64,000 nucleotides of DNA from a virus. A program made the translations under genes and the position numbers. The stretch is from positions 96,001 through 160,000 of IMG/VR virus record IMGVR_UViG_3300027754_005796; one strand, 5' to 3'. Below the pieces are notes generated by a model. The model was not told the origin of the DNA. It worked only from the letters and a program-made list of their open reading frames with translations, and ran no database searches. This document shows positions 1 through 64,000 of the stretch, piece after piece (within the stretch, counting starts at the first letter, position 1; each line of letters opens with the position of its first letter).

Positions 1-317
1 TTGTTTTGAATTGATGCTGAAATCACACTTACAGTAGCTTGAAAAACATTTTTGGTGATAAAGTTGGGACTAAATACAGACAGTCCTTCATGAGCGGTCG
101 CAGCAGCATGATAGACAATATCACAATCTTTTATTGTGTTTGTCATATTTTCTAAATCACAACAATCAATGGCGTGAAACTTTACACCTTGAGGGACATT
201 GTCTACATATCCCCCGATCAAATTGTCATTGCCTACGACCTCGTGTCCCAGAGCAATCATGCGGTCGGCTAAATGACTTCCCAAGAAACCTGCTACGCCT
301 GTTATAAAAACCTTCAT
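1..317 (-). CDS. NAD-dependent epimerase/dehydratase (5' part; runs off window)
   Basis: Not in ORF track. Manual translation from ATG 317: MKVFITGVAGFLGSHLADRMIALGHEVVGNDNL..., a Rossmann GxxGxxG motif; ATGA overlap with the upstream gene's stop. Confidence 0.9.
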   Translation of the reverse strand, partial: MKVFITGVAGFLGSHLADRMIALGHEVVGNDNLIGGYVDNVPQGVKFHAIDCCDLENMTNTIKDCDIVYHAAATAHEGLSVFSPNFITKNVFQATVSVISASIQN

Positions 318-1303
318 TTAAGAAAAACCTCGTTAAACTTTTTCATCACTTTTACTGGCGTATACTCCTTGAAGCAGTTCCAGTCTTTGTTGACAATTTC
401 TTTTTTTTCTATATTCATCAAGATATTCAACAATTGTTCGTGATTATCATAGTAGATGCCTTTTTTTCCTAGCGTTAAAATGTGGTTTTTGCCCGGATGT
501 TCCCACCAAAAGTCATAAAACTTTTCCGTGTAATTGTATCTAAGAGTGTCTTTGAGGCTGTAGGTGATTACTGGTTTATTTTTGCTTGAAAACTCACCGA
601 TTGCCAAGCCGAAGGTTTCTCCCATGCTCCTTGCGTGCAGCATCACATCGCAAGTGTTGATAAAACGCACTTTTTCGTATGGATCGTAAGAGACAGGTAA
701 AAAAACTACATTAGGTTCAGAACAAAAAGGTTCTTGATTCATGAATAGGAAAAAAGCGTCTTTTCTTGTTCTGGCACATTGAATGACAGCTTTTTGGGCA
801 AACTCGATTTCAAAGTTTCTGCCACCGTACCATCCAAAAACAAATTTGTCGTGAACTTTAAAATAGTCTTTGTAATTTGCTCCATCGTTCGGCAAATTAA
901 TCATATGGGGAACAAATGGTGATTTTTGTCCATATTCACGGGACAACCATTCAGAAACATACGCATAAACATCACCATGAGGTTCATAGGAAGGAAAAAC
1001 CACATGGACGCAATTAAAGATTTTTTCTAAGACTATTCCGTCATTGAATCCGTATTTGAGCGTGTAGAAATATTGACATTCCAGTTGATTAGCAATCTTT
1101 TGAATTTCGTTCATGTTTTCCGACATCAAAGTTTCAAATCTTTTAGCAAACTTTTTGTAGTTTGTGTTTTCGCCTTTTTTACTTCCGACAATAAAAGATT
1201 GATTTTCAAGAATGGTCTCGTTGTAGTCGGCGTAGTCATAAATCGCAGAACTGGTCCCACGCTCGTTCATGTTGGGGTCATAAAACAGCACTCTCTTTGA
1301 CAT
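314..1303 (-). CDS. GT-B (GT4-like) glycosyltransferase
   Basis: ERGTSSAIYDYA N-terminus; CDVMLHARSMGETFGLAIGE EX7E-like motif. Confidence 0.8.
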   Translation of the reverse strand: MSKRVLFYDPNMNERGTSSAIYDYADYNETILENQSFIVGSKKGENTNYKKFAKRFETLMSENMNEIQKIANQLECQYFYTLKYGFNDGIVLEKIFNCVHVVFPSYEPHGDVYAYVSEWLSREYGQKSPFVPHMINLPNDGANYKDYFKVHDKFVFGWYGGRNFEIEFAQKAVIQCARTRKDAFFLFMNQEPFCSEPNVVFLPVSYDPYEKVRFINTCDVMLHARSMGETFGLAIGEFSSKNKPVITYSLKDTLRYNYTEKFYDFWWEHPGKNHILTLGKKGIYYDNHEQLLNILMNIEKKEIVNKDWNCFKEYTPVKVMKKFNEVFLK

Positions 1304-1417
1304 TTTTAGACTCTTTTGGAATTGTTTTTGCTTTAATTCAAGGCTTAGATCGATCCTTTCAAGGCGGAAAGATTATATACCTATGAACGGATTTTCTTTA
1401 TTCTATAGGAGTAAAAA

Positions 1418-2119
1418 ATGGAAAACAAAAACGAAATTGAAGCACAAGGTATGCTTATTCACAATAACCCTTTTCAACAAGTGTCAATTGGAGACACCAC
1501 GATTAACTGGGTTGCTAGTGATGGTGATCCTACCGATGTGAGCGATGCTGTGCTCCAAGGAAATCAAGGGGCCGCTTACTTTGACGATATCGATCAAGGA
1601 GTTGTTTTGACTCCTGCCGCAGATGCAAAGGCTGGTTATCTTTATTGGAATAGAGACTACGATTACACCAGAAGCATTCTAATTGCTGCCACAACCCGTG
1701 CTGGTGGTGGAGATGGTGCTGATGGCATCACCATTTTCTTTGGTGGCGATGATGTATCAAGTATTGACAGCAATGAAGGTGGCATTTCTATTTATATCGA
1801 TGAGTATAATGCCGATGTCATCAAAATATTTAAGTCAGGTTCTCTACTTAATAGTCAGAGTTACCTTGCTCTAAAAACTTTGGATGACAACACTTACAAC
1901 AATTGGGAAGTTGTTTACGAGTATAAAGACTCAGCTAGTATCATCCTTCATCTCAAGATGAATGGCAATTATGTTTTCCGTAAAAACATTGCCACATGGA
2001 CACCAAATGGAACTTTTATTGGTATTTCTGGTGTTTGTGGCAGTAATAACAATGTCCACAGCGTAAAGGCATTCCAAGTGAAAAGTGCAAATGTTTGGCT
2101 TGCTACCAACAAATATTAA
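1418..2119 (+). CDS. L-type lectin/concanavalin A-like domain protein
   Basis: VVLTPA..GYLYW, GGDGADGITIFF and FIGISGVCG motifs of the legume-lectin fold; RBS AGGAG. Confidence 0.65.
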   Translation: MENKNEIEAQGMLIHNNPFQQVSIGDTTINWVASDGDPTDVSDAVLQGNQGAAYFDDIDQGVVLTPAADAKAGYLYWNRDYDYTRSILIAATTRAGGGDGADGITIFFGGDDVSSIDSNEGGISIYIDEYNADVIKIFKSGSLLNSQSYLALKTLDDNTYNNWEVVYEYKDSASIILHLKMNGNYVFRKNIATWTPNGTFIGISGVCGSNNNVHSVKAFQVKSANVWLATNKY

Positions 2120-2140
2120 GATTTATACCAAATTACACAG

Positions 2141-2169
2141 AACCCGCTGATTAAATCGGCGGGTTTTTT
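2141..2169 (+). terminator. Intrinsic terminator
   Basis: AACCCGCTGA-TTAAA-TCGGCGGGTT followed by a T-run. Confidence 0.8.
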
Positions 2170-2181
2170 CGTAGATATTTC

Positions 2182-2286
2182 AGAGCATTCGTGCTTCGAC
2201 ACGCCAAAGACAACCAGAGAAGTTAAGGACGACAAACCCTAAGTTGCGAGGAGCTTCGGCTCATTGCAATCTGGTCGAGGCGGTCC
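2182..2286 (+). ncRNA. Candidate structured RNA A
   Basis: Two UUCG-capped hairpins, long-range stems GAC(A)CGCC/GGCGGTC and ACCAGA/TCTGGT, 3' T-run; no ORF. Confidence 0.5.
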
Positions 2287-2307
2287 ATTTTTTTTCGATA
2301 TAAGTTA

Positions 2308-2429
2308 CTCTGTTATCACAAGGTCGGTCAGGTAATGGATGGCGTTTTTATCGTTTCCTGCCACGGTATCTGTTTAACACTCAGGCGAAGATTAACGATG
2401 TCAGCCGGTGTACGACCTCTTTAACAGAG
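2308..2429 (+). ncRNA. Candidate structured RNA B (or structured leader)
   Basis: Closing stems CTCTGTTA/TAACAGAG and AGGTCG/CGACCT enclose two hairpins; ends 6 nt before ATG 2436. Confidence 0.5.
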
Positions 2430-2435
2430 ACATTT

Positions 2436-3131
2436 ATGATAGACATCGATTATTGGTTGAAACAGCAAATTGATGCTAATGGCGATATTTCTCAACATTT
2501 GTTGACACTTAAAAAATATGCGGAGAAATGCGATACTGTTACAGAGCTAGGTTGTAGATTTGGTTCAAGTACGGTGGCTTTTTTATCGGCCAAACCCAAA
2601 AGACTGCATAGTTTTGATCTTTTTCATTTTGCCAAACTCGTAAATCCCGTACCACCCATTGAGGAGGCAGCGGAGCAAGAGGGGATAGAATATAGATTTT
2701 ACGAGGAAAATGTTTTAATTAGTCAAAACATAGTTGATACCGATCTTTTATTTATTGACACTCTTCATACCTATAAGCAGTTGAGCATGGAATTTTTTTT
2801 GCACGCACACAAAGCAAAAAAATATATAATATTACATGATGTTTTTTTATTCGGACACAGTAATCAATTTTTTCTTGAGCATGAAAGTTTTTTTGAGAAT
2901 AAACTTGTTGATAACCACGAGTGTTTGAGTGGCGTTGCAGAGTCTTTTTCTAAAAATCTTCAGGATCGCCAAGGACTCATGCCAGCGATTCATGAATTTC
3001 TGGCATCACACCCTGAATGGAAAATGATTGACTTGAATGTGTTTAACAATGGATTGATGGTTTTGGGTCGTCGTGGCCACACCGATGTTTATCACGGTTT
3101 TTCAAATGATTTTTTGGAAGTCAACAAATGA
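2436..3131 (+). CDS. Class I SAM-dependent methyltransferase-like protein (Methyltransf_24-like)
   Basis: VTELGCRFGSS, DLLFIDTLHTY and IILHD motifs. Confidence 0.75.
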   Translation: MIDIDYWLKQQIDANGDISQHLLTLKKYAEKCDTVTELGCRFGSSTVAFLSAKPKRLHSFDLFHFAKLVNPVPPIEEAAEQEGIEYRFYEENVLISQNIVDTDLLFIDTLHTYKQLSMEFFLHAHKAKKYIILHDVFLFGHSNQFFLEHESFFENKLVDNHECLSGVAESFSKNLQDRQGLMPAIHEFLASHPEWKMIDLNVFNNGLMVLGRRGHTDVYHGFSNDFLEVNK

Positions 3132-3793
3132 TCGATGTCATAGTTTTAACTTATACCAAAAACTTGCACTTTTATGGTTTAACTTGCAGGACTATCAACA
3201 GTCTTCTTGCAAACAATCAACTTGATTTCAATATCATTGTTGTGGAAACAAATAAAACTGATACAACATATCCTTACCCTAATTGCACAGTTTTAGTTCC
3301 TACTGAAGAATTTAACTACAATAAGTTTTTGAATATTGCTTTACAATTTTGCAAAAATAAGTATGTTTTGATTTGCAACAATGATTTATATTTCGCTCAG
3401 AATTCCGTGAAAAATCTGATTGATGCTATGGAATTATACGATGTGCCCTCTGCATCTCCTCACGAACCCAATTGGCACGCATCAAGATTAACTGAGGAGG
3501 AAAAATCAAAAGAAATTGTTTATGGTTTTGAGGTTGAGAAAATTGTTACTGGTTGGTGCATCTGTATGCGCCGTGACCTGTTGCAAACAATTGGTTCTTT
3601 TGATGAATCATTTAAATTTTGGTATCAAGACGATGATTATGCGATGAGTTTGCAAAAACATGGACTGAAACACATCTTGGTAAATTCTTCGCATGTCTAT
3701 CATGAACTTTCTCAATCACATGGATTGATTGAAAACAAAGATGGGATGACCCACAATTTGAAAAAAATCTTTTTTGAAAAATGGCTCCAATAA
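3128..3793 (+). CDS. GT2 glycosyltransferase
   Basis: IDVIVLTY, FNYNKFLN, ICNND and FDESFKFWYQDDDY motifs. Confidence 0.85.
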   Translation: MIDVIVLTYTKNLHFYGLTCRTINSLLANNQLDFNIIVVETNKTDTTYPYPNCTVLVPTEEFNYNKFLNIALQFCKNKYVLICNNDLYFAQNSVKNLIDAMELYDVPSASPHEPNWHASRLTEEEKSKEIVYGFEVEKIVTGWCICMRRDLLQTIGSFDESFKFWYQDDDYAMSLQKHGLKHILVNSSHVYHELSQSHGLIENKDGMTHNLKKIFFEKWLQ

Positions 3794-3805
3794 CTCTGCT
3801 ACTGC

Positions 3806-4147
3806 ATGGTAAAGATTTGCCGTGCTTGCAAGGAAGAAAAAGGCATCGAGGAATTTCCACGCTTCTCAACTAGTGAGGCGGGCAGAAAGAATACTTGTAA
3901 AACTTGCACCAATCGATTGTCGGCTCTCAGGGCGCAACTCAAAAATCAAAATCCAGCACCTGAAGCAGGACCTTGTCCTATTTGCAAAAACTATACTGAG
4001 AACTGGATTTTAGACCATTGCCATTTTACGGATTGTTTCAGAGGATATATTTGCAATAGTTGTAATTTGGCTATAGGAAGATTCAATGATGATATAGAGA
4101 TTCTTGAAAATGCTATAAATTATCTTAAAATAAATTTAGTTTCTTGA
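3806..4147 (+). CDS. Endonuclease VII-like HNH nuclease
   Basis: CPIC...LDHCH...RGYICNSCNLAIGRFND. Confidence 0.85.
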   Translation: MVKICRACKEEKGIEEFPRFSTSEAGRKNTCKTCTNRLSALRAQLKNQNPAPEAGPCPICKNYTENWILDHCHFTDCFRGYICNSCNLAIGRFNDDIEILENAINYLKINLVS

Positions 4148-4247
4148 GCAAGTTTTTTGGGTTATGGGAACAATCCCAATTTGAGTAAACATTCGACTGA
4201 ATTCATGTCATCTTATCTTGGAGTCATTCATCGCCAAGGAGTTTACA

Positions 4248-4556
4248 ATGAGTGCGGCAACTGTTGAAGAAACATCGACTACTACCAAGAAGCAGCCCCC
4301 ATATAATGTTGTTTTGCTCAATGATGATGATCATTCGGTAAAGTATGTAGTTAATATGTGCAGCAAGGTCTTCGGCTTTAATGAAAAGCGGGGCATCGAT
4401 GTTGCGACTGAAGTTCATTTTACAGGCAGATGTATTCTGTTCACGGGAAGTTTAGAAGTAGCAGAATTAAAACAAGAACAGGTGCACTCTTTTGGGGTAG
4501 ATCCCCTTGTTCCTAATTGCAAGGGCGGTATGACGGCAATAATTGAACAGGTATAA
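4248..4556 (+). CDS. clpS: ATP-dependent Clp protease adaptor ClpS
   Basis: PPYNVVLLNDDDH, EVHFTGR and LEVAELK motifs; RBS AAGGAG before ATG 4248. Confidence 0.9.
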   Translation: MSAATVEETSTTTKKQPPYNVVLLNDDDHSVKYVVNMCSKVFGFNEKRGIDVATEVHFTGRCILFTGSLEVAELKQEQVHSFGVDPLVPNCKGGMTAIIEQV

Positions 4557-4560
4557 AAAA

Positions 4561-5334
4561 ATGGACCGCAACAAGTTTTTATCGCAAACCACAAACATAG
4601 GAGTTGATACTTACCAAAACAGGTCGAATCTTCTTGATCGTTTCGATTTTGTGCATAGCGAAGAGAGTGGCATTCGTTGCGAACATAGTTTTGCAGATGC
4701 GTATTACATGGCAGATTACATACTGAAAAATCAGTTCTTGCCCGGAAATCTTGCTGAGTTTGGTTGTTTCCAAGGTGGCATGACGATCAAACTCAGCCAT
4801 GTCGCTAAGCTTCTTGGCAAGAAGCTTTTTGTGTTTGATACATTCGAGGGATTGCCAGATTCGGCAGACTATGAACTGCATGACGGTGAAAACCTTTACC
4901 GTAGCGATGGAACCAAAGGATCAGAATTTTATAAAAACCAGTTCGCTTGTTCTCTCGACCAAGTCAAATCTAATATATCCACACATGGTTGTATAGATTC
5001 TTGCGTTTTCCTTAAAGGGTTGCTGGAGGAAACTCTTCCTCTTTTTCACGCAGAACTTTGTTTTGTTTTTATAGATGTCGATTTAATTGAGCCTGCAAGA
5101 TTCGTTGTGAAGCAACTTTGGAATAAAATGACTGGTCATGGCATTTTCACACATGAGGCATGTGTGGTTGAGTATATGAGGGCTATTTGTTGCAAAAAAT
5201 GGTGGCGTGAGAACTTTAGTCAGTATCCACCTAGTCTTGCAAGTCAAAAAATGCAGTATGGCTACGGTTTATTCAGTTCGCATTGCTTAGATTTTCTATT
5301 TAAAAAAGAAATAGATCAAGGAGTTTTTCATTGA
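4561..5334 (+). CDS. TylF/MycF-family sugar O-methyltransferase
   Basis: GNLAEFGCFQGG, FDTFEGLP, KGLLEETLP and FIDVDL motifs. Confidence 0.8.
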   Translation: MDRNKFLSQTTNIGVDTYQNRSNLLDRFDFVHSEESGIRCEHSFADAYYMADYILKNQFLPGNLAEFGCFQGGMTIKLSHVAKLLGKKLFVFDTFEGLPDSADYELHDGENLYRSDGTKGSEFYKNQFACSLDQVKSNISTHGCIDSCVFLKGLLEETLPLFHAELCFVFIDVDLIEPARFVVKQLWNKMTGHGIFTHEACVVEYMRAICCKKWWRENFSQYPPSLASQKMQYGYGLFSSHCLDFLFKKEIDQGVFH

Positions 5335-6041
5335 TTAATCTCAGTTTGTCAAAGCAGCTAAAGACTCAATATACAAATGGTATCCCATTTCCTAATATTG
5401 TTATTGATAACTTTATCAATGATGATATTTTTTTGAGTAATGTTCTTGAGGATATCAAGAATTACGAAGGATGGGGTTATGATCATCTTACGGGAAAGCA
5501 TCAAGTCAACAAGTTCTTTAGTCCTTGGTGTTTGGATAATATCAAAAACATGCCAGCATCTGTTCTGAGCGTGTTGGAATATTTTAATTCTTATGAATTT
5601 TTGATGTTTCTTGAAGAATTAACAGGAATCCCCAACCTAATTGCCGATCCCACTTATGCAGGTGGAGGAATTCACAAAATTCTTCGTGATGGCAAATTAA
5701 GCGTCCATGCTGATTATTCACTTCACCCAGATTTTCCACATCTTCACAGAAGACTGAACTTATTGATTTATTTGAATAAAAATTGGGAAAAGGAATGGGG
5801 TGGTTCATTGCAGCTTTATGACATGCCCACTAAAAGTTTATTTCATGATATTTTACCCGTTTTTAATCGTGCTGTTATTTTTTCAACAACTACAGATGCT
5901 CTTCACGGACATCCTCATGCTTTAGCTTGCCCAGAGGATGAAGCCCGCTATTCTTTTGCCTTGTATTATTTCACATTGGAAAAGCCCGAGAAGGGGGCAG
6001 GTACTAATCTTTCGGCAACTTGGTATGAAATAAATTCCTAA
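5331..6041 (+). CDS. 2OG-Fe(II) oxygenase
   Basis: GGGIH..LSVHAD, RRLNLLIYLN..W..EWGG, HGHP and RYSFALYY motifs. Confidence 0.9.
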   Translation: MINLSLSKQLKTQYTNGIPFPNIVIDNFINDDIFLSNVLEDIKNYEGWGYDHLTGKHQVNKFFSPWCLDNIKNMPASVLSVLEYFNSYEFLMFLEELTGIPNLIADPTYAGGGIHKILRDGKLSVHADYSLHPDFPHLHRRLNLLIYLNKNWEKEWGGSLQLYDMPTKSLFHDILPVFNRAVIFSTTTDALHGHPHALACPEDEARYSFALYYFTLEKPEKGAGTNLSATWYEINS

Positions 6042-6072
6042 ATGTCACGATTCTGTGTCATTTCCTATGAGA

Positions 6073-6270
6073 TCAAGTAGTATTTGCATTGCCACCATAT
6101 GGATCGGCGGGTTCGTGATGCTCAAGAATAATCGACCACTCTTCGACCACTCTCTTGCCTTTTTTGTAAAGGGCTGGATATGCTGACCCGTCTGTGTTTT
6201 CTACCCAGCGAATGCATATGTTTGCATCAATTTTTGTTTTTATTCCATTGATCAAAAGTTGATTTTTCAT
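6073..6270 (-). CDS. Hypothetical protein
   Basis: 65-aa ORF filling the intergenic gap. Confidence 0.45.
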   Translation of the reverse strand: MKNQLLINGIKTKIDANICIRWVENTDGSAYPALYKKGKRVVEEWSIILEHHEPADPYGGNANTT

Positions 6271-6380
6271 TTTGAGATTTTAAATTAAATTACCCGAAAT
6301 TTGCTTTAGTCACTTTGGCATTATGCACATATTATAGCATCAAAAATATTTTTTGGTAGGACAATAATACATATAATAGT

Positions 6381-7148
6381 ATGTCCTACTATTGGTGTCT
6401 CATGTATAGAAGTAAAATCTGGTCTATTCCAACCGAAAAATTCAATGAACTTGTTTCAAACTCCACATCTATTGGTCAAATATTAAAGCATTTTGGACTT
6501 AGCAATAAAGGTGGGAATAGCAAGACGGTTCAGAGAAGGGCGCAAATTGAAAATATTGACATCTCACATATAAAGCTAGGTATTAATTCAAACAAAGGAA
6601 GAGTTTTTGGTCATAGAAAAAACCATGATGAAATTTTCAAGGAAAATTCGTCTACTTCAAGAGGAAGTATAAAAGCAAAATTAATAAAATATAACTTGAT
6701 ACCATATGTTTGTAAAATTTGTGGACTTGGAGATAAATGGAATGGTAAAGATATTGCATTACAACTAGATCATGAAAATGGAATTCCAAATGACAACAGA
6801 ATAAAAAATTTAAGGTTTTTGTGTCCTAATTGCCATAGTCAAACTGAAACATTTTCCGGCAAAAGAAATCATGAGTTTATCATTCGTAAAAACAAAGAAT
6901 TGTTAAACCTCAATTGTCAGTATTGCAATATTGTTTTTAAAACATCAAATAATAAGAAAAAATATTGTAGTAAAAGTTGTGTTTCAAAAAAAAGAAAAAA
7001 TAATATTTGTTTAGATAAAAAAACACTAGAGAAAGAAGTTGAGGTGTGCTCAAATATAAAAATTGGAGAAAAATATGGGGTTTCTGAAGCTACTGTAAGA
7101 AATTGGTTAAAGAAATTTGATATTGATCGTAAACAAAAAATTAAATAA
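6381..7148 (+). CDS. HNH homing-type endonuclease with C-terminal HTH
   Basis: CKICG..LQLDHENG..DNRIKNLRFLCPNCHSQT; C-terminal IGEKYGVSEATVRNWLKK HTH. Confidence 0.9.
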   Translation: MSYYWCLMYRSKIWSIPTEKFNELVSNSTSIGQILKHFGLSNKGGNSKTVQRRAQIENIDISHIKLGINSNKGRVFGHRKNHDEIFKENSSTSRGSIKAKLIKYNLIPYVCKICGLGDKWNGKDIALQLDHENGIPNDNRIKNLRFLCPNCHSQTETFSGKRNHEFIIRKNKELLNLNCQYCNIVFKTSNNKKKYCSKSCVSKKRKNNICLDKKTLEKEVEVCSNIKIGEKYGVSEATVRNWLKKFDIDRKQKIK

Positions 7149-7152
7149 GAAA

Positions 7153-7296
7153 ATGCCCGAACAGGACTCGAACCTGTACAAAGAGTGCCATTCCGGGCTA
7201 AAGGAATCGAACCTTTATTTCTTGCTTAGAGCAGGCGTTTTGACCGCTTTAAACTAAGCCCGTAAAACTCTTGTGCTACCATTACACTATCGGGCA
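7153..7296 (-). tRNA. tRNA-Gln(TTG) interrupted in the anticodon by a 73-nt insert
   Basis: 5' half TGCCCGATAGTGTAATGGTAGCACAAGAGTTTT (7296-7264); 3' half TGGCACTCTTTGTACAGGTTCGAGTCCTGTTCGGGCA (7190-7154). Joined, they give a canonical cloverleaf with loop TT-TTG-GC; no encoded CCA. Confidence 0.8.
7191..7263 (-). tRNA. Nested tRNA-like element (CTA in anticodon loop; shortened anticodon arm)
   Basis: A-CGGGCT TA GTTT-AAAGCGGTCA-AAAC G CCTG-CTCTAAG-CAAG AAAT AAAGG-TTCGATT-CCTTT AGCCCG-GAA. Confidence 0.7.
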
Positions 7297-7319
7297 GTCA
7301 TTAAATTGTAAGCGTTAGC

Positions 7320-7348
7320 TTGACAAATTATCAACAGTAATTTATACT
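7320..7348 (+). promoter_or_regulatory. Sigma-70 promoter for tRNA-Arg
   Basis: TTGACA (7320-7325), 17-nt spacer, TATACT (7343-7348). Confidence 0.8.
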
Positions 7349-7362
7349 TTTTTTTGTTAGCT

Positions 7363-7444
7363 GTCGCTGACTCAGAATTGGATACTGAACTGGTCTTCTA
7401 AACCAGCGGTGAAAACCATGTGGGTTCGAGTCCCACCAGCGACA
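7363..7444 (+). tRNA. tRNA-Arg(TCT) with long variable arm
   Basis: GTCGCTG/CAGCGAC acceptor, TCAG/CTGA D-stem, CTGGT-CTTCTAA-ACCAG anticodon arm, GGT-GAAA-ACC variable hairpin, GTGGG-TTCGAGT-CCCAC T-arm. Confidence 0.85.
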
Positions 7445-7660
7445 TTATTCAATGATTCCATAGTGTTTAGCCCACTTGCGAATTGCGTTATCAGAAACAT
7501 CGTACATTTTTGCAATTTGCGTGTATGCAGTAGTGGCTATAAGTTGTTCAAGTTCATTTTTTGTAGGCAGGTTCGGAATTTTGCTCTTGCACTTTTTGCG
7601 AGAAATGTCAAAGTAACGCCTGTCACAGCAGGAGTTAGTCATGTCCGAAGAGCAAATCAA
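7445..7660 (-). pseudogene. Isolated HTH resembling the C-terminus of the HNH nuclease at 6381 (probable remnant)
   Basis: PTKNELEQLI..YTQIAKMYDVSDNAIRKWAKHYGI vs KTLEKEV..NIKIGEKYGVSEATVRNWLKKFDI. Confidence 0.55.
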
Positions 7661-7901
7661 ATTAAAGGCTGTTTGTCAATTTGCTCAAAGGAAAGATTAT
7701 TCAACGCTTTTGCGTCGAATAGATTCTCATGGGGCACATGCAGACGATCCTAGCTATGTGTATTGCGACTTTTGCGGTACTCCCACCGAAGCTCTGACTG
7801 CGGATTCGGTTTTTAAGACTCATTCTGTGTGCAGTCAATGCTCTGGTTTGCAGGAAAAAGGTTGGTTGGAAGATGCAATTGCTCACCACGAGGGACTGTG
7901 A
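7641..7901 (+). CDS. Small Zn-finger hypothetical protein
   Basis: CDFC...CSQC; RBS AGGAG. Confidence 0.6.
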   Translation: MSEEQIKLKAVCQFAQRKDYSTLLRRIDSHGAHADDPSYVYCDFCGTPTEALTADSVFKTHSVCSQCSGLQEKGWLEDAIAHHEGL

Positions 7902-8137
7902 TGGCTGACGCAAATAAAATTCAACAACAAGCTTTCTATATTATTGGAATCGTGACGCTCCTTCTTGTTATAATGGTGCTGGCTTGGCCTATTCAGTTTT
8001 TGTGGAATTCTGTATTGATCAGCGCATTGTCTTGTTGCCGAGAAATTACCTACTGGCAAGCTGTGGGATTTGAGGTTTTTGTATTCATTTTGGGCCGTAT
8101 TTTTAATATGAATGCAAATATTCCGAAAAATGATTGA
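7901..8137 (+). CDS. Small membrane protein
   Basis: Two hydrophobic segments, ITYWQA motif; start overlaps the previous stop. Confidence 0.6.
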   Translation: MADANKIQQQAFYIIGIVTLLLVIMVLAWPIQFLWNSVLISALSCCREITYWQAVGFEVFVFILGRIFNMNANIPKND

Positions 8138-8221
8138 TATTTCGTTGGTGGCATGCTTTCTGACCGAAAATAATTTTTAAATACTGTCCATGAAAAACTC
8201 TGCAATTTTCTATATAATTTA

Positions 8222-8638
8222 ATGGATAAAATCCCGTCTTTTGAGCAATTTGTTTTATTGAAAGAAGGCAACACTCGTAGTGCCTTGAAAACTTTGCTGT
8301 ATCCACTTGGATACGGCGGTTTGGGCAATTATCCTCCGTTGCACTTTATTCCTAAAGCTGCCGATGCAATTTTGTACATTTCCAAGGATGAACGCCTGTT
8401 CTGTAACGGCGATGGTCCCCCTTGGGATATCAGTCATCTTCCCGGTCATAAACAATACGGCGACAAGATTAACAACGGCGAGGGAGAGCCCTACGACATC
8501 CGTGACCTTCCCGGCAAAACTATTGAACCCAAACCCACAGATGTCCCCGGCAATGTCGTTGCTCCCCGTGGGTTTGTGCGGCTGATTCAAAAGGTGAAGT
8601 GCCTTAAAGAAAAACCTCAAAGATTGATTCCAGACTGA
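8222..8638 (+). CDS. Hypothetical protein with SFEQFVLLKE N-terminus
   Basis: 138-aa ORF; internal duplication NGDGPPWDI/NGEGEPYDI. Confidence 0.6.
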   Translation: MDKIPSFEQFVLLKEGNTRSALKTLLYPLGYGGLGNYPPLHFIPKAADAILYISKDERLFCNGDGPPWDISHLPGHKQYGDKINNGEGEPYDIRDLPGKTIEPKPTDVPGNVVAPRGFVRLIQKVKCLKEKPQRLIPD

Positions 8639-8702
8639 TGTTAAACTTCAATGATTACATCGAGGCAAGTTATAGGGATCAGCCGCCTAAAAGGAGAAGA
8701 AG

Positions 8703-11606
8703 ATGAATATTGACTGGTTGTTCAATGAGTTTCGTGGCGACAGAATCGAAGGTTATCAACTTCTAGATGAGAAGTGGGAAAATCTTGATAATCCTGATAA
8801 AATGGCCAAATTCCTCTTCAATGTTGAAAAAACTGATTCAACAACTGGTCAAAAAGTAAAAGATCGTTGTTCTTCAGGGGGAGGTGATCATCATGTGTAC
8901 GGAGTAACATTTAACGGTTCTGATTTTAATAAAGTTAGCATCGCATTCAATCGTTGTGGTTCATATAGTGATTTTGATGGCGGGTATGGTGCACAAGTTT
9001 TTATGGGTGTGGCAAAAGCAATCAGCAAGTACGCTCAAGTTCGTAAACCTGCAAGGTTTTCTTGGTCTCCTGTGCCTAGATCGACTCGTCAAAAGCCCGG
9101 TCAAGCTCAAACTAGAGAGGCGAGAAAAAATGTTTATGAGCGCATGGCTGTTGGCAACATGTTTCCAGAAAAATATGTTTCTATTGAAGAAAATGAATGG
9201 TTGCGCAGGGATTTATACGACAAACATTATGTCCCTGCTGGCTACCCAGAAGTTCCCGAGGATATGACTAGCTCCTCGCATAACAAGTTAAAAAAACAAG
9301 CAGTAGATGATTTAAGGCAAAAGGCAAGTCAACTTCCTTATACTGCACAAAATGCTGCCGAAGGCAGTTACAGACTAGAGAGGGAGAGGCTAGAGAAAGA
9401 ACAAAGAGAAAGACTTGAAAGAGAAGCTTCAGAGAGATTGCGTGCAGAGATAGACAGTCCAGATATGAATCCCGAAGGATTAAATTTAGACGACAAGGTG
9501 TTTTTGACTCATGAATTAAATGACTTGCAAAAACAGATGCTTCAAAATTTTATGAATTTAGAGAGTTACCAAAGATTTATTGTCAATGGTCAAGATGAAG
9601 GTAAAATATTTGCTTTCAATCTCAGAGACGACCCTAGTAATCAAGGCGGTCGTATTTTAACCGCAAAAGTCAAACTGCGTACTGATGAAAATGATGATCA
9701 ACATTTAGGACAACAATTTGAATTTCCTGTCAAGTTTTTGCAAAAATTTGACAGCACCGCTTCCGACAGTCGAAAGCGCAATAGAGATGCTTATTATGAC
9801 AGAATTACAGCACAGGGAAATATAAATCCGAATCAACTAAAAGTTGGAGAAAAGGTTGTTTTGGTTTTACCTGTAGATAAAAACCTTCGGCAAGACTATG
9901 GCTCAGGTAAAGTTGGTTTTGGGGCGGTTGGCAAAATTGTTCGTCGTCAACTTGATTATGGTTACAGAGACCCTGAATTAATTTTTCAAATCAAGTTTGA
10001 TGACAATGTAATCCCAGAGTCTGAAAGAGACTCCGGTGATGCTGGAAATTTTGAGTTTGAATCTAGGGATGAAACCATTCCTTTAAACGCAAAAAATACT
10101 TTCTTGCTTCCTTACAATGATGAAAATGTGTCTAATGCTAAAAATATGTACCAACGCCATAAAAATCGTTTAAAGGATGCTCTCGAAAACATGGAGCTTA
10201 ATCCTCAACAATTAAATGTTGGCGATGAATTTTTTTTAATGCCTGATCAAATTCGTAGAAATTTAAGGAGAGATTACAACACACAAGATCAGGCTTTTGG
10301 CCAGATTTATAAAATTGTTGCAGTAAAATTTGATGATAGATCGTATCGTGGTGCGAGATTAACCTTTGAAACTAAAATACAAAATGCAAATGTTCTTGGT
10401 TCTGAAGTCATAGACAGTTTAAATGTAGTTGAAAAAAATGATTTTGTCGATAGTGGAAATGAAGATAAAAATTTTCCAAGTAATTCTAATTTTATCAAAA
10501 AAGTGTCATTAACTAATGTTCGGCAGGCCAAGAATTTTTATGAGACTTATGAAGAAAATAAAAAAAACTTTCTTCAAAACCCAAGCACTAATCCACATGG
10601 ATTAGTGCTTGGGTTAAAATATATTTTAACTCCAGCTACTGATGAAAGGTCGTATGTTTCGCTCCTTTCTTCAATAGTAGGCTATGTCGGAGATTTTGTG
10701 GGATTAATTCAAAGTAAAACCTCTCCTAATCAGATGAATTCTTATGGTTTTTTGTTTAAAACAGATCAGAGCAAGTCGTTAATGCTGTCTGATCGTAGTT
10801 CTAAAGATATTGTTTTTGTCTCTGATAATTTTATTCATGATAAGCCACAAGCTTATACTGAAGAGATTCACAGGAAAATACAAAAACTTGTCAGAAAAAA
10901 ACATATTGAGGATGAGGCAAGTTCTCATAAAAAAGATATTGTAAAAAACACTCCTCAGCAGTATAAATTTACAAGCCGAAATGATCCTGTTCAACAGCAG
11001 TTGATGAGTGATAGACGCAATCCTCTGGGAATAGGAATTGGCGACAAAGTAAAAATCAAACCAAATGACCAACTGCCTGTTGATAATCGGATTTCTTGGC
11101 GTATAGACAGGTCAAAAGAGTTTGAAGTTACGCTGGTCTCGACAAACTCTGGCACCCTCTCCACACAAATTGTTCTAGCTAGATTAAAACCGGGAAATGC
11201 ACATGTTGATGTTCAATATTTGCAATTGATAAAATCTTTCGCTACTCCTCAACTCCAAAAGAAAATGGAAAAAACGACCAGAATGCGTGGTCTACATCAA
11301 GCTGAAACGAGCCACAACGACCGCAGGATTGGCGATGAAGTGACCATCACGGGAGGTCCTTCTCGCAACAGAACAGGACACATAATTGGCTGGAAGATGA
11401 GCGGCAACAATGTTGTCGCTCAGGTTTTGTTAGACCCTCAAGACCCACAAAACATTATACATTCGACCTATCCAACTGAGAGGGCTAGCGTTGCTTTGAA
11501 GTATTTAAGACCAGTCGTTGCCAATGCTTCAGGAGTTTCCGAGTTGCGTCCTGAGTCTATGAACTACATGAATTACTTGTTAATGAGCAATTCTTTTTTT
11601 GGATGA
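8703..11606 (+). CDS. Large repeat protein, paralog 1
   Basis: 967 aa; recurrent NPxxLxxGDxV units; C-terminal KOW-like IGDEVTITGGPSRNRTGHI. Confidence 0.75.
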   Translation: MNIDWLFNEFRGDRIEGYQLLDEKWENLDNPDKMAKFLFNVEKTDSTTGQKVKDRCSSGGGDHHVYGVTFNGSDFNKVSIAFNRCGSYSDFDGGYGAQVFMGVAKAISKYAQVRKPARFSWSPVPRSTRQKPGQAQTREARKNVYERMAVGNMFPEKYVSIEENEWLRRDLYDKHYVPAGYPEVPEDMTSSSHNKLKKQAVDDLRQKASQLPYTAQNAAEGSYRLERERLEKEQRERLEREASERLRAEIDSPDMNPEGLNLDDKVFLTHELNDLQKQMLQNFMNLESYQRFIVNGQDEGKIFAFNLRDDPSNQGGRILTAKVKLRTDENDDQHLGQQFEFPVKFLQKFDSTASDSRKRNRDAYYDRITAQGNINPNQLKVGEKVVLVLPVDKNLRQDYGSGKVGFGAVGKIVRRQLDYGYRDPELIFQIKFDDNVIPESERDSGDAGNFEFESRDETIPLNAKNTFLLPYNDENVSNAKNMYQRHKNRLKDALENMELNPQQLNVGDEFFLMPDQIRRNLRRDYNTQDQAFGQIYKIVAVKFDDRSYRGARLTFETKIQNANVLGSEVIDSLNVVEKNDFVDSGNEDKNFPSNSNFIKKVSLTNVRQAKNFYETYEENKKNFLQNPSTNPHGLVLGLKYILTPATDERSYVSLLSSIVGYVGDFVGLIQSKTSPNQMNSYGFLFKTDQSKSLMLSDRSSKDIVFVSDNFIHDKPQAYTEEIHRKIQKLVRKKHIEDEASSHKKDIVKNTPQQYKFTSRNDPVQQQLMSDRRNPLGIGIGDKVKIKPNDQLPVDNRISWRIDRSKEFEVTLVSTNSGTLSTQIVLARLKPGNAHVDVQYLQLIKSFATPQLQKKMEKTTRMRGLHQAETSHNDRRIGDEVTITGGPSRNRTGHIIGWKMSGNNVVAQVLLDPQDPQNIIHSTYPTERASVALKYLRPVVANASGVSELRPESMNYMNYLLMSNSFFG

Positions 11607-14320
11607 AAAAACTGATGAGAAATCCTTTTTTACCACAAAGTTTGATTTTTGAAACCATAGCCACCGAAGATTTGGCAAATGTTGAAATTTTGGATGGCAA
11701 ATGGGAAAATCTTACGGATACTGAACGACAGGCAGTATTTAGATTTAATGTTCAAACACCCTCCACAGATGGTTCACCGCCACAAAAAGATACTTGCGAG
11801 TATGATAGATATCATGTTTACATGGTTTCTTTTGGTGGGTGGGATCGTAAAGCTAATGGTGTCAGCATATCCTTTTACAGATGTGATAGCACAGCAGATG
11901 TCGGAGGAGGTTTTGGTAATCAAGTGTTTCTTGCTGTGCAGAAAGCAATTTATGATTATATCAAAGCAAGAAAACCTTATGCATTGTCGTGGTCTCCTGT
12001 AAGAAAATCAAGCACACAAGAAAAAATGAGAAAAGAAGGAGGCAATGCAAGAGGGAGAGTGTATGAAATGCTTTCGAGAGCCCATCTTTTTCCCGAGTAT
12101 GTTTCCTACAAGGAAAACCATTGGATAAGAAAAGATTTGTATGACAAGTTTGCAGTACCTGAAGGTCTTCCAAAGTTAAGTGATGATATATCTAAATCTT
12201 CCACTATGCTCAACAAGGTCTCTGAAATTAAAAGAATGAGACATGAATCAAAAAATGTTTCGCATGAAACAATTTCAAATATTAACGACAAAATATATAA
12301 TTTTGGCATCGAAGACCTCGCAAGAGAAAAAGAAGAGCTTTTAAAAAATGTGATTGATGATCCAGAGCAAAATCCAAATAAATTAAGAATTAATGATTTG
12401 GTACATTTAGATACGAACTATCCCACAGAGTATCAAGATTTTGTCAATGATGAATCATCTCACATTTCTTTATTAAAATACATTAATTCAGGAAGAGATT
12501 ACGGAAAAATCGTTGACATGTCATTGAGATCAGTACCGTGGACTGGTGGTAGTAAAGAGATGTTGCTAGGCAAAGTTTTTCTTGTAGATCAAGGTGATGA
12601 TGCATTCGATAATTATTCTAATTTTACTAATTATTATGTTCAGTTACCGCTGCGAATTTTAGAAAAATTTAAACCAGAAATAAAGTCTGAAAGAACAAAA
12701 CAACGCTTCAAAAAATTATTGGATGATGCGATTAAAAATCCTCTGGGGCTTGACTACGGCACCGAGGTGATTTTTTTACCAATTAAAATTATATTACAGG
12801 AAGACAGGGCTTTTGGCGATATTTTTAAAATTAAGAGATTTTATGATTCTTCTGGAAGCCTTTATTATGAAGCCGAATATGTTAAAAATTATTTTATCAA
12901 TCAAGACATAGACGAAAATTTTAAAAAGTATTTTGCCCCCACAGACATTCAAACTCTTCGTATCGATGAAGATATTACAAATTACGGCAACACTTGGAAC
13001 GGGAGGTTTTTGCCACTAATTCCTTCTACCATTGATAAAGCTGAAAGAAAATTTAGATCATTTATAGAAACTGCAAAATCCGCCCTTGAAGGAGATAATT
13101 TTTTTAAACTCAAAAAAGGAGATCAAGTCGTTGGTATAAAAGGAGACCTGCTTGGCAAATCTAAAATAGGCTTTCGATATGGACAAATTGGTCGGGTAGC
13201 TGATTTAGTGATTGACGACGGTGTACAAGTGCATATTAGCTGGAGAGATGAAAATGCTTTAAAGGATATGGAGTTATATCAACAAGTTTATAAAAACACT
13301 CCTGCTCTCTCGGTTACAAGACGGTATCATGAGCAAGATTATGACGACGCAGTCGGTATTGGTTTAACTTTCCAAAAGTTAAGCGATGAAGCAGTTGAGA
13401 AGGCAAAATCCAATTTGAAAAATGAATATCAAAAAGAGTATTTGGATTTTGTTGAAAATCCTGCATATAATCCAGAGAAAATTAAAGTCGGAGACACGGT
13501 TTTTGCGACTTACAAAACAACTAATTTCGCAAGATGTATGACCGTATCTTATTTTGGTGTGGTATCCAAAGTAGAATCTATTGATGTTTATCCAGATCAA
13601 AAAGTAGTGACTTTTAATCTTGTTGTTGACAAAACAAAAACAGCAAGCTTGATGCCTCAGGAAATTTCATTGAGCGGTTTTAGCATTTCTTCATATGATT
13701 TCTGTATAAAGCTTATGCATTATAATCCAGCGAATGTGTTGCTGCATAAGAAATTGGCACATATGTTTGACATCGGCAAAGATGTATTTACAAGTCGAAG
13801 TGATTGGCAAAAGCGTTTTCAATCAAATTTAGATGGTCAACAGTTCCAACAAAATCAAAAAGTAAAAGTTGCTGCTGGCTGGAAAACTGATGGCACAAGT
13901 GGTCAGCCATTTGTGGGTTATTTCTATCGTATGATTAGCAACAGATTAGCACGAGTTATGAATCCAGACGGAGATTTTGAAGGAGTGCGTATCGAAAAAA
14001 TGTCACCCGTAGGTAAACCAGATTTAAGACGCAATTTATTGCAGCAAATTCAATCCTCGTCCTTATCGATTGGAGATGCTGTTAAAGTATCAAAAGGTAT
14101 GCATGTCAACAAACTCGGGCATATCGTGAATTATTCGCCTAAGAAAGGATTTGCAGGCTATTATGTCATTGTTAAGACCATGCCCAGCGACAATGCTCAT
14201 AGTGAGAGAATAGTGGTAAATGCGGACGATCTTGTTCCAAGCGATGAAGTATCAAAATTGGAATCATACAAAACCATCTTAAATCGCATGAATAGATATT
14301 TTGAATGGAAAAAATTATGA
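11603..14320 (+). CDS. Large repeat protein, paralog 2
   Basis: 905 aa; same N-terminal domain and repeats; IGDAVKVSKGMHVNKLGHI. Confidence 0.75.
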   Translation: MKKLMRNPFLPQSLIFETIATEDLANVEILDGKWENLTDTERQAVFRFNVQTPSTDGSPPQKDTCEYDRYHVYMVSFGGWDRKANGVSISFYRCDSTADVGGGFGNQVFLAVQKAIYDYIKARKPYALSWSPVRKSSTQEKMRKEGGNARGRVYEMLSRAHLFPEYVSYKENHWIRKDLYDKFAVPEGLPKLSDDISKSSTMLNKVSEIKRMRHESKNVSHETISNINDKIYNFGIEDLAREKEELLKNVIDDPEQNPNKLRINDLVHLDTNYPTEYQDFVNDESSHISLLKYINSGRDYGKIVDMSLRSVPWTGGSKEMLLGKVFLVDQGDDAFDNYSNFTNYYVQLPLRILEKFKPEIKSERTKQRFKKLLDDAIKNPLGLDYGTEVIFLPIKIILQEDRAFGDIFKIKRFYDSSGSLYYEAEYVKNYFINQDIDENFKKYFAPTDIQTLRIDEDITNYGNTWNGRFLPLIPSTIDKAERKFRSFIETAKSALEGDNFFKLKKGDQVVGIKGDLLGKSKIGFRYGQIGRVADLVIDDGVQVHISWRDENALKDMELYQQVYKNTPALSVTRRYHEQDYDDAVGIGLTFQKLSDEAVEKAKSNLKNEYQKEYLDFVENPAYNPEKIKVGDTVFATYKTTNFARCMTVSYFGVVSKVESIDVYPDQKVVTFNLVVDKTKTASLMPQEISLSGFSISSYDFCIKLMHYNPANVLLHKKLAHMFDIGKDVFTSRSDWQKRFQSNLDGQQFQQNQKVKVAAGWKTDGTSGQPFVGYFYRMISNRLARVMNPDGDFEGVRIEKMSPVGKPDLRRNLLQQIQSSSLSIGDAVKVSKGMHVNKLGHIVNYSPKKGFAGYYVIVKTMPSDNAHSERIVVNADDLVPSDEVSKLESYKTILNRMNRYFEWKKL

Positions 14321-17241
14321 GAAATCCTTTTTTACCAATTACTTTCGATTATTTTGAGACAGTTGCCACCGAGGATTTGCCCAAAATAAAGCCTTTGAAT
14401 GGGGAATGGAAAAATTTAGATAATCCTAATGCATATTCTGTTATTTACAATTTTGATGCCACAAAAACCGATCCAAACGATTCCACCAAAATTATAAAAG
14501 ATGTCTGTGGAACAGATCGTCCCGCATATGATGTAAGATTCAGCGGTAATGATTATGGTCATGAAGGAATTAGCATCTCCTTTTACAGATGCGGAAGAAC
14601 AGCAGATCATCCAGAGGGATTTGGGGGATCGGTTTTTCAAGGGGTTCAAAGAGCAATTTATGATTATGTTATGGCCAGAAAGCCATTCGCTTTGAATTGG
14701 ACTCCTGTGTCAAGATCAGATGGACAGGCACGAGAAAGAGAGAGACAAAAGAGCACAAGTTCAAGACATAGAGTTTATGAAATGTTGTCCATAAGTCATT
14801 TGTTTCCCGATTATGTTTCTTATAAACCCAATCATTGGTTGAGAAGAGATTTGTATGAAAAGGTAGCAGCACCAGAGGGTATGCCTCCAGTTGAAGATGA
14901 AATAAAAGTCAATAGTCCTCTTGCCAAAAAAAAAGCAGCGATTAATGATATGCGACAAAAAAGTTCGCAGAAGCTATTGGCAAATGCCAATCTTGCTTCA
15001 GATATAGTAAGTAAAATCAACGAATTTGGAATTCAAATAAAGAATAAAGCTTTAGAGGATATTAAAGCCAAGAGATTAGAAGCTTTGAATTTACAAATAA
15101 ATGACCCTCAACAGAATCCTCATCGCTTAAAAGTTGATGATTTGGTGCATGTCAGTTTGGATTACCCAGAGGCATATAAATCCTATTTAAATGTCGAATC
15201 TAGTCATAGTTCGGTGCAGAAGATGGTGAATTCGGGTCGGGATTACGGCAAAATTGCTGATTTTAAATTTGAAAGTGTGCCTTGGGAAAATGGCAATAAA
15301 GAGATGTTGTTGGCAAAAGTTTTTCTAGTTGATTCGAGTAATGAAGAGCACCATGATGATTCTCAATTTACAGATTATTATATTTGGTTGCCAGCAAACC
15401 TTTTGGAAAAATACGGTCACGAAAAGCGTGAAGGCAAAAGAATGTCACGCTTACAGAAATTACTTGATAACGAAACAGAAAATCCAAAAAGGTTCCAAAT
15501 AGGTCAAGAAATCATTTGTGTTCCAGATGGTAATTATGCTTATAAAGTTAGGAGAAACGCTGATGGTTTCCAAAATGCTGGCGTAGGTGAAAAGTTTAAA
15601 ATTACTGATGCATACATTGATCCGATTAGTGGTTCAATAGATCTAAAAGCAAAATTTTTAGAAAATGTTTTAGAAGCCGAAGTTCCTGATTGGTTAAGCG
15701 CAATAATAAATCCATCTGATGTTGGTGTTTATAGTGATCGGACCATAGGATTTCATCCTAAAGACCGTGCTGTAAAACATGCAAATAGCACATCAATTGC
15801 AAAAGTAAAGATAGACTATAAAAAAGTTTATGACGCACTCAGTCGTCTCGTGGTAGGAGGTGAAAACCGTCTTGGTTTAAAAAAAGGCGACCAAATTGTT
15901 TTTGTAAAATCAGTAGATATTTCAGAAATTGCAAAAAACCTACCCATTGGTCAAATTGGAAAGGTTCATAAGATTATATTAGAAAGTAGCCTAGTTCCAG
16001 ATCAGATAGAAATAGACAATGTCGAATTTATAATTAATTGGACTAACAAAAACATACTTGAAGATGACTCTAGATTTATAGATGTATACGCCGGAATAGG
16101 AAGAACATTAAGTTTGGCGAAAAGCAATGGTAATAAAGACGAAAAATATTCACAAGATGATGTGAGAATTAAAAAACTAAATGAAGAATCGCAGGCTCTT
16201 GTCAAAAATAATTTTGAAAAGATGTATAAGAAATATCAAGAAATTATCAATCAAGAAATGACCAATAGTGCCAACAAATATGGTTTGAAGCCGGGGGACG
16301 AAGTAATTGTGACTTCCAAGAAAAATCCTAAATTTATTTATAATTTTTGTCAACAATATTTAAAGTACATAGGTGTAGGTAAGCTGCTTTCTTTTAAACT
16401 TCAAATTTCATACGATTTTTTAGAAGACCAAAATTACACAAGCGTAAAAGCAGATATCGAATATGATGTAGAAAAAACACAAGCTTTGACTGGACAGAAG
16501 TCAAACAGCAATCGTGGGCTTATCGATGTTGGTTTAGAAGATTGTTTAGATGTCGTGCCTTACAATCCAGCACAAATTCTCAATGTGAAAAATCTATTGC
16601 ACAACATCCAAGTTGTTACAAAAACCAGTAAAACCAAAGACTTTATTGACAGGCAAGTCAACAAATATTATAGTGATGCAGGTGCTTTCCACACAACCGA
16701 TGGCGACAAAATATTTCCTAAGGATGCTATTTTTTACAATGTGAATGATGAATGGCATCGTGGAATATATATTGGAAATAAAAATGAACGCTTGGCGTAT
16801 GTGGCTAAAAATACAAACACACAGTTTGAAGAGGTGCCTTATGAAGACATCAAGTCTGTTAATCCTCAAAAATCAAAAGCAAAAAAATCTTTTTTGAAAC
16901 ATGGCGGTACAGCTTTTCTTCCTACTTCTTCCCCGGATGCAATTTTTGGGATGGTTGGTCTAGCATTAGGAGATCCGGTTGATGTGGTTGCTGGAGAGCA
17001 CGCAAACAAATCTGGACACATTGTAAGCTGGAGGCGTTTACGGGGAGTTCCTTTTGCCAGCCCCTCTGATGGTCGTGGAGATATGGGTGCAGTCATTTCA
17101 ACTTATCCATCGCCTGACAAGCCGAGCGAAACTATCGTTGTCCCAGCATCTTCTCTCAAAAAGAGCGAAACCCTACATAGATTTGAATCTTTTAGCGGTT
17201 TTCTCTCCCTGCTCAACCGTTTTCTTGTTGAAAGACTCTGA
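14305..17241 (+). CDS. Large repeat protein, paralog 3
   Basis: 978 aa; MRNPFLP...ATEDL start shared with paralog 2; LGDPVDVVAGEHANKSGHI. Confidence 0.75.
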   Translation: MEKIMRNPFLPITFDYFETVATEDLPKIKPLNGEWKNLDNPNAYSVIYNFDATKTDPNDSTKIIKDVCGTDRPAYDVRFSGNDYGHEGISISFYRCGRTADHPEGFGGSVFQGVQRAIYDYVMARKPFALNWTPVSRSDGQARERERQKSTSSRHRVYEMLSISHLFPDYVSYKPNHWLRRDLYEKVAAPEGMPPVEDEIKVNSPLAKKKAAINDMRQKSSQKLLANANLASDIVSKINEFGIQIKNKALEDIKAKRLEALNLQINDPQQNPHRLKVDDLVHVSLDYPEAYKSYLNVESSHSSVQKMVNSGRDYGKIADFKFESVPWENGNKEMLLAKVFLVDSSNEEHHDDSQFTDYYIWLPANLLEKYGHEKREGKRMSRLQKLLDNETENPKRFQIGQEIICVPDGNYAYKVRRNADGFQNAGVGEKFKITDAYIDPISGSIDLKAKFLENVLEAEVPDWLSAIINPSDVGVYSDRTIGFHPKDRAVKHANSTSIAKVKIDYKKVYDALSRLVVGGENRLGLKKGDQIVFVKSVDISEIAKNLPIGQIGKVHKIILESSLVPDQIEIDNVEFIINWTNKNILEDDSRFIDVYAGIGRTLSLAKSNGNKDEKYSQDDVRIKKLNEESQALVKNNFEKMYKKYQEIINQEMTNSANKYGLKPGDEVIVTSKKNPKFIYNFCQQYLKYIGVGKLLSFKLQISYDFLEDQNYTSVKADIEYDVEKTQALTGQKSNSNRGLIDVGLEDCLDVVPYNPAQILNVKNLLHNIQVVTKTSKTKDFIDRQVNKYYSDAGAFHTTDGDKIFPKDAIFYNVNDEWHRGIYIGNKNERLAYVAKNTNTQFEEVPYEDIKSVNPQKSKAKKSFLKHGGTAFLPTSSPDAIFGMVGLALGDPVDVVAGEHANKSGHIVSWRRLRGVPFASPSDGRGDMGAVISTYPSPDKPSETIVVPASSLKKSETLHRFESFSGFLSLLNRFLVERL

Positions 17242-17264
17242 TACAACATCGGAGGTATTTGATC

Positions 17265-17483
17265 ATGGATAAATATTTAAAAATACTTGCAGCCTTTGAA
17301 CAGGCTGGTGCTTTTATGCAAGTGGTGGCAAGTTTTCTTGCTACCTACCACAAAAGCTTAATTGAAAACGGCTTCCAGCGAGATGAAGCCCTGAAACTCG
17401 TCTCGGCACTTCAAAGAGAAATGATTCGTGAAGGTTTGCGCATGAACGATGACGATGAACCCGAAGAGCAAAGTGAAGAATAA
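17265..17483 (+). CDS. Hypothetical protein
   Basis: YHKSLIENGFQRDEALKL; RBS GGAGG. Confidence 0.65.
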   Translation: MDKYLKILAAFEQAGAFMQVVASFLATYHKSLIENGFQRDEALKLVSALQREMIREGLRMNDDDEPEEQSEE

Positions 17484-17888
17484 ATGTCTGTCAAGCAAGT
17501 CATAATTTGGAGGCACGATCTTAAGTGTCGTCTGGGTAAAAAGATGGCGCAAGCAGGTCACGCTGCTCTTGCACCCTTCTTTGAAACATTTCAAAATAGT
17601 ACAGATGCAGATGGAAATGTCGTTTTTAAAATGACACTATCCCAGTTCGAGTGGTATTTGGGAAATCAAAAGAAAATTGTTTTACGGGTGGATACTGAAG
17701 CTGATTTGTTGTTTTTGTATCAAAGGGCCAAAGAGTTGCGAATTCCTGCTTATTTGATTGTTGACAGCGGTTTGACTGAGTGGGATGAGCCCACCAAGAC
17801 TTGCATATCACTTGGTCCATCTGAAGAAAAGATTATTGATGAATTGACAGGAGAGAAAGGACCTTTGGGTAAGTTGCAACTCCTTTAA
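17484..17888 (+). CDS. pth2: Peptidyl-tRNA hydrolase type 2
   Basis: KQVIIWRHDL..GKKMAQAGHAA, QKKIVLRV, IVDSGLTE, TCISLGP. Confidence 0.9.
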   Translation: MSVKQVIIWRHDLKCRLGKKMAQAGHAALAPFFETFQNSTDADGNVVFKMTLSQFEWYLGNQKKIVLRVDTEADLLFLYQRAKELRIPAYLIVDSGLTEWDEPTKTCISLGPSEEKIIDELTGEKGPLGKLQLL

Positions 17889-17920
17889 AATATGCTCCAC
17901 ATAGAAGTAGATACTTTTAT

Positions 17921-18547
17921 ATGGAGGTGCGGGTGTCTGTTGCTCATAGGAAAGTTCTGGTTTTGAATAAATCGTGGCGACCAGTTGGTGTCATCACGGT
18001 CGAAAAAGCTTTACAAAAAGTATTTTCAACATATATTGATGGCACTCCAAAAGCCAAAATCGTTGATGCCGTTAATGATTTTGCCACATTTACTTGGGAA
18101 GACTGGTCTAAATTAATTCCCAAAGATGATGAACTTAAACTAAGGACAGTAAATGCTGTTTTCCGTGTGCCTGAAGTAATTCAATATACCCGTTATGACA
18201 AAGTGCCTAACCATAAGGTGCATTACAATCGAAGAACTATTTATCGGCGTGATAATTTTCGCTGTCAATATTGCGGCAAGCGGAAAACCACCAGCGAATT
18301 GAGTCTTGATCATGTGATCCCAAGATGTCAGGGAGGTCTGACAAATTGGGAAAATATTGTGGTGGCATGCACAGACTGTAATAGTCGCAAAGCTGGCAGA
18401 ACTCCGAAAGAGGCTGGTATGAAGCTGTTGCGACCACCTTTTAAACCCAAGCATGATTTCCTTGTCGAAGATATTCGTGTTGATTCTTGGACCGCTTTCT
18501 TAGGAGAAGCATATTGGAATGTTATGTTGGAAAATGACATAAAATAG
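17921..18547 (+). CDS. HNH endonuclease (McrA/HNH_5-like)
   Basis: VLVLN; RRDNFRCQYCG..LSLDHVIPRCQGG..WENIVVAC..CN..KAGRTP. Confidence 0.9.
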   Translation: MEVRVSVAHRKVLVLNKSWRPVGVITVEKALQKVFSTYIDGTPKAKIVDAVNDFATFTWEDWSKLIPKDDELKLRTVNAVFRVPEVIQYTRYDKVPNHKVHYNRRTIYRRDNFRCQYCGKRKTTSELSLDHVIPRCQGGLTNWENIVVACTDCNSRKAGRTPKEAGMKLLRPPFKPKHDFLVEDIRVDSWTAFLGEAYWNVMLENDIK

Positions 18548-18579
18548 CTTAAAATTGATTATTTAAAGGAGTCCTGCGA

Positions 18580-18768
18580 ATGTGGTTGAAATTATCGACG
18601 CAATGGATTAATATGGCGCACATGGTGCGTGTAGAGATTAAGGTTGAAGGTGGCAAGAAAATTGCCACCTTTTATTCTACAAAAACTGGTGGTCAGGACC
18701 GCACATTTGTTGAAGGTGCTGACGCAGAGGTAGTTGAAAAACACCTCTCCCAAAACAGCTTTGCTTAA
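18580..18768 (+). CDS. Hypothetical protein
   Basis: 62-aa ORF with RBS AAGGAG. Confidence 0.6.
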   Translation: MWLKLSTQWINMAHMVRVEIKVEGGKKIATFYSTKTGGQDRTFVEGADAEVVEKHLSQNSFA

Positions 18769-18784
18769 TGAAAGCGAGACGGGG

Positions 18785-19936
18785 ATGTTGTCTATATTTT
18801 TAACATTTGCAGCATCCTTCGTTGGTTTGTGGGCGTTCTTCAAATATATTTTGTTGATTGAAATTCGAGTTGATGCCAACACATTCAAAACTTTCTATGA
18901 ATATTTCAAAAATGACAGGATGTTTCTATTACATGAGGAATTCACCTCTGAAACAAGACATCCAATTCATTACGCTGCCTTTTGTTGCCCACGCAATATG
19001 CCTTGGTTTTTTCTTTCTCACTCAGAAAGACTGATGCAGGCTGGCTGGATCAGCAAAGATTATGTGACAATAATTACCTGTTTTAGATGGCGTTATCGTT
19101 TCTTGAAAAATTTTCTGCAAACAAAATTAGTTGAGTCCAGTTTCAAGACTCATGGCATACCAGTTCAATTGTTGTTGCCATATGGTTTGGATCGTATTGG
19201 CGCATTGAAAGAACAAGCTCCTGAGCCTGTAGTCGATAGGTCGCTCTGGGAAGACTTGGAGAAAGAAGTTCAAGAAATTCTTAAGGGTTCCAGAAGAAAG
19301 ACGGGAGCTTTGCTCTACGGTCCACCCGGAAATGGCAAAACAAGTTTGGTCAAGTATATTGCAACCAAATACAGGTTGCCGATTATGATTTTTACTTTGA
19401 ATCCCGAATGGAATAATCAGGACATGCTAATGTTGTTCAGCAATATTCCTCAAGGCTGTATAGTCTTAATGGAAGATTTTGATAATTATTTTGACAAGCG
19501 TGTATGCATTGTCGGAAATGGCGATAAAGGTTGTGTTAAATTCACATATGATGTCATTTTGAATGGTCTTGACGGCGTTTACAACACATATGAGCGTGTC
19601 GTATTCATAATGACCGTCAATGATAAAAACAAAGTTGATGATGCCCTGATGAATCGGCCAAGTCGATTTAAGTTTGCTCGTGAGTTTGCTAATCCAGACC
19701 TTGCTGTGCGAATAAAACTTCTTGGAGAGGATTGGGCTGCAAGCACAGAAGGACTAAATTTGGATCAAATCTACAGACTGCAAGAGTATCAAAAACAAGG
19801 AAACAGTCTGGTTGAAGGCACCAAGAAATTAAACATCAAAGCAAACGCTGTTGAGAAAAAAGAGGCTTTGTCTGTTTTTCTCGCAAGCGCCATCTCATCA
19901 AATCAAGACATAGTCAATGAATTCAAGTTCAAGTAA
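18785..19936 (+). CDS. Membrane-anchored AAA+ ATPase (BCS1-like)
   Basis: N-terminal TM; Walker A GPPGNGKT, Walker B VLMEDFD, ILNGLDG, RPSRF. Confidence 0.8.
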   Translation: MLSIFLTFAASFVGLWAFFKYILLIEIRVDANTFKTFYEYFKNDRMFLLHEEFTSETRHPIHYAAFCCPRNMPWFFLSHSERLMQAGWISKDYVTIITCFRWRYRFLKNFLQTKLVESSFKTHGIPVQLLLPYGLDRIGALKEQAPEPVVDRSLWEDLEKEVQEILKGSRRKTGALLYGPPGNGKTSLVKYIATKYRLPIMIFTLNPEWNNQDMLMLFSNIPQGCIVLMEDFDNYFDKRVCIVGNGDKGCVKFTYDVILNGLDGVYNTYERVVFIMTVNDKNKVDDALMNRPSRFKFAREFANPDLAVRIKLLGEDWAASTEGLNLDQIYRLQEYQKQGNSLVEGTKKLNIKANAVEKKEALSVFLASAISSNQDIVNEFKFK

Positions 19937-20809
19937 ATTTCTCGGAAATTCTTCACCGGATGCAAACTTTTGATTTGCGCTATTTTTGAATTTCTCCTTG
20001 ATTCTTCGTAAAATGTTTGGATTGTGTGTGAAAAACATTTCCACATCTCTCTTTGTTTCTTTTTCGCTGAGAATTGAGTAGCCTGCTGTCTTAAAGGTTT
20101 TTTTGTAGCTTTCCTGTGGATCAAGCAATTTGTGCGAAGTTAGTGTTTTGACACCCATGTTGCCGAGTTCTTCTTCGTTAAAAATAAGATGAATAAATGC
20201 TTTGTTGTTATCAGCATGGGCACCATGTCTGGACACCCAAGGATGACATCTTAAACATATCTTGCAATCTTCGGTTTTTATAGATTTTATTTTTTCCAAA
20301 GTCTGATCAAAGTCTCCTGTGTGATCCATCACATCGTGCGCTAGGATGATGTCGTAAGGACCGTTTTTTTCCACATCTGTCCATGAATTTGTGAGTAATA
20401 AATTATTTGTGTTTTCAAATTTCCAATCTTGTTTTTTTGCGTCACATCCTACAACTTTTCTTGGTCCGTGAAGGTTGGTCATCACATACGCAACATGTCC
20501 TTCACCGCAGCCGATTTGCAGCACAGTTTTGTCAATCATATCTACTTTGATCAACTCGTGGACTATTTTTGCGCCTTGGTGCAATTTTTCATCTTCAGTT
20601 GTGCATATTTCCTCTGAAGGGATCGCATCTGGCCACACGCCTGATTTGGATAACATTCTGAGTTCTGTAATTTCTTTTAATTTTTCGTGATCAGTCTTGG
20701 GTTCAGGAGGCAGGGCTTTTTCTTCTGCAAGCAATTTTTGCATAAAATGCATCATGGCTTCCATATGGCTAATAAACTGTTTGACCGTTTGAATTTCAAT
20801 TTTCGTCAT
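19898..20809 (-). CDS. Class I SAM-dependent methyltransferase
   Basis: VLQIGCGEGH, YDIILAHDVMDH, HPWVSRHGAH. Confidence 0.75.
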   Translation of the reverse strand: MTKIEIQTVKQFISHMEAMMHFMQKLLAEEKALPPEPKTDHEKLKEITELRMLSKSGVWPDAIPSEEICTTEDEKLHQGAKIVHELIKVDMIDKTVLQIGCGEGHVAYVMTNLHGPRKVVGCDAKKQDWKFENTNNLLLTNSWTDVEKNGPYDIILAHDVMDHTGDFDQTLEKIKSIKTEDCKICLRCHPWVSRHGAHADNNKAFIHLIFNEEELGNMGVKTLTSHKLLDPQESYKKTFKTAGYSILSEKETKRDVEMFFTHNPNILRRIKEKFKNSANQKFASGEEFPRNLLELEFIDYVLI

Positions 20810-20811
20810 GA

Positions 20812-22086
20812 TTACCTCTGAACCACTAAGAGTTTGTTGTTGCAATATAGACTGAATTGAACGCCTTCATTTTGTAGGTGGGCAACGATCCTATTGTCGC
20901 AATGCAGGTCTTCTATGATGTAAAGACCGTTGTTGTCCAGAAGTTTGAAGAAGTTGTTGAAGGATAATATCTGCGCATCATAAACATGAGGTCCATCATC
21001 TATAATTATGTCATATTTTTGTCCTAGTTTGACAATTTTATCGTGATCTTTTTGTTCAAACTGGTTGATCTGATGAAACCCGAAGTTCGGCATGGTTTGT
21101 TCCAAGTCTGAACAATCTGCGATGTCAAGCCCTGTGATTTCGATGTTCTGGAAGTATGAATCCCATATTTTGATTGAGGCATAAGGAAATCTGGGATCGC
21201 TGATGCCTATTTCTAGTAGCTTTGTAGGACAAAGTCTTCTGCTTGTAAACAGACTTTCATAAACCTCTGTGTAAGAATGTTTTTCACCAACTTCTGTGCC
21301 TTTATCTGAACCTATGTAATTAGTAATTTTCGTCAAAGGCATAGAGGTGGAGAGTGCCTTAAGTCTTTGAAATTTTTCGACTTGTTCATTATTCATTTTT
21401 GTTTGGAAGAACTCAGTCCAGAATTCGTCATTTAGTGCATCAAAGTTGTAATTGTAATTTGTATTTGCAATGCAATAAGAGTCGGATATGGGCGCTACCT
21501 TGCCGCAAATTGATTCTGCTGCCCATCTGCTTGTTTCGGCTGGAAGTTTCATTTCCAACATTCTCTGCGTGTTGAACCAGAAATAAGTTCCGCTGAAATG
21601 CCAGTCGCTGCAAACCCAAGGAGCGCATGAAACATCTTTTCTCAAGCATCCGGCAAAAATGTTGTAAAACATGTTCAATTCAATGTGTGGAGTAAATTCT
21701 TTTTCAAGGTTGAAGTAGTACATGGCGATGATCCAGTTCAGGCAATTTTGGTAAGTATCATCGTGAGTTGTTCCTTTGTTGTGGCAATAAAAAGTGATGC
21801 TGCGTTGGTTTTTCAGCCGATGTATTTGTTCTTGAAAATAGGCGCTTTCTCGGCACTCGGAATCATTTTTGACAAATTCAATTTCTTTGTTGGGGAAAAA
21901 ACTGAAAAGATCGATAATTCTCTTTTTATTTTTGATGGATTTATCGGAAGCCAAGTAAATTATGATTTGTCCGTCAAAAACATTGTTGTAATGTTTGAGT
22001 AGGTTGAGATGTGTCAAAAAATTCTTGTCTATGAAGTCTTCGTTTTGAAGATAGGCATAGAACATGAGATTTTTCGTAAATGACAT
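20812..22086 (-). CDS. Glycosyltransferase-like / methyltransferase fusion
   Basis: N-half YCHNKGTT..WHFSGTYFW; C-half SDKG..HSYTEVY, LLEIGI, DIIIDDGPH, GLYIIEDL. Confidence 0.65.
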   Translation of the reverse strand: MSFTKNLMFYAYLQNEDFIDKNFLTHLNLLKHYNNVFDGQIIIYLASDKSIKNKKRIIDLFSFFPNKEIEFVKNDSECRESAYFQEQIHRLKNQRSITFYCHNKGTTHDDTYQNCLNWIIAMYYFNLEKEFTPHIELNMFYNIFAGCLRKDVSCAPWVCSDWHFSGTYFWFNTQRMLEMKLPAETSRWAAESICGKVAPISDSYCIANTNYNYNFDALNDEFWTEFFQTKMNNEQVEKFQRLKALSTSMPLTKITNYIGSDKGTEVGEKHSYTEVYESLFTSRRLCPTKLLEIGISDPRFPYASIKIWDSYFQNIEITGLDIADCSDLEQTMPNFGFHQINQFEQKDHDKIVKLGQKYDIIIDDGPHVYDAQILSFNNFFKLLDNNGLYIIEDLHCDNRIVAHLQNEGVQFSLYCNNKLLVVQR

Positions 22087-22144
22087 TTGAGGCTCCGTGT
22101 TAATCTACTCTAATAGAGAAAACCTAGATTAATTTGGAGTTTTC

Positions 22145-22912
22145 ATGGAAGACAAAATATTTGTTAAACGCAGCGTAACGGATCAGCCTTTTTACATGAT
22201 GCCGGTTGAAATAATTATTCCATATCATAATCAACTCACCAAAGTTGCTAATCTTTTGAATGATATATTTTCCACAGTCACCACAAATCGATATCTTGTT
22301 ACTTTAGTTGATGATGGCTCGGACAACAACACTTTACCCGATCAGATTAAAGACCGAAAATTAGATGGAATACGCATCTTGTCACATGCTAAATGCCAAG
22401 GATTTGGAGCAGCAGTCAATACTGCGCTTAAAAATCCATTTTCAGATAAAATTCCATATGTCCTGATTTTGCACTCCGATGTCGGACTCAGAGATTTGAG
22501 TTGGTTGCAAAATTTGGGGACATCTTTGATAAAAATGAAATCAGATGGAGTTAAGATGATATCTCCAACCACCAATAATCCTGTGGCAAGCTATGATTGT
22601 ATGAAAGCCACAAATTCTTTGGAAAAGCCTGATTTTATTTTAAATAATGAATATTTGCCAATGTACGCAGCACTTTGCCACCGTGAACTTTTTTCGAGAG
22701 TTGGGCTGATGACAGAGTGTCCTTATGCTGGCACGGAGGTAGAGGAGTTTGCAGATCGTATGCGGAAAAATAATTTCCGACAGGCGATTTGTGGTTCAAG
22801 TTGGGTTTACCATGAAGGAAATGCAAGTTTGTCGCATTTTTCCAAAAATAAAAAAATTCAGGAAATTATAAGCAAAACCAGACAGGAGTATTTGTCTAAA
22901 AAATTGGTTTGA
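22145..22912 (+). CDS. GT2 glycosyltransferase
   Basis: IIIPYHN, LVDDGS, GFGAAVN, ILHSD. Confidence 0.8.
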   Translation: MEDKIFVKRSVTDQPFYMMPVEIIIPYHNQLTKVANLLNDIFSTVTTNRYLVTLVDDGSDNNTLPDQIKDRKLDGIRILSHAKCQGFGAAVNTALKNPFSDKIPYVLILHSDVGLRDLSWLQNLGTSLIKMKSDGVKMISPTTNNPVASYDCMKATNSLEKPDFILNNEYLPMYAALCHRELFSRVGLMTECPYAGTEVEEFADRMRKNNFRQAICGSSWVYHEGNASLSHFSKNKKIQEIISKTRQEYLSKKLV

Positions 22913-22978
22913 CATAGTAAGTGTGAAAGGTTAGAGTCTTGGACTCTTGGCCAATCACTTCGAGTATGGAGGTAAGTC

Positions 22979-23440
22979 ATGGGTAAGATAGTGAGCGTTA
23001 TTTTTGGTTTTTTTGGGTTTTTTGCGACTTTGGTCAGTTTGTATTTTGTCTACGATGCCTGCAATGTGCATCAACGATTTGAAATGAAAGAGATTGCGCT
23101 GCAAACGGAACGATTTAGAGCAGAAAATCTATATGATGAAGTTTCTGCTCTAAGGTATAAGTTATCAGACAGACCAACATATCTGGATGGTTATCGAGAC
23201 GCTGTTTTGCGTGCTGGAGTCCCCAACAATTCCGGTTCGTACAAGGATGGATTTTACGCAGCGTTTACCATGATGGGCGAAGGATCGTTTTTGGATGGCA
23301 TGAATGTCGCAAGAGCGCAATTTGGCCTGTCTCAAATCGTTTTGCCAACCAAAGAAACCGTAGGTCCACCCACCATGATGGATAGGGTAAAGCTTTTGGA
23401 GGAATTTGAAAAAACTTCACCACTCAAAACAAACAAGTAA
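22979..23440 (+). CDS. Membrane-anchored hypothetical protein
   Basis: N-terminal TM; repeated (Y/F)xDG motifs; RBS GGAGG. Confidence 0.65.
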   Translation: MGKIVSVIFGFFGFFATLVSLYFVYDACNVHQRFEMKEIALQTERFRAENLYDEVSALRYKLSDRPTYLDGYRDAVLRAGVPNNSGSYKDGFYAAFTMMGEGSFLDGMNVARAQFGLSQIVLPTKETVGPPTMMDRVKLLEEFEKTSPLKTNK

Positions 23441-23493
23441 TTTTCGTGTTATATTGGTTCTAGAGGATGAGCAAACTACGCAGGAGGTGACGG

Positions 23494-23670
23494 ATGTTGG
23501 TACTGAGTCGTAAATTGAACGAAGCTATTATGATTGGAGATAATATCAAAATTACAATTATAGATCTTGATAAAGGTCGTGTTCGGCTTGGCATCGAAGC
23601 TGATCGTAATATCCCTGTTCATCGTATTGAGGTATACAAGTCAATACAGGTAAAAAATGAGCAATCCTAG
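23494..23670 (+). CDS. csrA: Carbon storage regulator CsrA (copy 1)
   Basis: Not in ORF track. MLVLSRKLNEAIMIGDNIKITIIDLDKGRVRLGIEADRNIPVHRIEVYKSIQVKNEQS; RBS AGGAGG. Confidence 0.9.
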   Translation: MLVLSRKLNEAIMIGDNIKITIIDLDKGRVRLGIEADRNIPVHRIEVYKSIQVKNEQS

Positions 23671-23851
23671 ACTTTGTCCGCAATGTAGGCAAATCATCCC
23701 TACAGACTGTGGTTATCAATTTGATAGCAGTTTGAATATGATTTGTCTGCAATGTGGATCTTATGTTTTGATATCTGGACTAAACACAGAGCATTCTTAT
23801 GCAGAAAATAATCAGCAGTCTGTTTCAGCATCACAACAAGAATCTATTTAA
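23657..23851 (+). CDS. Zn-ribbon small protein
   Basis: CPQC...CLQC. Confidence 0.5.
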   Translation: MSNPRLCPQCRQIIPTDCGYQFDSSLNMICLQCGSYVLISGLNTEHSYAENNQQSVSASQQESI

Positions 23852-24443
23852 CAATTCACTTCAAATTCCACGAATTGAAATTGATTTTGACCGCAAATTC
23901 ATTATGCGGTGGATTGAAGATGCCATTTATATTGGTGTCGAAATTGCAACTATATCTTTGCCCGAACTGCATTGTCATGTCATTCACGAAATGGTACATA
24001 TCAGCAATGCCGAGCAAGACATAGAAGATGTCGGCGTAAATCAATATCACAACAAATTGTTTTGCAACAAATGCCTTAATTTAGGCTTTTTTGTTGTCAG
24101 ACATTGGACGCAGGGTTGGAGTTTGAACACAACTTTGCCGTTGAGAAATGTTCGTGACAAGAATATGTTTAAATCCCCCACGCAGCATGATCGTGAAAAC
24201 CTGCTCAAGGCTATCAAAGAGTTCAAAATGCATCGTGGTGAGTTCAGCAACAACATCGCCTGTGTGCGTTCGCAAATTTCTGCAAAAATTCCTAGTAAAA
24301 CCTTTTTTTTGAAGTATGTATGTCAATGCCCCTCTCCGCACAATAGCATTAGATCGGGACGCAGGCCAGACGGCAGAAACTCTCTCGATATCAAATGCAA
24401 GCGTTGCAATTGCGACTTTAGTTGTGTTTCTCCCCTAGTTTAA
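23799..24443 (+). CDS. SprT-like zinc metalloprotease
   Basis: VIHEMVH...YHNKLF; C-terminal YVCQC..CKRC zinc ribbon. Confidence 0.75.
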   Translation: MQKIISSLFQHHNKNLFNNSLQIPRIEIDFDRKFIMRWIEDAIYIGVEIATISLPELHCHVIHEMVHISNAEQDIEDVGVNQYHNKLFCNKCLNLGFFVVRHWTQGWSLNTTLPLRNVRDKNMFKSPTQHDRENLLKAIKEFKMHRGEFSNNIACVRSQISAKIPSKTFFLKYVCQCPSPHNSIRSGRRPDGRNSLDIKCKRCNCDFSCVSPLV

Positions 24444-24729
24444 AATCTGGGGATATTTTTTTAATTACTTTGATATAAAAAAAATATAGCAAAGCTGTAG
24501 TAATTGAAAATTCTAAAAAACCGGATGTTATTTTTCCAATTTCAAAGTCCATGTCTGTGACGGGCGTAAACACTATAGTGTGGTCTATCCTCCAGACCAT
24601 GATACAAAGCACACAAGATAAAAAGCATCAGCGACGATGAAAGAACATTGATGTTTCATATTCCAGAACTGATGGACTATAGTAAGACAGTTGTGGAATT
24701 TAAAGAAAATTCAAGACTGGAGAAACAAA

Positions 24730-25380
24730 ATGAATCCCCTTCCTCCTGAAGATTTATTGCCGCCTCAATACGAAGGTTGGAATTATGAAAATCAAATATT
24801 TGAAAATCTGGTAAAAGAAATCAATCCAAGAGTTATAATCGAAGTTGGTTCTTGGAAGGGCATGTCTGCAATAAAACTTTATAAGGCTGCTGAAAACATA
24901 AGTAAAGATTTTAATTTGTATTGTGTCGATACATGGTTGGGAGCATCTGAGCACATGGACGATATGTCTCATGGTGGTCTTTTTGAAAAGCGGCATGGAT
25001 ATCCGATGCTTTATTTTCAATTTTTATCCAACATGCAGCATCAGAACTGCTTGGAAAATCTTCACCCTATGCCAAATACCTCTGCCAATTGTGCCAGATG
25101 GTTCGGTAAGAAAAAAATCAAAGCGGATTTGATTTATGTTGATGGAAGCCATGAAATTCCAGATGTGTATTATGATTGCTGCAATTATTGGGAGCTATTG
25201 AGTCCCGGCGGCATTATGTTTGGTGATGACATTCGTTACGGACCAGTTGAAGCCTGTGTCAATAATTTTTGTGAACTTGTGAAAATCAATAAAACAGAGA
25301 TTGACAACAATTATTGGCTTGTGAGAAAACCAGCCCCGCTTTCTGCATGTAGCATTTTATCGTACTGTCCGGTTTGGTGA
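24730..25380 (+). CDS. Methyltransferase (Methyltransf_24-like)
   Basis: IIEVGSWKGMS, CVDTWLG, DLIYVDGSH, GGIMFGDD. Confidence 0.85.
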   Translation: MNPLPPEDLLPPQYEGWNYENQIFENLVKEINPRVIIEVGSWKGMSAIKLYKAAENISKDFNLYCVDTWLGASEHMDDMSHGGLFEKRHGYPMLYFQFLSNMQHQNCLENLHPMPNTSANCARWFGKKKIKADLIYVDGSHEIPDVYYDCCNYWELLSPGGIMFGDDIRYGPVEACVNNFCELVKINKTEIDNNYWLVRKPAPLSACSILSYCPVW

Positions 25381-25497
25381 TAAAGACCAGCCAATCGAGC
25401 AAGTTCACGATTGTGGTCATTGCCAAATAGAAGTTTATTGCTTGTTATATTATAGTGATAGCTTTTACCAATATAATAAATGTGATCAGTCTGCATC

Positions 25498-27000
25498 TTA
25501 AAGGTGTGCTTGCCACTTGTTTATAAATTTTGTTTTTAATTCTGCGCTGAGTTCTTGGATGTCTCTATCGATAAGTTCCAAAGACGCATAACATTCGTGT
25601 CTTACTTTTGAAGAATTTACAAGATGATGTTCGATGTTGTTTGTTTTTAAAAACATAGCATAGTCATCATCTTGATAATAAAGATCGAATTGTTCATCAA
25701 ATTGACCCATTTTTTCAATCACTTCTCGGGTTGTGCAAATGCACCATCCCGCTATTTCATGCATGGTGCGGTATCCCAAAATAGATTCATTTGCCAACTG
25801 TTCTGGGGTGAAAAATTTTGAATGCCAATTTGGTTCTTGTGGACAGGCGGACAAAATTTTATTTTTTTCCATATAATCAACAAGATTAACAATTGAATCT
25901 TCTAGGAAAAAAAGATCATTGTTGCAAATTAAAATATATTTGTTTTTGCAGTATTGCAATCCAATATTTAAAAATTTGTTGTAATTAAATTTTTGATCAA
26001 TCACAATAGTTGTGGTTTCTGGATATATGTAACTTTTTTCAGCAGCATTTACATTTCCTTCAATCACAGTAATGTTGAAGTTTAATGATTTGTTTCTATT
26101 TTTCATTGTCTGAATGGTGCGTTGTGTAAGTCCGTAAAAGTTTAGGTCTTTTGTATAAGTCAAAATGACTGCATCAATTATTGTGTTTTCTTTTTTTCCC
26201 CACTCATATTCTTTCGTGCCATTGAAGCTGTTTTTGTCAATTTCATTTTGACATGTTATCATTTTATATTTTTTGGGCAAATATGGATTTTCACTTGGAC
26301 TTATGAATGAAAATGAATTATCACTAAAAAATGGATCTTTGAAATTTTTGATAGAATCTAATATATTTTGTTCATTGCAGATTTTTTCGTTGTTGAATTC
26401 TTGGTGGGAGAAGTTTTGAATTTTGTTCAATATAAATTCAACGCCACCAAAGTATGAGAAATGCCACCCGCCTTTTGGCAAAGTTTTATTGCTGTGAAAT
26501 CGAGCTTGTTCAGCACATCCTATTTCTTCAAATGTTTGCAGGTCCATAATTTTGGAATGATACCATTTTTCAGAATTTTTGCAGCTTATGTTGTAATAAT
26601 AAAAATCTTGTTCTAAAGCACATGGGCCTTTTATTGGATTTTTTTTCATTTGTTTTAAGAGATCGGCATCTGGAATTTCGTCAATATCTGCAATTATGAC
26701 AAGATCATCTCTTGTCATATCACACATTTTCAAACCTTTTCCGATACCGTTTCTTTGATGTGCCTCTCTAATCCACGGATTGTCTCCATCAGGCATATCA
26801 TTTACAACAACATGAATCAGTTTTTCGCAGTTAAAAAGGTGTTTGTTTTCTTGGAAAAATAAAGGCTTTGGTTTATTATTGAAGGTTTTGTTTGCTTCCA
26901 CCAACACAAAATAATCAACAACATCGCTTAATTCTGCGATTCTAAATTTGAGCATTTTAAGCTCGTTGTAAAATGTAAAGCAATCGGCTATTTTAATCAT
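25498..27000 (-). CDS. GT17 (MGAT3-like) + GT2 fusion glycosyltransferase
   Basis: DCFTFYNE..VDYFVLVE, REAHQRN, ADIDEIP, GGWHFSYFG; C-half paralogous to 3128-3793. Confidence 0.85.
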   Translation of the reverse strand: MIKIADCFTFYNELKMLKFRIAELSDVVDYFVLVEANKTFNNKPKPLFFQENKHLFNCEKLIHVVVNDMPDGDNPWIREAHQRNGIGKGLKMCDMTRDDLVIIADIDEIPDADLLKQMKKNPIKGPCALEQDFYYYNISCKNSEKWYHSKIMDLQTFEEIGCAEQARFHSNKTLPKGGWHFSYFGGVEFILNKIQNFSHQEFNNEKICNEQNILDSIKNFKDPFFSDNSFSFISPSENPYLPKKYKMITCQNEIDKNSFNGTKEYEWGKKENTIIDAVILTYTKDLNFYGLTQRTIQTMKNRNKSLNFNITVIEGNVNAAEKSYIYPETTTIVIDQKFNYNKFLNIGLQYCKNKYILICNNDLFFLEDSIVNLVDYMEKNKILSACPQEPNWHSKFFTPEQLANESILGYRTMHEIAGWCICTTREVIEKMGQFDEQFDLYYQDDDYAMFLKTNNIEHHLVNSSKVRHECYASLELIDRDIQELSAELKTKFINKWQAHL

Positions 27001-27315
27001 GGGTCACCATTTTAATTTTATGTCAAATAATTGGTTTTTTCAAATTTAGTGCTAAATAATTTTAAAGTTGGAGGATATGTGCGCCGTTCAATAAACATTC
27101 GGCGACTTGATTCTGTTTTGGTACAACATAGCCATTAAATTTTTGCTATAGGCAAAATCGGCATATTGTTTGAATTCTTGTTGAATTTTGTCTTTAGATA
27201 TAAAACTTTTTTATTCCATGATATAAAGATAGCAAGTTTAAATTAGAACTCCTTGATGCAACTCTTGTTAAAAATCGTGTTAAGTTGTTTGACTGGACGC
27301 AAGGAGGTGTATTCA

Positions 27316-27951
27316 ATGCGTATTTTATTTCCACCAAGACCCAAAGGAAGAATGCTTCCTACCGATTTACCTCACTATGAGGCATCCGGCAATTGGGTTG
27401 CTCAAAGAAAATTTCGTGGCAGTCGTGCTGTTCTGCACATTTCTACCGACAGGGTTGTTACGCTTGGCAATCGTCATGGTTCTCAATTTGCCAAGTTTGT
27501 TTTAGATCAAGGTTTCAAACAGGAAATACTCGATGGCTTGGATTTGAAGGACGGGTTGGAATATTGGCTTGATGGTGAATTGATGAACAAGGATATAAAT
27601 GCGACTAACGAGATTATCTTGTTCGATCTTTTGCAAGTTGGTAAGTATTTGTTCGGAGGGCCTAGCCAAATTGCCAGACTAAACATGTTGCACCAGATTT
27701 GCAGACATCCATCAAAAAATTGTCGTAATGGTCTTGCGCTGGAGGTGACTCCTCGTTTATGGCTTGCAGAGACATTTGAAAAAGATTTCGTGGTACACTT
27801 TGAAGAGGCTCTGTCTACCGAGCAAATCGAGGGTCTTGTGCTACGAAAAAAATCATCTTGTCTCGACAACTTTGGAGTTTCTGAATATGAGACTTCAAAT
27901 CTGATTCGCTGTCGCAAGCCGTTTGCGAAAGACAAGGGTTACGATTTCTGA
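27316..27951 (+). CDS. Minimal ATP-dependent ligase-like nucleotidyltransferase
   Basis: QRKFRGSR (motif I variant), WLDGEL, LFDLL, EGLVLRK; RBS AAGGAGG. Confidence 0.7.
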   Translation: MRILFPPRPKGRMLPTDLPHYEASGNWVAQRKFRGSRAVLHISTDRVVTLGNRHGSQFAKFVLDQGFKQEILDGLDLKDGLEYWLDGELMNKDINATNEIILFDLLQVGKYLFGGPSQIARLNMLHQICRHPSKNCRNGLALEVTPRLWLAETFEKDFVVHFEEALSTEQIEGLVLRKKSSCLDNFGVSEYETSNLIRCRKPFAKDKGYDF

Positions 27952-28027
27952 AAGGGGGAGCGTTTTATAGCTTAATTTTTCATGGTTTCAAGGTGAATTT
28001 CAAAATCTCATCAAAGGATGGTGCATT

Positions 28028-29281
28028 ATGTCGAAGAAGACTGACATGAATTTCCCAATTGAAAAAATGCCAGCAGGCACGAAGCATCTGTTTGGCAACA
28101 TGTACATGGTGTCATTCAATAGTATAAAAACCCCTGACCCTGAGGAGGCCAAGGATGGTGAATACCAGTTTCGCAATCCTAGGCTTTTGACAGAGCGAGG
28201 GCAGGCCGATCTATTGGACCGCAGGCTCTCCACGGAGCTTCGTGAAAGCATCAAGAATCGCACTCTTTTGAACCCTTTGGTCTGTAGGTGGGTTGAGGAT
28301 GGCGATAACTTCATCCCTATGGTGATCGGTGGTGATCGCCGGTATCGTGCCCTTGAGTATCTTATCCGTAAAAAGGAAGAGGTTCTCGATCCTCGTGGCG
28401 TTAAAGCAAGTGAGGATGGTTGGAAGTACGGCAAGGTTTCAGCCGATGTTGCCTATGAGTTTGTCCCCTGCCAAATATTTGTTTGCAACAACGATTTGCA
28501 AGCTCTTGCTTTGGCTTGGGCTGAAAACAAGAGTCGCATTAATTTGACGGAGGGGCATGAGATAGCCGAAGTCGTGAAGCTTCGTGCTGCGAATGCAACT
28601 GATTCCCAGATTGTTGGAATTCTTCAGCAAGACAGCAAGTGGTTGGCCGAGACAGATCGTTTGATCAATAGTCTTGATGCCAATACCTTGTCGGACCTTT
28701 TTGAAGGAAGGATTGATCGCCAGAGCGCCATTGAGCTTGGTGCGATTGATGACGAGGAGATTCGTGAACAGGTTCGCACAGTAGCGAATGACGCTGCTGC
28801 GGAAACCTGTCAGAAACGGATTGGTCGTATCCAATCGCAGATCGAGAAGGCTTTGGATCGTAAGGAAATCGCAGAGGGCAATTTGGCTGTTGCTGAAACA
28901 CCAAAGCAGCGAAAAAAGGCGCAGCAAGAAATTGAGTCTGCGACACAAGAAGTTGCGACTATGGACAATAAGCGGAATGCGATGCAGCCGGTTGTCAATT
29001 CTCGTGATGTTCGACAGGCATCGAGGGATATTACGGGAGATGTTCCTAAGCCCAAGGGCAAGCGTGGCCCCCAAAGCGGGCCTCGCAAGATGCGTGAGAA
29101 CAAGATCAAAGAAGGCCGTGAGTATCTCACCGGCATTTTACGCAACAACGGTCGTTGCCCTGAGGATACCTTCACGGCACAGATCGATTCCATCAAGTTA
29201 GTTTTGCGTGTTTTTGAGGAAAACATCATGTCGGGCAACGATGATTGGGCCGGGACGCTTCGTCGTCATTACGGCGCATAA
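28028..29281 (+). CDS. ParB/Srx-like domain protein
   Basis: LRESIKNRTLLNPL, IGGDRRYRAL, AENKSRINL; coiled-coil C-terminus. Confidence 0.75.
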   Translation: MSKKTDMNFPIEKMPAGTKHLFGNMYMVSFNSIKTPDPEEAKDGEYQFRNPRLLTERGQADLLDRRLSTELRESIKNRTLLNPLVCRWVEDGDNFIPMVIGGDRRYRALEYLIRKKEEVLDPRGVKASEDGWKYGKVSADVAYEFVPCQIFVCNNDLQALALAWAENKSRINLTEGHEIAEVVKLRAANATDSQIVGILQQDSKWLAETDRLINSLDANTLSDLFEGRIDRQSAIELGAIDDEEIREQVRTVANDAAAETCQKRIGRIQSQIEKALDRKEIAEGNLAVAETPKQRKKAQQEIESATQEVATMDNKRNAMQPVVNSRDVRQASRDITGDVPKPKGKRGPQSGPRKMRENKIKEGREYLTGILRNNGRCPEDTFTAQIDSIKLVLRVFEENIMSGNDDWAGTLRRHYGA

Positions 29282-29301
29282 TCGCTGCTTGCAAATTCAA
29301 T

Positions 29302-29333
29302 AAAAAAGCCTCACCAATCGGTGAGGTTTTTTT
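29302..29333 (+). terminator. Bidirectional intrinsic terminator
   Basis: AAAAAAGCCTCACC-AATC-GGTGAGGTTTTTTT. Confidence 0.85.
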
Positions 29334-29356
29334 ATTGATCAAGAATAAATACATCA

Positions 29357-29662
29357 ATGATTCAAGTGTGTCCCTTCTGCGGTCATGAACTAGAAACTGC
29401 TTTGACAGACGGGTTGACACATTGTGCTCATTGTAACCAAAATTTAGATTCCAGCGACCTGAATCAACTTTTAGCTGCTGGATGGCAAATAAGAAAGCAT
29501 CATTACAGCTTGGAGCAAATCAAGCACATCGCCAAATTAAACGATGATTTTGCAATTCTGGTTTACACCTTTGTTGGTGAATATGGTTATTCACATGATG
29601 AGTTTTTTAAATTGCTTAGAAAGTTAGGCGTTGCGCATAAATCTTACATAAATTTTCATTAA
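29357..29662 (+). CDS. Zn-ribbon hypothetical protein
   Basis: CPFC...CAHC. Confidence 0.6.
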   Translation: MIQVCPFCGHELETALTDGLTHCAHCNQNLDSSDLNQLLAAGWQIRKHHYSLEQIKHIAKLNDDFAILVYTFVGEYGYSHDEFFKLLRKLGVAHKSYINFH

Positions 29663-29730
29663 ATATGAAATTGTAGCCCCACATATTGTGGGGCTTAGAT
29701 ATTTTTTTTGGAAACAAAAAAACCAGCTTA

Positions 29731-29946
29731 TTAGGCCGTTTCTGCGGATATTTGTCCGATGGGGAAGAGTGTTTCACCGTTCGTTGTTTCTAGTTCCGAG
29801 CGTATCACGGTAACCTTTTTATCTGCTTCAATCCCTAACCTGACTTTGTTTCTGTTGTCGATCCTAACAACTGTGATTCTGATGTCCTCTTGACCGGGTT
29901 GTTTCAGAATGATAACTTCGTCCTTCTTTCGTGACAGTACCAGCAT
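29731..29946 (-). CDS. csrA: Carbon storage regulator CsrA (copy 2)
   Basis: MLVLSRKKDE...ITVVRI..KVRLGIEADKKVTVIRSEL. Confidence 0.85.
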   Translation of the reverse strand: MLVLSRKKDEVIILKQPGQEDIRITVVRIDNRNKVRLGIEADKKVTVIRSELETTNGETLFPIGQISAETA

Positions 29947-30117
29947 TTTTATTCCTTTCGTGCCAAAGTCCTTGTACTATATTAAAGAAGTATGTATCCT
30001 TTTTTTTTGATGAGATGATAATATTTTTTTGATTTTGACTTTACAATCAAAATACCTCGTACTAATATCAATCTGTCAGGATGGACCAGCCGGTATGAAA
30101 TCGGCAGGTATAAAGGT

Positions 30118-30160
30118 GTTGTGATAGTCACCTCAAGTGTCACAACTGATTTTATTGAGG
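30118..30160 (+). promoter_or_regulatory. Candidate H-type pseudoknot in the 5' leader of gene 30180
   Basis: GTTGTGATA/TGTCACAAC stem; loop CCTCAA pairs with downstream TTGAGG. Confidence 0.4.
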
Positions 30161-30179
30161 CTAGTTTGGGAGTTTTTTC

Positions 30180-30647
30180 ATGAGTAGCCAATGGTATGTC
30201 GAACTCACTACGCTTCGTTCTCAGCGTGAGAAGATTGATAAGCAAATCGCTTTGCTCGAGGAGTTGGTTGATCTTGAGGCGCAGCATGGCGGTCACCAAG
30301 CGAGGCCTGTCGCTGCCCGCAAGCCTGCTGCACGCACCGCTTTTGCCGATAAGCCGAAACCCCGCAGGGCTAAGAACACATCTCGTCAGATTGGCGCTGT
30401 TGTTTCTTCTGATGGTAAGAATATTCGTCTTCCTCAATTGCTGGTCAGTATCAGTCAGCAGCAGTCCTCTCCCGTGAAGCTGGAAGAGTTTTGTAAGCTC
30501 GTCAAAGAGGCTGGCTATGAAAGCAATGCTAGCAATTTCAGCAACATGGTTTACCAGTCTTTGCAGAAGCTTATCAAGAAGGGGTTTTTCGCCCGCAACG
30601 ACGAAACCCGTGAGTATGCTTTCACCGGCAACCTCCAGACTGCCTGA
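30180..30647 (+). CDS. Basic putative nucleic-acid-binding protein
   Basis: Coiled-coil N-terminus, K/R/A/P linker, wHTH-like C-terminus (VYQSLQKLIKKG). Confidence 0.55.
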   Translation: MSSQWYVELTTLRSQREKIDKQIALLEELVDLEAQHGGHQARPVAARKPAARTAFADKPKPRRAKNTSRQIGAVVSSDGKNIRLPQLLVSISQQQSSPVKLEEFCKLVKEAGYESNASNFSNMVYQSLQKLIKKGFFARNDETREYAFTGNLQTA

Positions 30648-30714
30648 TTGTTTGTCGCTAACCACGCCTCCTCCGGGGCGACTTTTTAACTCACTACTCA
30701 AGGAACTGTGTACT

Positions 30715-31089
30715 ATGTCAAACGAACTGAATCAGAATAAGGACAAGAGCAAAGCCGATTGTGTGCGGGCGATTCTGAAACAGATTGGGGCCATCAAGGC
30801 TCATCCACCAGAAGGCTGGCATAAGAAAACTGAAGAAGAATTGCTTGCTAAGTACAATATTAAGGTGCATACGACTCACATTTACGCTATTCGTAACGCT
30901 ATGCTCTCTAAAAGGCATTCAGCGGTTCTTTCTGAAACCAAAGAGGTTCTTCCCGAAACCAAAGATGATCATATCAAAGGTGTGATTTGTCTGTCGGATT
31001 TGGTTGCGGTCAAGTCTCTTAGTAAGCAGATTGGTGGTCTTTCTAGGTTGAAGGAATGTATTCGGGCTTTGGAGCAAATCACGACCTGA
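30715..31089 (+). CDS. Hypothetical protein
   Basis: Start after AAGGA; KSKADCVRAIL...GGLSRLKECIRAL. Confidence 0.6.
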   Translation: MSNELNQNKDKSKADCVRAILKQIGAIKAHPPEGWHKKTEEELLAKYNIKVHTTHIYAIRNAMLSKRHSAVLSETKEVLPETKDDHIKGVICLSDLVAVKSLSKQIGGLSRLKECIRALEQITT

Positions 31090-31112
31090 GGCACCTAACA
31101 GTTTTATTCGAC

Positions 31113-31146
31113 AAAGGCGCTCTGATTACAGAGCGCCTTTTCTTTT
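31113..31146 (+). terminator. Intrinsic terminator
   Basis: AAAGGCGCTCTG-ATTA-CAGAGCGCCTTT + T-run. Confidence 0.85.
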
Positions 31147-31196
31147 ACCTTTGATAGATATTGGGGTAAAATGGATTATAACTAGGAGTTCGAGTC

Positions 31197-32438
31197 ATGC
31201 CTCGTAAGCGTCAAATTGTTTGTAATTATTGTGGCAATAATGCCACCTCTGGACCATTGGTGGAGAGCCCTATCAGTAAGGTCTACATTTGCGGAGCTTG
31301 CATTAAAGTGTGCGATGCATTCTTGACTCAAAAAAGCGAGTGTCCCGTGCCTCAATTACATCTGAATTCAGCCAAACAGATAGTGGAACACTTAGATCAA
31401 CATATTATAGGACAGGACAGAGCCAAGCGTGCCTTAGCGGTTGCTGTAATCAACCATTATAAAAGACTTTTGGATTTCACTACCCAATTTGAAAAGAACA
31501 ATCCATATAAAGATGTCAATTTAGAGAAGTCTAATATTTTGCTTGTTGGCCCCACGGGTTCAGGCAAGACGCTTTTGGCCAGCACTTTGGCTAAAATTAT
31601 GAATGTGCCGTTTGCTGTGGGTGATGCAACCACGCTCACAGAAAGTGGTTATGTTGGTGAGGATGTTGAGAATTTAGTTCTGAAATTGATCCGTGCTGCC
31701 GATGGCGACATAGAGTTGGCACAGCATGGCATTATTTTTCTTGACGAGGTAGACAAACTTGCTCGTAGTGGCGGGAATGTTTCCATCACAAGGGATGTAA
31801 GTGGTGAGGGTGTCCAACAATCGTTGTTGAAAATGTTTGAGGGTACAATTTGCAATGTTCCTCCGCAGGGTGGCCGTAAGCATCCTGAGCAAAAGTACAT
31901 CCCAGTCGATACCCGCAATATTTTGTTTATATGCGGGGGAGCTTTTAATGGTTTGGAGGACATCATCAAGCGTCGATTGGGCAAATCGATGATGGGATTT
32001 AATTCGCAGCCAAATGAAGAAACTGATTGGTTGTTGGGAAGTGTTTCTGAAGCCGATTTGGTTGAATTCGGAATGATCCCTGAGTTCATAGGTCGGTTGC
32101 CTGTGGTCACTCCTCTGAGAGGCTTAGATGAAGAAGCTCTAATGCAAATTCTGACTAAGCCAAAAAATGCCATAACCAAGCAATACAAAAAACTTTGTTA
32201 TAGTGAAGGTGTGGATTTGAATTTCACCGAAGATGCCCTGAAGGCAATTGCTAAAAAAGCTTTGGACAAGGGGACAGGTGCTCGTGGACTCAGATCTGTG
32301 TTGGAAGATTTTATGCTTGATGTAATGTTTCAATTAGTGGATAATGAAGGAAAATCGACAACAATAACCAAAGAAGTTGTAGCTGGTGCTTCTGCGACTT
32401 TTGAAAAAAACACACTCATTTATTCTGGGGCTGTTTAA
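31197..32438 (+). CDS. clpX: ATP-dependent Clp protease ATPase ClpX
   Basis: C4 zinc finger, GPTGSGKT, GYVGEDVE pore loop, RDVSGEGVQQSLLK, PPQGGRKHP, MGF loop, TGARGLR. Confidence 0.97.
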   Translation: MPRKRQIVCNYCGNNATSGPLVESPISKVYICGACIKVCDAFLTQKSECPVPQLHLNSAKQIVEHLDQHIIGQDRAKRALAVAVINHYKRLLDFTTQFEKNNPYKDVNLEKSNILLVGPTGSGKTLLASTLAKIMNVPFAVGDATTLTESGYVGEDVENLVLKLIRAADGDIELAQHGIIFLDEVDKLARSGGNVSITRDVSGEGVQQSLLKMFEGTICNVPPQGGRKHPEQKYIPVDTRNILFICGGAFNGLEDIIKRRLGKSMMGFNSQPNEETDWLLGSVSEADLVEFGMIPEFIGRLPVVTPLRGLDEEALMQILTKPKNAITKQYKKLCYSEGVDLNFTEDALKAIAKKALDKGTGARGLRSVLEDFMLDVMFQLVDNEGKSTTITKEVVAGASATFEKNTLIYSGAV

Positions 32439-32566
32439 TGAAGCCACATCTTAGATTGATTGGTGATGTTCATGGCGGGGCGTTCTCTTCCAAAATCAAA
32501 GTGCTGGTCTATGTCTTGGTCTTGGTCTATGTCTTGGTCTATGTTTTGGCCTTGGCCTTGGTCTAG
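32438..32566 (+). pseudogene. Truncated metallophosphoesterase-like N-terminus running into the repeat tract
   Basis: TAATG overlap with clpX; MKPHLRLIGDVHGG followed by repeat-derived sequence and TAG. Confidence 0.4.
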
Positions 32567-32850
32567 GTCTTGGTCTTGCTATTTTTCTAATTTTTTGGTT
32601 AAATCTTGGTCTGTGTCTTGGTCTTATTGGTCAAAAAATTGGAGCAACAATATATGATCCTTAAAACAAATTCACATAGTGATAACCATTGTTTTGGATT
32701 TGTTAATTCAAAATTAGCATGTCGCTCTTTTTTTTGGTCTATGTTTTGGTCTGAGTCTTGGTCTTTGTCTTGGCAAAATTGTGACTCTTGGTCTTGGTCT
32801 ACGCCTTTGTCTTTTCATTGGAGTATAGAACAATGATCCTTAAAACAATT
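32500..32850 (+). repeat. Degenerate TCTTGG tandem-repeat tract encoding Trp/Ser-rich mini-ORFs
   Basis: Many TCTTGGTCT units; ATGATCCTTAAAACAA repeated at 32654 and 32833. Confidence 0.7.
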
Positions 32851-32879
32851 TTCTTTAGCAGAGGGCGGTATTCAAGATT

Positions 32880-33476
32880 ATGAATTATTCGGCAGCAACT
32901 TGCTTCGATGAAAAGGATTGGAACAAATATGGATTGAATTGGTTGCGTGCAGCCCGTTCAAATTCTATGACTGGTTTTGTGGTTGGTATAGACCTTCCAG
33001 AACAAGCCGTGGCAAAAATTGGAGAATTGAATTTCACCCATTTGCCCATCGTTCGCAAATATAATTTTAAATGCGATTTATTTTACACACTTCTTCAGGC
33101 ATTGGATCGTGATTCTTTTTGCTTATGGACTGAAAATAATTTGCTGCCTAGGCATGATCTCGAGCCAAAGTTTGATGCTTGTTGTCAATTAAGCGAATAT
33201 ACAGCATATGCAATTACAAGTCCCGTAATAAACTTGCATGATCGTGCTGCCATGATTAGTTCGCTTGAGGAACAAATCCAAAAAGTTCATGGAAGCATGT
33301 TATCAACTCGATATATATTAGGAAGCTATAATTTTTGGAATGGTTTTTTGGGTTGTCAAAGTTATTTGTATCAGAAGCAATATCTGGATTCAAATATGCC
33401 TTGTGACGATTTGATTCTGAATTTCTTTATGGCTTTTGCAAATTCCGTTTCTCTAGAAATTAAAAAATATGAGTAA
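32880..33476 (+). CDS. Hypothetical protein
   Basis: 198-aa ORF. Confidence 0.65.
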   Translation: MNYSAATCFDEKDWNKYGLNWLRAARSNSMTGFVVGIDLPEQAVAKIGELNFTHLPIVRKYNFKCDLFYTLLQALDRDSFCLWTENNLLPRHDLEPKFDACCQLSEYTAYAITSPVINLHDRAAMISSLEEQIQKVHGSMLSTRYILGSYNFWNGFLGCQSYLYQKQYLDSNMPCDDLILNFFMAFANSVSLEIKKYE

Positions 33477-33569
33477 TTTTTTTTATGAAATAGGGTCTTT
33501 TGTGTTTTTTATGACTGTAATGTTTATAATTTGTTTGATCCTCATGGCATTTGAAGGTAAATCAAACAA

Positions 33570-33995
33570 ATGAACATCTTGCTCTGTGTTTACGGCACCT
33601 TGAAGCAATGCTTTCAAAGATCGCAGTTTCTTCGTGATCAAAGATACTTAGGTGTTTGCAAAACCACTCCTGAGTATGGAATCTATGCCTATGGTGGATT
33701 TCCAGCACTTGTCGATTCCAATTTGGCTCAGTCATCTGATGTAAAAGCCAATTCGCATATCTATGGCGAATTGTATGAGGTCGATGAAAATTGCCTTGTT
33801 TTGCTTGATGATATTGAAGGCGTTGGTGATGGATTGTTTTTTAGGCAAACCCTTAATCTTCAGGAAATTAATTTTTTTCGTCTGCCTTTGACACAAGAAT
33901 GTTGGAATATGGTTGAAGCAAAAAAAGCGGAAGCGTATTTTTTTAAGCGTAGCGTAAAAGGTGCAGCGAATTGCGGTTCTTTCTGGTCAAAATAA
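33570..33995 (+). CDS. Gamma-glutamylcyclotransferase (AIG2-like)
   Basis: VYGTLK, GGFPAL, IYGELYEV, LDDIEG. Confidence 0.85.
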   Translation: MNILLCVYGTLKQCFQRSQFLRDQRYLGVCKTTPEYGIYAYGGFPALVDSNLAQSSDVKANSHIYGELYEVDENCLVLLDDIEGVGDGLFFRQTLNLQEINFFRLPLTQECWNMVEAKKAEAYFFKRSVKGAANCGSFWSK

Positions 33996-33996
33996 A

Positions 33997-34386
33997 ATGT
34001 CTTACGCAGATGTAGCACTTGTTGTAATTGTTCTTGTCGCAAGCTTTTTGTTGTTTGCCTTTTTTGTTGTTCGCAGTTACGCTGTGGAAAACGAAAGGTT
34101 AAAAATACAAGGAGTTCTTGAAGATTTGCAATATGCAACAACTGATCAATTGCTGAAAGAATTTCGTAGTAGACCGAAAAACATATATGTATTGATAAAG
34201 CCTATAGACACGCCACAAGAACAGGGTTTCAAAATTGAGTTAAATGGAATGTCTCTGTTTAATTCATTGACCATGATGCATCTTGGTCTAAATCTAGTAC
34301 GGCGTGAAATGCAAAATAAAGGCATGGAAATTCCAGAATTACCTGTTTTATTCAAAGAGGATGATGACGATGAACAAACAGGTTAA
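33997..34386 (+). CDS. Membrane-anchored hypothetical protein
   Basis: N-terminal TM helix. Confidence 0.6.
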   Translation: MSYADVALVVIVLVASFLLFAFFVVRSYAVENERLKIQGVLEDLQYATTDQLLKEFRSRPKNIYVLIKPIDTPQEQGFKIELNGMSLFNSLTMMHLGLNLVRREMQNKGMEIPELPVLFKEDDDDEQTG

Positions 34387-35509
34387 AATCTGCTTAAACA
34401 CGATGGTAGCAAATGAGTCTCATGTGATTTTACGCATGTTGGAGTCATGCTATCGATACATCGACTACTGGGTAATTCAAGACAACGGTAGTAAAGACAA
34501 CACCAAAGAATTGATCGCCAGTTTTTTTGAAGAAAAAAACATTCCCGGCTGTCTCTACTCAATTCCTTGGCAATTTCCCGGCTACAACCGGGACCATGCT
34601 CTGCAAACTTGTTTAAAACACAATCATGGTTGTGATTGGATTTTACGGATTGACGCTGACGAGAAGATTGAAGTAGAGCCGGACTTTGATTGGTCGCCAA
34701 TTAATCAAACATCTGTTCAAAGCTATAACATTATGGCCTATCAAAGCTTGTGTTCGTACAGAAGGTGTTGGCTGTGGAACGCCAAATTGCCTTGGAAGTT
34801 CAAGCACGACAAGCGTCATGAAATCATTTATCTTGACCAAGATAATATCGGGGAAGGATTCCAAAGATGTGATTTAGATTCTAAATTCAGGCATATCGTC
34901 GTTGGCGATGGCAAAACTTGGCAAAACAGTACAAAGTTTTTCCAAGATGCTTTGGAAATTGAAAAAGATTTGTTGGCTGAAAATTCTATGTTGACTGATT
35001 TTTATCATCTCTATTACACAGCTAAAAGCTACAGGGATTCATTTTGCGCTCCCGGCTCTTATTTTCCTTTTGGTTTCAGCCATGTGCAAGAGTGCGCCAG
35101 ACGCTGTCTTTTTTATTTTGATCGCTGGATGGATTTAATGCACGACTACAGTACAACGCAAAAGCCCAAGTTTATCGATGAATCTGGATACATGGCTTGC
35201 ATTTTTAAGGCTGAGGCATATTCAAGATTGAATGACGAAGAAGCAGAGCTAAGATCGCTTCATCAAGCAGAAGCATTTTGTCCGGCAAGAAATGAACATT
35301 TGGCGAGATTGGCAGAACTACATCAAGCAAAGGGTCGCAGGGTGGAATTTATTAACACAACCATGCGATTGATGGAAAAAGATAGGAAAAACCCTCTTGC
35401 TGTTTTTTCTTTGTTTATCAATAGTGATGCATACTACGACACGGGAAGTAAAGTTCAAGAGCTTCATCGGCAGGCATGTATGTTGCACAACATATCCTCC
35501 GTGGAATAA
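34370..35509 (+). CDS. GT2 glycosyltransferase with TPR-like C-terminus
   Basis: ICLNTMVANESHVI, IQDNGSKDNT, WILRIDADE, KRHE. Confidence 0.8.
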   Translation: MNKQVKICLNTMVANESHVILRMLESCYRYIDYWVIQDNGSKDNTKELIASFFEEKNIPGCLYSIPWQFPGYNRDHALQTCLKHNHGCDWILRIDADEKIEVEPDFDWSPINQTSVQSYNIMAYQSLCSYRRCWLWNAKLPWKFKHDKRHEIIYLDQDNIGEGFQRCDLDSKFRHIVVGDGKTWQNSTKFFQDALEIEKDLLAENSMLTDFYHLYYTAKSYRDSFCAPGSYFPFGFSHVQECARRCLFYFDRWMDLMHDYSTTQKPKFIDESGYMACIFKAEAYSRLNDEEAELRSLHQAEAFCPARNEHLARLAELHQAKGRRVEFINTTMRLMEKDRKNPLAVFSLFINSDAYYDTGSKVQELHRQACMLHNISSVE

Positions 35510-35574
35510 AAGTTTAAAATATTACTTACCATGAAAAAATATATGGCATATACTTTCCCTATCCACAGGGAGTA

Positions 35575-36528
35575 TTGTTTATGCTTTCTAATTTTGATCG
35601 GTATGAAAAACTCGTTTCTAGCAACTTGAAATCCTTTTGTCACGAGATTTTTGATGATGTGAAGCAAAGGAAGGCTATAACTGCCGAAATGCCCGACTTT
35701 GAGGAATTTCAGAAAGCTACTCAGAAGATACAGAAAGCAAAAAGTGGCAAAATAAATCCAGAAATGCTTCCTTGTTATGAATCGCCTCTTTTGAATAGCC
35801 AACAAGAGCAGCATCTCTTTCGCAAGATGAATTTTTATAAATATAAAGCCAAGCTTGTTTTAAGCACTATAAATTCGCAGAATCCAAATACAATAAAATT
35901 AGAGAATGCCGAAAATTTTGTTGCAAAATACAAGGAAATTAGAAACCTCTTGGCTGAAAGTAATTTCAGACTTGCCACCCAAGTGATGAAACACCGCCAT
36001 ATTTTGCAGAATGAGCAAAATCAGCATGACACCATATTAAGCGATGCGTATTACGATGTTCTAAAGGCTGTTGATTATTTTAACTGGACATTGGGACATA
36101 AGTTTTCAACTTACGCTACTTGGGTAGTGAAGAAAAATTTTTTCCGTGATGCAAAGATGAAGTTCGCACACAACGAAAGGTTGTCATTTTTCAACGATTC
36201 AATTCCAGACATGGAAGACGAAAAGACTAGTGGCTTGGTAGATGAGCGTGATCAACAAAGCCGTCAGACTTTGATTTTCAAATTAATTGGTTTACTTGTA
36301 AAAGAAAATATTGGCACGGATCGCATCAGGCAGGCTTATGTTCTTGAAAATTATTTCGGGGTAAATGGCAGAGAAAAGAAAACTCTTGAAAAAATAAGCG
36401 AAGAAATCGGTGTGACCAAGGAAAGAGTGCGCCAGTTAAAAGAAAAAGGATTGGAATGGATTCGCAGCAGGGTCGCAGTAATGAATTTGGACTATGATAA
36501 CGAAAAACCAGATGAAAGTGTTTTCTAA
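35575..36528 (+). CDS. RNA polymerase sigma-70 family factor
   Basis: LLNSQQEQHLFRKMNF, ESNFRL, KAVDYF..GHKFSTYATW, TLEKISEEIGVTKERVRQL. Confidence 0.9.
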   Translation: MFMLSNFDRYEKLVSSNLKSFCHEIFDDVKQRKAITAEMPDFEEFQKATQKIQKAKSGKINPEMLPCYESPLLNSQQEQHLFRKMNFYKYKAKLVLSTINSQNPNTIKLENAENFVAKYKEIRNLLAESNFRLATQVMKHRHILQNEQNQHDTILSDAYYDVLKAVDYFNWTLGHKFSTYATWVVKKNFFRDAKMKFAHNERLSFFNDSIPDMEDEKTSGLVDERDQQSRQTLIFKLIGLLVKENIGTDRIRQAYVLENYFGVNGREKKTLEKISEEIGVTKERVRQLKEKGLEWIRSRVAVMNLDYDNEKPDESVF

Positions 36529-36563
36529 AAGTGTTATAGTATTTTCTGGTAGGAGAAAACACT

Positions 36564-37658
36564 ATGTTCACGCTGGAAGATGCCTATCATGCAGTTGAAG
36601 GTCGTTCTGAGTTTGCAATCAAACTTACAGATAAGACTGTTTGCTTTGACTACATCGTAATTCTTAGTGACACTTTTGTAGCGGGAGATGCATCAAAAAC
36701 AGGTTGGATTCGTCGCAATTTTCGTGGCGTAACATTTTGCCGTGAAACTGGCAAAATGCTAAGTTTGCCTTTTCATAAATTTTTCAATATCAATCAGAAT
36801 TCAGAAACTGATTTCAATTTATATAAAGGAAAAGATGCCACCATCTATGAAAAACTAGATGGAAGTATGGTTCATTTTTACAGGTTGACAGATGGCGCTT
36901 TACAAGCTTCTACCCGTCGCTCTCCTCATTCTACACAAGCTCAGGGTGCTTTGGCTTTTGTTCTTAGTAGTCCAGAGTTGGAGCGCAACATCCTTGAAAC
37001 GATTGATTGCGGTTTCACGCCTATTTTTGAATGGGTCTCGCCTCGTAATCAGATAGTTGTCAGGTATGACCAATGCAGACTGGTGTTCTTAATGTCTCGC
37101 AGCAGGGAGACTGGAAAGTATTTTTTTGAAAATAAGTATTCTGATCGTGCTCTTGAATATCGTTTTAAATTTGCTGAAATATTGCAGAATTTGCATCATT
37201 CTGAATTTGAAGGATATGTTTGTCATTTTGAAAATGGCGACATGCTGAAAGCTAAAACACCTTGGTATTTGGAGAGACATCGTGCTGTTGATGCTCTCAT
37301 GCGTCCCACATACAAGGTTTATGAAGTCGCTTTAGATGGTTTGATGGACGATCTTATTGCCATTTCGGTTGAATCCTACAAAATTCGCTTACAGTCTATT
37401 CATGATGAAGTACAAAAAGATATATTGCAATTAAATTTGCAAATGGAGTCTGTATATCAAGAAATTAATTCTAAAATAGTTTATGATATCAAGTCAAATC
37501 AAAAAGAGCATCGAAAATCTTTTGTGGAGATGGCTAAAACAACAAATTGTTTTTCAGAATTGATGCAGATTTATCAAGGAAAAAATCCAGAAAGTCTTTA
37601 CAAGAAAAAACTTATGGAAAAATACACAGAAATGTATCCAGAAAGATTTTTCAGTTAA
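36564..37658 (+). CDS. T4 Rnl1-like RNA ligase
   Basis: RGVTF, LPFHKFFNIN, YEKLDGS, TPIFEWVSPRNQIV, EGYV, KAKTPWY. Confidence 0.9.
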   Translation: MFTLEDAYHAVEGRSEFAIKLTDKTVCFDYIVILSDTFVAGDASKTGWIRRNFRGVTFCRETGKMLSLPFHKFFNINQNSETDFNLYKGKDATIYEKLDGSMVHFYRLTDGALQASTRRSPHSTQAQGALAFVLSSPELERNILETIDCGFTPIFEWVSPRNQIVVRYDQCRLVFLMSRSRETGKYFFENKYSDRALEYRFKFAEILQNLHHSEFEGYVCHFENGDMLKAKTPWYLERHRAVDALMRPTYKVYEVALDGLMDDLIAISVESYKIRLQSIHDEVQKDILQLNLQMESVYQEINSKIVYDIKSNQKEHRKSFVEMAKTTNCFSELMQIYQGKNPESLYKKKLMEKYTEMYPERFFS

Positions 37659-37691
37659 TTGTATTTCGGCAACAAAACTTCCTGTATGACT
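37659..37691 (+). promoter_or_regulatory. Conserved 33-bp upstream motif, copy 1
   Basis: TTGTATTTCGGCAACAAAACTTCCTGTATGACT. Confidence 0.7.
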
Positions 37692-37819
37692 TTACAACCC
37701 GACAAAATCGGGTTACAGAGAAGGTGACGGCGTTACACTATTAGACTGCCTCCACAATGGAGTGGGTTGAGCAGTTTTTATCTGATAGCTGTGCCCGTCT
37801 GTTTGAGGTTCTTGACCCT

Positions 37820-38677
37820 ATGGCTACTAAGAAAACTGCTGCTCCTAAGTCAGCTAAGGATGTTTTGGCACAATTGGGGGCACTTGCAGGCTCTGCAAAG
37901 CCTGCTGCAAAGACCGCCCAAAAGTGGCAGCTTCCTGTGACTACCGATTTTCAAGCCGTTGCTGCCCGCTGGGCGGGAGCAAAGATCGTTTCTGATGTAT
38001 CCAAGGCTCGTTTGGAATCAACCAAGGACGAGCTATGCGAATACGCAACAGGCGTGCTGGTCGAGAGACTTTGGGAAAACGGCAGTAAGCCGAGTAACCC
38101 CAGCGTCACGCTGGTCAAGGCAGATGGTTCTGCTGATCACAGCTTCCTGTACATCTTGCAGGATCGATTCAGCGTTCAACTGCCTGAGTGCCAGCAGGGC
38201 GAGGAAGTAGATTCCGCTGTTGGTGTTTTCGAGGGCTTGGGCCTGCATCCTGACGATGCACGCAATTTGGTCGAGAACGAACTTGACTTCTCGCCAATCG
38301 TGGGTTTTCGGCCTCTTTCCGAGCTCTTAAACGGCACCTACGGGGAGAGCCGTGAGTTCATTCCTGCCAGCGATGTGGAGCAGTCCGCTGGCATGAAATT
38401 GGCTGCGTTGGTGGCATGGGACGGGACTTCGCCCGTCAAGCCCCTGACCCCTGCCGAAAAGGCTGTTGTGGTGGACCGCAGCAATAAAGTCGCCATAAAG
38501 GCGGGGTTCTACGACAGGGTCAAGGGCTACTGCCGTAGCGTTGATCAACTGAAGGCGGTCCTGAAGGTGGTTAAGCCCTCAGCTTACCCTTCCCACCTGA
38601 AGTTCGCTCCTGCCGACAGCGTGGTAGAGCAGACGCAGCGTAAAATTGCTGCTGCATCTGAACTGTTTCAAGGTTAA
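37820..38677 (+). CDS. Hypothetical protein (GC-richer gene)
   Basis: Probable start MATKKTAA after GAGG. Confidence 0.7.
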   Translation: MATKKTAAPKSAKDVLAQLGALAGSAKPAAKTAQKWQLPVTTDFQAVAARWAGAKIVSDVSKARLESTKDELCEYATGVLVERLWENGSKPSNPSVTLVKADGSADHSFLYILQDRFSVQLPECQQGEEVDSAVGVFEGLGLHPDDARNLVENELDFSPIVGFRPLSELLNGTYGESREFIPASDVEQSAGMKLAALVAWDGTSPVKPLTPAEKAVVVDRSNKVAIKAGFYDRVKGYCRSVDQLKAVLKVVKPSAYPSHLKFAPADSVVEQTQRKIAAASELFQG

Positions 38678-38702
38678 TATTAATCGTGTGAGGATGGACT
38701 CG

Positions 38703-38734
38703 AAGGGGACCGGAGAAATCCGGTCCCCTTTTTT
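38703..38734 (+). terminator. Intrinsic terminator
   Basis: AAGGGGACCGGA-GAAA-TCCGGTCCCCTT + T-run. Confidence 0.9.
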
Positions 38735-38756
38735 CGTTTTCTCACTCAATTAATTC

Positions 38757-39326
38757 ATGCTCGATAAAGTCAAAAAAACAAAAAATCCCAGAGAAAAAGC
38801 TGAAATTATTTGGGAATTTTATTGTACTCGTAAACTTGTGATGAATTTGGAGCCATCTTGGACTCACCCGTCCTATCATTTAGTTGAAAAATACCTAAAT
38901 AATACCATTCAAAAAAATGAATTGCCCCAGCTTGTTGAGGTTATCAAAAGCCATGAACAGCAAGATGGCAAAGAAGTTCTACAATTCGTAAATCGCCCCT
39001 CTGGGCCTGTCAGAATTATGCATGAGGGTTGGAAGATTGGCAGTCCCACTTGGGTATTTATGGGTCGAAATCTTCATCCAAATGCTACTCAATATCTTGG
39101 CAACGGTTGGATAGCAGTTTGTCGGGAAGTACCCTCAGAACTTTATAAATTGTTTGATCCAAGCATTCCTAACCTTGTATGGATTGCTTATCACCGAGAT
39201 AGATCTATGGCTTTCACAGAGAGTGAAAATTGTATAGGTCCAGCAGTTTTTTATGATGTGTTCATGAAATTAACTGCGAAAATTGCAGGAAAATTGCCTG
39301 AAAATCCAGACCCGAAGGTGAATTGA
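38757..39326 (+). CDS. Hypothetical protein
   Basis: 189-aa ORF. Confidence 0.65.
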   Translation: MLDKVKKTKNPREKAEIIWEFYCTRKLVMNLEPSWTHPSYHLVEKYLNNTIQKNELPQLVEVIKSHEQQDGKEVLQFVNRPSGPVRIMHEGWKIGSPTWVFMGRNLHPNATQYLGNGWIAVCREVPSELYKLFDPSIPNLVWIAYHRDRSMAFTESENCIGPAVFYDVFMKLTAKIAGKLPENPDPKVN

Positions 39327-40009
39327 TGTACACGAATAAAATTTTGGTGAGCAAGGCAGTCCAAGGCTCACAGTTTTGCGATGAGTTTCTTTTAAAAAAT
39401 CCCTATTCTTTAATTTATGTGCTAAGTCACAACAGTAAGGGTGCGGTCGGCATTATGTTGAACGGTCCTAGTATCGGCAAATTAAATTCAATTTATTTAA
39501 AAGATGTGGTTGATGCGCCTGAAGGCCAATATGATAAATTCAAACAAATGTACATGGATGGTGTTTTCAAAGATTTACAGCTTCATCTTGCTGGCCCAAG
39601 AAAAACTAAAGGGGTCTATTTCCTGCACGGTTATGGTGATTCTGCTTGTGTCTTGAAGCCATCTCAGGAGCCGACCTTAAATGATGCTCTCCAAGAAACT
39701 ATTTTTGGCCAGCCTGAAAAATCCAAGAAAAAATATGAAGTGGTTGATGGAGTTTTCTTTGGCACTCCATATACCTTTGCGCACATTGTCGAAAACGATA
39801 GACTTTTAGAAAATAAATACAAGTTTTTCACAGGAGAAACTTGTTGGGTTCCGGGGCAGTTGGAAACTGAGGTTCAAGCTGGCTTCTGGGCCGTGGTTGA
39901 CTACAACTCTGATTATTTTTTTGACCATATAAAATGCGAAAGTTTGGCTCGATCTTATAGAAAAATCGAGCCAAACTTTTTTTCTCGCATCAAACCTTCG
40001 CTAAATTAA
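39326..40009 (+). CDS. YqgE/AlgH (DUF179) family protein
   Basis: [38 protein letters not shown]. Confidence 0.75.
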
Positions 40010-41073
40010 TCCAGAGATACAATCTCGCCACCTTCGGGAGTGCAGATTGATCTCAAGATTAATGTGGTAATTTTATCATTAACAAACTGCACATGCCCAT
40101 CGCCAAAGACTGCGTTGACACCACTTGAATGATAGGAGAAAGGTTCGTCATTGGGACCGCAGTTGTTGAGACTCCAAGGGCAAGTAGTAGGGCCACCTAT
40201 TGGAGATGCATTGTTGTTGATTTTAGCGACTTTGCTGTCGGTTGCTTGGTGGGGGCCAGAAACACCATTGCCAACATCTGGTTCTGCCCAACGATAGTTG
40301 TTTCTCATGCCACTTGGGGAGGCTACGGAGGAACCGCCGTAAGCTTTGTAGTTGGATTTCATGTAAGGACTGATGCTCTCGTGTGATTTGCCAGCATCTT
40401 CAATAATTGCAATTGTGTTGCTTGTGCCGTCCATTACAGCAGCAATGCTTCTGCCGCCTCTGCGAATTACATTCATCCCATTGGTGCTGATGTTTGTGAT
40501 TGTAGGAGGACTGGCTGTTCCAGCGCCAATAACTTCGTAGTGAAGAGTGAGAAGACCCGGAGTTTTGTATAGGTTGCATGTATTGCTGATTGTACAACGG
40601 CAACTTGTGTTTGGGTCGATGTCAACATATGCAACTGGCATGTAATCAACTTGTCCATAGTTTTGGGGATCATTCTTTGAACCAAAAGATGGACAGAGGA
40701 AGGATTTGATAACTTGTTGCCCTGCTCCATTTGCAACATTTGTTGGATGATCATAAGGAATTGTGGTATCGAATAGCTTGGCAGCGTTGTCCTGTTCGAC
40801 ATATGGAAGAATGTGTGTGTAGGTTGAATTTACATCAAAAGTGGTAGACAAATTGGCAGAAAGACCTTCACCGCTTGTTGGCAAGTAGCCCATAGTGCTT
40901 TGATAATTATGAAGAGCCAACCCGATTTGCTTCATGTTGTTACTGCAACTCATTCTGTTTGCAGCCTCCCGTACCTTCTGCACGGCTGGGACCAGTAAAC
41001 CTACCAATACGGCGATAATTGCAATTACGACCAATAGTTCAATAAGCGTAAAAGCTTTTCTTTTTGCGTTCAT
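40006..41073 (-). CDS. DUF1559 prepilin-type N-terminal cleavage/methylation protein (H-X9-DG C-terminus)
   Basis: [53 protein letters not shown]; DGTSNT; [16 protein letters not shown]. Confidence 0.95.
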
Positions 41074-41227
41074 ATAAATTCTCCTTTAGTTCACTAATAA
41101 TTACAGTTTTTTAAAAAAATATCATGTGTGCTTATGATGAAACAATTGCGAAGATTTTATGAGGAAAATTTTGTTACTTTTTGCATTTTCGTGGGGTATA
41201 CACAAGTAATACCTTCAGGAGTTCAGC

Positions 41228-41485
41228 ATGTTACATACTTTTATTTTGCCTGTTGTAAAACCCGAAACTTGTTTCTCGGTCGAACATGAAATTGAGGATA
41301 ATGAAAAGGCTTTTATTCGTCGTTCTTTGCATCATTTGATGAACAATAATCCAATCCTAGGAATGTGGATCAAACAATATGCAAAGGGCACCAAAGACCC
41401 CAAAAGCACCATGATCTGTGCGCTGGTTTTGTACAAGTTGCTTGAAAGTCAGGGAGAGGCAGATTTCATGAATGACAATTTTTAG
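41228..41485 (+). CDS. Hypothetical protein
   Basis: 85-aa ORF, RBS AGGAG. Confidence 0.6.
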   Translation: MLHTFILPVVKPETCFSVEHEIEDNEKAFIRRSLHHLMNNNPILGMWIKQYAKGTKDPKSTMICALVLYKLLESQGEADFMNDNF

Positions 41486-41550
41486 CTAGTTTTCGAGACA
41501 ATTTAATATGTATCTCGTACATATTTTATTGTCTCTGACCAAGGAGTTCG

Positions 41551-41955
41551 ATGGAACCCGTTGATGATCGTACCTTGGGCGAAAAAGCAAGTGACTCAGT
41601 CGCAAAATTCGGCGGTTCTTGGTATTTCATCATATTGGGTTTTTTTGTTGTTATTGTTTGGGTGTTTGTCAATTTAATTCCTTGGTGTCTGACTTGGGAC
41701 GACTATCCTTTTGTTTTGCTCAATCTCGTTCTCTCATTGATTGCTGCTTTTCAAGCACCTTTTATTCTTATGTCTCAGCGTCGTGTCGAGCGCAAGCAAG
41801 ATGCGATTTACCGCACTCTATTTAGAGAAATCAAGGAGTTGGTTGAAGTCAGCCTTAGCCTTGAGCATGAGGTTTTGGAATCCAATAAAAAACTCGAGCA
41901 AGAATTTGAAATTATCAAGGAAAAAATAGAAAAAATTGAGGCGAAATTACGATGA
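41551..41955 (+). CDS. DUF1003 membrane protein
   Basis: TLGEKASDSVAKFGGSW, YPFVLLNLVLS..AAFQAPFILMSQ. Confidence 0.9.
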   Translation: MEPVDDRTLGEKASDSVAKFGGSWYFIILGFFVVIVWVFVNLIPWCLTWDDYPFVLLNLVLSLIAAFQAPFILMSQRRVERKQDAIYRTLFREIKELVEVSLSLEHEVLESNKKLEQEFEIIKEKIEKIEAKLR

Positions 41956-42845
41956 AATATCGGGCAACTTGCACCATTATTTGGGATTTTGAATCAGAGC
42001 TACCTCAAGAACAAGCGATTAAGTTTGCCAGAAAACACCTCGATGAAATACCAGCTAAAGATGGTATGGAGGATGTTCGATTCGTTATCAATCTGGACAA
42101 ATTGAGAAGTAAGGTTGAGAGAATCAAATTAGGCGAGGCATTCTTGGAGGAGGTCTTTCCTTTTATTACGGAACAAAGCAGCAAAAAAGAATATGTCTTT
42201 GACGGGGAATCATATCAAGTAAAAATGAATGTGGACAGGTATCATGTTTTCAAAGCTAACAGTAAATGTGTAGCCTGTGGGCTACAGGGCACCAGAATGC
42301 ACCTTGAGTGTCACCCATCAGACAAAACACCGCACTTCAATTTGTATGGCGAGGAAAATGGCAAATTAATTCTGTTTACCAAAGACCACATTAAAGCAAA
42401 GGCTTTTGGTGGTGAAGATGTTCTGGAAAATTATCAAACTATGTGTGTTATCTGCAACAGCATCAAAGCGCACAGCAACCTAAGTATTGAAAATGTCAAA
42501 AAGCTGAGGGATTTAATTGAAGAAAAACGAAAGGTCCTAACAAAAAAGAAATTACACATGCTGGTCGAGGAAGAGAGGATGAAGCTGGAAGACCCGTGGC
42601 CACATGAAGCTGTCAAAGCTGTAAAGCCTAATAAATATTGTGTTAAAGTATTACAAAATCTTGTAATTTATGAAGAAAATTTGCAATTGGTTGGTTTTCC
42701 AGCAACCGAAGCACACGGCCTGAAAAAGGCCATGACGGTTCAGAAAGATTCATGGCTGGAGTCCGTACTCGAAGTTAATGAATATTTGTACTGCAAATTG
42801 ACTGAACATAAGATTGCCAAAATTCATAAAAATCTCGTCAATTAA
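41952..42845 (+). CDS. HNH-domain protein
   Basis: CVACG, PHFNLYG, FTKDHI..GG..ENYQTMCVICNSIK. Confidence 0.75.
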   Translation: MKYRATCTIIWDFESELPQEQAIKFARKHLDEIPAKDGMEDVRFVINLDKLRSKVERIKLGEAFLEEVFPFITEQSSKKEYVFDGESYQVKMNVDRYHVFKANSKCVACGLQGTRMHLECHPSDKTPHFNLYGEENGKLILFTKDHIKAKAFGGEDVLENYQTMCVICNSIKAHSNLSIENVKKLRDLIEEKRKVLTKKKLHMLVEEERMKLEDPWPHEAVKAVKPNKYCVKVLQNLVIYEENLQLVGFPATEAHGLKKAMTVQKDSWLESVLEVNEYLYCKLTEHKIAKIHKNLVN

Positions 42846-42876
42846 TATATAATTTTGTAGCTGTAAAAGGAGTGAC

Positions 42877-43491
42877 ATGAAACTCGAACCTTGGGAAATT
42901 GAACTGCAAAATCAATTAGGCTCTAATTTTGTGCCTGAAGTGCCAAAAATTAAACCAGTTCCTGTTGAGTCAGTTGTTTCTGAGCCAGAGGTTGTTTCCG
43001 AACCAAATCCTGTTGTTGAGGAAAGTAAGGGACCCGGAACTTGGGCTTTTTTGATTCTTTTTACGGTTTTGGCTTTGTCCTCTTTGTATATTTATGATGG
43101 CAAAACTGGAGGCAAGATGAAGTCTTGGGTAGCCAGTCGGTTTCATACTGTTCCCCAAGAGCAAAATCTAAAGGAAAACAAGGCTGTCGAGCAACCTAAG
43201 TTGGAGTTTGAAGATGCTGAGGTTGCGAAGTTGCGTACAGAACTTTATAAACTGAAAAATGAGAATAAATCTCAATACGATGCAGTCATGGGTAAGCTCA
43301 ATTTAGTTGGAAACAAGGTTGTGCTGATAGGTTTGCTTTTAAATGAAAACTTCAACATAATTCGGCAGAGTGCAAATTACGAAGACATGGTCTTCTTCAA
43401 CAGAGATTGGACCCTGAATAAGATGCCAAAATACATCGATCTAAGTGATGATGACAGGGAATATCTTCGTAAGTATGTGAATAAAAGCTAA
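42877..43491 (+). CDS. Membrane-anchored hypothetical protein
   Basis: Central TM, VVSEP repeats. Confidence 0.65.
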   Translation: MKLEPWEIELQNQLGSNFVPEVPKIKPVPVESVVSEPEVVSEPNPVVEESKGPGTWAFLILFTVLALSSLYIYDGKTGGKMKSWVASRFHTVPQEQNLKENKAVEQPKLEFEDAEVAKLRTELYKLKNENKSQYDAVMGKLNLVGNKVVLIGLLLNENFNIIRQSANYEDMVFFNRDWTLNKMPKYIDLSDDDREYLRKYVNKS

Positions 43492-44180
43492 TATGTCTTG
43501 AAGTTTGTCGGGCCGTTATAGGCTACTGCATAACTTAGGTCTTTGATTGAAGCAGCAAGATAGTCCGCTGTCAAAAGTGCCAAGTCTTTTTCGTTCCTCA
43601 GATCATAAATGATTTCTAATTGCATCGAGTAAACATCAGAATCCAGTTCCCATTTTCTGAAATATTGATTCATGTTGTTGCGGGACCAGCCACTCATGGG
43701 ACCGCCTTTTTTTCCCTCGTATGAAACAATTCCAGATTTATTCAATGAATTTAAAAGGAAATTCTTCTGCCAGCCCTCACAGGTGTAGCTGTTGGGGCTT
43801 CCAGAACCGTATCCTAAAACCAAGTCCAAATCGGGGTCTTTGGCAATTTGCCTATGTTTGTTTGACATTCCGTGGATGTAAAAAATGTACACACATTCCT
43901 TGTACTGAAGTATTCTGTTTTTGAATCTGATGATGGGTTCTAAAAATTCTTCTCGAACAACATCTTCTTGGCAATGATAAACATTGTTACAATCTGCTTT
44001 GTCTTTCAGATAATCAACAGTTTCTGATCGCTCCCACCCACGGTTGATAACAGCGTATCCTTTGATTTGTTCAGCGATTTTTTCCGCAATAAGACCTGTG
44101 TTCTGATCGTCAGGATCATAGCCGTGTGGTGCCACCAAAATGACTGGAGCTTTGCCGGAAATGACACTTACTCTTTCCAT
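43488..44180 (-). CDS. N-formylglutamate amidohydrolase-like Zn hydrolase
   Basis: VILVAPHG..D..T, YIHG, DLVLGYG, MQLEI. Confidence 0.55.
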   Translation of the reverse strand: MERVSVISGKAPVILVAPHGYDPDDQNTGLIAEKIAEQIKGYAVINRGWERSETVDYLKDKADCNNVYHCQEDVVREEFLEPIIRFKNRILQYKECVYIFYIHGMSNKHRQIAKDPDLDLVLGYGSGSPNSYTCEGWQKNFLLNSLNKSGIVSYEGKKGGPMSGWSRNNMNQYFRKWELDSDVYSMQLEIIYDLRNEKDLALLTADYLAASIKDLSYAVAYNGPTNFKTY

Positions 44181-44203
44181 GCCTTATGATCCTTGAGCCA
44201 AGA

Positions 44204-44230
44204 AAACCCCCCTGACTTTAGTCGGGGGGA
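44204..44230 (-). terminator. Intrinsic terminator
   Basis: CCCCCCTGAC-TTTA-GTCGGGGGG hairpin with an A-run on the + side. Confidence 0.6.
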
Positions 44231-44235
44231 GGATT

Positions 44236-44613
44236 TCAATTAGTCTCCACAAGCACGGCTTCGATGCCATGCTCAAGAGCGGCATTGATCTGTTCCACTT
44301 CATCATCATAGTGTTTATAGACTCCAATTCTTTTGAGAATTGGACCTTTGGGTGCGTGATTGCAAAAATGGGTTTGTTTTATCGGTAGATTTTCAAGTTT
44401 AATGAATTCTTTTATTCTCATCCTGTCGGGCTGATTTTCTTTGATCCATTTGATGTTTTCGTGGTTTTTATTTCTTGCTGTAACTATATAGCATCTATAC
44501 CCTTTATGGTCATAGTCTCTAACTAGATCTACCATTTTTTGGTTAACTTCACCATTTCTCATATACAGAGTATCGTCAAAGTCAAAAGAAACTATCTTAT
44601 TAAGCTTGCCCAT
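44236..44613 (-). CDS. HAD-superfamily hydrolase
   Basis: SFDFDDTL, IVTAR, HYDD. Confidence 0.8.
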   Translation of the reverse strand: MGKLNKIVSFDFDDTLYMRNGEVNQKMVDLVRDYDHKGYRCYIVTARNKNHENIKWIKENQPDRMRIKEFIKLENLPIKQTHFCNHAPKGPILKRIGVYKHYDDEVEQINAALEHGIEAVLVETN

Positions 44614-44643
44614 TATTTTCTCCTTAATAAATTATATGGTTAA

Positions 44644-44841
44644 ATGCTAAATAATTTTTTGGACTCAATCTTTAAGGATTTAATGACAGACAAGAAATGC
44701 GTGATAGATTTGCGTGAAAAAAAACCAGAAGAAATTTTCGTATTTCTCCAAGCTTTGCTGGCAGTTCGTTGCAAACTGAATCAGTCCACAGGTCATAAGA
44801 TATCATCATCAAAAACAAAAAAGAAATCAAAGATTGCTTAA
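44644..44841 (+). CDS. Hypothetical protein
   Basis: Short ORF. Confidence 0.4.
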   Translation: MLNNFLDSIFKDLMTDKKCVIDLREKKPEEIFVFLQALLAVRCKLNQSTGHKISSSKTKKKSKIA

Positions 44842-44860
44842 ACAAATTGACGACGATAGT

Positions 44861-45187
44861 TCATGATTTTGATTTGATGATTATCGTTCCAAGCACTATC
44901 AACGACAATCCAAAAATTCTTATCTTGTCTAACTTGATTCCAAAGAAAAAAACAGGAAAAAGAAAATAAATTCCAATCATCAAACAGTCCCAAAACATTG
45001 AAAAAACATACAACTGAGACCTGTTGCCAATAGTTTTCGCAGCTAAAAACCATAAGCCATTGCTAAGCAATCCGATCAGGAGACCAATCGGAATAAACCA
45101 CCAACGATCATAGAACTTTTCGTTAAATGTTAAATAGCAACAAATACAATGAATCGTGCCTATCAAGACCAAAAATATTAGCCACAT
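44861..45187 (-). CDS. Small multi-pass membrane protein (DMT/SMR-like)
   Basis: About four hydrophobic helices; C-terminal GLSLIVLGTIII. Confidence 0.55.
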   Translation of the reverse strand: MWLIFLVLIGTIHCICCYLTFNEKFYDRWWFIPIGLLIGLLSNGLWFLAAKTIGNRSQLYVFSMFWDCLMIGIYFLFPVFFFGIKLDKIRIFGLSLIVLGTIIIKSKS

Positions 45188-45219
45188 GTCTACAAAATAG
45201 TATATGCGCAGTAGAAAAA

Positions 45220-45239
45220 TGGCGAGAGAGGGATTTGAA
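45220..45239 (-). pseudogene. tRNA 3'-end remnant
   Basis: TTCAAAT-CCCTC-TCTCGCC-A; no matching 5' half. Confidence 0.45.
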
Positions 45240-45356
45240 ATATTTCAGTATACCTGCTCTCCTTGGATGTAATTAGCACAGCATAGGTTCACTAAGCAAT
45301 ATACTCAAAATTTTTCAAGAATACGGTCTAAATATCAATAGACAAGGAGCAACATA

Positions 45357-45821
45357 ATGATCAGTTTAAATGAATTTAAAAAGGGCAAGCCAGCACAAAA
45401 TGAGGCTAAATCTCCTAAAGTAGATGGCAAGCAAACTAAAATTAATTCCAAGCCTCAAGGTGGAGCTTCAACTCTATTTGCAAAGCTTTTTGAGGCAAGA
45501 GACTTTGCTCATTATGTTCACCTACAAACAGAGTCTTTTGCCCAACATAAGGCTTTGGGTAAGTTTTATGAGGGTGTTGTTGACTTGGCCGACACTTTTT
45601 ACGAGACACACGCAGGACAATATGGCAAATCGTCTTTTTCGCCTACAAGTGGAGGTCTGAATAAGGGTGAGAATCCAATTTCTTATCTGGAAAATTTGGC
45701 AAAAATGTTGACTGAGGCTCACTCTTTTTTTGATGAGAAAGATACTCATCTGCACAATATTCTGGATGAGATCACGGCATTGACCTATCACACAGTTTAC
45801 AAGTTGAAATATTTAAAATAA
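45357..45821 (+). CDS. Ferritin/Dps-like phage protein (DUF5856-like)
   Basis: AHYVHLQTESFAQHKALGKFYE..DTFYE..GQYG; HNILDEI..TVYKLKYLK. Confidence 0.75.
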   Translation: MISLNEFKKGKPAQNEAKSPKVDGKQTKINSKPQGGASTLFAKLFEARDFAHYVHLQTESFAQHKALGKFYEGVVDLADTFYETHAGQYGKSSFSPTSGGLNKGENPISYLENLAKMLTEAHSFFDEKDTHLHNILDEITALTYHTVYKLKYLK

Positions 45822-46745
45822 TTATTCTGCTTGATAAAGCATCGGTCGAAGCGGTTTCGGATTCATTTCAATCTCAACTGCTTCTTTCATAAATGCACAG
45901 ACGGCTGCAAAGTTTTCATCTACGCTTGGCTCAAGATCAGAAAAAGACACAAATTTTTTGGAGTTTTTGCTCCATAGCATATTCACGCTGCAAGCTCCTA
46001 CGCTATAAAACCAATCGACATCACTTCCCGTTCCTTGGAGGTTGTCTGTTCTTTCTGTTTTGAATCCGTTCATGCCTGACAATTTTAGAAGCAGATGTTC
46101 GATTTTGTCGCCATCTTGTCCATTGCAGATTTGGGGTTGGACAAATTTTTCCCCATAAGTGTGGCTGCTTAGAACTGCTTTAAATTTGAGTTCGTTGGTT
46201 AAATCCATAATCAGTTTCACGGGAGATGGCGATTGATTGTTTGGTTTAGCTGGGTGTGGGAAACTTTTTATTGTTTCAAACCCCTCAATATCGTGTGACT
46301 TGAGAAATGTATCGGGACTTAATACAGGTATGAAATAAATGTCCCTGTTTTTCACTAGCCAGTTAACATCATCATCTGTGTCGATCCGACAAAGAAATTT
46401 TTCCATGAATTTCATATTGGCTAAAATGGCGAATTCCTCATCGCCCTCCAATCCAGCTTGAATAAGCACTTTAGGCTTGCCGACTTTGCCAACACGCAAA
46501 TAGTTGCAAAGAGTTCCCAAAGATGTTTTGCCGTAGGCTCCAATCTCTGTTGTCTCTGGCAGTTGTTGGTGCCAGATATTCAGTTGCTCTACGACTTCAT
46601 CATATGTTTTAAAAACTTTTGGAGACTTGCTGACACATTTTGGTTCTGTCATTGTGCGAACATGGTTTTTTTTGTGAAAAGCAACAGCTTGTGTCACTCC
46701 GAGGAGCACGATAGCGAACATCATAGCCATGCTTTTCTTTTTCAT
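45822..46745 (-). CDS. Secreted M14 zinc carboxypeptidase-like protein
   Basis: Signal peptide; YGKTSLG, VLIQAGLEGDE, IYFIPVLSPD, SSHTYG, GSDVDW. Confidence 0.7.
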   Translation of the reverse strand: MKKKSMAMMFAIVLLGVTQAVAFHKKNHVRTMTEPKCVSKSPKVFKTYDEVVEQLNIWHQQLPETTEIGAYGKTSLGTLCNYLRVGKVGKPKVLIQAGLEGDEEFAILANMKFMEKFLCRIDTDDDVNWLVKNRDIYFIPVLSPDTFLKSHDIEGFETIKSFPHPAKPNNQSPSPVKLIMDLTNELKFKAVLSSHTYGEKFVQPQICNGQDGDKIEHLLLKLSGMNGFKTERTDNLQGTGSDVDWFYSVGACSVNMLWSKNSKKFVSFSDLEPSVDENFAAVCAFMKEAVEIEMNPKPLRPMLYQAE

Positions 46746-46759
46746 GTCGCACCTTTGAT

Positions 46760-47170
46760 TCAAATTTTATGGGGGTCTCGCCAAACTGGCTCATACGAAT
46801 TTCTTGAAGCATCTTGGTCTAAAGTGCGATAATCTCTACCGTACTTGTCTGTAAACATTTTTCTTTTCTTGGTGTATTCATCACGCTTTTTGGCCAAAAA
46901 ACGACTGAATGCAATCTTGGGAGACTCACCGGGTTTGGAGAATTTTTTGAATCCACCACCTGCTTTCATCATTCTAACCCAAAGATCATATGCTTGTTCA
47001 GGCATCTTGTCTGGATTGAAAATTTCTAGTCTTTCAACTTGGTTGGCATCATCAATCATTTTTTCTTGTTTTACTATTTTGGGATCAGCCCAACGACCTC
47101 TTCCAAAAAAATAATCTCCAACAACTCCTTCGTCCATATCGCTTTTGTAATGCATCAGTCTTTTCTCCAA
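46760..47170 (-). CDS. Hypothetical protein
   Basis: 136-aa ORF. Confidence 0.6.
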   Translation of the reverse strand: MEKRLMHYKSDMDEGVVGDYFFGRGRWADPKIVKQEKMIDDANQVERLEIFNPDKMPEQAYDLWVRMMKAGGGFKKFSKPGESPKIAFSRFLAKKRDEYTKKRKMFTDKYGRDYRTLDQDASRNSYEPVWRDPHKI

Positions 47171-48408
47171 CTAATTGGTTTACTGGTTTTTTTTCTTCTA
47201 ACTCCGACTTTATTGCAAGCTGACAGGGTTGGTCGGCAAGCTGGATATTTGCGATCTGCACCTTTACCCGTCTTTTGCCTTCCACAAGGCACTAGCTTGC
47301 CCTTTTTGCTTGCCCTGCAATCAATCCAACCCTTTCCCTTATTTCTGCTAAACCATCCGTGTAAGCCTTGCTCTTTTTCGGCTTTAAAAATGCTTTCTTG
47401 CATATGCGATTCGTCTGTGGAATTTCCCCAATTGGCTGCTCCTACTTTACGGCATTTGACTAGTGCTCCTGAATTGCCGGTAATTGATATTGTTCCTCGC
47501 CCGTCAGTCTCTTGCATCATGACCCAAGTGCCATTACTTGTTTGCGGACACCAAACATCTGCTTGCCTTTTTTCAGTAAGTCTGAAGCCTTCCCAGCTTT
47601 TAGTTCCGTTATAGGCGACATAATTACAATTATAAATATTGTGGTTTTTGCGTTTATTGAAAGTCACCAATCCTTTATTCAAAAAAGCACTTAAAAGAAA
47701 AGCGTCTCTGTGATTTGTGTCTTTTTGTTTAAATCCAAACGACTGTTTTTCTAGTGGAGTATCAAACATATATTCATGATTTTTTTCATTTGTTTGTTTG
47801 ACAAGTCTTTGTGTTTTTCTCTGATTACCATCATAAATTATTGCGCTGTACAGCCAGCTTTGCCTTTGTTCGGGAGTACAGGCCAAAAGATATTCAATCC
47901 AATTGGTTTGATATTTGTAAATTTTTTCTAGTTCAATCGGTTGTCCATCATAATACTTTGAACTTATTACCAACTTTCTATTACTGCCACTTTGATTTAA
48001 AAGTTCTTCAGTCGTGGCTAATCTCATATTGTTAATTATGTCGTTGTATTTTTTTCTACCTCTATTGCCATTGCAGGCAGGGTATTTGACAACCCATTTG
48101 TGATTTGGAGTACATTCAAATTTCCATCCTGTGTTTCCATTTTTTATAACATATGTATCGGCATTTTCATAGAAATGCAAATTTTGAATTTCTTGAAATT
48201 CCAATTGATCGCTTTCCATGCTGTATGTCAAAATTTCGTCTCCAACTTTAAGTTGATGATGAAATTTCCATCCATCTCTGGTTAAAGCTTTAGAAGTTTC
48301 GACCGGCACGCAAGCATATGCGCTAGGAAAAACCCGATACCTTCTCTTGACCTTGTGGTAGCAGGCATCCTTTACTTCACGCAACAGCAGCCATTCTTGA
48401 AATTTCAT
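47155..48408 (-). CDS. Small basic Cys-containing phage protein interrupted by an intein
   Basis: Exteins MKFQEWLLLREVKDACYHKVKRRYRVFPSAYA | SGALVKCRKVGAANWG...; RBS AGGAG before 48408. Confidence 0.8.
   Translation of the reverse strand: MKFQEWLLLREVKDACYHKVKRRYRVFPSAYACVPVETSKALTRDGWKFHHQLKVGDEILTYSMESDQLEFQEIQNLHFYENADTYVIKNGNTGWKFECTPNHKWVVKYPACNGNRGRKKYNDIINNMRLATTEELLNQSGSNRKLVISSKYYDGQPIELEKIYKYQTNWIEYLLACTPEQRQSWLYSAIIYDGNQRKTQRLVKQTNEKNHEYMFDTPLEKQSFGFKQKDTNHRDAFLLSAFLNKGLVTFNKRKNHNIYNCNYVAYNGTKSWEGFRLTEKRQADVWCPQTSNGTWVMMQETDGRGTISITGNSGALVKCRKVGAANWGNSTDESHMQESIFKAEKEQGLHGWFSRNKGKGWIDCRASKKGKLVPCGRQKTGKGADRKYPACRPTLSACNKVGVRRKKTSKPISWRKD
47473..48312 (-). mobile_element. Intein (280 aa) with probably degenerate LAGLIDADG region
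   Basis: Block A CVPVETSKALTRDGWK, block B ECTPNHKW, EQRQSWLYSAIIYDG, block F VWCPQTSNGTW, block G ITGN followed by Ser+1. Confidence 0.9.
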
Positions 48409-48474
48409 CTTGTTCGTGCTCCTGTTTTTACTTAAAATATTTAGCATCCTTGATGCATTTTTTGGGATTTATTT

Positions 48475-49149
48475 ATGCACCCCATGTTGCTTGTCAATAA
48501 TTTTGTCCCTCCTTACTGGTTGATGAGAATTCCACAGGACAATATTGCAATTGATAACATGATTTTGCAGAGATTTGGCAACAAATACATAATTAGCACA
48601 CAGGAAAGTCTGTGGATGACCTATAGCTTCGATACCGAAGAAGAGGCTCTTGAGCTTTACTCACATTATTATTGGGCTCAGGGGCATTGCGTTTGTACAG
48701 GACTAGGATTGGGAGTTCGGGAAGGTTGGTTGCTAAGAAATCCCAAAGTAACAAAAATTACCGTGATTGAGAAGAATGCATCAGTCATTGAGTTGCACAG
48801 AAAATACAATCCAGATTTTTCTAAATTAAACATTATTCAGGCTAACGCAAATGAAGTCAAAATGTCGTGCGACACTTTGTTGCCAGATCACTACAGCAAG
48901 GAAGATATCAATTTAATTCTATTGGATTTAGACAAACTGGCAGCTAATATTGACTGCAAAGTTATGTGGTTCTGGCCATTGGAGGAATTTTTGTTAGAGT
49001 TGGCAGCTTGTCGGACCTACATGAAAAAGTACATGGAGTTCAAAACGCAGCGTTATCCAAAGCTGCCTGACTGCACCACGCACGAACTCTACAATATTCT
49101 TTCTACTTGGTATACAACCTATGCGACAAGAGAAATTGAAGGTCGTTAG
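48475..49149 (+). CDS. Spermidine synthase-like methyltransferase
   Basis: GHCVCTGLGLG, ITVIEKNASVI. Confidence 0.65.
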   Translation: MHPMLLVNNFVPPYWLMRIPQDNIAIDNMILQRFGNKYIISTQESLWMTYSFDTEEEALELYSHYYWAQGHCVCTGLGLGVREGWLLRNPKVTKITVIEKNASVIELHRKYNPDFSKLNIIQANANEVKMSCDTLLPDHYSKEDINLILLDLDKLAANIDCKVMWFWPLEEFLLELAACRTYMKKYMEFKTQRYPKLPDCTTHELYNILSTWYTTYATREIEGR

Positions 49150-49355
49150 AACTTAGAAACTTCCAAAATGCATTCTTGTCCGCCTGCTGTATAAGGCCAA
49201 GGATCGAAAACGCAGGCGGTCACATCAACAGCTTCGTCTTTAGGCCAGTCATTTTTATTTTGATCAAAACTTGGCATTCTCGAATGCCAATGGATTCTGC
49301 CTTTTGATCCTTTGGTGAGGAAACCCGGATATAGATTTATGATTGAATCTCGCAT
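49146..49355 (-). CDS. Hypothetical protein
   Basis: 69-aa ORF, RBS AAGGA. Confidence 0.5.
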   Translation of the reverse strand: MRDSIINLYPGFLTKGSKGRIHWHSRMPSFDQNKNDWPKDEAVDVTACVFDPWPYTAGGQECILEVSKF

Positions 49356-49581
49356 TGTTCTTGTTTCCTTGAAAATTTAACCAAAAATAATCAAAAAAAA
49401 TTAATTTGTCAATCGGCAAATAATAAATAATATGTCCGATGAGTAAGGAGGCTTATGGTCATAATAATTGTGATTTTGTGTATTTTGATGTGTTTTTCTT
49501 GGTTTAGAACTTTTCAATTGCCTGAAATGAAAAAAATCAGTCGCATGAATGTGCGACTTTTAAGAAAAAGAATGAAGTAGG

Positions 49582-49842
49582 TTATTCAAGAATATCATCA
49601 ATATCATCAACGAATACTGGTGTATTCTCACCAAGCCATGCGCCAAGAACATTGAATTCAAAGTATTCAATAGCATCTTCAGTTGACATATCTTTGCTAA
49701 GAATTTCTATGCATTTTTGAACGCTGTAAGAAACAACGCATGGCTCCCCGCATCTCCTCGCAATTCCGATAATCGCCTCGTCAAATCCATCGGCAAAAAG
49801 AGCATCTGGATTTGACTCGGCAATTATCTCACGCAAACTCAT
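49582..49842 (-). CDS. Phage-type hypothetical protein
   Basis: ADGFDEAIIG...EDAIEYFEFNVLGAWLGENTPVF. Confidence 0.75.
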   Translation of the reverse strand: MSLREIIAESNPDALFADGFDEAIIGIARRCGEPCVVSYSVQKCIEILSKDMSTEDAIEYFEFNVLGAWLGENTPVFVDDIDDILE

Positions 49843-50402
49843 TTTTTTGCTTCCTTATCGAGGCCTAGAATTTCTGCTGGCTTTTTGGCTTTGCCCAGCA
49901 ACTTTTCCTTTTTCTCAAAATAAGCACTCCACAGTTCTGCGGATGCTTTTTTGTCTGATTCTTTTCCGAAAGGTCCAAAATCAACTAATTCTTTGTTCTG
50001 AGTTTTGGCGATGATCACGCAGGACTCATGGGCAGCTAAACTCACGAGAGGATGCCTGTCCTCTAGCAATCTAATAAGGCAGTCTGTAGGATCTTTCTTG
50101 ATGCCAAAATACCATGCTGCTGCGACTCTGTGGTTGTAATCGGTGCTTTTGACACTCAGTTCCACTAGCTCATCGTTGTTTTGATTTGCGAGGCTTTTTG
50201 CCATCGCCATGCAACGATTTGCAATCACCGCCATCTCAAGCCGAGTAAAGGTTTTTTCCTCGTCTGGGACCAATTTAGAGTCCGATGTGCTACCAGCACC
50301 TCCTTGACCAAGGGGGGCAGCAGCGGGTTTAGCTCAACCTGCTTCTGCCTTATGTTTCAAACATGTAAATACAACACCTATAACAACAAGATAGCGAAAC
50401 AT
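49839..50402 (-). CDS. Secreted HEAT-like protein with in-frame TGA at codon 23 (candidate selenoprotein)
   Basis: MFRYLVVIGVVFTCLKHKAEAG-(TGA 50336-50334)-AKPAAAPLGQGG..., in frame with ORF 49839-50273; HEAT-like LIRLLEDRHPLV. Confidence 0.6.
50289..50324 (-). promoter_or_regulatory. Candidate bacterial SECIS hairpin
   Basis: GCTGCTGCCCCCCTT-GGTC-AAGGAGGTGCTGGTAGC; G-initiated apical loop 24 nt after the UGA. Confidence 0.5.
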
Positions 50403-50415
50403 AAACACCGTGGGG

Positions 50416-50703
50416 TTAGGATTTGGAAAATCTCCAACCCAATATACTACGCTTTTTTTTGGTTGTAAAAGCAGAAATAAAAATTTCTGGTTCTGGCTCT
50501 TTTGGCTTGCCTTCTTTGACCTTAATTTTTAGGTGGTCGGTATCTGGATTATGGTTCACAGGCAACTCAGCCACGCTGATGGAGAAAACACTTCCATCCG
50601 TAAATTCCATGATGAATTCTTCAACATCTTTATTTTTCTGTAAGGCGGTTTCGATAGTTGGAATTTTTCTAACATTTTTAATCGTCTTGCCTTCAAGGTT
50701 CAT
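50416..50703 (-). CDS. Hypothetical protein
   Basis: MNLEGKTIKNV..MEFTDGS; RBS AAGGA. Confidence 0.6.
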   Translation of the reverse strand: MNLEGKTIKNVRKIPTIETALQKNKDVEEFIMEFTDGSVFSISVAELPVNHNPDTDHLKIKVKEGKPKEPEPEIFISAFTTKKKRSILGWRFSKS

Positions 50704-50772
50704 GGTGAAATCCTTTCAGAAATGTTTATACAGTACAATAACCTTTTCTCTCATTTAAGGCAACAGGAAATT

Positions 50773-51060
50773 ATGGCAAGTTTAGCGTTGTTGGCGGGTA
50801 TCATTTTTTTAACGGTTTTATTTTCTGGACCAATTGCATATATTGCTGCTCTTATCAGATTTGTTCCACAGCTAATTGTTAGTTTTCTTGCCACCGTTGC
50901 AATGTTTGCTGGATTTTATTGGTTGTTTTTGCCTATTAGTTTTATGAGATTATTTGGATTAATTCCAATTTATTTTTCTTTTAAGGCATTTGGACACAGA
51001 ATAGACAAGCTGGACGAAATTCACAACAATAAACAGGATACTAATGAAAATTCTTTTTAA
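50773..51060 (+). CDS. Membrane protein
   Basis: About three TM helices. Confidence 0.6.
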   Translation: MASLALLAGIIFLTVLFSGPIAYIAALIRFVPQLIVSFLATVAMFAGFYWLFLPISFMRLFGLIPIYFSFKAFGHRIDKLDEIHNNKQDTNENSF

Positions 51061-51134
51061 GCGTTTGTTTCAATTGCTGCTGGTTTTATTCTCATTGCAT
51101 GAATACATATTCAATATTGGAGCATAAGTGAATT

Positions 51135-51485
51135 ATGAGTTATTTATTGAAACTTGCAGGTCTTCTGAATGAATCCACAGGACAGGAAATGGAGACATTT
51201 GCCCAAAAACGACATGATGGTGCGGAAAAGATTGCAGACACCGCCAAAGACAAGGGTGGTTCAGCACTCCTGACTTACAATCACTTTAAGGTCAAACTCC
51301 CTTATTACAAAAAGGCAGCACAGGGAAAGTTTGATTTTGATTCTTATAAAAAAGAATATGTAAAGCTTTGCAGCGAGCTACACTCGCATATGAATAAAAT
51401 AGAGCAGTTTGACCAGACTAAGTTCCAAGAACTGGTTGGCAAGCTCGAGGCTGTGGGTGAGTTATTGATTAGCAGCAAGTCTTAA
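51135..51485 (+). CDS. Hypothetical protein (possible virion-internal)
   Basis: LLKLAGLLNE N-terminus. Confidence 0.6.
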   Translation: MSYLLKLAGLLNESTGQEMETFAQKRHDGAEKIADTAKDKGGSALLTYNHFKVKLPYYKKAAQGKFDFDSYKKEYVKLCSELHSHMNKIEQFDQTKFQELVGKLEAVGELLISSKS

Positions 51486-51512
51486 AAGGCGAAAGTAACC
51501 TTACATATTCTT

Positions 51513-53159
51513 TTATTTACTTGTTGTAGCACCATATAGATAATTTCTTCTCCATTTTCTTGTATCGTCTTCTTGCTTCTTTATAGACAACATCCTTTCT
51601 TTTCTGTTTTTTTGAGTGTCTGATAATTTTTGAATAATATCTTTTTCTTTTTCAGGATGTAGCAATAAAATACGATCAAGAAATGAATTGTTCAATAAAA
51701 TTTTATGGTCATACCAAGTGAATATGTTGTTGGCAAATGTTTTAATTAATTTATCATAAATCCTATCCATTTTACCAGTTGTTCCTGAAAATTGCAAATA
51801 GTCAATGTTTTTTGTCTCTAATAATTTTCTTATAACTAACATCAATTTTGTGTAGATGGCAATACTATTGCCGTCTTCTAATTCAGTAGCATTAAAACCA
51901 TTAGGACCTATGAAATCAACACCATAACCGTTTGCTTTGATCGTTATCGGCAAATCTTTTGTGGCACCACTAAAAAACCATGCATTTTTCTTACTAGTGG
52001 TTGGCAATTGAAAATTTTCAATTTTATTGAAAAAAACATTATATTCTTCGTTGTTGTAATGCCAGCTATGATAATATCCATGACCAGTTCTATTGATTTC
52101 AATGTTGCTTATATCTGCTTTATTAAGGTCGATGAATTCAACAATATGCTCCATTTGTTTTATTCTATCAGTTCTAAAGATTCCAGCATTCTTAATTGCC
52201 GACAAGTGGCCAAGACTAACTCCAGAGCCAGTCACTTCAGGATCAACAGAACCTAAAAAATTCTTCTCTCTGTCTAGCAAATCTGCTAAGTTTCTTTTAG
52301 GGGCATAAGGATTTATATTGAATATTTGATTATTTACATTTAATGTGATCTTCCCTTTTCCGGCTTTCACAATTTTTTGACTAACAATCTGGCACCAATC
52401 GTCCCATAAAATTTTTGACACATTATCCTGATACAGTTCCTCTAAAGCATTTAGAAAATTAACATAACCAGAAAGTCCAACATCGCTTGTCTTTACATTG
52501 ATTACATTATCTTTATTCATTGAAAATCCAGATTTTCTGCCCTTTTCTCGTATGTCGTTTTGAATCATACCAGAATAAGCTCTAACATTGACTGAATCCA
52601 AACAACCAAATTTTCCAATTATCAACTGACAAGCAAAAGCTGATTTTATAATTCCCAAACCATTGATGTTTTCTATAATATATTTAAATATTCTATAATC
52701 AGATGAATCACTTAGGCTTGTATGTGATGAATCCTTCATCATGCTCATAATATTTGCATAAGTAGTATTTCTTTTTCCCCAAAGTTGTTCAAGATAAACT
52801 GCTCGACTCGGCGACTTTTTGCGGCTAGCTCCTAAAAGATTTGCATATTGATTAAAAGATGTATTAGCGTAATTCCAATCTCCTGTAGGAACTGCCTCTT
52901 CAAATACCCATTTAATGAAATCTGCAAATGTGTGGTGAACTATTTGCCATTCTTTTTGAATTGTGTAAAGAACAAAAGCAAAAACTATAAACATATGAGT
53001 CGAATTCTCTTTGGCAAAAGTATTGATTTGAGGATTGTGTGAACAAAATCCACTCAAATGGGAATCTCTTTTTTTTCCAAGATTTATCATGTCAGCCTGA
53101 TTAGGAGCCAACAAAGGACTTTCTTCTGCAAATAGCCAATCTTTAAAATTAATATGCAT
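51513..53159 (-). CDS. Two-domain protein: HhH-glycosylase-like N-domain + domain shared with 53163-53924
   Basis: INGLGIIKSAFACQLIIGKFGCLDSVN; C-domain NGYGVDFIGP..KMDRIYDK. Confidence 0.55.
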   Translation of the reverse strand: MHINFKDWLFAEESPLLAPNQADMINLGKKRDSHLSGFCSHNPQINTFAKENSTHMFIVFAFVLYTIQKEWQIVHHTFADFIKWVFEEAVPTGDWNYANTSFNQYANLLGASRKKSPSRAVYLEQLWGKRNTTYANIMSMMKDSSHTSLSDSSDYRIFKYIIENINGLGIIKSAFACQLIIGKFGCLDSVNVRAYSGMIQNDIREKGRKSGFSMNKDNVINVKTSDVGLSGYVNFLNALEELYQDNVSKILWDDWCQIVSQKIVKAGKGKITLNVNNQIFNINPYAPKRNLADLLDREKNFLGSVDPEVTGSGVSLGHLSAIKNAGIFRTDRIKQMEHIVEFIDLNKADISNIEINRTGHGYYHSWHYNNEEYNVFFNKIENFQLPTTSKKNAWFFSGATKDLPITIKANGYGVDFIGPNGFNATELEDGNSIAIYTKLMLVIRKLLETKNIDYLQFSGTTGKMDRIYDKLIKTFANNIFTWYDHKILLNNSFLDRILLLHPEKEKDIIQKLSDTQKNRKERMLSIKKQEDDTRKWRRNYLYGATTSK

Positions 53160-53162
53160 AAA

Positions 53163-53924
53163 TTATCTATGTATCAGCCGTCTAAATGATGGTAATTTTT
53201 TATTTGTGAAAACTGATGGAACATCAACTATAGTTGATGGAGTTGATGGAGTTGATGGAGTTGATGGATTTAATGGAGTTAATGGAGTTGATGGATTCTT
53301 AATCATATTCTTACGCTTCAATATTCTCTTATCATCTTCTTGTTTTTTTATAGAAGACAACCTTTCTTCTCTGGATTTTTTTGTATCTGATAATTTATCC
53401 ATAATATTTTTTGAATTTTTTGGATATAGCAATAGAATGCGATCAAGAAATGAATTATTCAATAAAATTTTATTATTATACCAAGTAAATTTATTGCTAG
53501 CGAATGATTTTACAAATTTGTCATAAATCCTATCCATTTTATCGGTCATTCCTGCAAATCTTAAAAAGTCAACACTTTGCATCTCTAATAATTTTCTTAT
53601 AATCAATATCATTTGCTTGTAGATGACAAGACTATCTTCTCCTGATGAGTCGGTAGGCTGAAATCCTCTCGGACCTACAAAATCAACAATATAGCCATTT
53701 GCTTCGATGTTTTTTGGCGAACCCAAAGAATTCGCTGGCATTTCAAAAACATGAATTCTATCAAAATAGACATAATATTCTTGATTTTTATGTTCCCAAG
53801 AAGATTCATATCCATAACCATTGCTTTTTAATTCAATATTGTTTATATCTGATTTATTAGGGTCTATAAATTCAATAATTTTATTATCTTCTAAAAAAAA
53901 CCACTCTTTGAAATTAATTTCCAT
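53163..53924 (-). CDS. Paralog of the C-terminal domain of 51513-53159
   Basis: NGYIVDFVGP..KMDRIYDK..ILLNNSFLDRILLL shared; PST-repeat tail. Confidence 0.7.
   Translation of the reverse strand: MEINFKEWFFLEDNKIIEFIDPNKSDINNIELKSNGYGYESSWEHKNQEYYVYFDRIHVFEMPANSLGSPKNIEANGYIVDFVGPRGFQPTDSSGEDSLVIYKQMILIIRKLLEMQSVDFLRFAGMTDKMDRIYDKFVKSFASNKFTWYNNKILLNNSFLDRILLLYPKNSKNIMDKLSDTKKSREERLSSIKKQEDDKRILKRKNMIKNPSTPLTPLNPSTPSTPSTPSTIVDVPSVFTNKKLPSFRRLIHR
53214..53297. repeat. 9-bp tandem repeat (GTTGATGGA) coding Pro-Ser-Thr
   Basis: In-frame repeat within CDS 53163-53924. Confidence 0.85.
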
Positions 53925-53957
53925 AACTTATTTATTGATTTATTTTTTAAAAAATGT

Positions 53958-53965
53958 TATAAATA
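53958..53965 (+). promoter_or_regulatory. T4-type late-promoter-like TATAAATA
   Basis: Exact TATAAATA 5 nt before ATG 53971. Confidence 0.45.
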
Positions 53966-53970
53966 AAAAT

Positions 53971-54327
53971 ATGAATACATTTATTCAATACATTGAATCT
54001 CAACAAAATGTAACTCGTTATGTACACTTAAATGGAATGGGCATACTTAACAATGCCGCTCTCGACTATAGCAAATTATCTGACTCGCAATATGAATCTG
54101 TGGAAGAAGAAATGTTAGGGATGCAACAACCTCCAAGCTTTCTGCATGGAAAATCCGCAATATTTGCATTCACCCCAGAAGGTGAACAAAAACATAAAAA
54201 ATTGATCAAACTTCTAAGCAAAGCTTCTAAAACCAAAGTTATCAAAAAAATCCTTAAAATAAATCAGTATGATATAGTATGGACAAGCGTAGACGGACAA
54301 GTTGCTCTAATTCCAAAGTTGATTTAA
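53971..54327 (+). CDS. Hypothetical protein with MNTFIQYIE N-terminus
   Basis: Probable start 53971. Confidence 0.6.
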   Translation: MNTFIQYIESQQNVTRYVHLNGMGILNNAALDYSKLSDSQYESVEEEMLGMQQPPSFLHGKSAIFAFTPEGEQKHKKLIKLLSKASKTKVIKKILKINQYDIVWTSVDGQVALIPKLI

Positions 54328-54749
54328 TCGCCAAAATTTGTACACCAATAGGGTTGACCTTTTGAATTTCTCGCCATGCCAAATCCGACTTTGGTGAAGT
54401 TTTTATTGAGAATATTGTGCCTATGAGGTTTTGAGTGCATCCAAGTATCTGTCACTACAGCTTCGTCTTTTTGGTTCCATGCAATATTTTCACCGGTAAT
54501 TCTGTACTTGCCTACTAAATTGTCGATGTTGCTATGTTTCATCCAGCTACGGCTGGACATCCATTGTGCATGTTTTTGAGCGTAATCTGCCAAATAAGAA
54601 TCCATAACCAATGGCTTAAGTTCGTTCTCTGATCGTTGTTGGTTATGCAGCGTAAGCAGCAGTTCTGCGTCGAGCGGTTTTTGATTTTGCTGGCCACAGC
54701 CCGCAACGAACACAAGCAGGGCTGTTGCAATGCCGAATAATTTTCTCAT
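54324..54749 (-). CDS. CAP/SCP-domain lipoprotein
   Basis: Lipobox VAGC; HNQQR, AQKHAQWM, GENIAW, WMHSKPHRHNIL, YWCTNFG. Confidence 0.9.
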   Translation of the reverse strand: MRKLFGIATALLVFVAGCGQQNQKPLDAELLLTLHNQQRSENELKPLVMDSYLADYAQKHAQWMSSRSWMKHSNIDNLVGKYRITGENIAWNQKDEAVVTDTWMHSKPHRHNILNKNFTKVGFGMARNSKGQPYWCTNFGD

Positions 54750-54767
54750 GTGTCTCCTTGCACATAT

Positions 54768-55187
54768 TTAGTCAAGCTCCTTCAGTAACAATTTGTGTGT
54801 TTCTTCAATCTGCTTCATTATTGTCTCTGAAGGCGAGATGAATGTGAATTCAACTGTGTTTCCAGTTGTGGTCATGACGGGAGTTTCAAAAATGCGATGA
54901 ACCAATTTGATGTTGTTGTAATGATTACGGAGTCTTCTTGACAAATGAATTCGGGCAGCTTGCATTAAAATGTTTGCAGCTAGTAACAATCCAAGTACCA
55001 AAGAAGCGATATATTCGCTTTCACGGAGTACGGCTATAAAGGAGCAAAGACAAAGACAAAAACAAAAAATCATCGTCGGTTCAAAATAAGGCAAGGGTTT
55101 TGGTATTTGAAGTTTGATGATATTTTTGCGTTCTTCAGGGGGTAAAAAATTTGTAATCATTATTATGTTGGATAAATAAGGTTTCAC
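54768..55187 (-). CDS. Membrane hypothetical protein
   Basis: Two TM segments. Confidence 0.5.
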   Translation of the reverse strand: MKPYLSNIIMITNFLPPEERKNIIKLQIPKPLPYFEPTMIFCFCLCLCSFIAVLRESEYIASLVLGLLLAANILMQAARIHLSRRLRNHYNNIKLVHRIFETPVMTTTGNTVEFTFISPSETIMKQIEETHKLLLKELD

Positions 55188-55215
55188 TTGTGGTTAAAAC
55201 ACGAAAAACAAAAAA

Positions 55216-55245
55216 AGCGGGAAGGATCATATGGTCCTTCCCGCT
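55216..55245 (-). terminator. Intrinsic terminator
   Basis: AGCGGGAAGGATC-ATAT-GGTCCTTCCCGCT with an A-run on the + side. Confidence 0.85.
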
Positions 55246-55251
55246 GTATTT

Positions 55252-55509
55252 TTAATGGTTCTTGCAACACTCATTTGCATGAGTGTGCTCATGTCTGGTA
55301 CAAGTTTGGGTTTCTCCGCAACTAGCATCTCCTTCCATTTTTTCGGCAGCGTCATGGGCGTGTTCGTATAGTCGAAGCATACTGACTGCCATGCGGTGGG
55401 CATCGGTTGCTTCTAATGCCAGATTTTCCCAATCTACGGCGACATCGGAATCGAGCTTGACTGTTACGCCGTCTTCGACATCGGTAAGCGTAATGATAAC
55501 GGTGGACAC
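55252..55509 (-). CDS. Hypothetical protein with His/Cys-rich tail
   Basis: GTG start after AGGAG. Confidence 0.55.
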   Translation of the reverse strand: MSTVIITLTDVEDGVTVKLDSDVAVDWENLALEATDAHRMAVSMLRLYEHAHDAAEKMEGDASCGETQTCTRHEHTHANECCKNH

Positions 55510-55519
55510 AGGTTTACTC

Positions 55520-56104
55520 CTATTTTTTGGGCTGTGATTCTTTCTTAGTAGTATCATTCTGCGTTTTTTTCTTTTCATCCTGTGCTTTTTGCTTGGACTC
55601 TTGGATTTCCTTGCGTGCTTCTGCGTCTATTCCACGGGCTTCTTCACGCATTTTTGCAAACTTTTTTTCTGCTAATTCAATCGATTTTTCACGAATTTCA
55701 GGAGGGCAGTTCAAGTCTTCTGCTGCTTGGTGATAGCCTTTCACATAGGCGTTTTCTTCCATGAATTCAGCCTGCGAGAGACCTTTGTAATACCATTCAT
55801 GACCGAATGCAGAGGCGATATTTTGATCAGGGGCAAGATTGGTTGCTACTGAAACCATTCCTTCCACCCTTCCTTGGTTGCGGGCATTTTCTATGTTTTG
55901 CTCACGCAGTTCGCTCATTCTGCTGAGGACGATTTCGTTAAAACCATCATTCAACAGACTTTCTTTTTCCTTGGTGATATCTTTGATCATGCTCAATCTG
56001 TTGATTTGATTTTGTTGGACAATGTTGTAGCCAACCGACATGGCAGCAGCAACAGAGGTCAAGACCGCAAAGGCGGTGCTATTTTTGTTGAAAAAGTCGC
56101 TCAT
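55520..56104 (-). CDS. Membrane-anchored hypothetical protein
   Basis: N-terminal hydrophobic helix; YxKG motifs. Confidence 0.65.
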   Translation of the reverse strand: MSDFFNKNSTAFAVLTSVAAAMSVGYNIVQQNQINRLSMIKDITKEKESLLNDGFNEIVLSRMSELREQNIENARNQGRVEGMVSVATNLAPDQNIASAFGHEWYYKGLSQAEFMEENAYVKGYHQAAEDLNCPPEIREKSIELAEKKFAKMREEARGIDAEARKEIQESKQKAQDEKKKTQNDTTKKESQPKK

Positions 56105-56181
56105 CGACAGACTCCAATTTGAGGCGGGAAAACAAGCTTTTCAGAGTCTGCCAAAATATTAAATAATTTGCAAGGTTGAAA

Positions 56182-56583
56182 TCACTTTTTTTTGGTTGGA
56201 AATTTGCGCTTTATTGCGGTTTTTTCCTCGCCATGAATATCAATTTCAAGAGCTTCTTCAGCTTCTTGATCGTTTTGCCTTTCTACTTCTTCGGTGAAGA
56301 TACTTGCAGTTTCTCCCATGATTTGCATGTCATCGGGCTGGTCTTGTATCAATTGAAGGACTACGCATCCGCTCTTGGTGAGTTCCAGTTTGAGTGCGTT
56401 TATGTCGTAGTCTTTAAAGTTGTCTGGATAAAGCTCATCTCGTCGCCATTTAATTTTCCAACACGAAGGATCATCCTCTTCATCATCTCCCTTCAGATAA
56501 TTCTCTGCCATACAAATGGCAATTTCTGGGCTTGTGGCTCCCTTGGGGACAGGGTCATATCCCACATGGACGAAACAATTCAT
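56182..56583 (-). CDS. Acidic hypothetical protein
   Basis: Start after GGAGG. Confidence 0.55.
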   Translation of the reverse strand: MNCFVHVGYDPVPKGATSPEIAICMAENYLKGDDEEDDPSCWKIKWRRDELYPDNFKDYDINALKLELTKSGCVVLQLIQDQPDDMQIMGETASIFTEEVERQNDQEAEEALEIDIHGEEKTAIKRKFPTKKK

Positions 56584-56810
56584 AGTTTTCCTCCCATGTA
56601 TTCGTCCATGCATTTAACGATCTCATGCTTGATGTGGTCCAAGCCTCGATTCCTGCATAATGGACAAACAGCACACTTGTATGTATACAGAGTGCGATAG
56701 AAAGGTGGCAGACCTTCGTTTTCTACCAGTCTGAACGACTGGCATTCTCTGCTGATTTTTAAGCAGAAAATACATTGCCCAAGCCCTTTTGCGGAAAATT
56801 CAATTTCCAT
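56580..56810 (-). CDS. Zn-finger hypothetical protein
   Basis: CIFC...CPLC. Confidence 0.55.
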   Translation of the reverse strand: MEIEFSAKGLGQCIFCLKISRECQSFRLVENEGLPPFYRTLYTYKCAVCPLCRNRGLDHIKHEIVKCMDEYMGGKL

Positions 56811-57240
56811 CGGTGCTAGGCTCCGCTTTAAGGTAAATATTTTCCGGTGGCTTGTTGTAGTACATGGTCATATATGGGCAAATCCAAGCGCATTGTCCCG
56901 GCATAACACTCTTGAAGTTCAATTCCTCGATAGAGTAGACCCAACCATCGAATTTGGTTTCTTGGTATTTCAGCAGGACATCGGCGTTAGGGAAATAATT
57001 CTCTGAAAATAGTGCAATAAAACCCTTATTTTCAATGTCTGGAATTTTCAGGGCTTTGCATCCTGAAACAATCAGTCTGTCGATGCCGATAATCAGAGGG
57101 CTTAGACAGTAGTCTGTAAACTCTGCCGGTGCGAAGTCAAAAAGCCTTCCTTTGTGCTCAAAGACCCATCTGCCATTTTTGAGTGAACACAAAAGGGTAT
57201 TGACCCCGATTTTATCAAAATCGTTTTTATCATTGTTCAT
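56800..57240 (-). CDS. Hypothetical protein (DUF6717-like)
   Basis: WVFE.., FIALFSENYFP, DGWVY, AWICP..YY..PPENIY. Confidence 0.5.
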   Translation of the reverse strand: MNNDKNDFDKIGVNTLLCSLKNGRWVFEHKGRLFDFAPAEFTDYCLSPLIIGIDRLIVSGCKALKIPDIENKGFIALFSENYFPNADVLLKYQETKFDGWVYSIEELNFKSVMPGQCAWICPYMTMYYNKPPENIYLKAEPSTDGN

Positions 57241-57700
57241 GGCGAGGGAACCTGACTTCCTGTTTAATGGTGTCGATTATTTCCATCGGTTCAATATTCT
57301 TGTCGGGTTCTAGCAAAACCCGGAGGAAAAAATTGTAGCTTCTCTTGCCGTGCTGCAATTTGCCCCTCAGCATCAACTGCGGTCTGGCAAAATTGTCGTC
57401 CGTGGTACAAGTTGAACCTACGGCCATGTTAGTAATAGTAATGTCATCATGAGCCGTAAAAGATGATACATCAAAAATAAAAGGTGGCCAGAATTTCTCG
57501 CCGTCCTTTGCTCCTCCATAAAGCTCCTGCACGCATGGCGCAGCCCAAATTTCCCAAACCTTAAGCTTCGGATTACGGTCAATTTTGACCGCAAAACGAG
57601 CAGAGGGTGCTCGATATTGCCAGTTTTCCCAGCAAATATCGAGCACCCTCTGAAGCCATTTTGGAGCGTCATTCTGCATTAGACTACCTCGGACAGACAA
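57230..57700 (-). CDS. Hypothetical protein
   Basis: ELYGGAKDGEK motif; lies in an overlapping operon. Confidence 0.6.
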   Translation of the reverse strand: MSVRGSLMQNDAPKWLQRVLDICWENWQYRAPSARFAVKIDRNPKLKVWEIWAAPCVQELYGGAKDGEKFWPPFIFDVSSFTAHDDITITNMAVGSTCTTDDNFARPQLMLRGKLQHGKRSYNFFLRVLLEPDKNIEPMEIIDTIKQEVRFPRHEQ

Positions 57701-58275
57701 AATTTACGCCAGCTTTGTTCTGGCGTTGGTACAGCGTACATGACGGGAACCGCCATGTCGGTCACTTCATGCTCCTTGCGAAAAAGATTGTACACTTTTT
57801 CCAAGGAGTCGAGAGAGCAAAATGCGATTGTCTCAAGAGTGAAATTTTTGGTCCAGTCAGGGTAAGGCCTTAAATTTTTGGCGCATGTGATCGTCATAAT
57901 TTCTGGTGAGATTTTAAACAAATCGCTCAGATTAACCAATTTTTCTTCTGGTGTTGCTCCATCTACAAAATCATCAGTTGTAAGGGTTCGACCGTTCTGA
58001 AATTGCGCTACCCAATAGCTGGGCCACTTACTCGTGAGAGCGTCGAAATCATTGATTACTAGCGTGCGCATTTCCTCTGGGGTGATTTTTCTACTAACAA
58101 CTGAGCTAGAATATTTGATGTATTCGTCAAGTGCCGATCTCATTTCCTCGTGTTTGTTCAATAAATCTTCAATGGAAAAAATCTGCCCCTTCAATTGATC
58201 CGAACCACTTCTGAGGCATGTGTTCTTGGCGAAAATCGACATCATCGTGTCGGCAATATTGTTGTTGTGGCTCAT
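57679..58275 (-). CDS. Hypothetical protein
   Basis: 198-aa ORF, RBS GGAGG/AAGGT. Confidence 0.65.
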   Translation of the reverse strand: MSHNNNIADTMMSIFAKNTCLRSGSDQLKGQIFSIEDLLNKHEEMRSALDEYIKYSSSVVSRKITPEEMRTLVINDFDALTSKWPSYWVAQFQNGRTLTTDDFVDGATPEEKLVNLSDLFKISPEIMTITCAKNLRPYPDWTKNFTLETIAFCSLDSLEKVYNLFRKEHEVTDMAVPVMYAVPTPEQSWRKFCLSEVV

Positions 58276-58321
58276 GGGTCTACCTTACCTCCAAAAGCGG
58301 TGAAAATAAAGTCTTTCTAAT

Positions 58322-58356
58322 AAAAAAACCCCCCAAGTTTTTTGCCTTGGGGGGTT
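58322..58356 (-). terminator. Intrinsic terminator after helicase
   Basis: AACCCCCCAAG...CTTGGGGGGTT with an A-run on the + side. Confidence 0.8.
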
Positions 58357-58372
58357 GGAGAAACAGGTTGCA

Positions 58373-60559
58373 CTAGGCAACTTTGTTACTGTTGCCGAAA
58401 AGCAGGGGGAACTGCTCGGACAACTGACGGCGGTAGCGAGACAAGATCAGGAACCCAGCCTCAAGCTCTTGGGCCGTTTCAAGGCCAGCGTTAAGCAACC
58501 AATGGGCAACAGCAGCATCAGGCTTGTTGAACCCGTGACCGTCACGCTGGTTGGCACCATCGCAAACGCCCAGCATATAGCCGAACGCAGCACGGACCTC
58601 AGCGGAACGATCAGGCGTGAGCTCAAGGCGCACTCCCTTCTTGGCACGGGTGACTTCCCGTTCATGGATGCCTTCTACCTTGCTCTTGGCCTTGGCCTTG
58701 AGCTTGGCAGCTTCCAACTTGCCCTGCTCCTCCACCGCCCGTTGCAGACGAGCTTGGAATTCCTCCTCGCTCTCAACCTCGGGCTGGGAAGCGCCCACGG
58801 GAGTAGCCGTGAGGCGCTGACCTTTAATGCTGTTATCGATAGATCGTTGGATCGTATCGATCTTGTCTACCAGCAGCTTCTGGATGTGGATGTCCAGCGG
58901 GTGGTTGCTGACCATGCGGACGATCTCCACCTTGTTCGCAGTCTGTCCCAAACGGCAGATGCGATCCTCGGCCTGCCAGTTGGCAGCGGGGGTCCAGTCG
59001 AGATCGACAAACAGGGCCTTGGCAGCGTGCGTGAGAGTCAATCCCACACCGCCTGCACGGATGGTGATGCCAATGCCCTTGAATTGACCCGCTTGGAACG
59101 CACGCACGATCTCCTGTCGGCGTTCAGGAGAGGTGTCGCCCGTGATGAGTGCCCAGCCGGGACGAGCCAGTAAAGCATTCATCGGGGCGAGGTGTGCGCT
59201 GAACACGATCAGCGGGCATTCTTGCTCCTCGCAGTCCTGCACATATTCGAGCATGGCAGGAACACGAGACTGGGCCAGTTCCGCACGCAAGGCAGCGAAC
59301 TGCGTGAACGGAGGCAGCGAGTCCTCGAGCTCGTTGTCATACCCAGACCACGCCTCGTCAAGCTTTTTAACAAGCTTTTGGGAGGGGTCCACCATGACAT
59401 TGGTGTATGTCTTGGTGGGCAGTTCAGGCAGAACATCGGCACGCAGACGGCGCAGCATCACACGGCGCAGCAACTCAGGCACGATGGGCTGAGGCTTGCC
59501 GTACTCGAAGGCGTAGCCGTTATGGTGGGCGTTGAACAACCCTTGGAAGTTCTCGAAAGACCGAAACACTTCCTTAGCCACACCCACGGTGTCCAGCACA
59601 CCCCACAAATCTTCAGGGTGGTTGGTCAGCGGGCTACCAGTAAGAGCGGTGACCTTGGCAACAAGGTTACCAATTTCTTTTGTCTTGCGGGTGCGTGCAG
59701 CCTTTTTGTTTTTGTAGTCGTGAGCCTCGTCCACGATCAGGTTGACCTGTGAGGCTTGCGGGTATTTGTCCCTCAAAGCTTGGCGAAAAGCGTTGAGGGT
59801 TGCGAAGTATCGATCAACTGGTTGACCTTTTACCTTCGCAGGTGTAATGAACTCTTCAGGAAGAATGTCATTGTTAATGATGACAATCTCGCCCTGCTTG
59901 GGCCAGCGGAACGACTCACGACCGTTCAGCACGGTCGGGGCCAGATCGGGTCGCCATTTGCGAACCTCGTCAACCCAATTGTACTTGAGTCCTGCACGGC
60001 ATATGACCATGCCCTTGCCTCCCTGCTCAATGCCCATGAGGGACTGAACAGTTTTGCCAAGGCCCATCTCGTCGCCCAGCAGAGCACGCTTCTTGCTAGA
60101 CAAGAAGCTCACTCCCTCGACTTGGTAGGGGTACAGGCCAAGATCAGCAGCTTTCTGCGCCTGTGCGTTGACTTGCACGATGCGCAGGCTGGGAGCAACC
60201 TCGAGGCCGATACGGTCGGCAACCTCGAGGATTCGGGGGCGGTCAGACACATCGGCGCTGACAGTCCACCACTTGTTGGCCTTGTCCCATCGTGCGCCGG
60301 GAAGGGAACGAAGCAGATCGAGATTTTCGGGCTCGTAACCCGTGATGACCTTGAGGTCGCTCGTGAGAACACGATGCACGCTCTTCTGTTGGATGTCCAC
60401 ACCCTTGCGTGCTGGCACGCAATTGGTGCAAAAGTTTGTGTACTTGGCTTTTCCAGTCGTCTCTTCTTCGGTGCGCTGGGTGAAACCCGCACCCATCAAA
60501 ACCTGCGCCTTGCAGGAGTTGCAGCGCACATTGAACTTGTTCTTGAAGAAATGAGCCAT
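58373..60559 (-). CDS. SNF2-family (HARP/SMARCAL1-like) helicase
   Basis: LYPYQVEG, GDEMGLGKT, DEAH, LTGSP, GVGLTLT, QAEDRICRLGQ; N-terminal Zn finger and ARWD..WW HARP-like segment. Confidence 0.92.
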   Translation of the reverse strand: MAHFFKNKFNVRCNSCKAQVLMGAGFTQRTEEETTGKAKYTNFCTNCVPARKGVDIQQKSVHRVLTSDLKVITGYEPENLDLLRSLPGARWDKANKWWTVSADVSDRPRILEVADRIGLEVAPSLRIVQVNAQAQKAADLGLYPYQVEGVSFLSSKKRALLGDEMGLGKTVQSLMGIEQGGKGMVICRAGLKYNWVDEVRKWRPDLAPTVLNGRESFRWPKQGEIVIINNDILPEEFITPAKVKGQPVDRYFATLNAFRQALRDKYPQASQVNLIVDEAHDYKNKKAARTRKTKEIGNLVAKVTALTGSPLTNHPEDLWGVLDTVGVAKEVFRSFENFQGLFNAHHNGYAFEYGKPQPIVPELLRRVMLRRLRADVLPELPTKTYTNVMVDPSQKLVKKLDEAWSGYDNELEDSLPPFTQFAALRAELAQSRVPAMLEYVQDCEEQECPLIVFSAHLAPMNALLARPGWALITGDTSPERRQEIVRAFQAGQFKGIGITIRAGGVGLTLTHAAKALFVDLDWTPAANWQAEDRICRLGQTANKVEIVRMVSNHPLDIHIQKLLVDKIDTIQRSIDNSIKGQRLTATPVGASQPEVESEEEFQARLQRAVEEQGKLEAAKLKAKAKSKVEGIHEREVTRAKKGVRLELTPDRSAEVRAAFGYMLGVCDGANQRDGHGFNKPDAAVAHWLLNAGLETAQELEAGFLILSRYRRQLSEQFPLLFGNSNKVA

Positions 60560-60599
60560 TGTAGTCGCTCCGCTTGTGTTGAAAGTGACTGTTGTCTAT

Positions 60600-60632
60600 A
60601 GTCCTACAGGAAGTTTTGTTTCTTAAATACAA
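60600..60632 (-). promoter_or_regulatory. Conserved 33-bp upstream motif, copy 2
   Basis: TTGTATTTAAGAAACAAAACTTCCTGTAGGACT. Confidence 0.7.
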
Positions 60633-60683
60633 TTAAATTCAAAATTTTTTGAATTTTTGAAAAATTTATTTTGATATAAGAAA

Positions 60684-60713
60684 AGACGACAAGAACCTAA
60701 GTCCTTGTCGTCT
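60684..60713 (-). terminator. Intrinsic terminator
   Basis: AGACGACAAG...CTTGTCGTCT with an A-run on the + side. Confidence 0.7.
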
Positions 60714-60739
60714 CATGGTTTAGCTAATTTTTTCTTAAA

Positions 60740-61066
60740 TTAGCGTCGAAGACGGCCCAAAAGGCCAGTCTTGCCAGCAACAGCATTACAGGAGCCGTTA
60801 CAGCAGTCACATGGGGCTGCTGTCTTGACGGGCTCGACCTTCTTGACTTCAACAGCCTTGACCTCGACGGGCTTGACAAGGTTCAGGCGAACCTTCTCAC
60901 GGCGAGTGAGGGGTTGATAGACAGTTGAGGCGTTACAGTTGCTACACTCGCCTTTGGCAGCAGCCTTCGCAACGGTTGCGGGAGCTTGGGCCTTAGCGGG
61001 GCCTTCTCCTGCAAACACGGTGGTGGCAGCGAAAACAAAAGCGATAGCAGCGATAAAATTCTTCAT
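60740..61066 (-). CDS. Small secreted Cys-rich protein
   Basis: Signal peptide ending VFA; CSNC, CDCCNGSC, GLLGRLRR tail. Confidence 0.7.
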   Translation of the reverse strand: MKNFIAAIAFVFAATTVFAGEGPAKAQAPATVAKAAAKGECSNCNASTVYQPLTRREKVRLNLVKPVEVKAVEVKKVEPVKTAAPCDCCNGSCNAVAGKTGLLGRLRR

Positions 61067-61153
61067 CTTAGAAACTCTCCAAATAAAATAAGCGCCAATC
61101 TGGCACTACTAAGGATAATATATCGTGCTTAGCTTAAATTCGCAATAGCACTC

Positions 61154-62050
61154 CTACTGGGCATATTCCGTGAGTAGACGGCAAACTGCAAGTTCTTTGG
61201 CTTTTGCCTCTAATTCTACCGTGAGTTTGCGACCTTTCCAGCACTCGGGGAAATCACTCTGGGAAATATAGTCATGGTGTTGATTTTCATTTTCACCACC
61301 CCAACCATTTTTTGGACTGGAAAGATGGAAAAGCGGTTCTCTTCCGTCCCAAGTTTCGCAAGCCAAATCTGTTGCCTCAGCGATTGTGTAGCTGTCGCTG
61401 TTGCAGCGGTGATGGTGTGCGTCGTAGACCAATGGAACGCCCACGGTTTCGCACAGTTCAAACAGGTCATGCGGAGTGTAAGTAGTGTCATCATTTTCCA
61501 CGGTCAAAAGGCTACGCACCTTGGGACTCAGACGGTAAAAATTCGCTGCAAAATCAATCAGAGCTTGCTTTTTGTTGCCAAAGGCACCGCCCCCATGAAT
61601 GTTGATGACATCAGCGTTGACCCATTCGGCAACCATCCCTTGGTACTCAAGTTCTGCAATTGATTTGCGAACTGTTTCAGGATTCTTACTGTTTAACACC
61701 ACAAACTGGTCAGGGTGAAAACAGGTACGAATATTATTTTCTGCTGCATATCGCCCACACGCTTTGAAGTCGGAAATTATTTTCTCGTGTTCGGGTAGTT
61801 GCTCAATTTTATATCCTGCCTTGTCGTGCGTGTATATCGGTAGTATATGACTGTTGATACGGAAGCAACCTATGCCCTTGGCCTTGCAGTATTGCAGGGC
61901 TTGCATAAGCGAATTTGCGTTGGTTTGGCAGAGATTCGATAACTTTTGAATTGCTGTTGACCGTTCCAGTTTCAATATATGCGTGACAGTCGTTGTTACA
62001 AACTTGATGGGTTCTTCAGCAAAAGTACAACATAGTCCAAATCTTATCAT
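61154..62050 (-). CDS. uvsE: UV-damage endonuclease
   Basis: RFGLCC, FRINS, HPDQFVVLNS, INIHGGG, TVENDD, YDAHHH, HHDYI, ELEAKAKELA. Confidence 0.95.
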   Translation of the reverse strand: MIRFGLCCTFAEEPIKFVTTTVTHILKLERSTAIQKLSNLCQTNANSLMQALQYCKAKGIGCFRINSHILPIYTHDKAGYKIEQLPEHEKIISDFKACGRYAAENNIRTCFHPDQFVVLNSKNPETVRKSIAELEYQGMVAEWVNADVINIHGGGAFGNKKQALIDFAANFYRLSPKVRSLLTVENDDTTYTPHDLFELCETVGVPLVYDAHHHRCNSDSYTIAEATDLACETWDGREPLFHLSSPKNGWGGENENQHHDYISQSDFPECWKGRKLTVELEAKAKELAVCRLLTEYAQ

Positions 62051-62115
62051 GATCGCCTCCAATGCGTCTCCGAAAGCTCCAACCGCATCGATAGGTGCGG
62101 TTGGAGCGGAGTAGG

Positions 62116-63093
62116 TTACTCTTTTTCACGCAGCCTTTCAATCGCCCTTTGGACTTTTTCTCTGGCTGTGCGATGAATTTGAGACACCCGCATACGACTA
62201 AATGGTCTACCATCAGCCGTATGGTACTTGTCACCAACATCTTTTTGGAACCCGTGATAGGGGTCCATGCTGGTAATGATTAGATCAAGCTCCATTTGCG
62301 ACAGATTGGCAGCTTTAAATGTCTTGGACAGGAACTCGTTACTTGCAGCCAATTCGCTGGGATCGCCCACAACGCTCCGAACTGTGGTTGCGGGAGCATT
62401 TTCGATCCAGCTTGCCTCTGACTCTGGCGAATGGCTGGTTTCGGTGGTGACCTGCACTAAAGAAGCACTCAGATTTTTAATCTGCTTTTTGGTGAGCTTG
62501 AGGTGTTTGACAATTTCCTCAAATGGTTTGTCAGCACCGAGTTTAGCAAGAGCTTTTCGGTAAATGCTTACCAATCGAATGCTTTCGTTCGTGTGATGAG
62601 ACAGCAAGGAGCCTTGTTCGTTGGTCACACGATTCAACCGATTGAAAATACTGTGAAACAGGTAGGTGGTCAAATTGGCAGCACCGTCATGTTTCCAGCG
62701 ATAGATTGCCTCAACGATCTGAAAGAGAGCCTCTTGACTGTAATCCTCGACCGCTAGGCCACGGTGTGCATTCCTTTTCGCATACTTGTTGGCGAAAAAG
62801 TATGCCATTTGGGTGTAGCCCTCCATGATGGTCTGTTCTACATTTCGACCATCAAGATCGGCCTGAACTTCCAAAACCTTACGAATCGTGTTACAGTCTT
62901 TTCTGAACTCATCTTGCAATGGGTTTGGGAGAATTTTGGCGAGTTCTTCTGGGTTATGGAATGCGCTCTGCCGAAACTGGCGAAATTTCAATTTCGGAAA
63001 ATGAGATTCCCATTTCGTCAGCAGGGTGTTAGTGGTTTTGATAATGCTAACGCAGATCTCTCTGTGCTCATGGGACAGATTGTGCTGATGCAT
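62116..63093 (-). CDS. Divergent sigma-70-like factor
   Basis: EDYSQEALFQIVEAIYRW..ANLTTY (region 2); SRMRVSQIHRTAREK (region 4). Confidence 0.7.
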   Translation of the reverse strand: MHQHNLSHEHREICVSIIKTTNTLLTKWESHFPKLKFRQFRQSAFHNPEELAKILPNPLQDEFRKDCNTIRKVLEVQADLDGRNVEQTIMEGYTQMAYFFANKYAKRNAHRGLAVEDYSQEALFQIVEAIYRWKHDGAANLTTYLFHSIFNRLNRVTNEQGSLLSHHTNESIRLVSIYRKALAKLGADKPFEEIVKHLKLTKKQIKNLSASLVQVTTETSHSPESEASWIENAPATTVRSVVGDPSELAASNEFLSKTFKAANLSQMELDLIITSMDPYHGFQKDVGDKYHTADGRPFSRMRVSQIHRTAREKVQRAIERLREKE

Positions 63094-63149
63094 GGTTTTT
63101 GCTCCTGCGGTTAAGCCCTATGATAGGCAAAAAAAACGAAAGCCAGACA

Positions 63150-63182
63150 AGACATACAGGAAGTTTCGTGTGATAAATACAA
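63150..63182 (-). promoter_or_regulatory. Conserved 33-bp upstream motif, copy 3
   Basis: TTGTATTTATCACACGAAACTTCCTGTATGTCT. Confidence 0.7.
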
Positions 63183-63503
63183 AAACATTCAGGATTTTTT
63201 TTAAAAAGTTCTTTTTTTAGAAGCAAGTCATTGATCCAAAAGGACTTAGATCAAGGAGAAATCTTTTGTGAAAGGCATTAATCATAGGCAATTGTTGTCT
63301 AATTGGGATGCAATCCTGTGGAAACTGTGTGAGGAATGCACTCCTTATGACTGTTTAGGACAGATTAAATTCTATCTCGAATCGAGTGCTAAAACCGCTT
63401 GTTCTAGTGGCGTACATTTCCCAAATTAACAAGGCTATTAAGCTTATAGATGAAGCTATGAAGTGCATCGATCCTGAATCATAATTTTTTGGAGCGATAT
63501 CAT

Positions 63504-63962
63504 ATGGAAAATTTAGATTTTCCTCAGCCCACTAAAATAGTGGTGCGAAAATCTGCTGTTCACGGCTCGGGAGTTTTTGCAACAGCCGACATTGAAGCTG
63601 GTGAGTTAGTCGAACGGTGCCCTATGGTTGCCTTGGAATTTCGCTCCAAGTACCACAAGGATTCCAAGCTTTTTGAATACCTTTACCTCTGTAGCGAACA
63701 ACTGGCAGAGTATGAGCAGAACGGCGTGACCATGTGTATGGTGCTGGGCTACGGGATGATTTACAACCATCAAGACAAACCCAACGCCAATTGGAAATTC
63801 AACTGGTCTCAAAATTATGCAGATTTAATCGCACAGAGGCCAATCGTGAAGGGTGATGAAATATTCACCTATTATGGCCAATATTATTTCAACACACGAA
63901 CTAAAATTCAGCATCATCCTGACACCAAGGTTTTTACTCGTCCAATCTTCAAAAAAAAATGA
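63504..63962 (+). CDS. SET-domain protein-lysine methyltransferase
   Basis: KSAVHGSGVFATADI..GE, GMIYNH..PNA, IVKGDEIFTYYG. Confidence 0.9.
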   Translation: MENLDFPQPTKIVVRKSAVHGSGVFATADIEAGELVERCPMVALEFRSKYHKDSKLFEYLYLCSEQLAEYEQNGVTMCMVLGYGMIYNHQDKPNANWKFNWSQNYADLIAQRPIVKGDEIFTYYGQYYFNTRTKIQHHPDTKVFTRPIFKKK

Positions 63963-64000
63963 TGCCGTGAATATGGCATGAGAATAATGCTGTTGTTATT

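Follow-up and report, generated by a model that had tools for sequence, protein, structure and literature searches.

What does a tRNA-shaped insert do between two letters of a phage tRNA anticodon, and how could the interrupted tRNA be made? Textbooks describe the tRNA introns of bacteria and phages as group I ribozymes and assign protein-dependent tRNA splicing to archaea and eukaryotes. A conserved and optional insert of a different kind at a group I site is therefore informative. Here we describe such an insert in a stretch of 64,000 nucleotides of viral DNA (positions 96,001 to 160,000 of the IMG/VR virus record IMGVR_UViG_3300027754_005796; hereafter the window). The whole record has 173 kb and is estimated by CheckV to be about 40% complete.

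Anatomy of the split tRNA-Gln gene

The split gene (7296-7153, minus strand) is a complete tRNA-Gln(UUG) body around a 73-nt cloverleaf (7263-7191), which sits between anticodon nucleotides 34 and 35; a preliminary description of the nested tRNA had given strand and coordinates exactly. The 5' exon (7264-7296, minus strand) consists of the 5' strand of the acceptor, the D arm, the 5' strand of the anticodon stem and U32, U33 and U34, while the 3' exon (7153-7190, minus strand) carries U35, G36, G37 and C38, the 3' strand of the anticodon stem, the variable loop, the T arm and the 3' strand of the acceptor. All outer stems pair perfectly (7 bp in the acceptor, with U1:A72 as its first pair, 4 bp in the D arm and 5 bp each in the anticodon and T arms); the discriminator is a U (7153) and CCA is not encoded. 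A putative sigma-70-like promoter (7305-7334, minus strand; TTGATA, 18-nt spacer, TACAAT), a consensus match only, has its -10 hexamer ending 8 nt ahead of the first base of the outer tRNA.

When exactly 7263-7191 is removed in silico, the anticodon arm reads AGAGT-TTTTGGC-ACTCT, and among the eight possible 7-nt joins only this deletion gives Gln(UUG). The boundaries of the insert were set by comparison with the uninterrupted tRNA-Gln(TTG) of L075, which the joined product matches at 17/17 positions of the anticodon arm and at 62/71 positions overall, the stem differences being compensated. Identity to the tRNA-Gln of L001 is 61/71, and the first 29 nt of the 5' exon are an exact match to the uninterrupted tRNA-Gln(TTG) of L001-L004. 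The U1:A72 pair is found in all tRNA-Gln homologues compared. The assignment of the outer gene to tRNA-Gln with the join TT-TTG-GC, made earlier from the gene itself, is thus confirmed by an uninterrupted homologue with exactly the same loop, and so is the view that joins with TAG or ATG fit worse: Leu(UAG) and His(AUG) were rejected, since the homologues are Gln and the body has U1:A72 and no G-1.

Predictions by ARAGORN depend on the presence of the insert and on the mode. Without introns, its sole call in the intact split gene is the inner tRNA(cta) (7191-7264); in intron mode, 7153-7296 is called as a single tRNA with a 73-nt intron and named Val(tac); the in silico join is called as Gln(ttg). 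We rejected the name Val(tac), as this call assumes the canonical 37/38 intron position and the homologues are Gln. A second 'intron tRNA' called in intron mode (genome positions 49236-50614) has mismatched stems and an isotype that varies with context and was judged a false positive.

The insert resembles a tRNA-Arg(UCU) with a shortened anticodon loop

The inner element is recognised by the Rfam tRNA model (RF00005) at 7192-7263 with 45.2 bits (cut-off 29); the inner elements of L081 and L083 reach 45.8 and 46.8 bits. U8, a canonical D arm with GG and the T arm AAAGG-TTCGATT-CCTTT are all present. The deviations noted in the preliminary description are real as well: nucleotide +1 is an A that is mismatched (A1:G72), and the anticodon arm is mismatched and has only 15 nt instead of 17, which can be folded with a C-G pair closing the 5-nt loop UCUAA or with three Watson-Crick pairs below a 7-nt loop. 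At its 5' side the insert begins with A7263, which is position 1 of the Rfam tRNA model and hence inner nucleotide +1. At its 3' side it ends with A74, one nucleotide beyond the discriminator A73, and there is no CCA at the insert end. In an alternative register of ARAGORN, in which U34 pairs with A73, the 3' side is repaired and the 5' side is broken; a cut after A73 would leave an 8-nt anticodon loop in the outer tRNA.

The tRNA-Arg(TCT) of L026 is 79% identical to the inner element over 61 nt (E 3e-8), and the alignment has a gap of 2 nt in the anticodon loop. Judged by this alignment, the insert derives from tRNA-Arg(UCU) by loss of 2 nt in the anticodon loop.

This origin bears on the possibility that the inner element is itself the working tRNA, either a CUA amber suppressor that reads UAG, for example in late genes, or an Arg-type tRNA, with the outer halves being leader and trailer or a second product. 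The ARAGORN call and the 45 bits on the Rfam model would fit, the CUA triplet is preserved in all three insert variants, CUA suppressors occur in phages that recode UAG (PMC13037316), and about 60% of the genome is unseen. However, the inner element lacks what a decoding-competent tRNA has (a 5-bp anticodon stem, a 7-nt loop, U33 and a non-Watson-Crick 32:38): a 7-nt loop can only be obtained by opening the C-G pair, which leaves three Watson-Crick stem pairs and creates a Watson-Crick C32:G38. L083 has a C at the would-be U33, position 28:42 is C.A, C.U or U.U among the variants and, given the 2-nt loop deletion relative to tRNA-Arg(UCU), CUA is a shifted reading of UCUAA. There is also no signal of TAG, TGA or TAA recoding in the 173-kb record by ORF coverage, in-frame stop merges, read-through extensions or Pfam domains across TAG: TAG-interrupted genes are not in excess, Pfam domains that extend across a TAG were not seen, and 35/238 predicted genes have TAG as their stop, in many cases with a further stop shortly after it. 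We therefore regard a working inner tRNA as improbable. The amber-suppressor-like RNA of the preliminary description is not upheld; the CUA suppressor reading is probably an artefact, because the insert is a tRNA-Arg(UCU) derivative minus 2 nt of the anticodon loop.

Group I introns are characterised by a catalytic core (P3-P9), a terminal G and a 5' exon that ends in U. The group I model RF00028 of Rfam has no match at E up to 1 within 6500-8000, the insert ends in A and no Rfam ribozyme family matches it. In the folded transcript, the junction has the order outer anticodon stem, 1x4 internal loop, inner acceptor helix, and no archaeal-type bulge-helix-bulge (a 4-bp helix between two bulges of 3 nt) was found at the folded junctions.

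Conservation of the nested gene

The same nested gene is present in five other independent assemblies: L063 (ENA), L081 (JGI), L082 and L083 (both Logan) and one further contig (ENA and JGI). Because the architecture is identical in independent ENA, JGI and Logan assemblies, the gene is not an assembly artefact, and the earlier concern about a chimera is removed. It occurs in three genomic contexts overall (the window and L063; L081 and L082; L083), and in every case it adjoins an HNH homing endonuclease gene or a remnant of one.

Across lineages, the exons are 97-100% and the insert is 93-96% identical, against about 77-80% nucleotide identity in the adjacent HNH gene and the flanks: in the 144 nt of the nested gene we see 5 changes, while about 29 would be expected at the divergence of the flanks. 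All six variable sites of the insert are in loops or at a mismatch and none is among the 38 Watson-Crick-paired positions; the chance that six sites all miss the paired positions is C(35,6)/C(73,6) = 0.0095. Acceptor stem, T arm, D-loop GG and T loop are conserved, and the anticodon arm drifts. Stem-disrupting changes in homologues had been named as part of a possible refutation; in the exons, too, every stem is kept. Compensatory double substitutions within the intron are not available and the support is that of conservation alone.

Other searches retrieved no relatives. The region has none among the INPHARED phages (blastn), an exact search of IMG/VR with the inner T arm plus acceptor gave 0 matches, a scan of IMG/VR with the 967-aa neighbour protein found no relative, and a gapped search pattern that keeps the D arm and allows the tRNA to be interrupted gave 50 IMG/VR matches that are mostly tandem tRNAs, none being the same element. 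The 29-mer of the 5' exon is absent from the GTDB genomes, and no cellular source or host was identified there.

A homing endonuclease gene adjoins the split tRNA

The gene next to the split tRNA (6381-7148, plus strand) encodes a free-standing HNH homing endonuclease of 255 aa with a C-terminal HTH, which matches phrog_10822 over its full length (6e-47); its Pfam HNH and HTH matches are weak. The gene converges on the split tRNA, with 5 nt between its stop and the tRNA 3' end (1 nt in L081). Its closest homologues (73% and 68% amino acid identity) adjoin the same split tRNA in other contexts. On the far side of the split gene there is a tRNA-Arg(UCU) (7362-7445, plus strand), divergently transcribed, with an unusual long variable arm and a promoter-like site of its own (7320-7348), followed by a remnant ORF of 71 aa (7445-7660, minus strand). 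The similarity of the remnant to the same HNH families is confined to their C-terminal HTH part (positions 123-174 of 183 in phrog_15471 and 186-244 of 245 in phrog_10822). The adjacent endonuclease had not been mentioned in the preliminary description.

Alleles without the intron and alleles without the endonuclease both exist. L063 has the intron and is endonuclease-minus, and L084-L087, which are syntenic with L081, have an intronless tRNA-Gln and a short HNH gene without the HTH tail; a search for such uninterrupted alleles in related phages had been suggested as a check. Thus, the insert behaves as a conserved, optional intron and not as debris, in line with its first reading as an intron-like element. 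The arrangement is that expected of a collaborative-homing pair, in which an endonuclease gene adjoins an intron-bearing gene and intron-plus and intron-minus alleles coexist.

Three loci (L088, L089 and L108), each with a more distant full-length relative of the HNH gene, carry a tRNA-Gln that is split by a group I intron, likewise at 34/35; the RF00028 scores are 65.5, 44.9 and 53.7 bits with a cut-off of 50, so that L089 falls below. The insert was thus rightly described as unlike a group I intron, and real group I introns are detected at this site in relatives. In L092, the same tRNA-Gln loop contains a 45-nt mini-tRNA that runs from +1 to CCA (ending GCCA).

In the convergent arrangement, a full-length HNH gene goes with an intron in 6/6 loci and a short HNH gene with no intron in 11/11, although these loci are not phylogenetically independent. 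In the other arrangement, with tRNA-Gln upstream on the same strand, many full-length HNH relatives lie beside an intronless tRNA-Gln, so that members of this HNH family do not in general need an intron beside them. We examined 80 HNH-family loci out of at least 565 in IMG/VR: 75/80 have tRNA genes within 1.5 kb, and in 29 the nearest tRNA is Gln(UUG). The adjacent HNH endonuclease appears to be the key to the presence of the insert.

A rival explanation is that the outer tRNA-Gln is dead: disrupted by accident or as immunity to the endonuclease, with nothing spliced, the host tRNA-Gln being used and the conservation reflecting recent spread of the cassette. Homing endonuclease cassettes do spread horizontally, and the window and L063 share a block of about 430 nt, intergenic DNA included, that is 100% identical between flanks of 84-93% identity and resembles a recent conversion tract. 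However, the HNH gene, 1-5 nt from the tRNA and part of the same cassette, has diverged by 20-27% between the window, L081 and L083, and over the same span the exons have changed by 0-2 nt with every stem kept. In L081 and L083 the outer tRNA moreover abuts tRNA-Asn without a spacer, inside a tRNA operon, and what relatives hold at the same site is a spliceable group I intron and not a lesion. We consider a dead tRNA-Gln unlikely, but the most serious of the competing explanations.

A possible route of splicing and spread

If the tRNA is spliced, the exons need to be joined, and the window encodes a candidate exon sealer, a T4 Rnl1-type RNA ligase of 364 aa (36564-37658, plus strand; PF09511 with 59.5 bits, phrog_562 with 1.9e-56). 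Residues 54-344 align with residues 55-353 of T4 Rnl1 (2c5u; E 2e-23) and the features that define the Rnl1 family, nucleotidyltransferase motifs I, IV and V and a C-terminal tRNA-specificity domain, are present, with the motifs intact: EKLDGS aligns with TKEDGS (KxDG), EGYV is conserved and LKAKT aligns with FKIKS (KxK). The presence of Rnl1 is not specific, because the enzyme is common in large phages, where it serves in tRNA repair. Pnkp, RtcB and a CCA-adding enzyme were not detected in the 173-kb record, and the absence of Pnkp is weak evidence because the record is only about 40% complete (CheckV). Rnl1 is absent from the sole complete record with the group I version (a 230 kb phage); four of the five records with other intron types in which we looked for the ligase are only 9-43% complete and uninformative.

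Cleavage by RNase P gives a leader with a 3'-OH, cleavage by RNase Z gives a trailer with a 5'-phosphate, and nicks with just these ends in tRNA anticodon loops are sealed by T4 Rnl1. From the anatomy, the insertion site, the conservation and optionality of the insert, its linkage to the endonuclease, the equivalence to the group I site and the presence of Rnl1, all of which are observed, we infer splicing and each of its enzymatic steps. The best model, with a probability of roughly 0.55, is a protein-dependent intron that is excised by RNase P and RNase Z, sealed by Rnl1 and spread by collaborative homing.

According to this model, the intron is a disabled copy of tRNA-Arg(UCU) that retains the acceptor, D and T arms which the processing enzymes recognise. 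The transcript of roughly 150 nt would fold as a cloverleaf within a cloverleaf. RNase P would cut 5' of inner nucleotide +1 (between 7264 and 7263) and leave a 5' exon ending in U34 with a 3'-OH, and cleavage of the RNase Z type at the 3' end of the inner element (between 7191 and 7190) would leave a 3' exon starting at U35 with a 5'-phosphate. The halves would be held together by the outer acceptor and anticodon stems, and the phage Rnl1 would seal the nick without end-healing. The predicted ligated junction is ...GAGUUUU followed directly by UGGCACUC..., within a mature tRNA-Gln of 71 nt.

At the level of DNA, the intron and the free-standing HNH endonuclease would spread jointly by collaborative homing. 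We infer that the target of the endonuclease is the intron-less tRNA-Gln, cut at or near the anticodon, so that the insert would protect the resident copy.

Removal by the tRNA end-processing enzymes is plausible from the sequence. The misfit is one nucleotide: the insert ends at 74 and the canonical RNase Z site is after 73. This would be in favour of removal by another route, such as an unrecognised phage endonuclease or self-cleavage followed by ligation by Rnl1 or a host enzyme, and Devoto et al. also saw a 1-nt offset between predicted and alignment-derived introns (PMC6784885). But the conserved parts of the insert are exactly those that RNase P and RNase Z read, while the anticodon arm drifts, the 5' boundary coincides exactly with inner nucleotide +1, the insert of L092 runs from +1 to CCA, and self-cleavage finds no match among the ribozyme families. 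Another route of removal is thus rather unlikely, slightly more so than a dead outer gene, and we retain RNase P and RNase Z in the model.

Comparison with known systems

A precedent that the preliminary description had mentioned from Lak megaphages is real: Devoto et al. 2019 (Fig. 4 and Table S6; PMC6784885) reported 'enigmatic' tRNA introns with predicted tRNA-shaped inserts, and for jumbo phages it was stated in 2026 that tRNA introns 'could encode another tRNA' (PMC13037316). The Lak introns and the one described here have in common that the anticodon-loop insert is itself tRNA-like, highly conserved where present and missing in some alleles, that the phage encodes a T4-type RNA ligase, and that the boundary is ambiguous by 1 nt. 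As in the Lak type, removal restores a canonical tRNA, the insert starts at acceptor +1 and the T loop is of the GTTCRANYC type. Differences are the insert end (A73-A74 without CCA, whereas several described cases have CCA) and the host tRNA (Gln, as opposed to Thr, Tyr, Phe or Gly in Lak phages). The phage is an unrelated environmental one with 40% GC and no sign of TAG recoding, and its insert is a full four-arm tRNA-Arg derivative. Neither the link to an adjacent HNH endonuclease nor the equivalence to a group I site is described in PMC6784885 or PMC13037316, and we found no paper that gives a mechanism for tRNA-shaped phage introns or demonstrates splicing of any of them at the RNA level.

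With the group I tRNA introns (RF00028), the insert shares its niche to the nucleotide: position 34/35 of a homologous tRNA-Gln(UUG), beside homologous HNH genes. Unlike them it has 73 nt and no ribozyme core; therefore, it cannot self-splice as group I introns do and has to depend on proteins. Documented cases of collaborative homing are F-CphI with the psbA intron of cyanophage S-PM2 (PMC6083498) and T4 mobE with the nrdB intron (I-TevIII; PMC2790892). The locus resembles these pairs in its free-standing endonuclease beside an intron-bearing gene and in the intron-less alleles of relatives; we propose that here, too, the intron would block self-cleavage and the pair would spread together. 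It differs in that the intron is tRNA-shaped and not group I; cleavage of the intronless allele is putative.

The proposed sealing step resembles the repair of PrrC-cut tRNA-Lys by T4 Rnl1 and Pnkp, as the ligase is of the same family with conserved motifs and the anticodon-loop nick would be one nucleotide from the PrrC site. In contrast to T4, the nick would come from tRNA-processing enzymes and already carry 3'-OH and 5'-phosphate, and end-healing by Pnkp would for this reason be unneeded. Archaeal and eukaryal tRNA splicing uses a bulge-helix-bulge endonuclease plus RtcB or Trl1. Protein-dependent cutting and ligation, as proposed here, would be common to both, but the phage locus has no bulge-helix-bulge, is interrupted at 34/35 instead of 37/38 and is bacterial and phage-borne. 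Finally, in tRNA 'punctuation' (mitochondrial transcripts, MALAT1/mascRNA) an embedded tRNA-like fold is the signal for RNase P and RNase Z; we know of no case in which the flanks are re-ligated afterwards.

Significance

With a conserved, optional, tRNA-shaped insert at the very position that a group I intron takes in relatives, and with Rnl1 encoded by the same phage, the locus makes splicing by RNase P, RNase Z and a ligase open to a concrete test. As the module consists of an RNA of about 150 nt and a single ligase, it is small and could be rebuilt in vitro. The data also indicate that a 'suppressor tRNA(CUA)' called within a phage tRNA gene can be an artefact produced by a degenerate tRNA-like intron, a point of importance when genetic codes are predicted in phage metagenomics.

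As a tentative generalisation, which we hold with less confidence than the model for this locus, phages may possess, besides group I introns and functionally interchangeable with them, another kind of tRNA intron: a disabled tRNA placed in the anticodon, excised by RNase P and RNase Z, joined by Rnl1 and selected as a shield against, and a hitch-hiker with, a homing endonuclease. Protection from and co-mobility with an endonuclease that targets tRNA-Gln is the reason that we propose for the existence of such inserts. If this is true, it would be a tRNA splicing pathway run by enzymes alone, the first of its kind in the bacterial world, and T4-type RNA ligases would gain a role beyond the repair of nuclease damage.

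A tRNA-Gln(UUG) gene interrupted inside its anticodon

The tRNA gene at 7296-7153 on the minus strand begins with TGCCCGA, ends with TCGGGCA followed by a T and has all tRNA arms, with the two anticodon-stem strands AGAGT and ACTCT separated by 80 nt rather than by 7. In standard mode, ARAGORN calls only an inner tRNA(cta) (7191-7264), and the Rfam tRNA model matches 7192-7263 with 45.2 bits (cut-off 29); in intron mode the entire region 7153-7296 is read as a single tRNA with a 73-nt intron. Together with the homologous loci described below, this confirms the nested arrangement proposed in the preliminary description. The 144-nt RNA is predicted to fold at -46.1 kcal/mol (z = -2.35) into a structure that keeps every outer arm as well as the acceptor and T arms of the inner element. 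The -10 box of a sigma-70-like promoter match (TTGATA, 18-nt spacer, TACAAT) ends 8 nt upstream of the first base of the outer tRNA and a T-rich tail follows its last base. The source record comprises 172.8 kb with 40% GC and has a CheckV completeness of about 40%.

Eight different 73-nt deletions leave a 7-nt loop and these would give His(AUG), Gln(UUG), Leu(UAG) or Val(UAC). ARAGORN assigns Val, which presupposes the canonical intron site 37/38; homologues show Gln, and it is the uninterrupted homologues that decide between the eight joins. Over its first 29 nt, the outer gene is identical to uninterrupted tRNA-Gln(TTG) genes of four IMG/VR contigs. An uninterrupted homologue was found in L075, a locus from a metagenome scan: the anticodon arm of its tRNA-Gln(TTG) (AGAGT-TTTTGGC-ACTCT) is precisely the product of deleting 7263-7191, which bears out the earlier assignment to tRNA-Gln with the join TT-TTG-GC. 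The joined exons are identical to the L075 gene at 62/71 positions, stem differences are compensated (for example G2:C71 versus A2:U71), and U1:A72 is common to all Gln homologues. Because the L075 arm is identical to the outer arm after this deletion, sequence comparison places the insert inside the anticodon, between U34 and U35. Its 5' boundary is the first base of the inner tRNA and its 3' boundary lies one base past the discriminator (A73-A74).

Recurrence and conservation of the nested gene

Among loci fetched from databases for comparison, the nested gene is also present in L063 (ENA), a syntenic relative with 84-93% overall nucleotide identity and a large neighbouring protein that is 77% identical, in L081 (JGI) and L082 (Logan), which have a different tRNA cluster (Lys, Thr, HNH, Gln, Asn ... 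Ile, Leu), in L083 (Logan) and, as a listing entry, in one further ENA and JGI contig. An assembly chimera is thus contradicted by recurrence in four loci.

The exons of the window, L081 and L083 show 0-2 differences in 71 positions, both of them in loops, and the inserts 3-5 in 73, while the adjacent HNH endonuclease gene and the flanks have 77-80% nucleotide identity. Of the six variable insert sites, three are in the D and T loops, one is in the anticodon loop and two are the partners of the permanently mismatched pair 28:42; none is among the 38 Watson-Crick-paired positions (C(35,6)/C(73,6) = 0.0095, our own arithmetic from the alignment of insert variants), and no stem disruption was seen in these variants. 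Recent horizontal spread alone is insufficient to explain this conservation, because the HNH gene of the same cassette has diverged far more. Exons and insert both appear to be under purifying selection, and by the distribution of changes the conserved part of the insert is the framework of acceptor, D and T arms and not the anticodon arm.

A block of about 430 nt (window 7079-7510, L063 8126-8560) is 100% identical between the two otherwise 84-93% identical phages. It spans both tRNA genes with their divergent promoters, reaches into the 3' ends of the two endonuclease ORFs and looks like a gene-conversion (homing) tract.

The CUA loop of the insert

The preliminary description had also considered the inner RNA amber-suppressor-like. 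As described there, its anticodon arm is short and mismatched: it has 15 nt instead of 17 and a C.A mismatch. Read as a 5-nt loop, it has UCUAA and a closing C-G pair, and the alternative 7-nt loop requires opening of the Watson-Crick pair C32:G38 and leaves three Watson-Crick stem pairs; the L083 insert has a C at the would-be universal U33. Among about 550 tRNAs of the fetched loci, the only relative of the insert is the tRNA-Arg(TCT) of L026 (79% identity over 61 nt, E 3e-8), which shares the C.A mismatch. Because the alignment has a 2-nt gap exactly within the loop (CUUCUAA versus UCUAA), the CUA is best read as a shifted reading of a truncated Arg loop. There is also no trace of TAG recoding in the 173 kb: coverage by standard-code ORFs is 93%, ORF pairs joined by TAG are not commoner than pairs joined by TGA or TAA, no TAG lies within a Pfam domain and TAG is the stop of 35 of 238 predicted genes. 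On these grounds a suppressor tRNA is not credible. The preliminary interpretation finds support in part, for the Gln outer gene and for an intron-like insert that is not a group I intron.

The neighbouring HNH endonuclease and group I introns at the same site

The gene at 6381-7148 (plus strand; phrog_10822, 6e-47) encodes a full-length HNH homing endonuclease that has an HTH at its C terminus. This gene is convergent with the split tRNA, its stop 5 nt away, and on the other side 7445-7660 (minus strand) is what remains of the C-terminal part of a similar gene. The family has more than 1,100 members, and the two closest relatives (73% and 68% amino acid identity) are those beside the same nested tRNA in L081 and L083. 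L063 has retained the insert and lost the endonuclease gene except for its final 70 nt. Four loci syntenic with L081 (L084-L087; 68-83% nucleotide identity over aligned segments) have a 166-aa HNH protein without HTH tail and an intronless tRNA-Gln(UUG). Of 80 IMG/VR loci with HNH relatives, 75 have tRNA genes within 1.5 kb, and in 29 the nearest is Gln(UUG). Among loci with the convergent layout, all 6 with a full-length HNH have an intron and all 11 with a short HNH have none; these loci are not phylogenetically independent. Other family members lie downstream of an intronless tRNA-Gln on the same strand, so the intron is not universally needed beside this family.

Short HNH ORFs of 166-183 aa (L084-L087, L091, L117, L122, L132, L142-L144, L161) recurrently overlap the 3' end of the convergent tRNA-Gln by about 20-28 nt on the opposite strand.

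In L088, L089 and L108, the tRNA-Gln is split by a group I intron of 195-202 nt, beside a convergent, full-length HNH that is 45-46% identical. RF00028 scores are 65.5, 44.9 and 53.7 bits (cut-off 50, with L089 below it); the 5' exon ends with U, the intron with G, and the site is 34/35. L092 has a 45-nt mini-tRNA in the same loop, an acceptor and T-arm minihelix with GCCA end. In collaborative homing, a free-standing endonuclease targets the intron site of a neighbouring gene and the intron protects the resident copy (PMC6083498; PMC2790892); the pattern of HNH and insert is, as far as sequence can tell, the signature of this process. Two unrelated intron types at one nucleotide position suggest that the tRNA-shaped insert takes the role of an intron, which implies its removal from the RNA. 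We consider it probable (roughly 70%) that the insert is a conserved intron-like element that is removed from RNA.

A possible splicing route

Rfam finds no ribozyme match to the insert, in agreement with its earlier description as unlike a group I intron, and the folded RNA has no bulge-helix-bulge motif there. The insert keeps the features read by RNase P and RNase Z. A cut by RNase P 5' of the inner +1 would give U34 a 3'-OH end, cleavage of the RNase Z type would provide the 3' exon with a 5'-phosphate, and the phage ligase would seal the two ends. T4 Rnl1-type ligases seal 3'-OH and 5'-phosphate ends in anticodon loops. The phage encodes such an enzyme (36564-37658, plus strand; PF09511 59.5 bits, phrog_562 1.9e-56) that aligns to T4 Rnl1 (2c5u) over both domains and keeps KxDG, EGYV and KxK. 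RtcB, a Pnkp-type kinase or phosphatase and a CCA-adding enzyme were not detected in the 173 kb of this approximately 40% complete record, and the single complete record that has the group I intron lacks Rnl1 (n = 1). The route fits least well at the 3' end: RNase Z normally cuts after position 73 and the insert ends with A74, so that this cut would give an 8-nt loop. Speculatively, pairing of U33 and U34 with A74 and A73 would lengthen the inner acceptor helix and might move the RNase Z cut. We propose RNase P, RNase Z and Rnl1 as the specific route only tentatively, at slightly under even odds.

Other observations on tRNAs and on the phage lineage

The tRNA-Arg(UCU) at 7362-7445 (plus strand), 100% identical in L063, has a class-II-like long variable arm (GGTGAAAACC hairpin) and, according to ARAGORN, an 8-bp acceptor stem. 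The tRNA-Gln genes beside HNH relatives in L095, L097, L101, L115 and L127 have 83-88 nt and extra variable arms; long variable arms are unusual for Arg and Gln tRNAs. A tRNA beside an HNH relative in L100 (1333-1432, plus strand) has a 26-nt hairpin insert in the anticodon loop (Lys(ttt) by ARAGORN; by loop sequence it could be Gln), and L037 and L047 have, around 1505-1636 (plus strand), a tRNA with an insert of about 61 nt and the closing stem CTATC/GATAG. On the minus strand around L016:8944 and L057:8401, a 5' half-tRNA that shares the D arm of the split tRNA-Gln precedes intact tRNAs with CCA ends (Glu and Asn, or Ser), which may reflect deeper nesting or duplication of attachment sites. 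A tRNA with a 1.28-kb intron called by ARAGORN beyond the window (genome C1:49236-50614) is probably a false positive, with poor stems and isotype Ala or Pro by context.

A sigma-70-like factor is encoded directly upstream of the ligase gene (35575-36528, plus strand), an AlgH-like (DUF179) protein nearby (39323-40009, plus strand), and ClpS and PTH2 peptidyl-tRNA hydrolase in L063 (4463-4771 and 16074-16478), suggesting that this lineage of phages devotes genes to translation and RNA functions. A DUF1559 (SBP_bac_10) protein with an N-terminal prepilin-type methylation motif (40006-41073, minus strand) may hint at the host, since the family has its main expansions in Planctomycetota and Verrucomicrobiota.

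Precedents and implications

The preliminary description had named a nested-tRNA precedent in Lak megaphages, and the literature bears it out: in Lak tRNAs, Devoto et al. 2019 described introns that they called "enigmatic", among them one that "may encode a tRNA", and noted a T4-type RNA ligase and a similar 1-nt offset at the intron boundary (PMC6784885). According to a 2026 survey, tRNA introns of jumbo phages "could encode another tRNA" (PMC13037316). The mini-tRNA in L092 is a further, independent case of this class. Our literature search found no published mechanism, proposed or tested, for tRNA-shaped phage introns. The element belongs to a barely described kind of tRNA insert. New are a full-size, tRNA-Arg-derived insert without CCA in a tRNA-Gln of a phage unrelated to Lak and with no sign of stop-codon recoding, the nucleotide-exact equivalence of its site to that of group I introns, the evidence marking the "CUA suppressor" call as an artefact, and the physical and evolutionary linkage of the insert to a tRNA-Gln-associated HNH endonuclease, a neighbour that would account for its presence.

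Follow-up and report, generated by a model that had tools for sequence, protein, structure and literature searches.

A putative selenoprotein family of large phages, probably of Gemmataceae, with selenocysteine predicted at the extreme N-terminus of a presumably exported HEAT-like protein

The gene described here lies on the minus strand of a stretch of viral DNA of 64,000 nucleotides, which is called the window in the following; coordinates refer to it unless stated otherwise. The source record is a single-contig virus of 172,833 bp with a GC content of 39.8% and a completeness of 40% according to CheckV. In the list of open reading frames the gene starts with a TTG at 50273. It was verified that the same frame is open up to an ATG at 50402, 13 nt past the TAA stop codon (50418-50416) of the upstream neighbour, a gene of 95 codons. 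Read from this ATG, the frame encodes MFRYLVVIGVVFTCLKHKAEAG, followed by a TGA at 50336-50334, and then AKPAAAPLGQGG and onward. The precursor consists of 22 residues, the TGA codon and 164 sense codons, and it ends with a second TGA at 49841-49839. A hydrophobic, signal-peptide-like N-terminus of 22 residues followed by a single in-frame TGA had been the starting point of the original prediction, and it was confirmed on the sequence. The same is true for an imperfect hairpin of 36 nt, which starts 9 nt past the TGA and carries a GGUC loop 24 nt past it, as folded with RNAfold. A signal-peptide-like ORF that runs into a TGA and is followed by at least 80 open codons occurs only this once in the 172.8-kb contig. 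The features of the gene are compiled in Table 1.

Table 1. Features of the gene and of its proposed mRNA element, in window coordinates.
Feature	Position	Strand	Basis or remark
Whole gene	49839..50402	-	187-codon precursor and TGA stop; same frame continuous in all homologous loci
Putative signal peptide, M1-G22	50337..50402	-	Read from sequence
In-frame TGA, proposed selenocysteine codon, residue 23	50334..50336	-	TGA shared at the aligned position by 14 contigs (8 lineages)
Translated Pro/Ala/Gly-rich linker, residues 24-53, also carrying the candidate SECIS	50244..50333	-	Codon-position differences
Conserved core of the candidate SECIS, 7-position stem around the GGUC tetraloop	50299..50316	-	Alignment A5; model R1
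GGUC tetraloop	50306-50309	-	Starts 24 nt past the TGA
Extended hairpin (36 nt) as present in the lineage of the window, with lower stem, C/A mismatch and two bulged U's	50289..50324	-	RNAfold
All-alpha HEAT-like repeat domain, residues 54-170	49893..50243	-	AlphaFold2, pLDDT >90
C-terminal short motif A-E-I-L-G-L after Lys-rich tail	49860..49877	-	x-E-I-L-G-[ILV] recurs in the wider family
Stop codon, TGA	49839..49841	-	Overlaps the ATG of the next gene (ATGA)

The N-terminus of the window protein has a basic n-region (MFR), a hydrophobic core of 12 residues and a polar c-region (KHKAEA), with A-x-A ahead of G-U, U being the proposed selenocysteine (Sec). By reading, a basic n-region, a hydrophobic core of 10-16 residues and small residues at positions -3 and -1 were found in all eight lineages that are introduced below. 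The putative cleavage site is located 1-3 residues ahead of the Sec position across the lineages, and between A-E-A and G-U in the window protein. Because of this layout and the small residues at -3 and -1, cleavage by signal peptidase I is to be expected, most likely after A-E-A, and the mature protein would begin with Gly-Sec. A lipoprotein signal with a lipobox (L-[AS]-[GA]-C) was also considered. Positions -2 and -1 are mostly A-G, but the signal was rejected because position -3, where a hydrophobic residue is required, is occupied by E, K, S, R or G, and because the core and Sec are separated by a polar c-region (5-7 residues).

An AlphaFold2 model, which was built on an alignment of 43 sequences, contains a confident all-alpha domain (pLDDT >90), while the first 50 residues are of low confidence. 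The best PDB matches of this model in a Foldseek search were a designed alphaRep protein and the HEAT repeats of PP2A-A, with E values of at least 0.13. The Pfam families HEAT_2 (PF13646) and HEAT (PF02985) scored 19.3 bits against a cut-off of 27.7 and 16.8 bits against a cut-off of 23.5, respectively. The earlier description of the protein as HEAT-like thus holds as a resemblance at the level of the fold, but the match to HEAT_2 remains below the gathering threshold of Pfam. Apart from the likeness to HEAT repeats, nothing that would point to a function came out of the fold searches against PDB and BFVD, and a feature search in the Atlas returned only leads below 0.9, which were small HEAT proteins. 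In most members of the wider family (P0014-P0044), including the most distant ones, a disordered tail rich in Lys is followed by the motif x-E-I-L-G-[ILV], with which the protein ends.

A search with the protein retrieved five clusters of 132-149 amino acids, which covered only the C-terminal 70% of the query. The contigs of these clusters were compared together with four more metagenome loci and three members from a wider HMM search. In every locus fetched the hidden N-terminal piece was present, i.e., a signal-peptide-like ORF, a TGA and an open frame. Fourteen contigs, which come from different samples and represent eight lineages with protein identities from 91% to about 32%, have the TGA at the same position of the alignment. 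With their identities to the window protein the lineages are lineage 1 (the window, L001 and L002; 72-91%), lineage 2 (L005 and L008; about 61-66%), lineage 3 (L003, L004 and L009; about 52%), lineage 4 (L006; about 46-51%), lineage 5 (L010 and L011; about 38-41%), lineage 6 (L013; about 34%), lineage 7 (L012; about 39%) and lineage 8 (L018; about 32%). In all of them the signal-peptide-like ORF ends, mostly with A-G-TGA, in the frame that is then open into the domain. The original prediction had proposed that homologs should have either TGA or Cys at this codon. For the TGA this was borne out, as it was present at the aligned codon in all relatives with available DNA whose called protein had no signal peptide, and neither Trp nor another sense codon was found there. 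No homolog was found with a Cys that aligns reliably to the Sec position. Two relatives that lack the TGA, P0039 (L014) and P0052 (L017), have a Cys shortly past the signal peptide, e.g., in V-G-C-G, in a segment that is not confidently alignable.

The wider family comprises 76 HMM matches, 42 of them below 1e-10. All of the genomic contexts that were seen are phage contexts; the L017 member is situated between a portal gene and the gene for a giant polyvalent protein, and L014 has neighbour genes in common with the window. A scan of species genomes yielded no cellular homolog, scans of IMG/VR with two alignments yielded no further relative, and a blastn search of the region against a phage database gave no match.

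The N-terminal segments of the TGA-less relatives are rich in Cys, and downstream of the signal peptide, ahead of the HEAT-like domain, the motif C-[STNV]-P-[ST]-R is conserved (L014:4001-4684, L017:3944-4438, P0017, P0024, P0030, P0033, P0039, P0041 and P0052). It fits C-x-P-x-R, the formylglycine recognition motif of sulfatases. A sulfatase-type site was rejected for the TGA-containing forms, from which the motif is absent. Planctomycetes are rich in sulfatases, and thus the TGA-less phage proteins might be modified by maturases of the host. The motif hints that different reactive groups might do the same job in the two types of protein.

Downstream of the TGA a GGTC is present at a distance of exactly 21 or 24 nt in ten relatives. 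It is flanked by a helix of 5-7 bp, the sequence of which is wholly different between the lineages (CCCCUU/AAGGGG, GCCUCUU/AAGAGGC, GGCCUU/AAGGCC, ACGCCUU/AAGGCGU, CUCUC/GAGAG, CCCCU/AGGGG and CUUGCU/AGCAAG). In an alignment of 11 sequences (A5) the loop is invariant, 85.7% of the cells are paired, and two-sided compensatory changes occur at all seven stem pairs. None of 500 shuffles reached this pairing and covariation, and when the register was slid the pairing decreased to 27-61%. A hairpin GCCC-AGUU-GGGC is present at the same place in L012, with the loop AGUU, in which the central GU is kept. The proposed check for a covarying hairpin had therefore a positive outcome; the hairpin as it had been described for the window has to be reduced to its upper stem of 5-7 bp and the GGUC loop, because the bulged U's and the lower stem are peculiar to the window's lineage. 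Conservation of the lower stem does not extend past the window, L001 and L002.

With RNAfold a minimum free energy of -17.1 kcal/mol was obtained for the window hairpin (z = -0.9), and 40 of 200 shuffled sequences folded as well. The fold energies of single sequences were no better than those of shuffles in general, with z values of -0.4 to -1.3. As the fold energy of the single window sequence is ordinary, the case beyond chance rests on the comparison of the lineages. The covariance model R1 scored 43.4 bits at the conserved core, and neither this model nor a scan with a regular expression revealed a second copy of the hairpin in the 172.8-kb contig. No SECIS family of Rfam matched between 49500 and 50700 at E <= 10. 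The conservation of the peptide L-G-Q-G could result partly from protein-level selection.

On the phage contig, which is estimated to be 40% complete, no tRNA-Sec, no selB and no selD were found, and a selenoprotein of this phage would thus depend on SelA, SelB, SelC and SelD of the host. ARAGORN called only a tRNA(CUA), a long-arm tRNA(UCU) and a tmRNA on the contig. A match to the tRNA-Sec model with 42.6 bits, below the threshold, was rejected as it is the UCU tRNA, with a 7/5 layout of acceptor and T-arm, and not a tRNA-Sec. This tRNA of 84 nt (7362-7445, plus strand; anticodon UCU, for an Arg codon) has a long variable arm of the class-II type and the discriminator A, and it scores 51.3 bits on the general tRNA model versus 42.6 bits on the tRNA-Sec model.

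A few further observations concern the phage genome. The tRNA with the anticodon CUA (amber suppressor, labelled Pyl) was called by ARAGORN at 7191-7264, within 7153-7296 on the minus strand; after 7191-7263 had been removed in silico, the flanks were called as tRNA-Gln(UUG). TAG is the rarest stop codon of this phage. The predicted phage tmRNA is located outside of the window (genome C1:50266-50616; locus L021) and has the tag peptide DETVHALAA. The block 58001-62000 has a GC content of 48-54% versus about 38% for the genome and may have been acquired recently. A helicase of the SNF2 family (58373-60559) and the UV-endonuclease UvdE (61154-62062) are encoded there.

The best host marker found in the phage is a DUF1559 prepilin-like gene at 40006-41073 (minus strand), which has a PF07596 match of 149 bits and an N-methylation motif. 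It was searched against 185,579 species genomes. The best matches were Limnoglobus roseus, several Fimbriiglobus MAGs and Gemmatales MAGs, with identities of 57-63%, and the 80 matches listed are essentially all from Planctomycetota. From the similarity of this one gene, the host is probably a freshwater planctomycete of the family Gemmataceae. The genes for Sec insertion were then examined in Limnoglobus, two Fimbriiglobus MAGs and Gemmata algarum. In these genomes SelB (336-376 bits, cut-off 242), tRNA-Sec (94-96 nt, anticodon UCA, 70-73 bits), SelD and SelA are present. The Sec machinery that the original prediction had demanded from a candidate host is thus found in the most likely host family. 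SelB is above the cut-off in 70 of the 81 Gemmataceae genomes sampled. No SelB above the cut-off was found in Zavarzinella formosa. Complete gene sets for Sec insertion have also been described for Gemmata obscuriglobus (PMC4807772).

The formate dehydrogenase (FDH) gene of Gemmata algarum has an in-frame TGA at the classic site A-R-I-U-H-S (L137, G004:C1:177500-182500, minus strand). The UGA is followed by the SECIS GUGCCC-GGUCU-GGGCAC, the loop of which lies at a distance of 18 nt. The loop GGUCU indicates that the SelB of the host family already reads a loop of the GGUC type. With the model R1 only weak, non-coding matches were obtained in four Gemmataceae genomes, and it was the FDH gene that led to the SECIS of the host family.

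The conserved in-frame TGA, the open frame and the translated linker would fit any mechanism of readthrough. The hairpin might slow down termination or aid a near-cognate tRNA, e.g., that for Trp, in a programmed readthrough of the UGA that does not involve SelB, and the result would be an exported full-length protein with an ordinary residue 23, which might be made in minor amounts so as to set a ratio. The distance between the UGA and the loop, which is 3-6 nt larger than in fdhF or the FDH gene of Gemmata, is in line with this. However, a hairpin that acts as a roadblock needs no fixed tetraloop, and here the GGUC loop is invariant while the stem varies freely, which is the signature of a sequence-specific reader of the loop such as SelB. 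In addition, the loop matches that of the FDH SECIS of the host family, and if any residue would serve at this position, a sense codon would be expected in at least one of the eight lineages. We therefore regard readthrough independent of SelB as improbable.

The translation of the stretch downstream of the TGA was analysed with three close pairs (window/L001, L005/L008 and L010/L011), using the codons that lie past the TGA and ahead of all called starts. The differences at codon positions 1, 2 and 3 were 1, 3 and 12, respectively, and 11 of the differing codons were synonymous and 4 were non-synonymous. Differences in length after the TGA are whole codons. The bias for third positions just past the TGA argues that the stretch is translated; judged by these comparisons, it is under protein-level selection ahead of any called start. 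A GGAGG-type ribosome-binding site precedes the ATG of the signal peptide in L003, L006, L012, L013 and L018, and none was seen ahead of the called internal starts.

These results bear on a division of the locus into two cistrons. All of the homologs have been annotated from an internal start by gene callers, and short hydrophobic leader peptides as well as regulatory hairpins do exist in bacteria. A leader of 22 hydrophobic codons could thus end at the TGA, the hairpin could regulate an internal start at TTG 50273 or ATG 50237 by coupling or attenuation, and the domain would be a cytoplasmic HEAT-like protein. Yet the 30-45 codons from the TGA to the called starts are open in the frame of the TGA in all lineages, and their preference for synonymous changes and for gains and losses of whole codons speaks against a separate leader peptide with an untranslated regulatory hairpin. 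The called starts also vary in position and type (TTG, ATG, GTG and Leu-coded), the good ribosome-binding sites are found at the signal-peptide ATG and not at these starts, and a signal peptide without a passenger has no obvious use. Hence, such an arrangement is held to be very unlikely as well.

Among the 329 ORFs of the phage with at least 100 amino acids, 142 end with TAA, 136 with TGA and 51 with TAG, and when TGA was opened the cover of ORFs rose to 250 kb on the genome of 173 kb. Both values argue that TGA is a normal stop codon in this phage. The terminal TGA of the gene has no GGUC hairpin downstream, which indicates that a TGA without SECIS ends translation in the phage, and the homologs in L012 and L009 also end with TGA. 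A lone in-frame stop codon in one metagenomic contig is usually a sequencing error, a sign that the phage or host is recoded genome-wide (code 4 or 25), or a nonsense mutation by which a gene decays. However, 14 independent assemblies from different samples share this TGA, which excludes sequencing error and recent decay, purifying selection acts on both sides of it, and recoding is rejected by the stop codon usage just given, so that an artefact or decay has hardly any probability.

The reading as a phage selenoprotein is supported by the conserved UGA, the frame, the covarying hairpin and the Sec machinery of the host family. By these comparisons, the locus displays the computational features that are usual for bacterial selenoprotein genes, except for a reliably aligned Cys homolog. 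We infer, with a probability of roughly 80%, that the gene encodes a phage selenoprotein which is made with SelABCD of the host and has Sec about two residues into a mature, exported HEAT-like protein. Translation would start at ATG 50402, and the UGA at codon 23 would be decoded as selenocysteine because the mRNA just downstream is predicted to fold into a SECIS of the bacterial type. Its short helix and the GGUC loop 24 nt past the UGA would recruit the host SelB with Sec-tRNA(Sec). The precursor would then be exported by the Sec pathway and cut by signal peptidase I, most likely after A-E-A. The predicted mature protein starts with Gly-Sec, which a flexible linker (about 30 residues) connects to a small domain of HEAT-like helical repeats, and it ends with a Lys-rich tail and the EILG motif. 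One may speculate that a protein-binding scaffold in the periplasm of the host presents the N-terminal selenol as a reactive handle for redox reactions, metal binding or covalent capture. That a family of large phages of Gemmataceae uses the Sec machinery of the host in this way, to place Sec as a tethered reactive handle at the extreme N-terminus of an exported HEAT-like protein, is considered likely.

A literature search found no published selenoprotein of a bacteriophage, and if the interpretation is correct, this would be, as far as found, the first family of this kind. Sec would then be used in a new way, as a reactive handle that sits on a flexible tether and not in an active site, and the known selenoproteins would be extended by a family without a redox motif, in which Sec is located at the mature N-terminus. 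The finding would also mean that phages can depend on a rare and host-specific recoding system, and the gene would be a marker of host range, since it could be expressed only in Sec-decoding hosts. All members with the TGA have been called as N-terminally truncated cytoplasmic proteins, and therefore exported phage selenoproteins would be invisible in databases. For planctomycete genetics, the short GGUC hairpin would offer a compact natural SECIS, and the FDH gene of Gemmata algarum provides a host-side reference for planctomycete SECIS elements.

With the HEAT and alphaRep proteins (PF13646) the phage protein shares paired antiparallel helices and the signature D-x-x-P-L-V-x-x-A-A, but it has only two or three repeats, and the V-D-F-G-P loop and the C-terminal EILG are specific for the phage family. 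The only viral selenoproteins named in a review are two glutathione peroxidases of poxviruses, i.e., MC066L of molluscum contagiosum virus and GPx4 of fowlpox virus, and in the latter the SECIS is located within the coding region (PMC8310308). Like these, the phage protein is encoded by a virus and is proposed to be made with the Sec machinery of the host. In contrast, the poxviruses are eukaryotic viruses with captured host GPx genes, a eukaryotic SECIS and SBP2-dependent decoding, whereas the element of the phage is of the bacterial type and no cellular homolog of its gene was found.

The SECIS loops of E. coli fdhF and of Moorella also have the sequence GGUC(U), and in natural SECIS elements of bacteria the loop can be roughly 16-37 nt away from the UGA. 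In E. coli fdhF the loop nucleotides G23 and U24 are, together with U17, conserved determinants for SelB (PMC8659212). Unlike fdhF and the FDH of Gemmata algarum, the gene described here is carried by a phage without Sec genes on its contig, its loop is located 21-24 nt past the UGA instead of 18 nt, and its Sec would reside 1-3 residues past the predicted signal peptidase site and not in the active site of an enzyme. The phage protein family is not known to include a selenoprotein and has no membership in Pfam. A bulged U, which is important in E. coli, is not conserved in the phage family. Compared with known selenoproteins, the position of Sec in a disordered segment and without a nearby Cys partner (of the CxxU or UxxC type) is atypical. 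The phage gene has the same arrangement as fdhF and the FDH gene of Gemmata algarum, in that an in-frame UGA precedes a short helix with GGUC in its apical loop that is still part of the ORF, and, as for these two genes, its decoding would need SelA, SelB, SelC and SelD.
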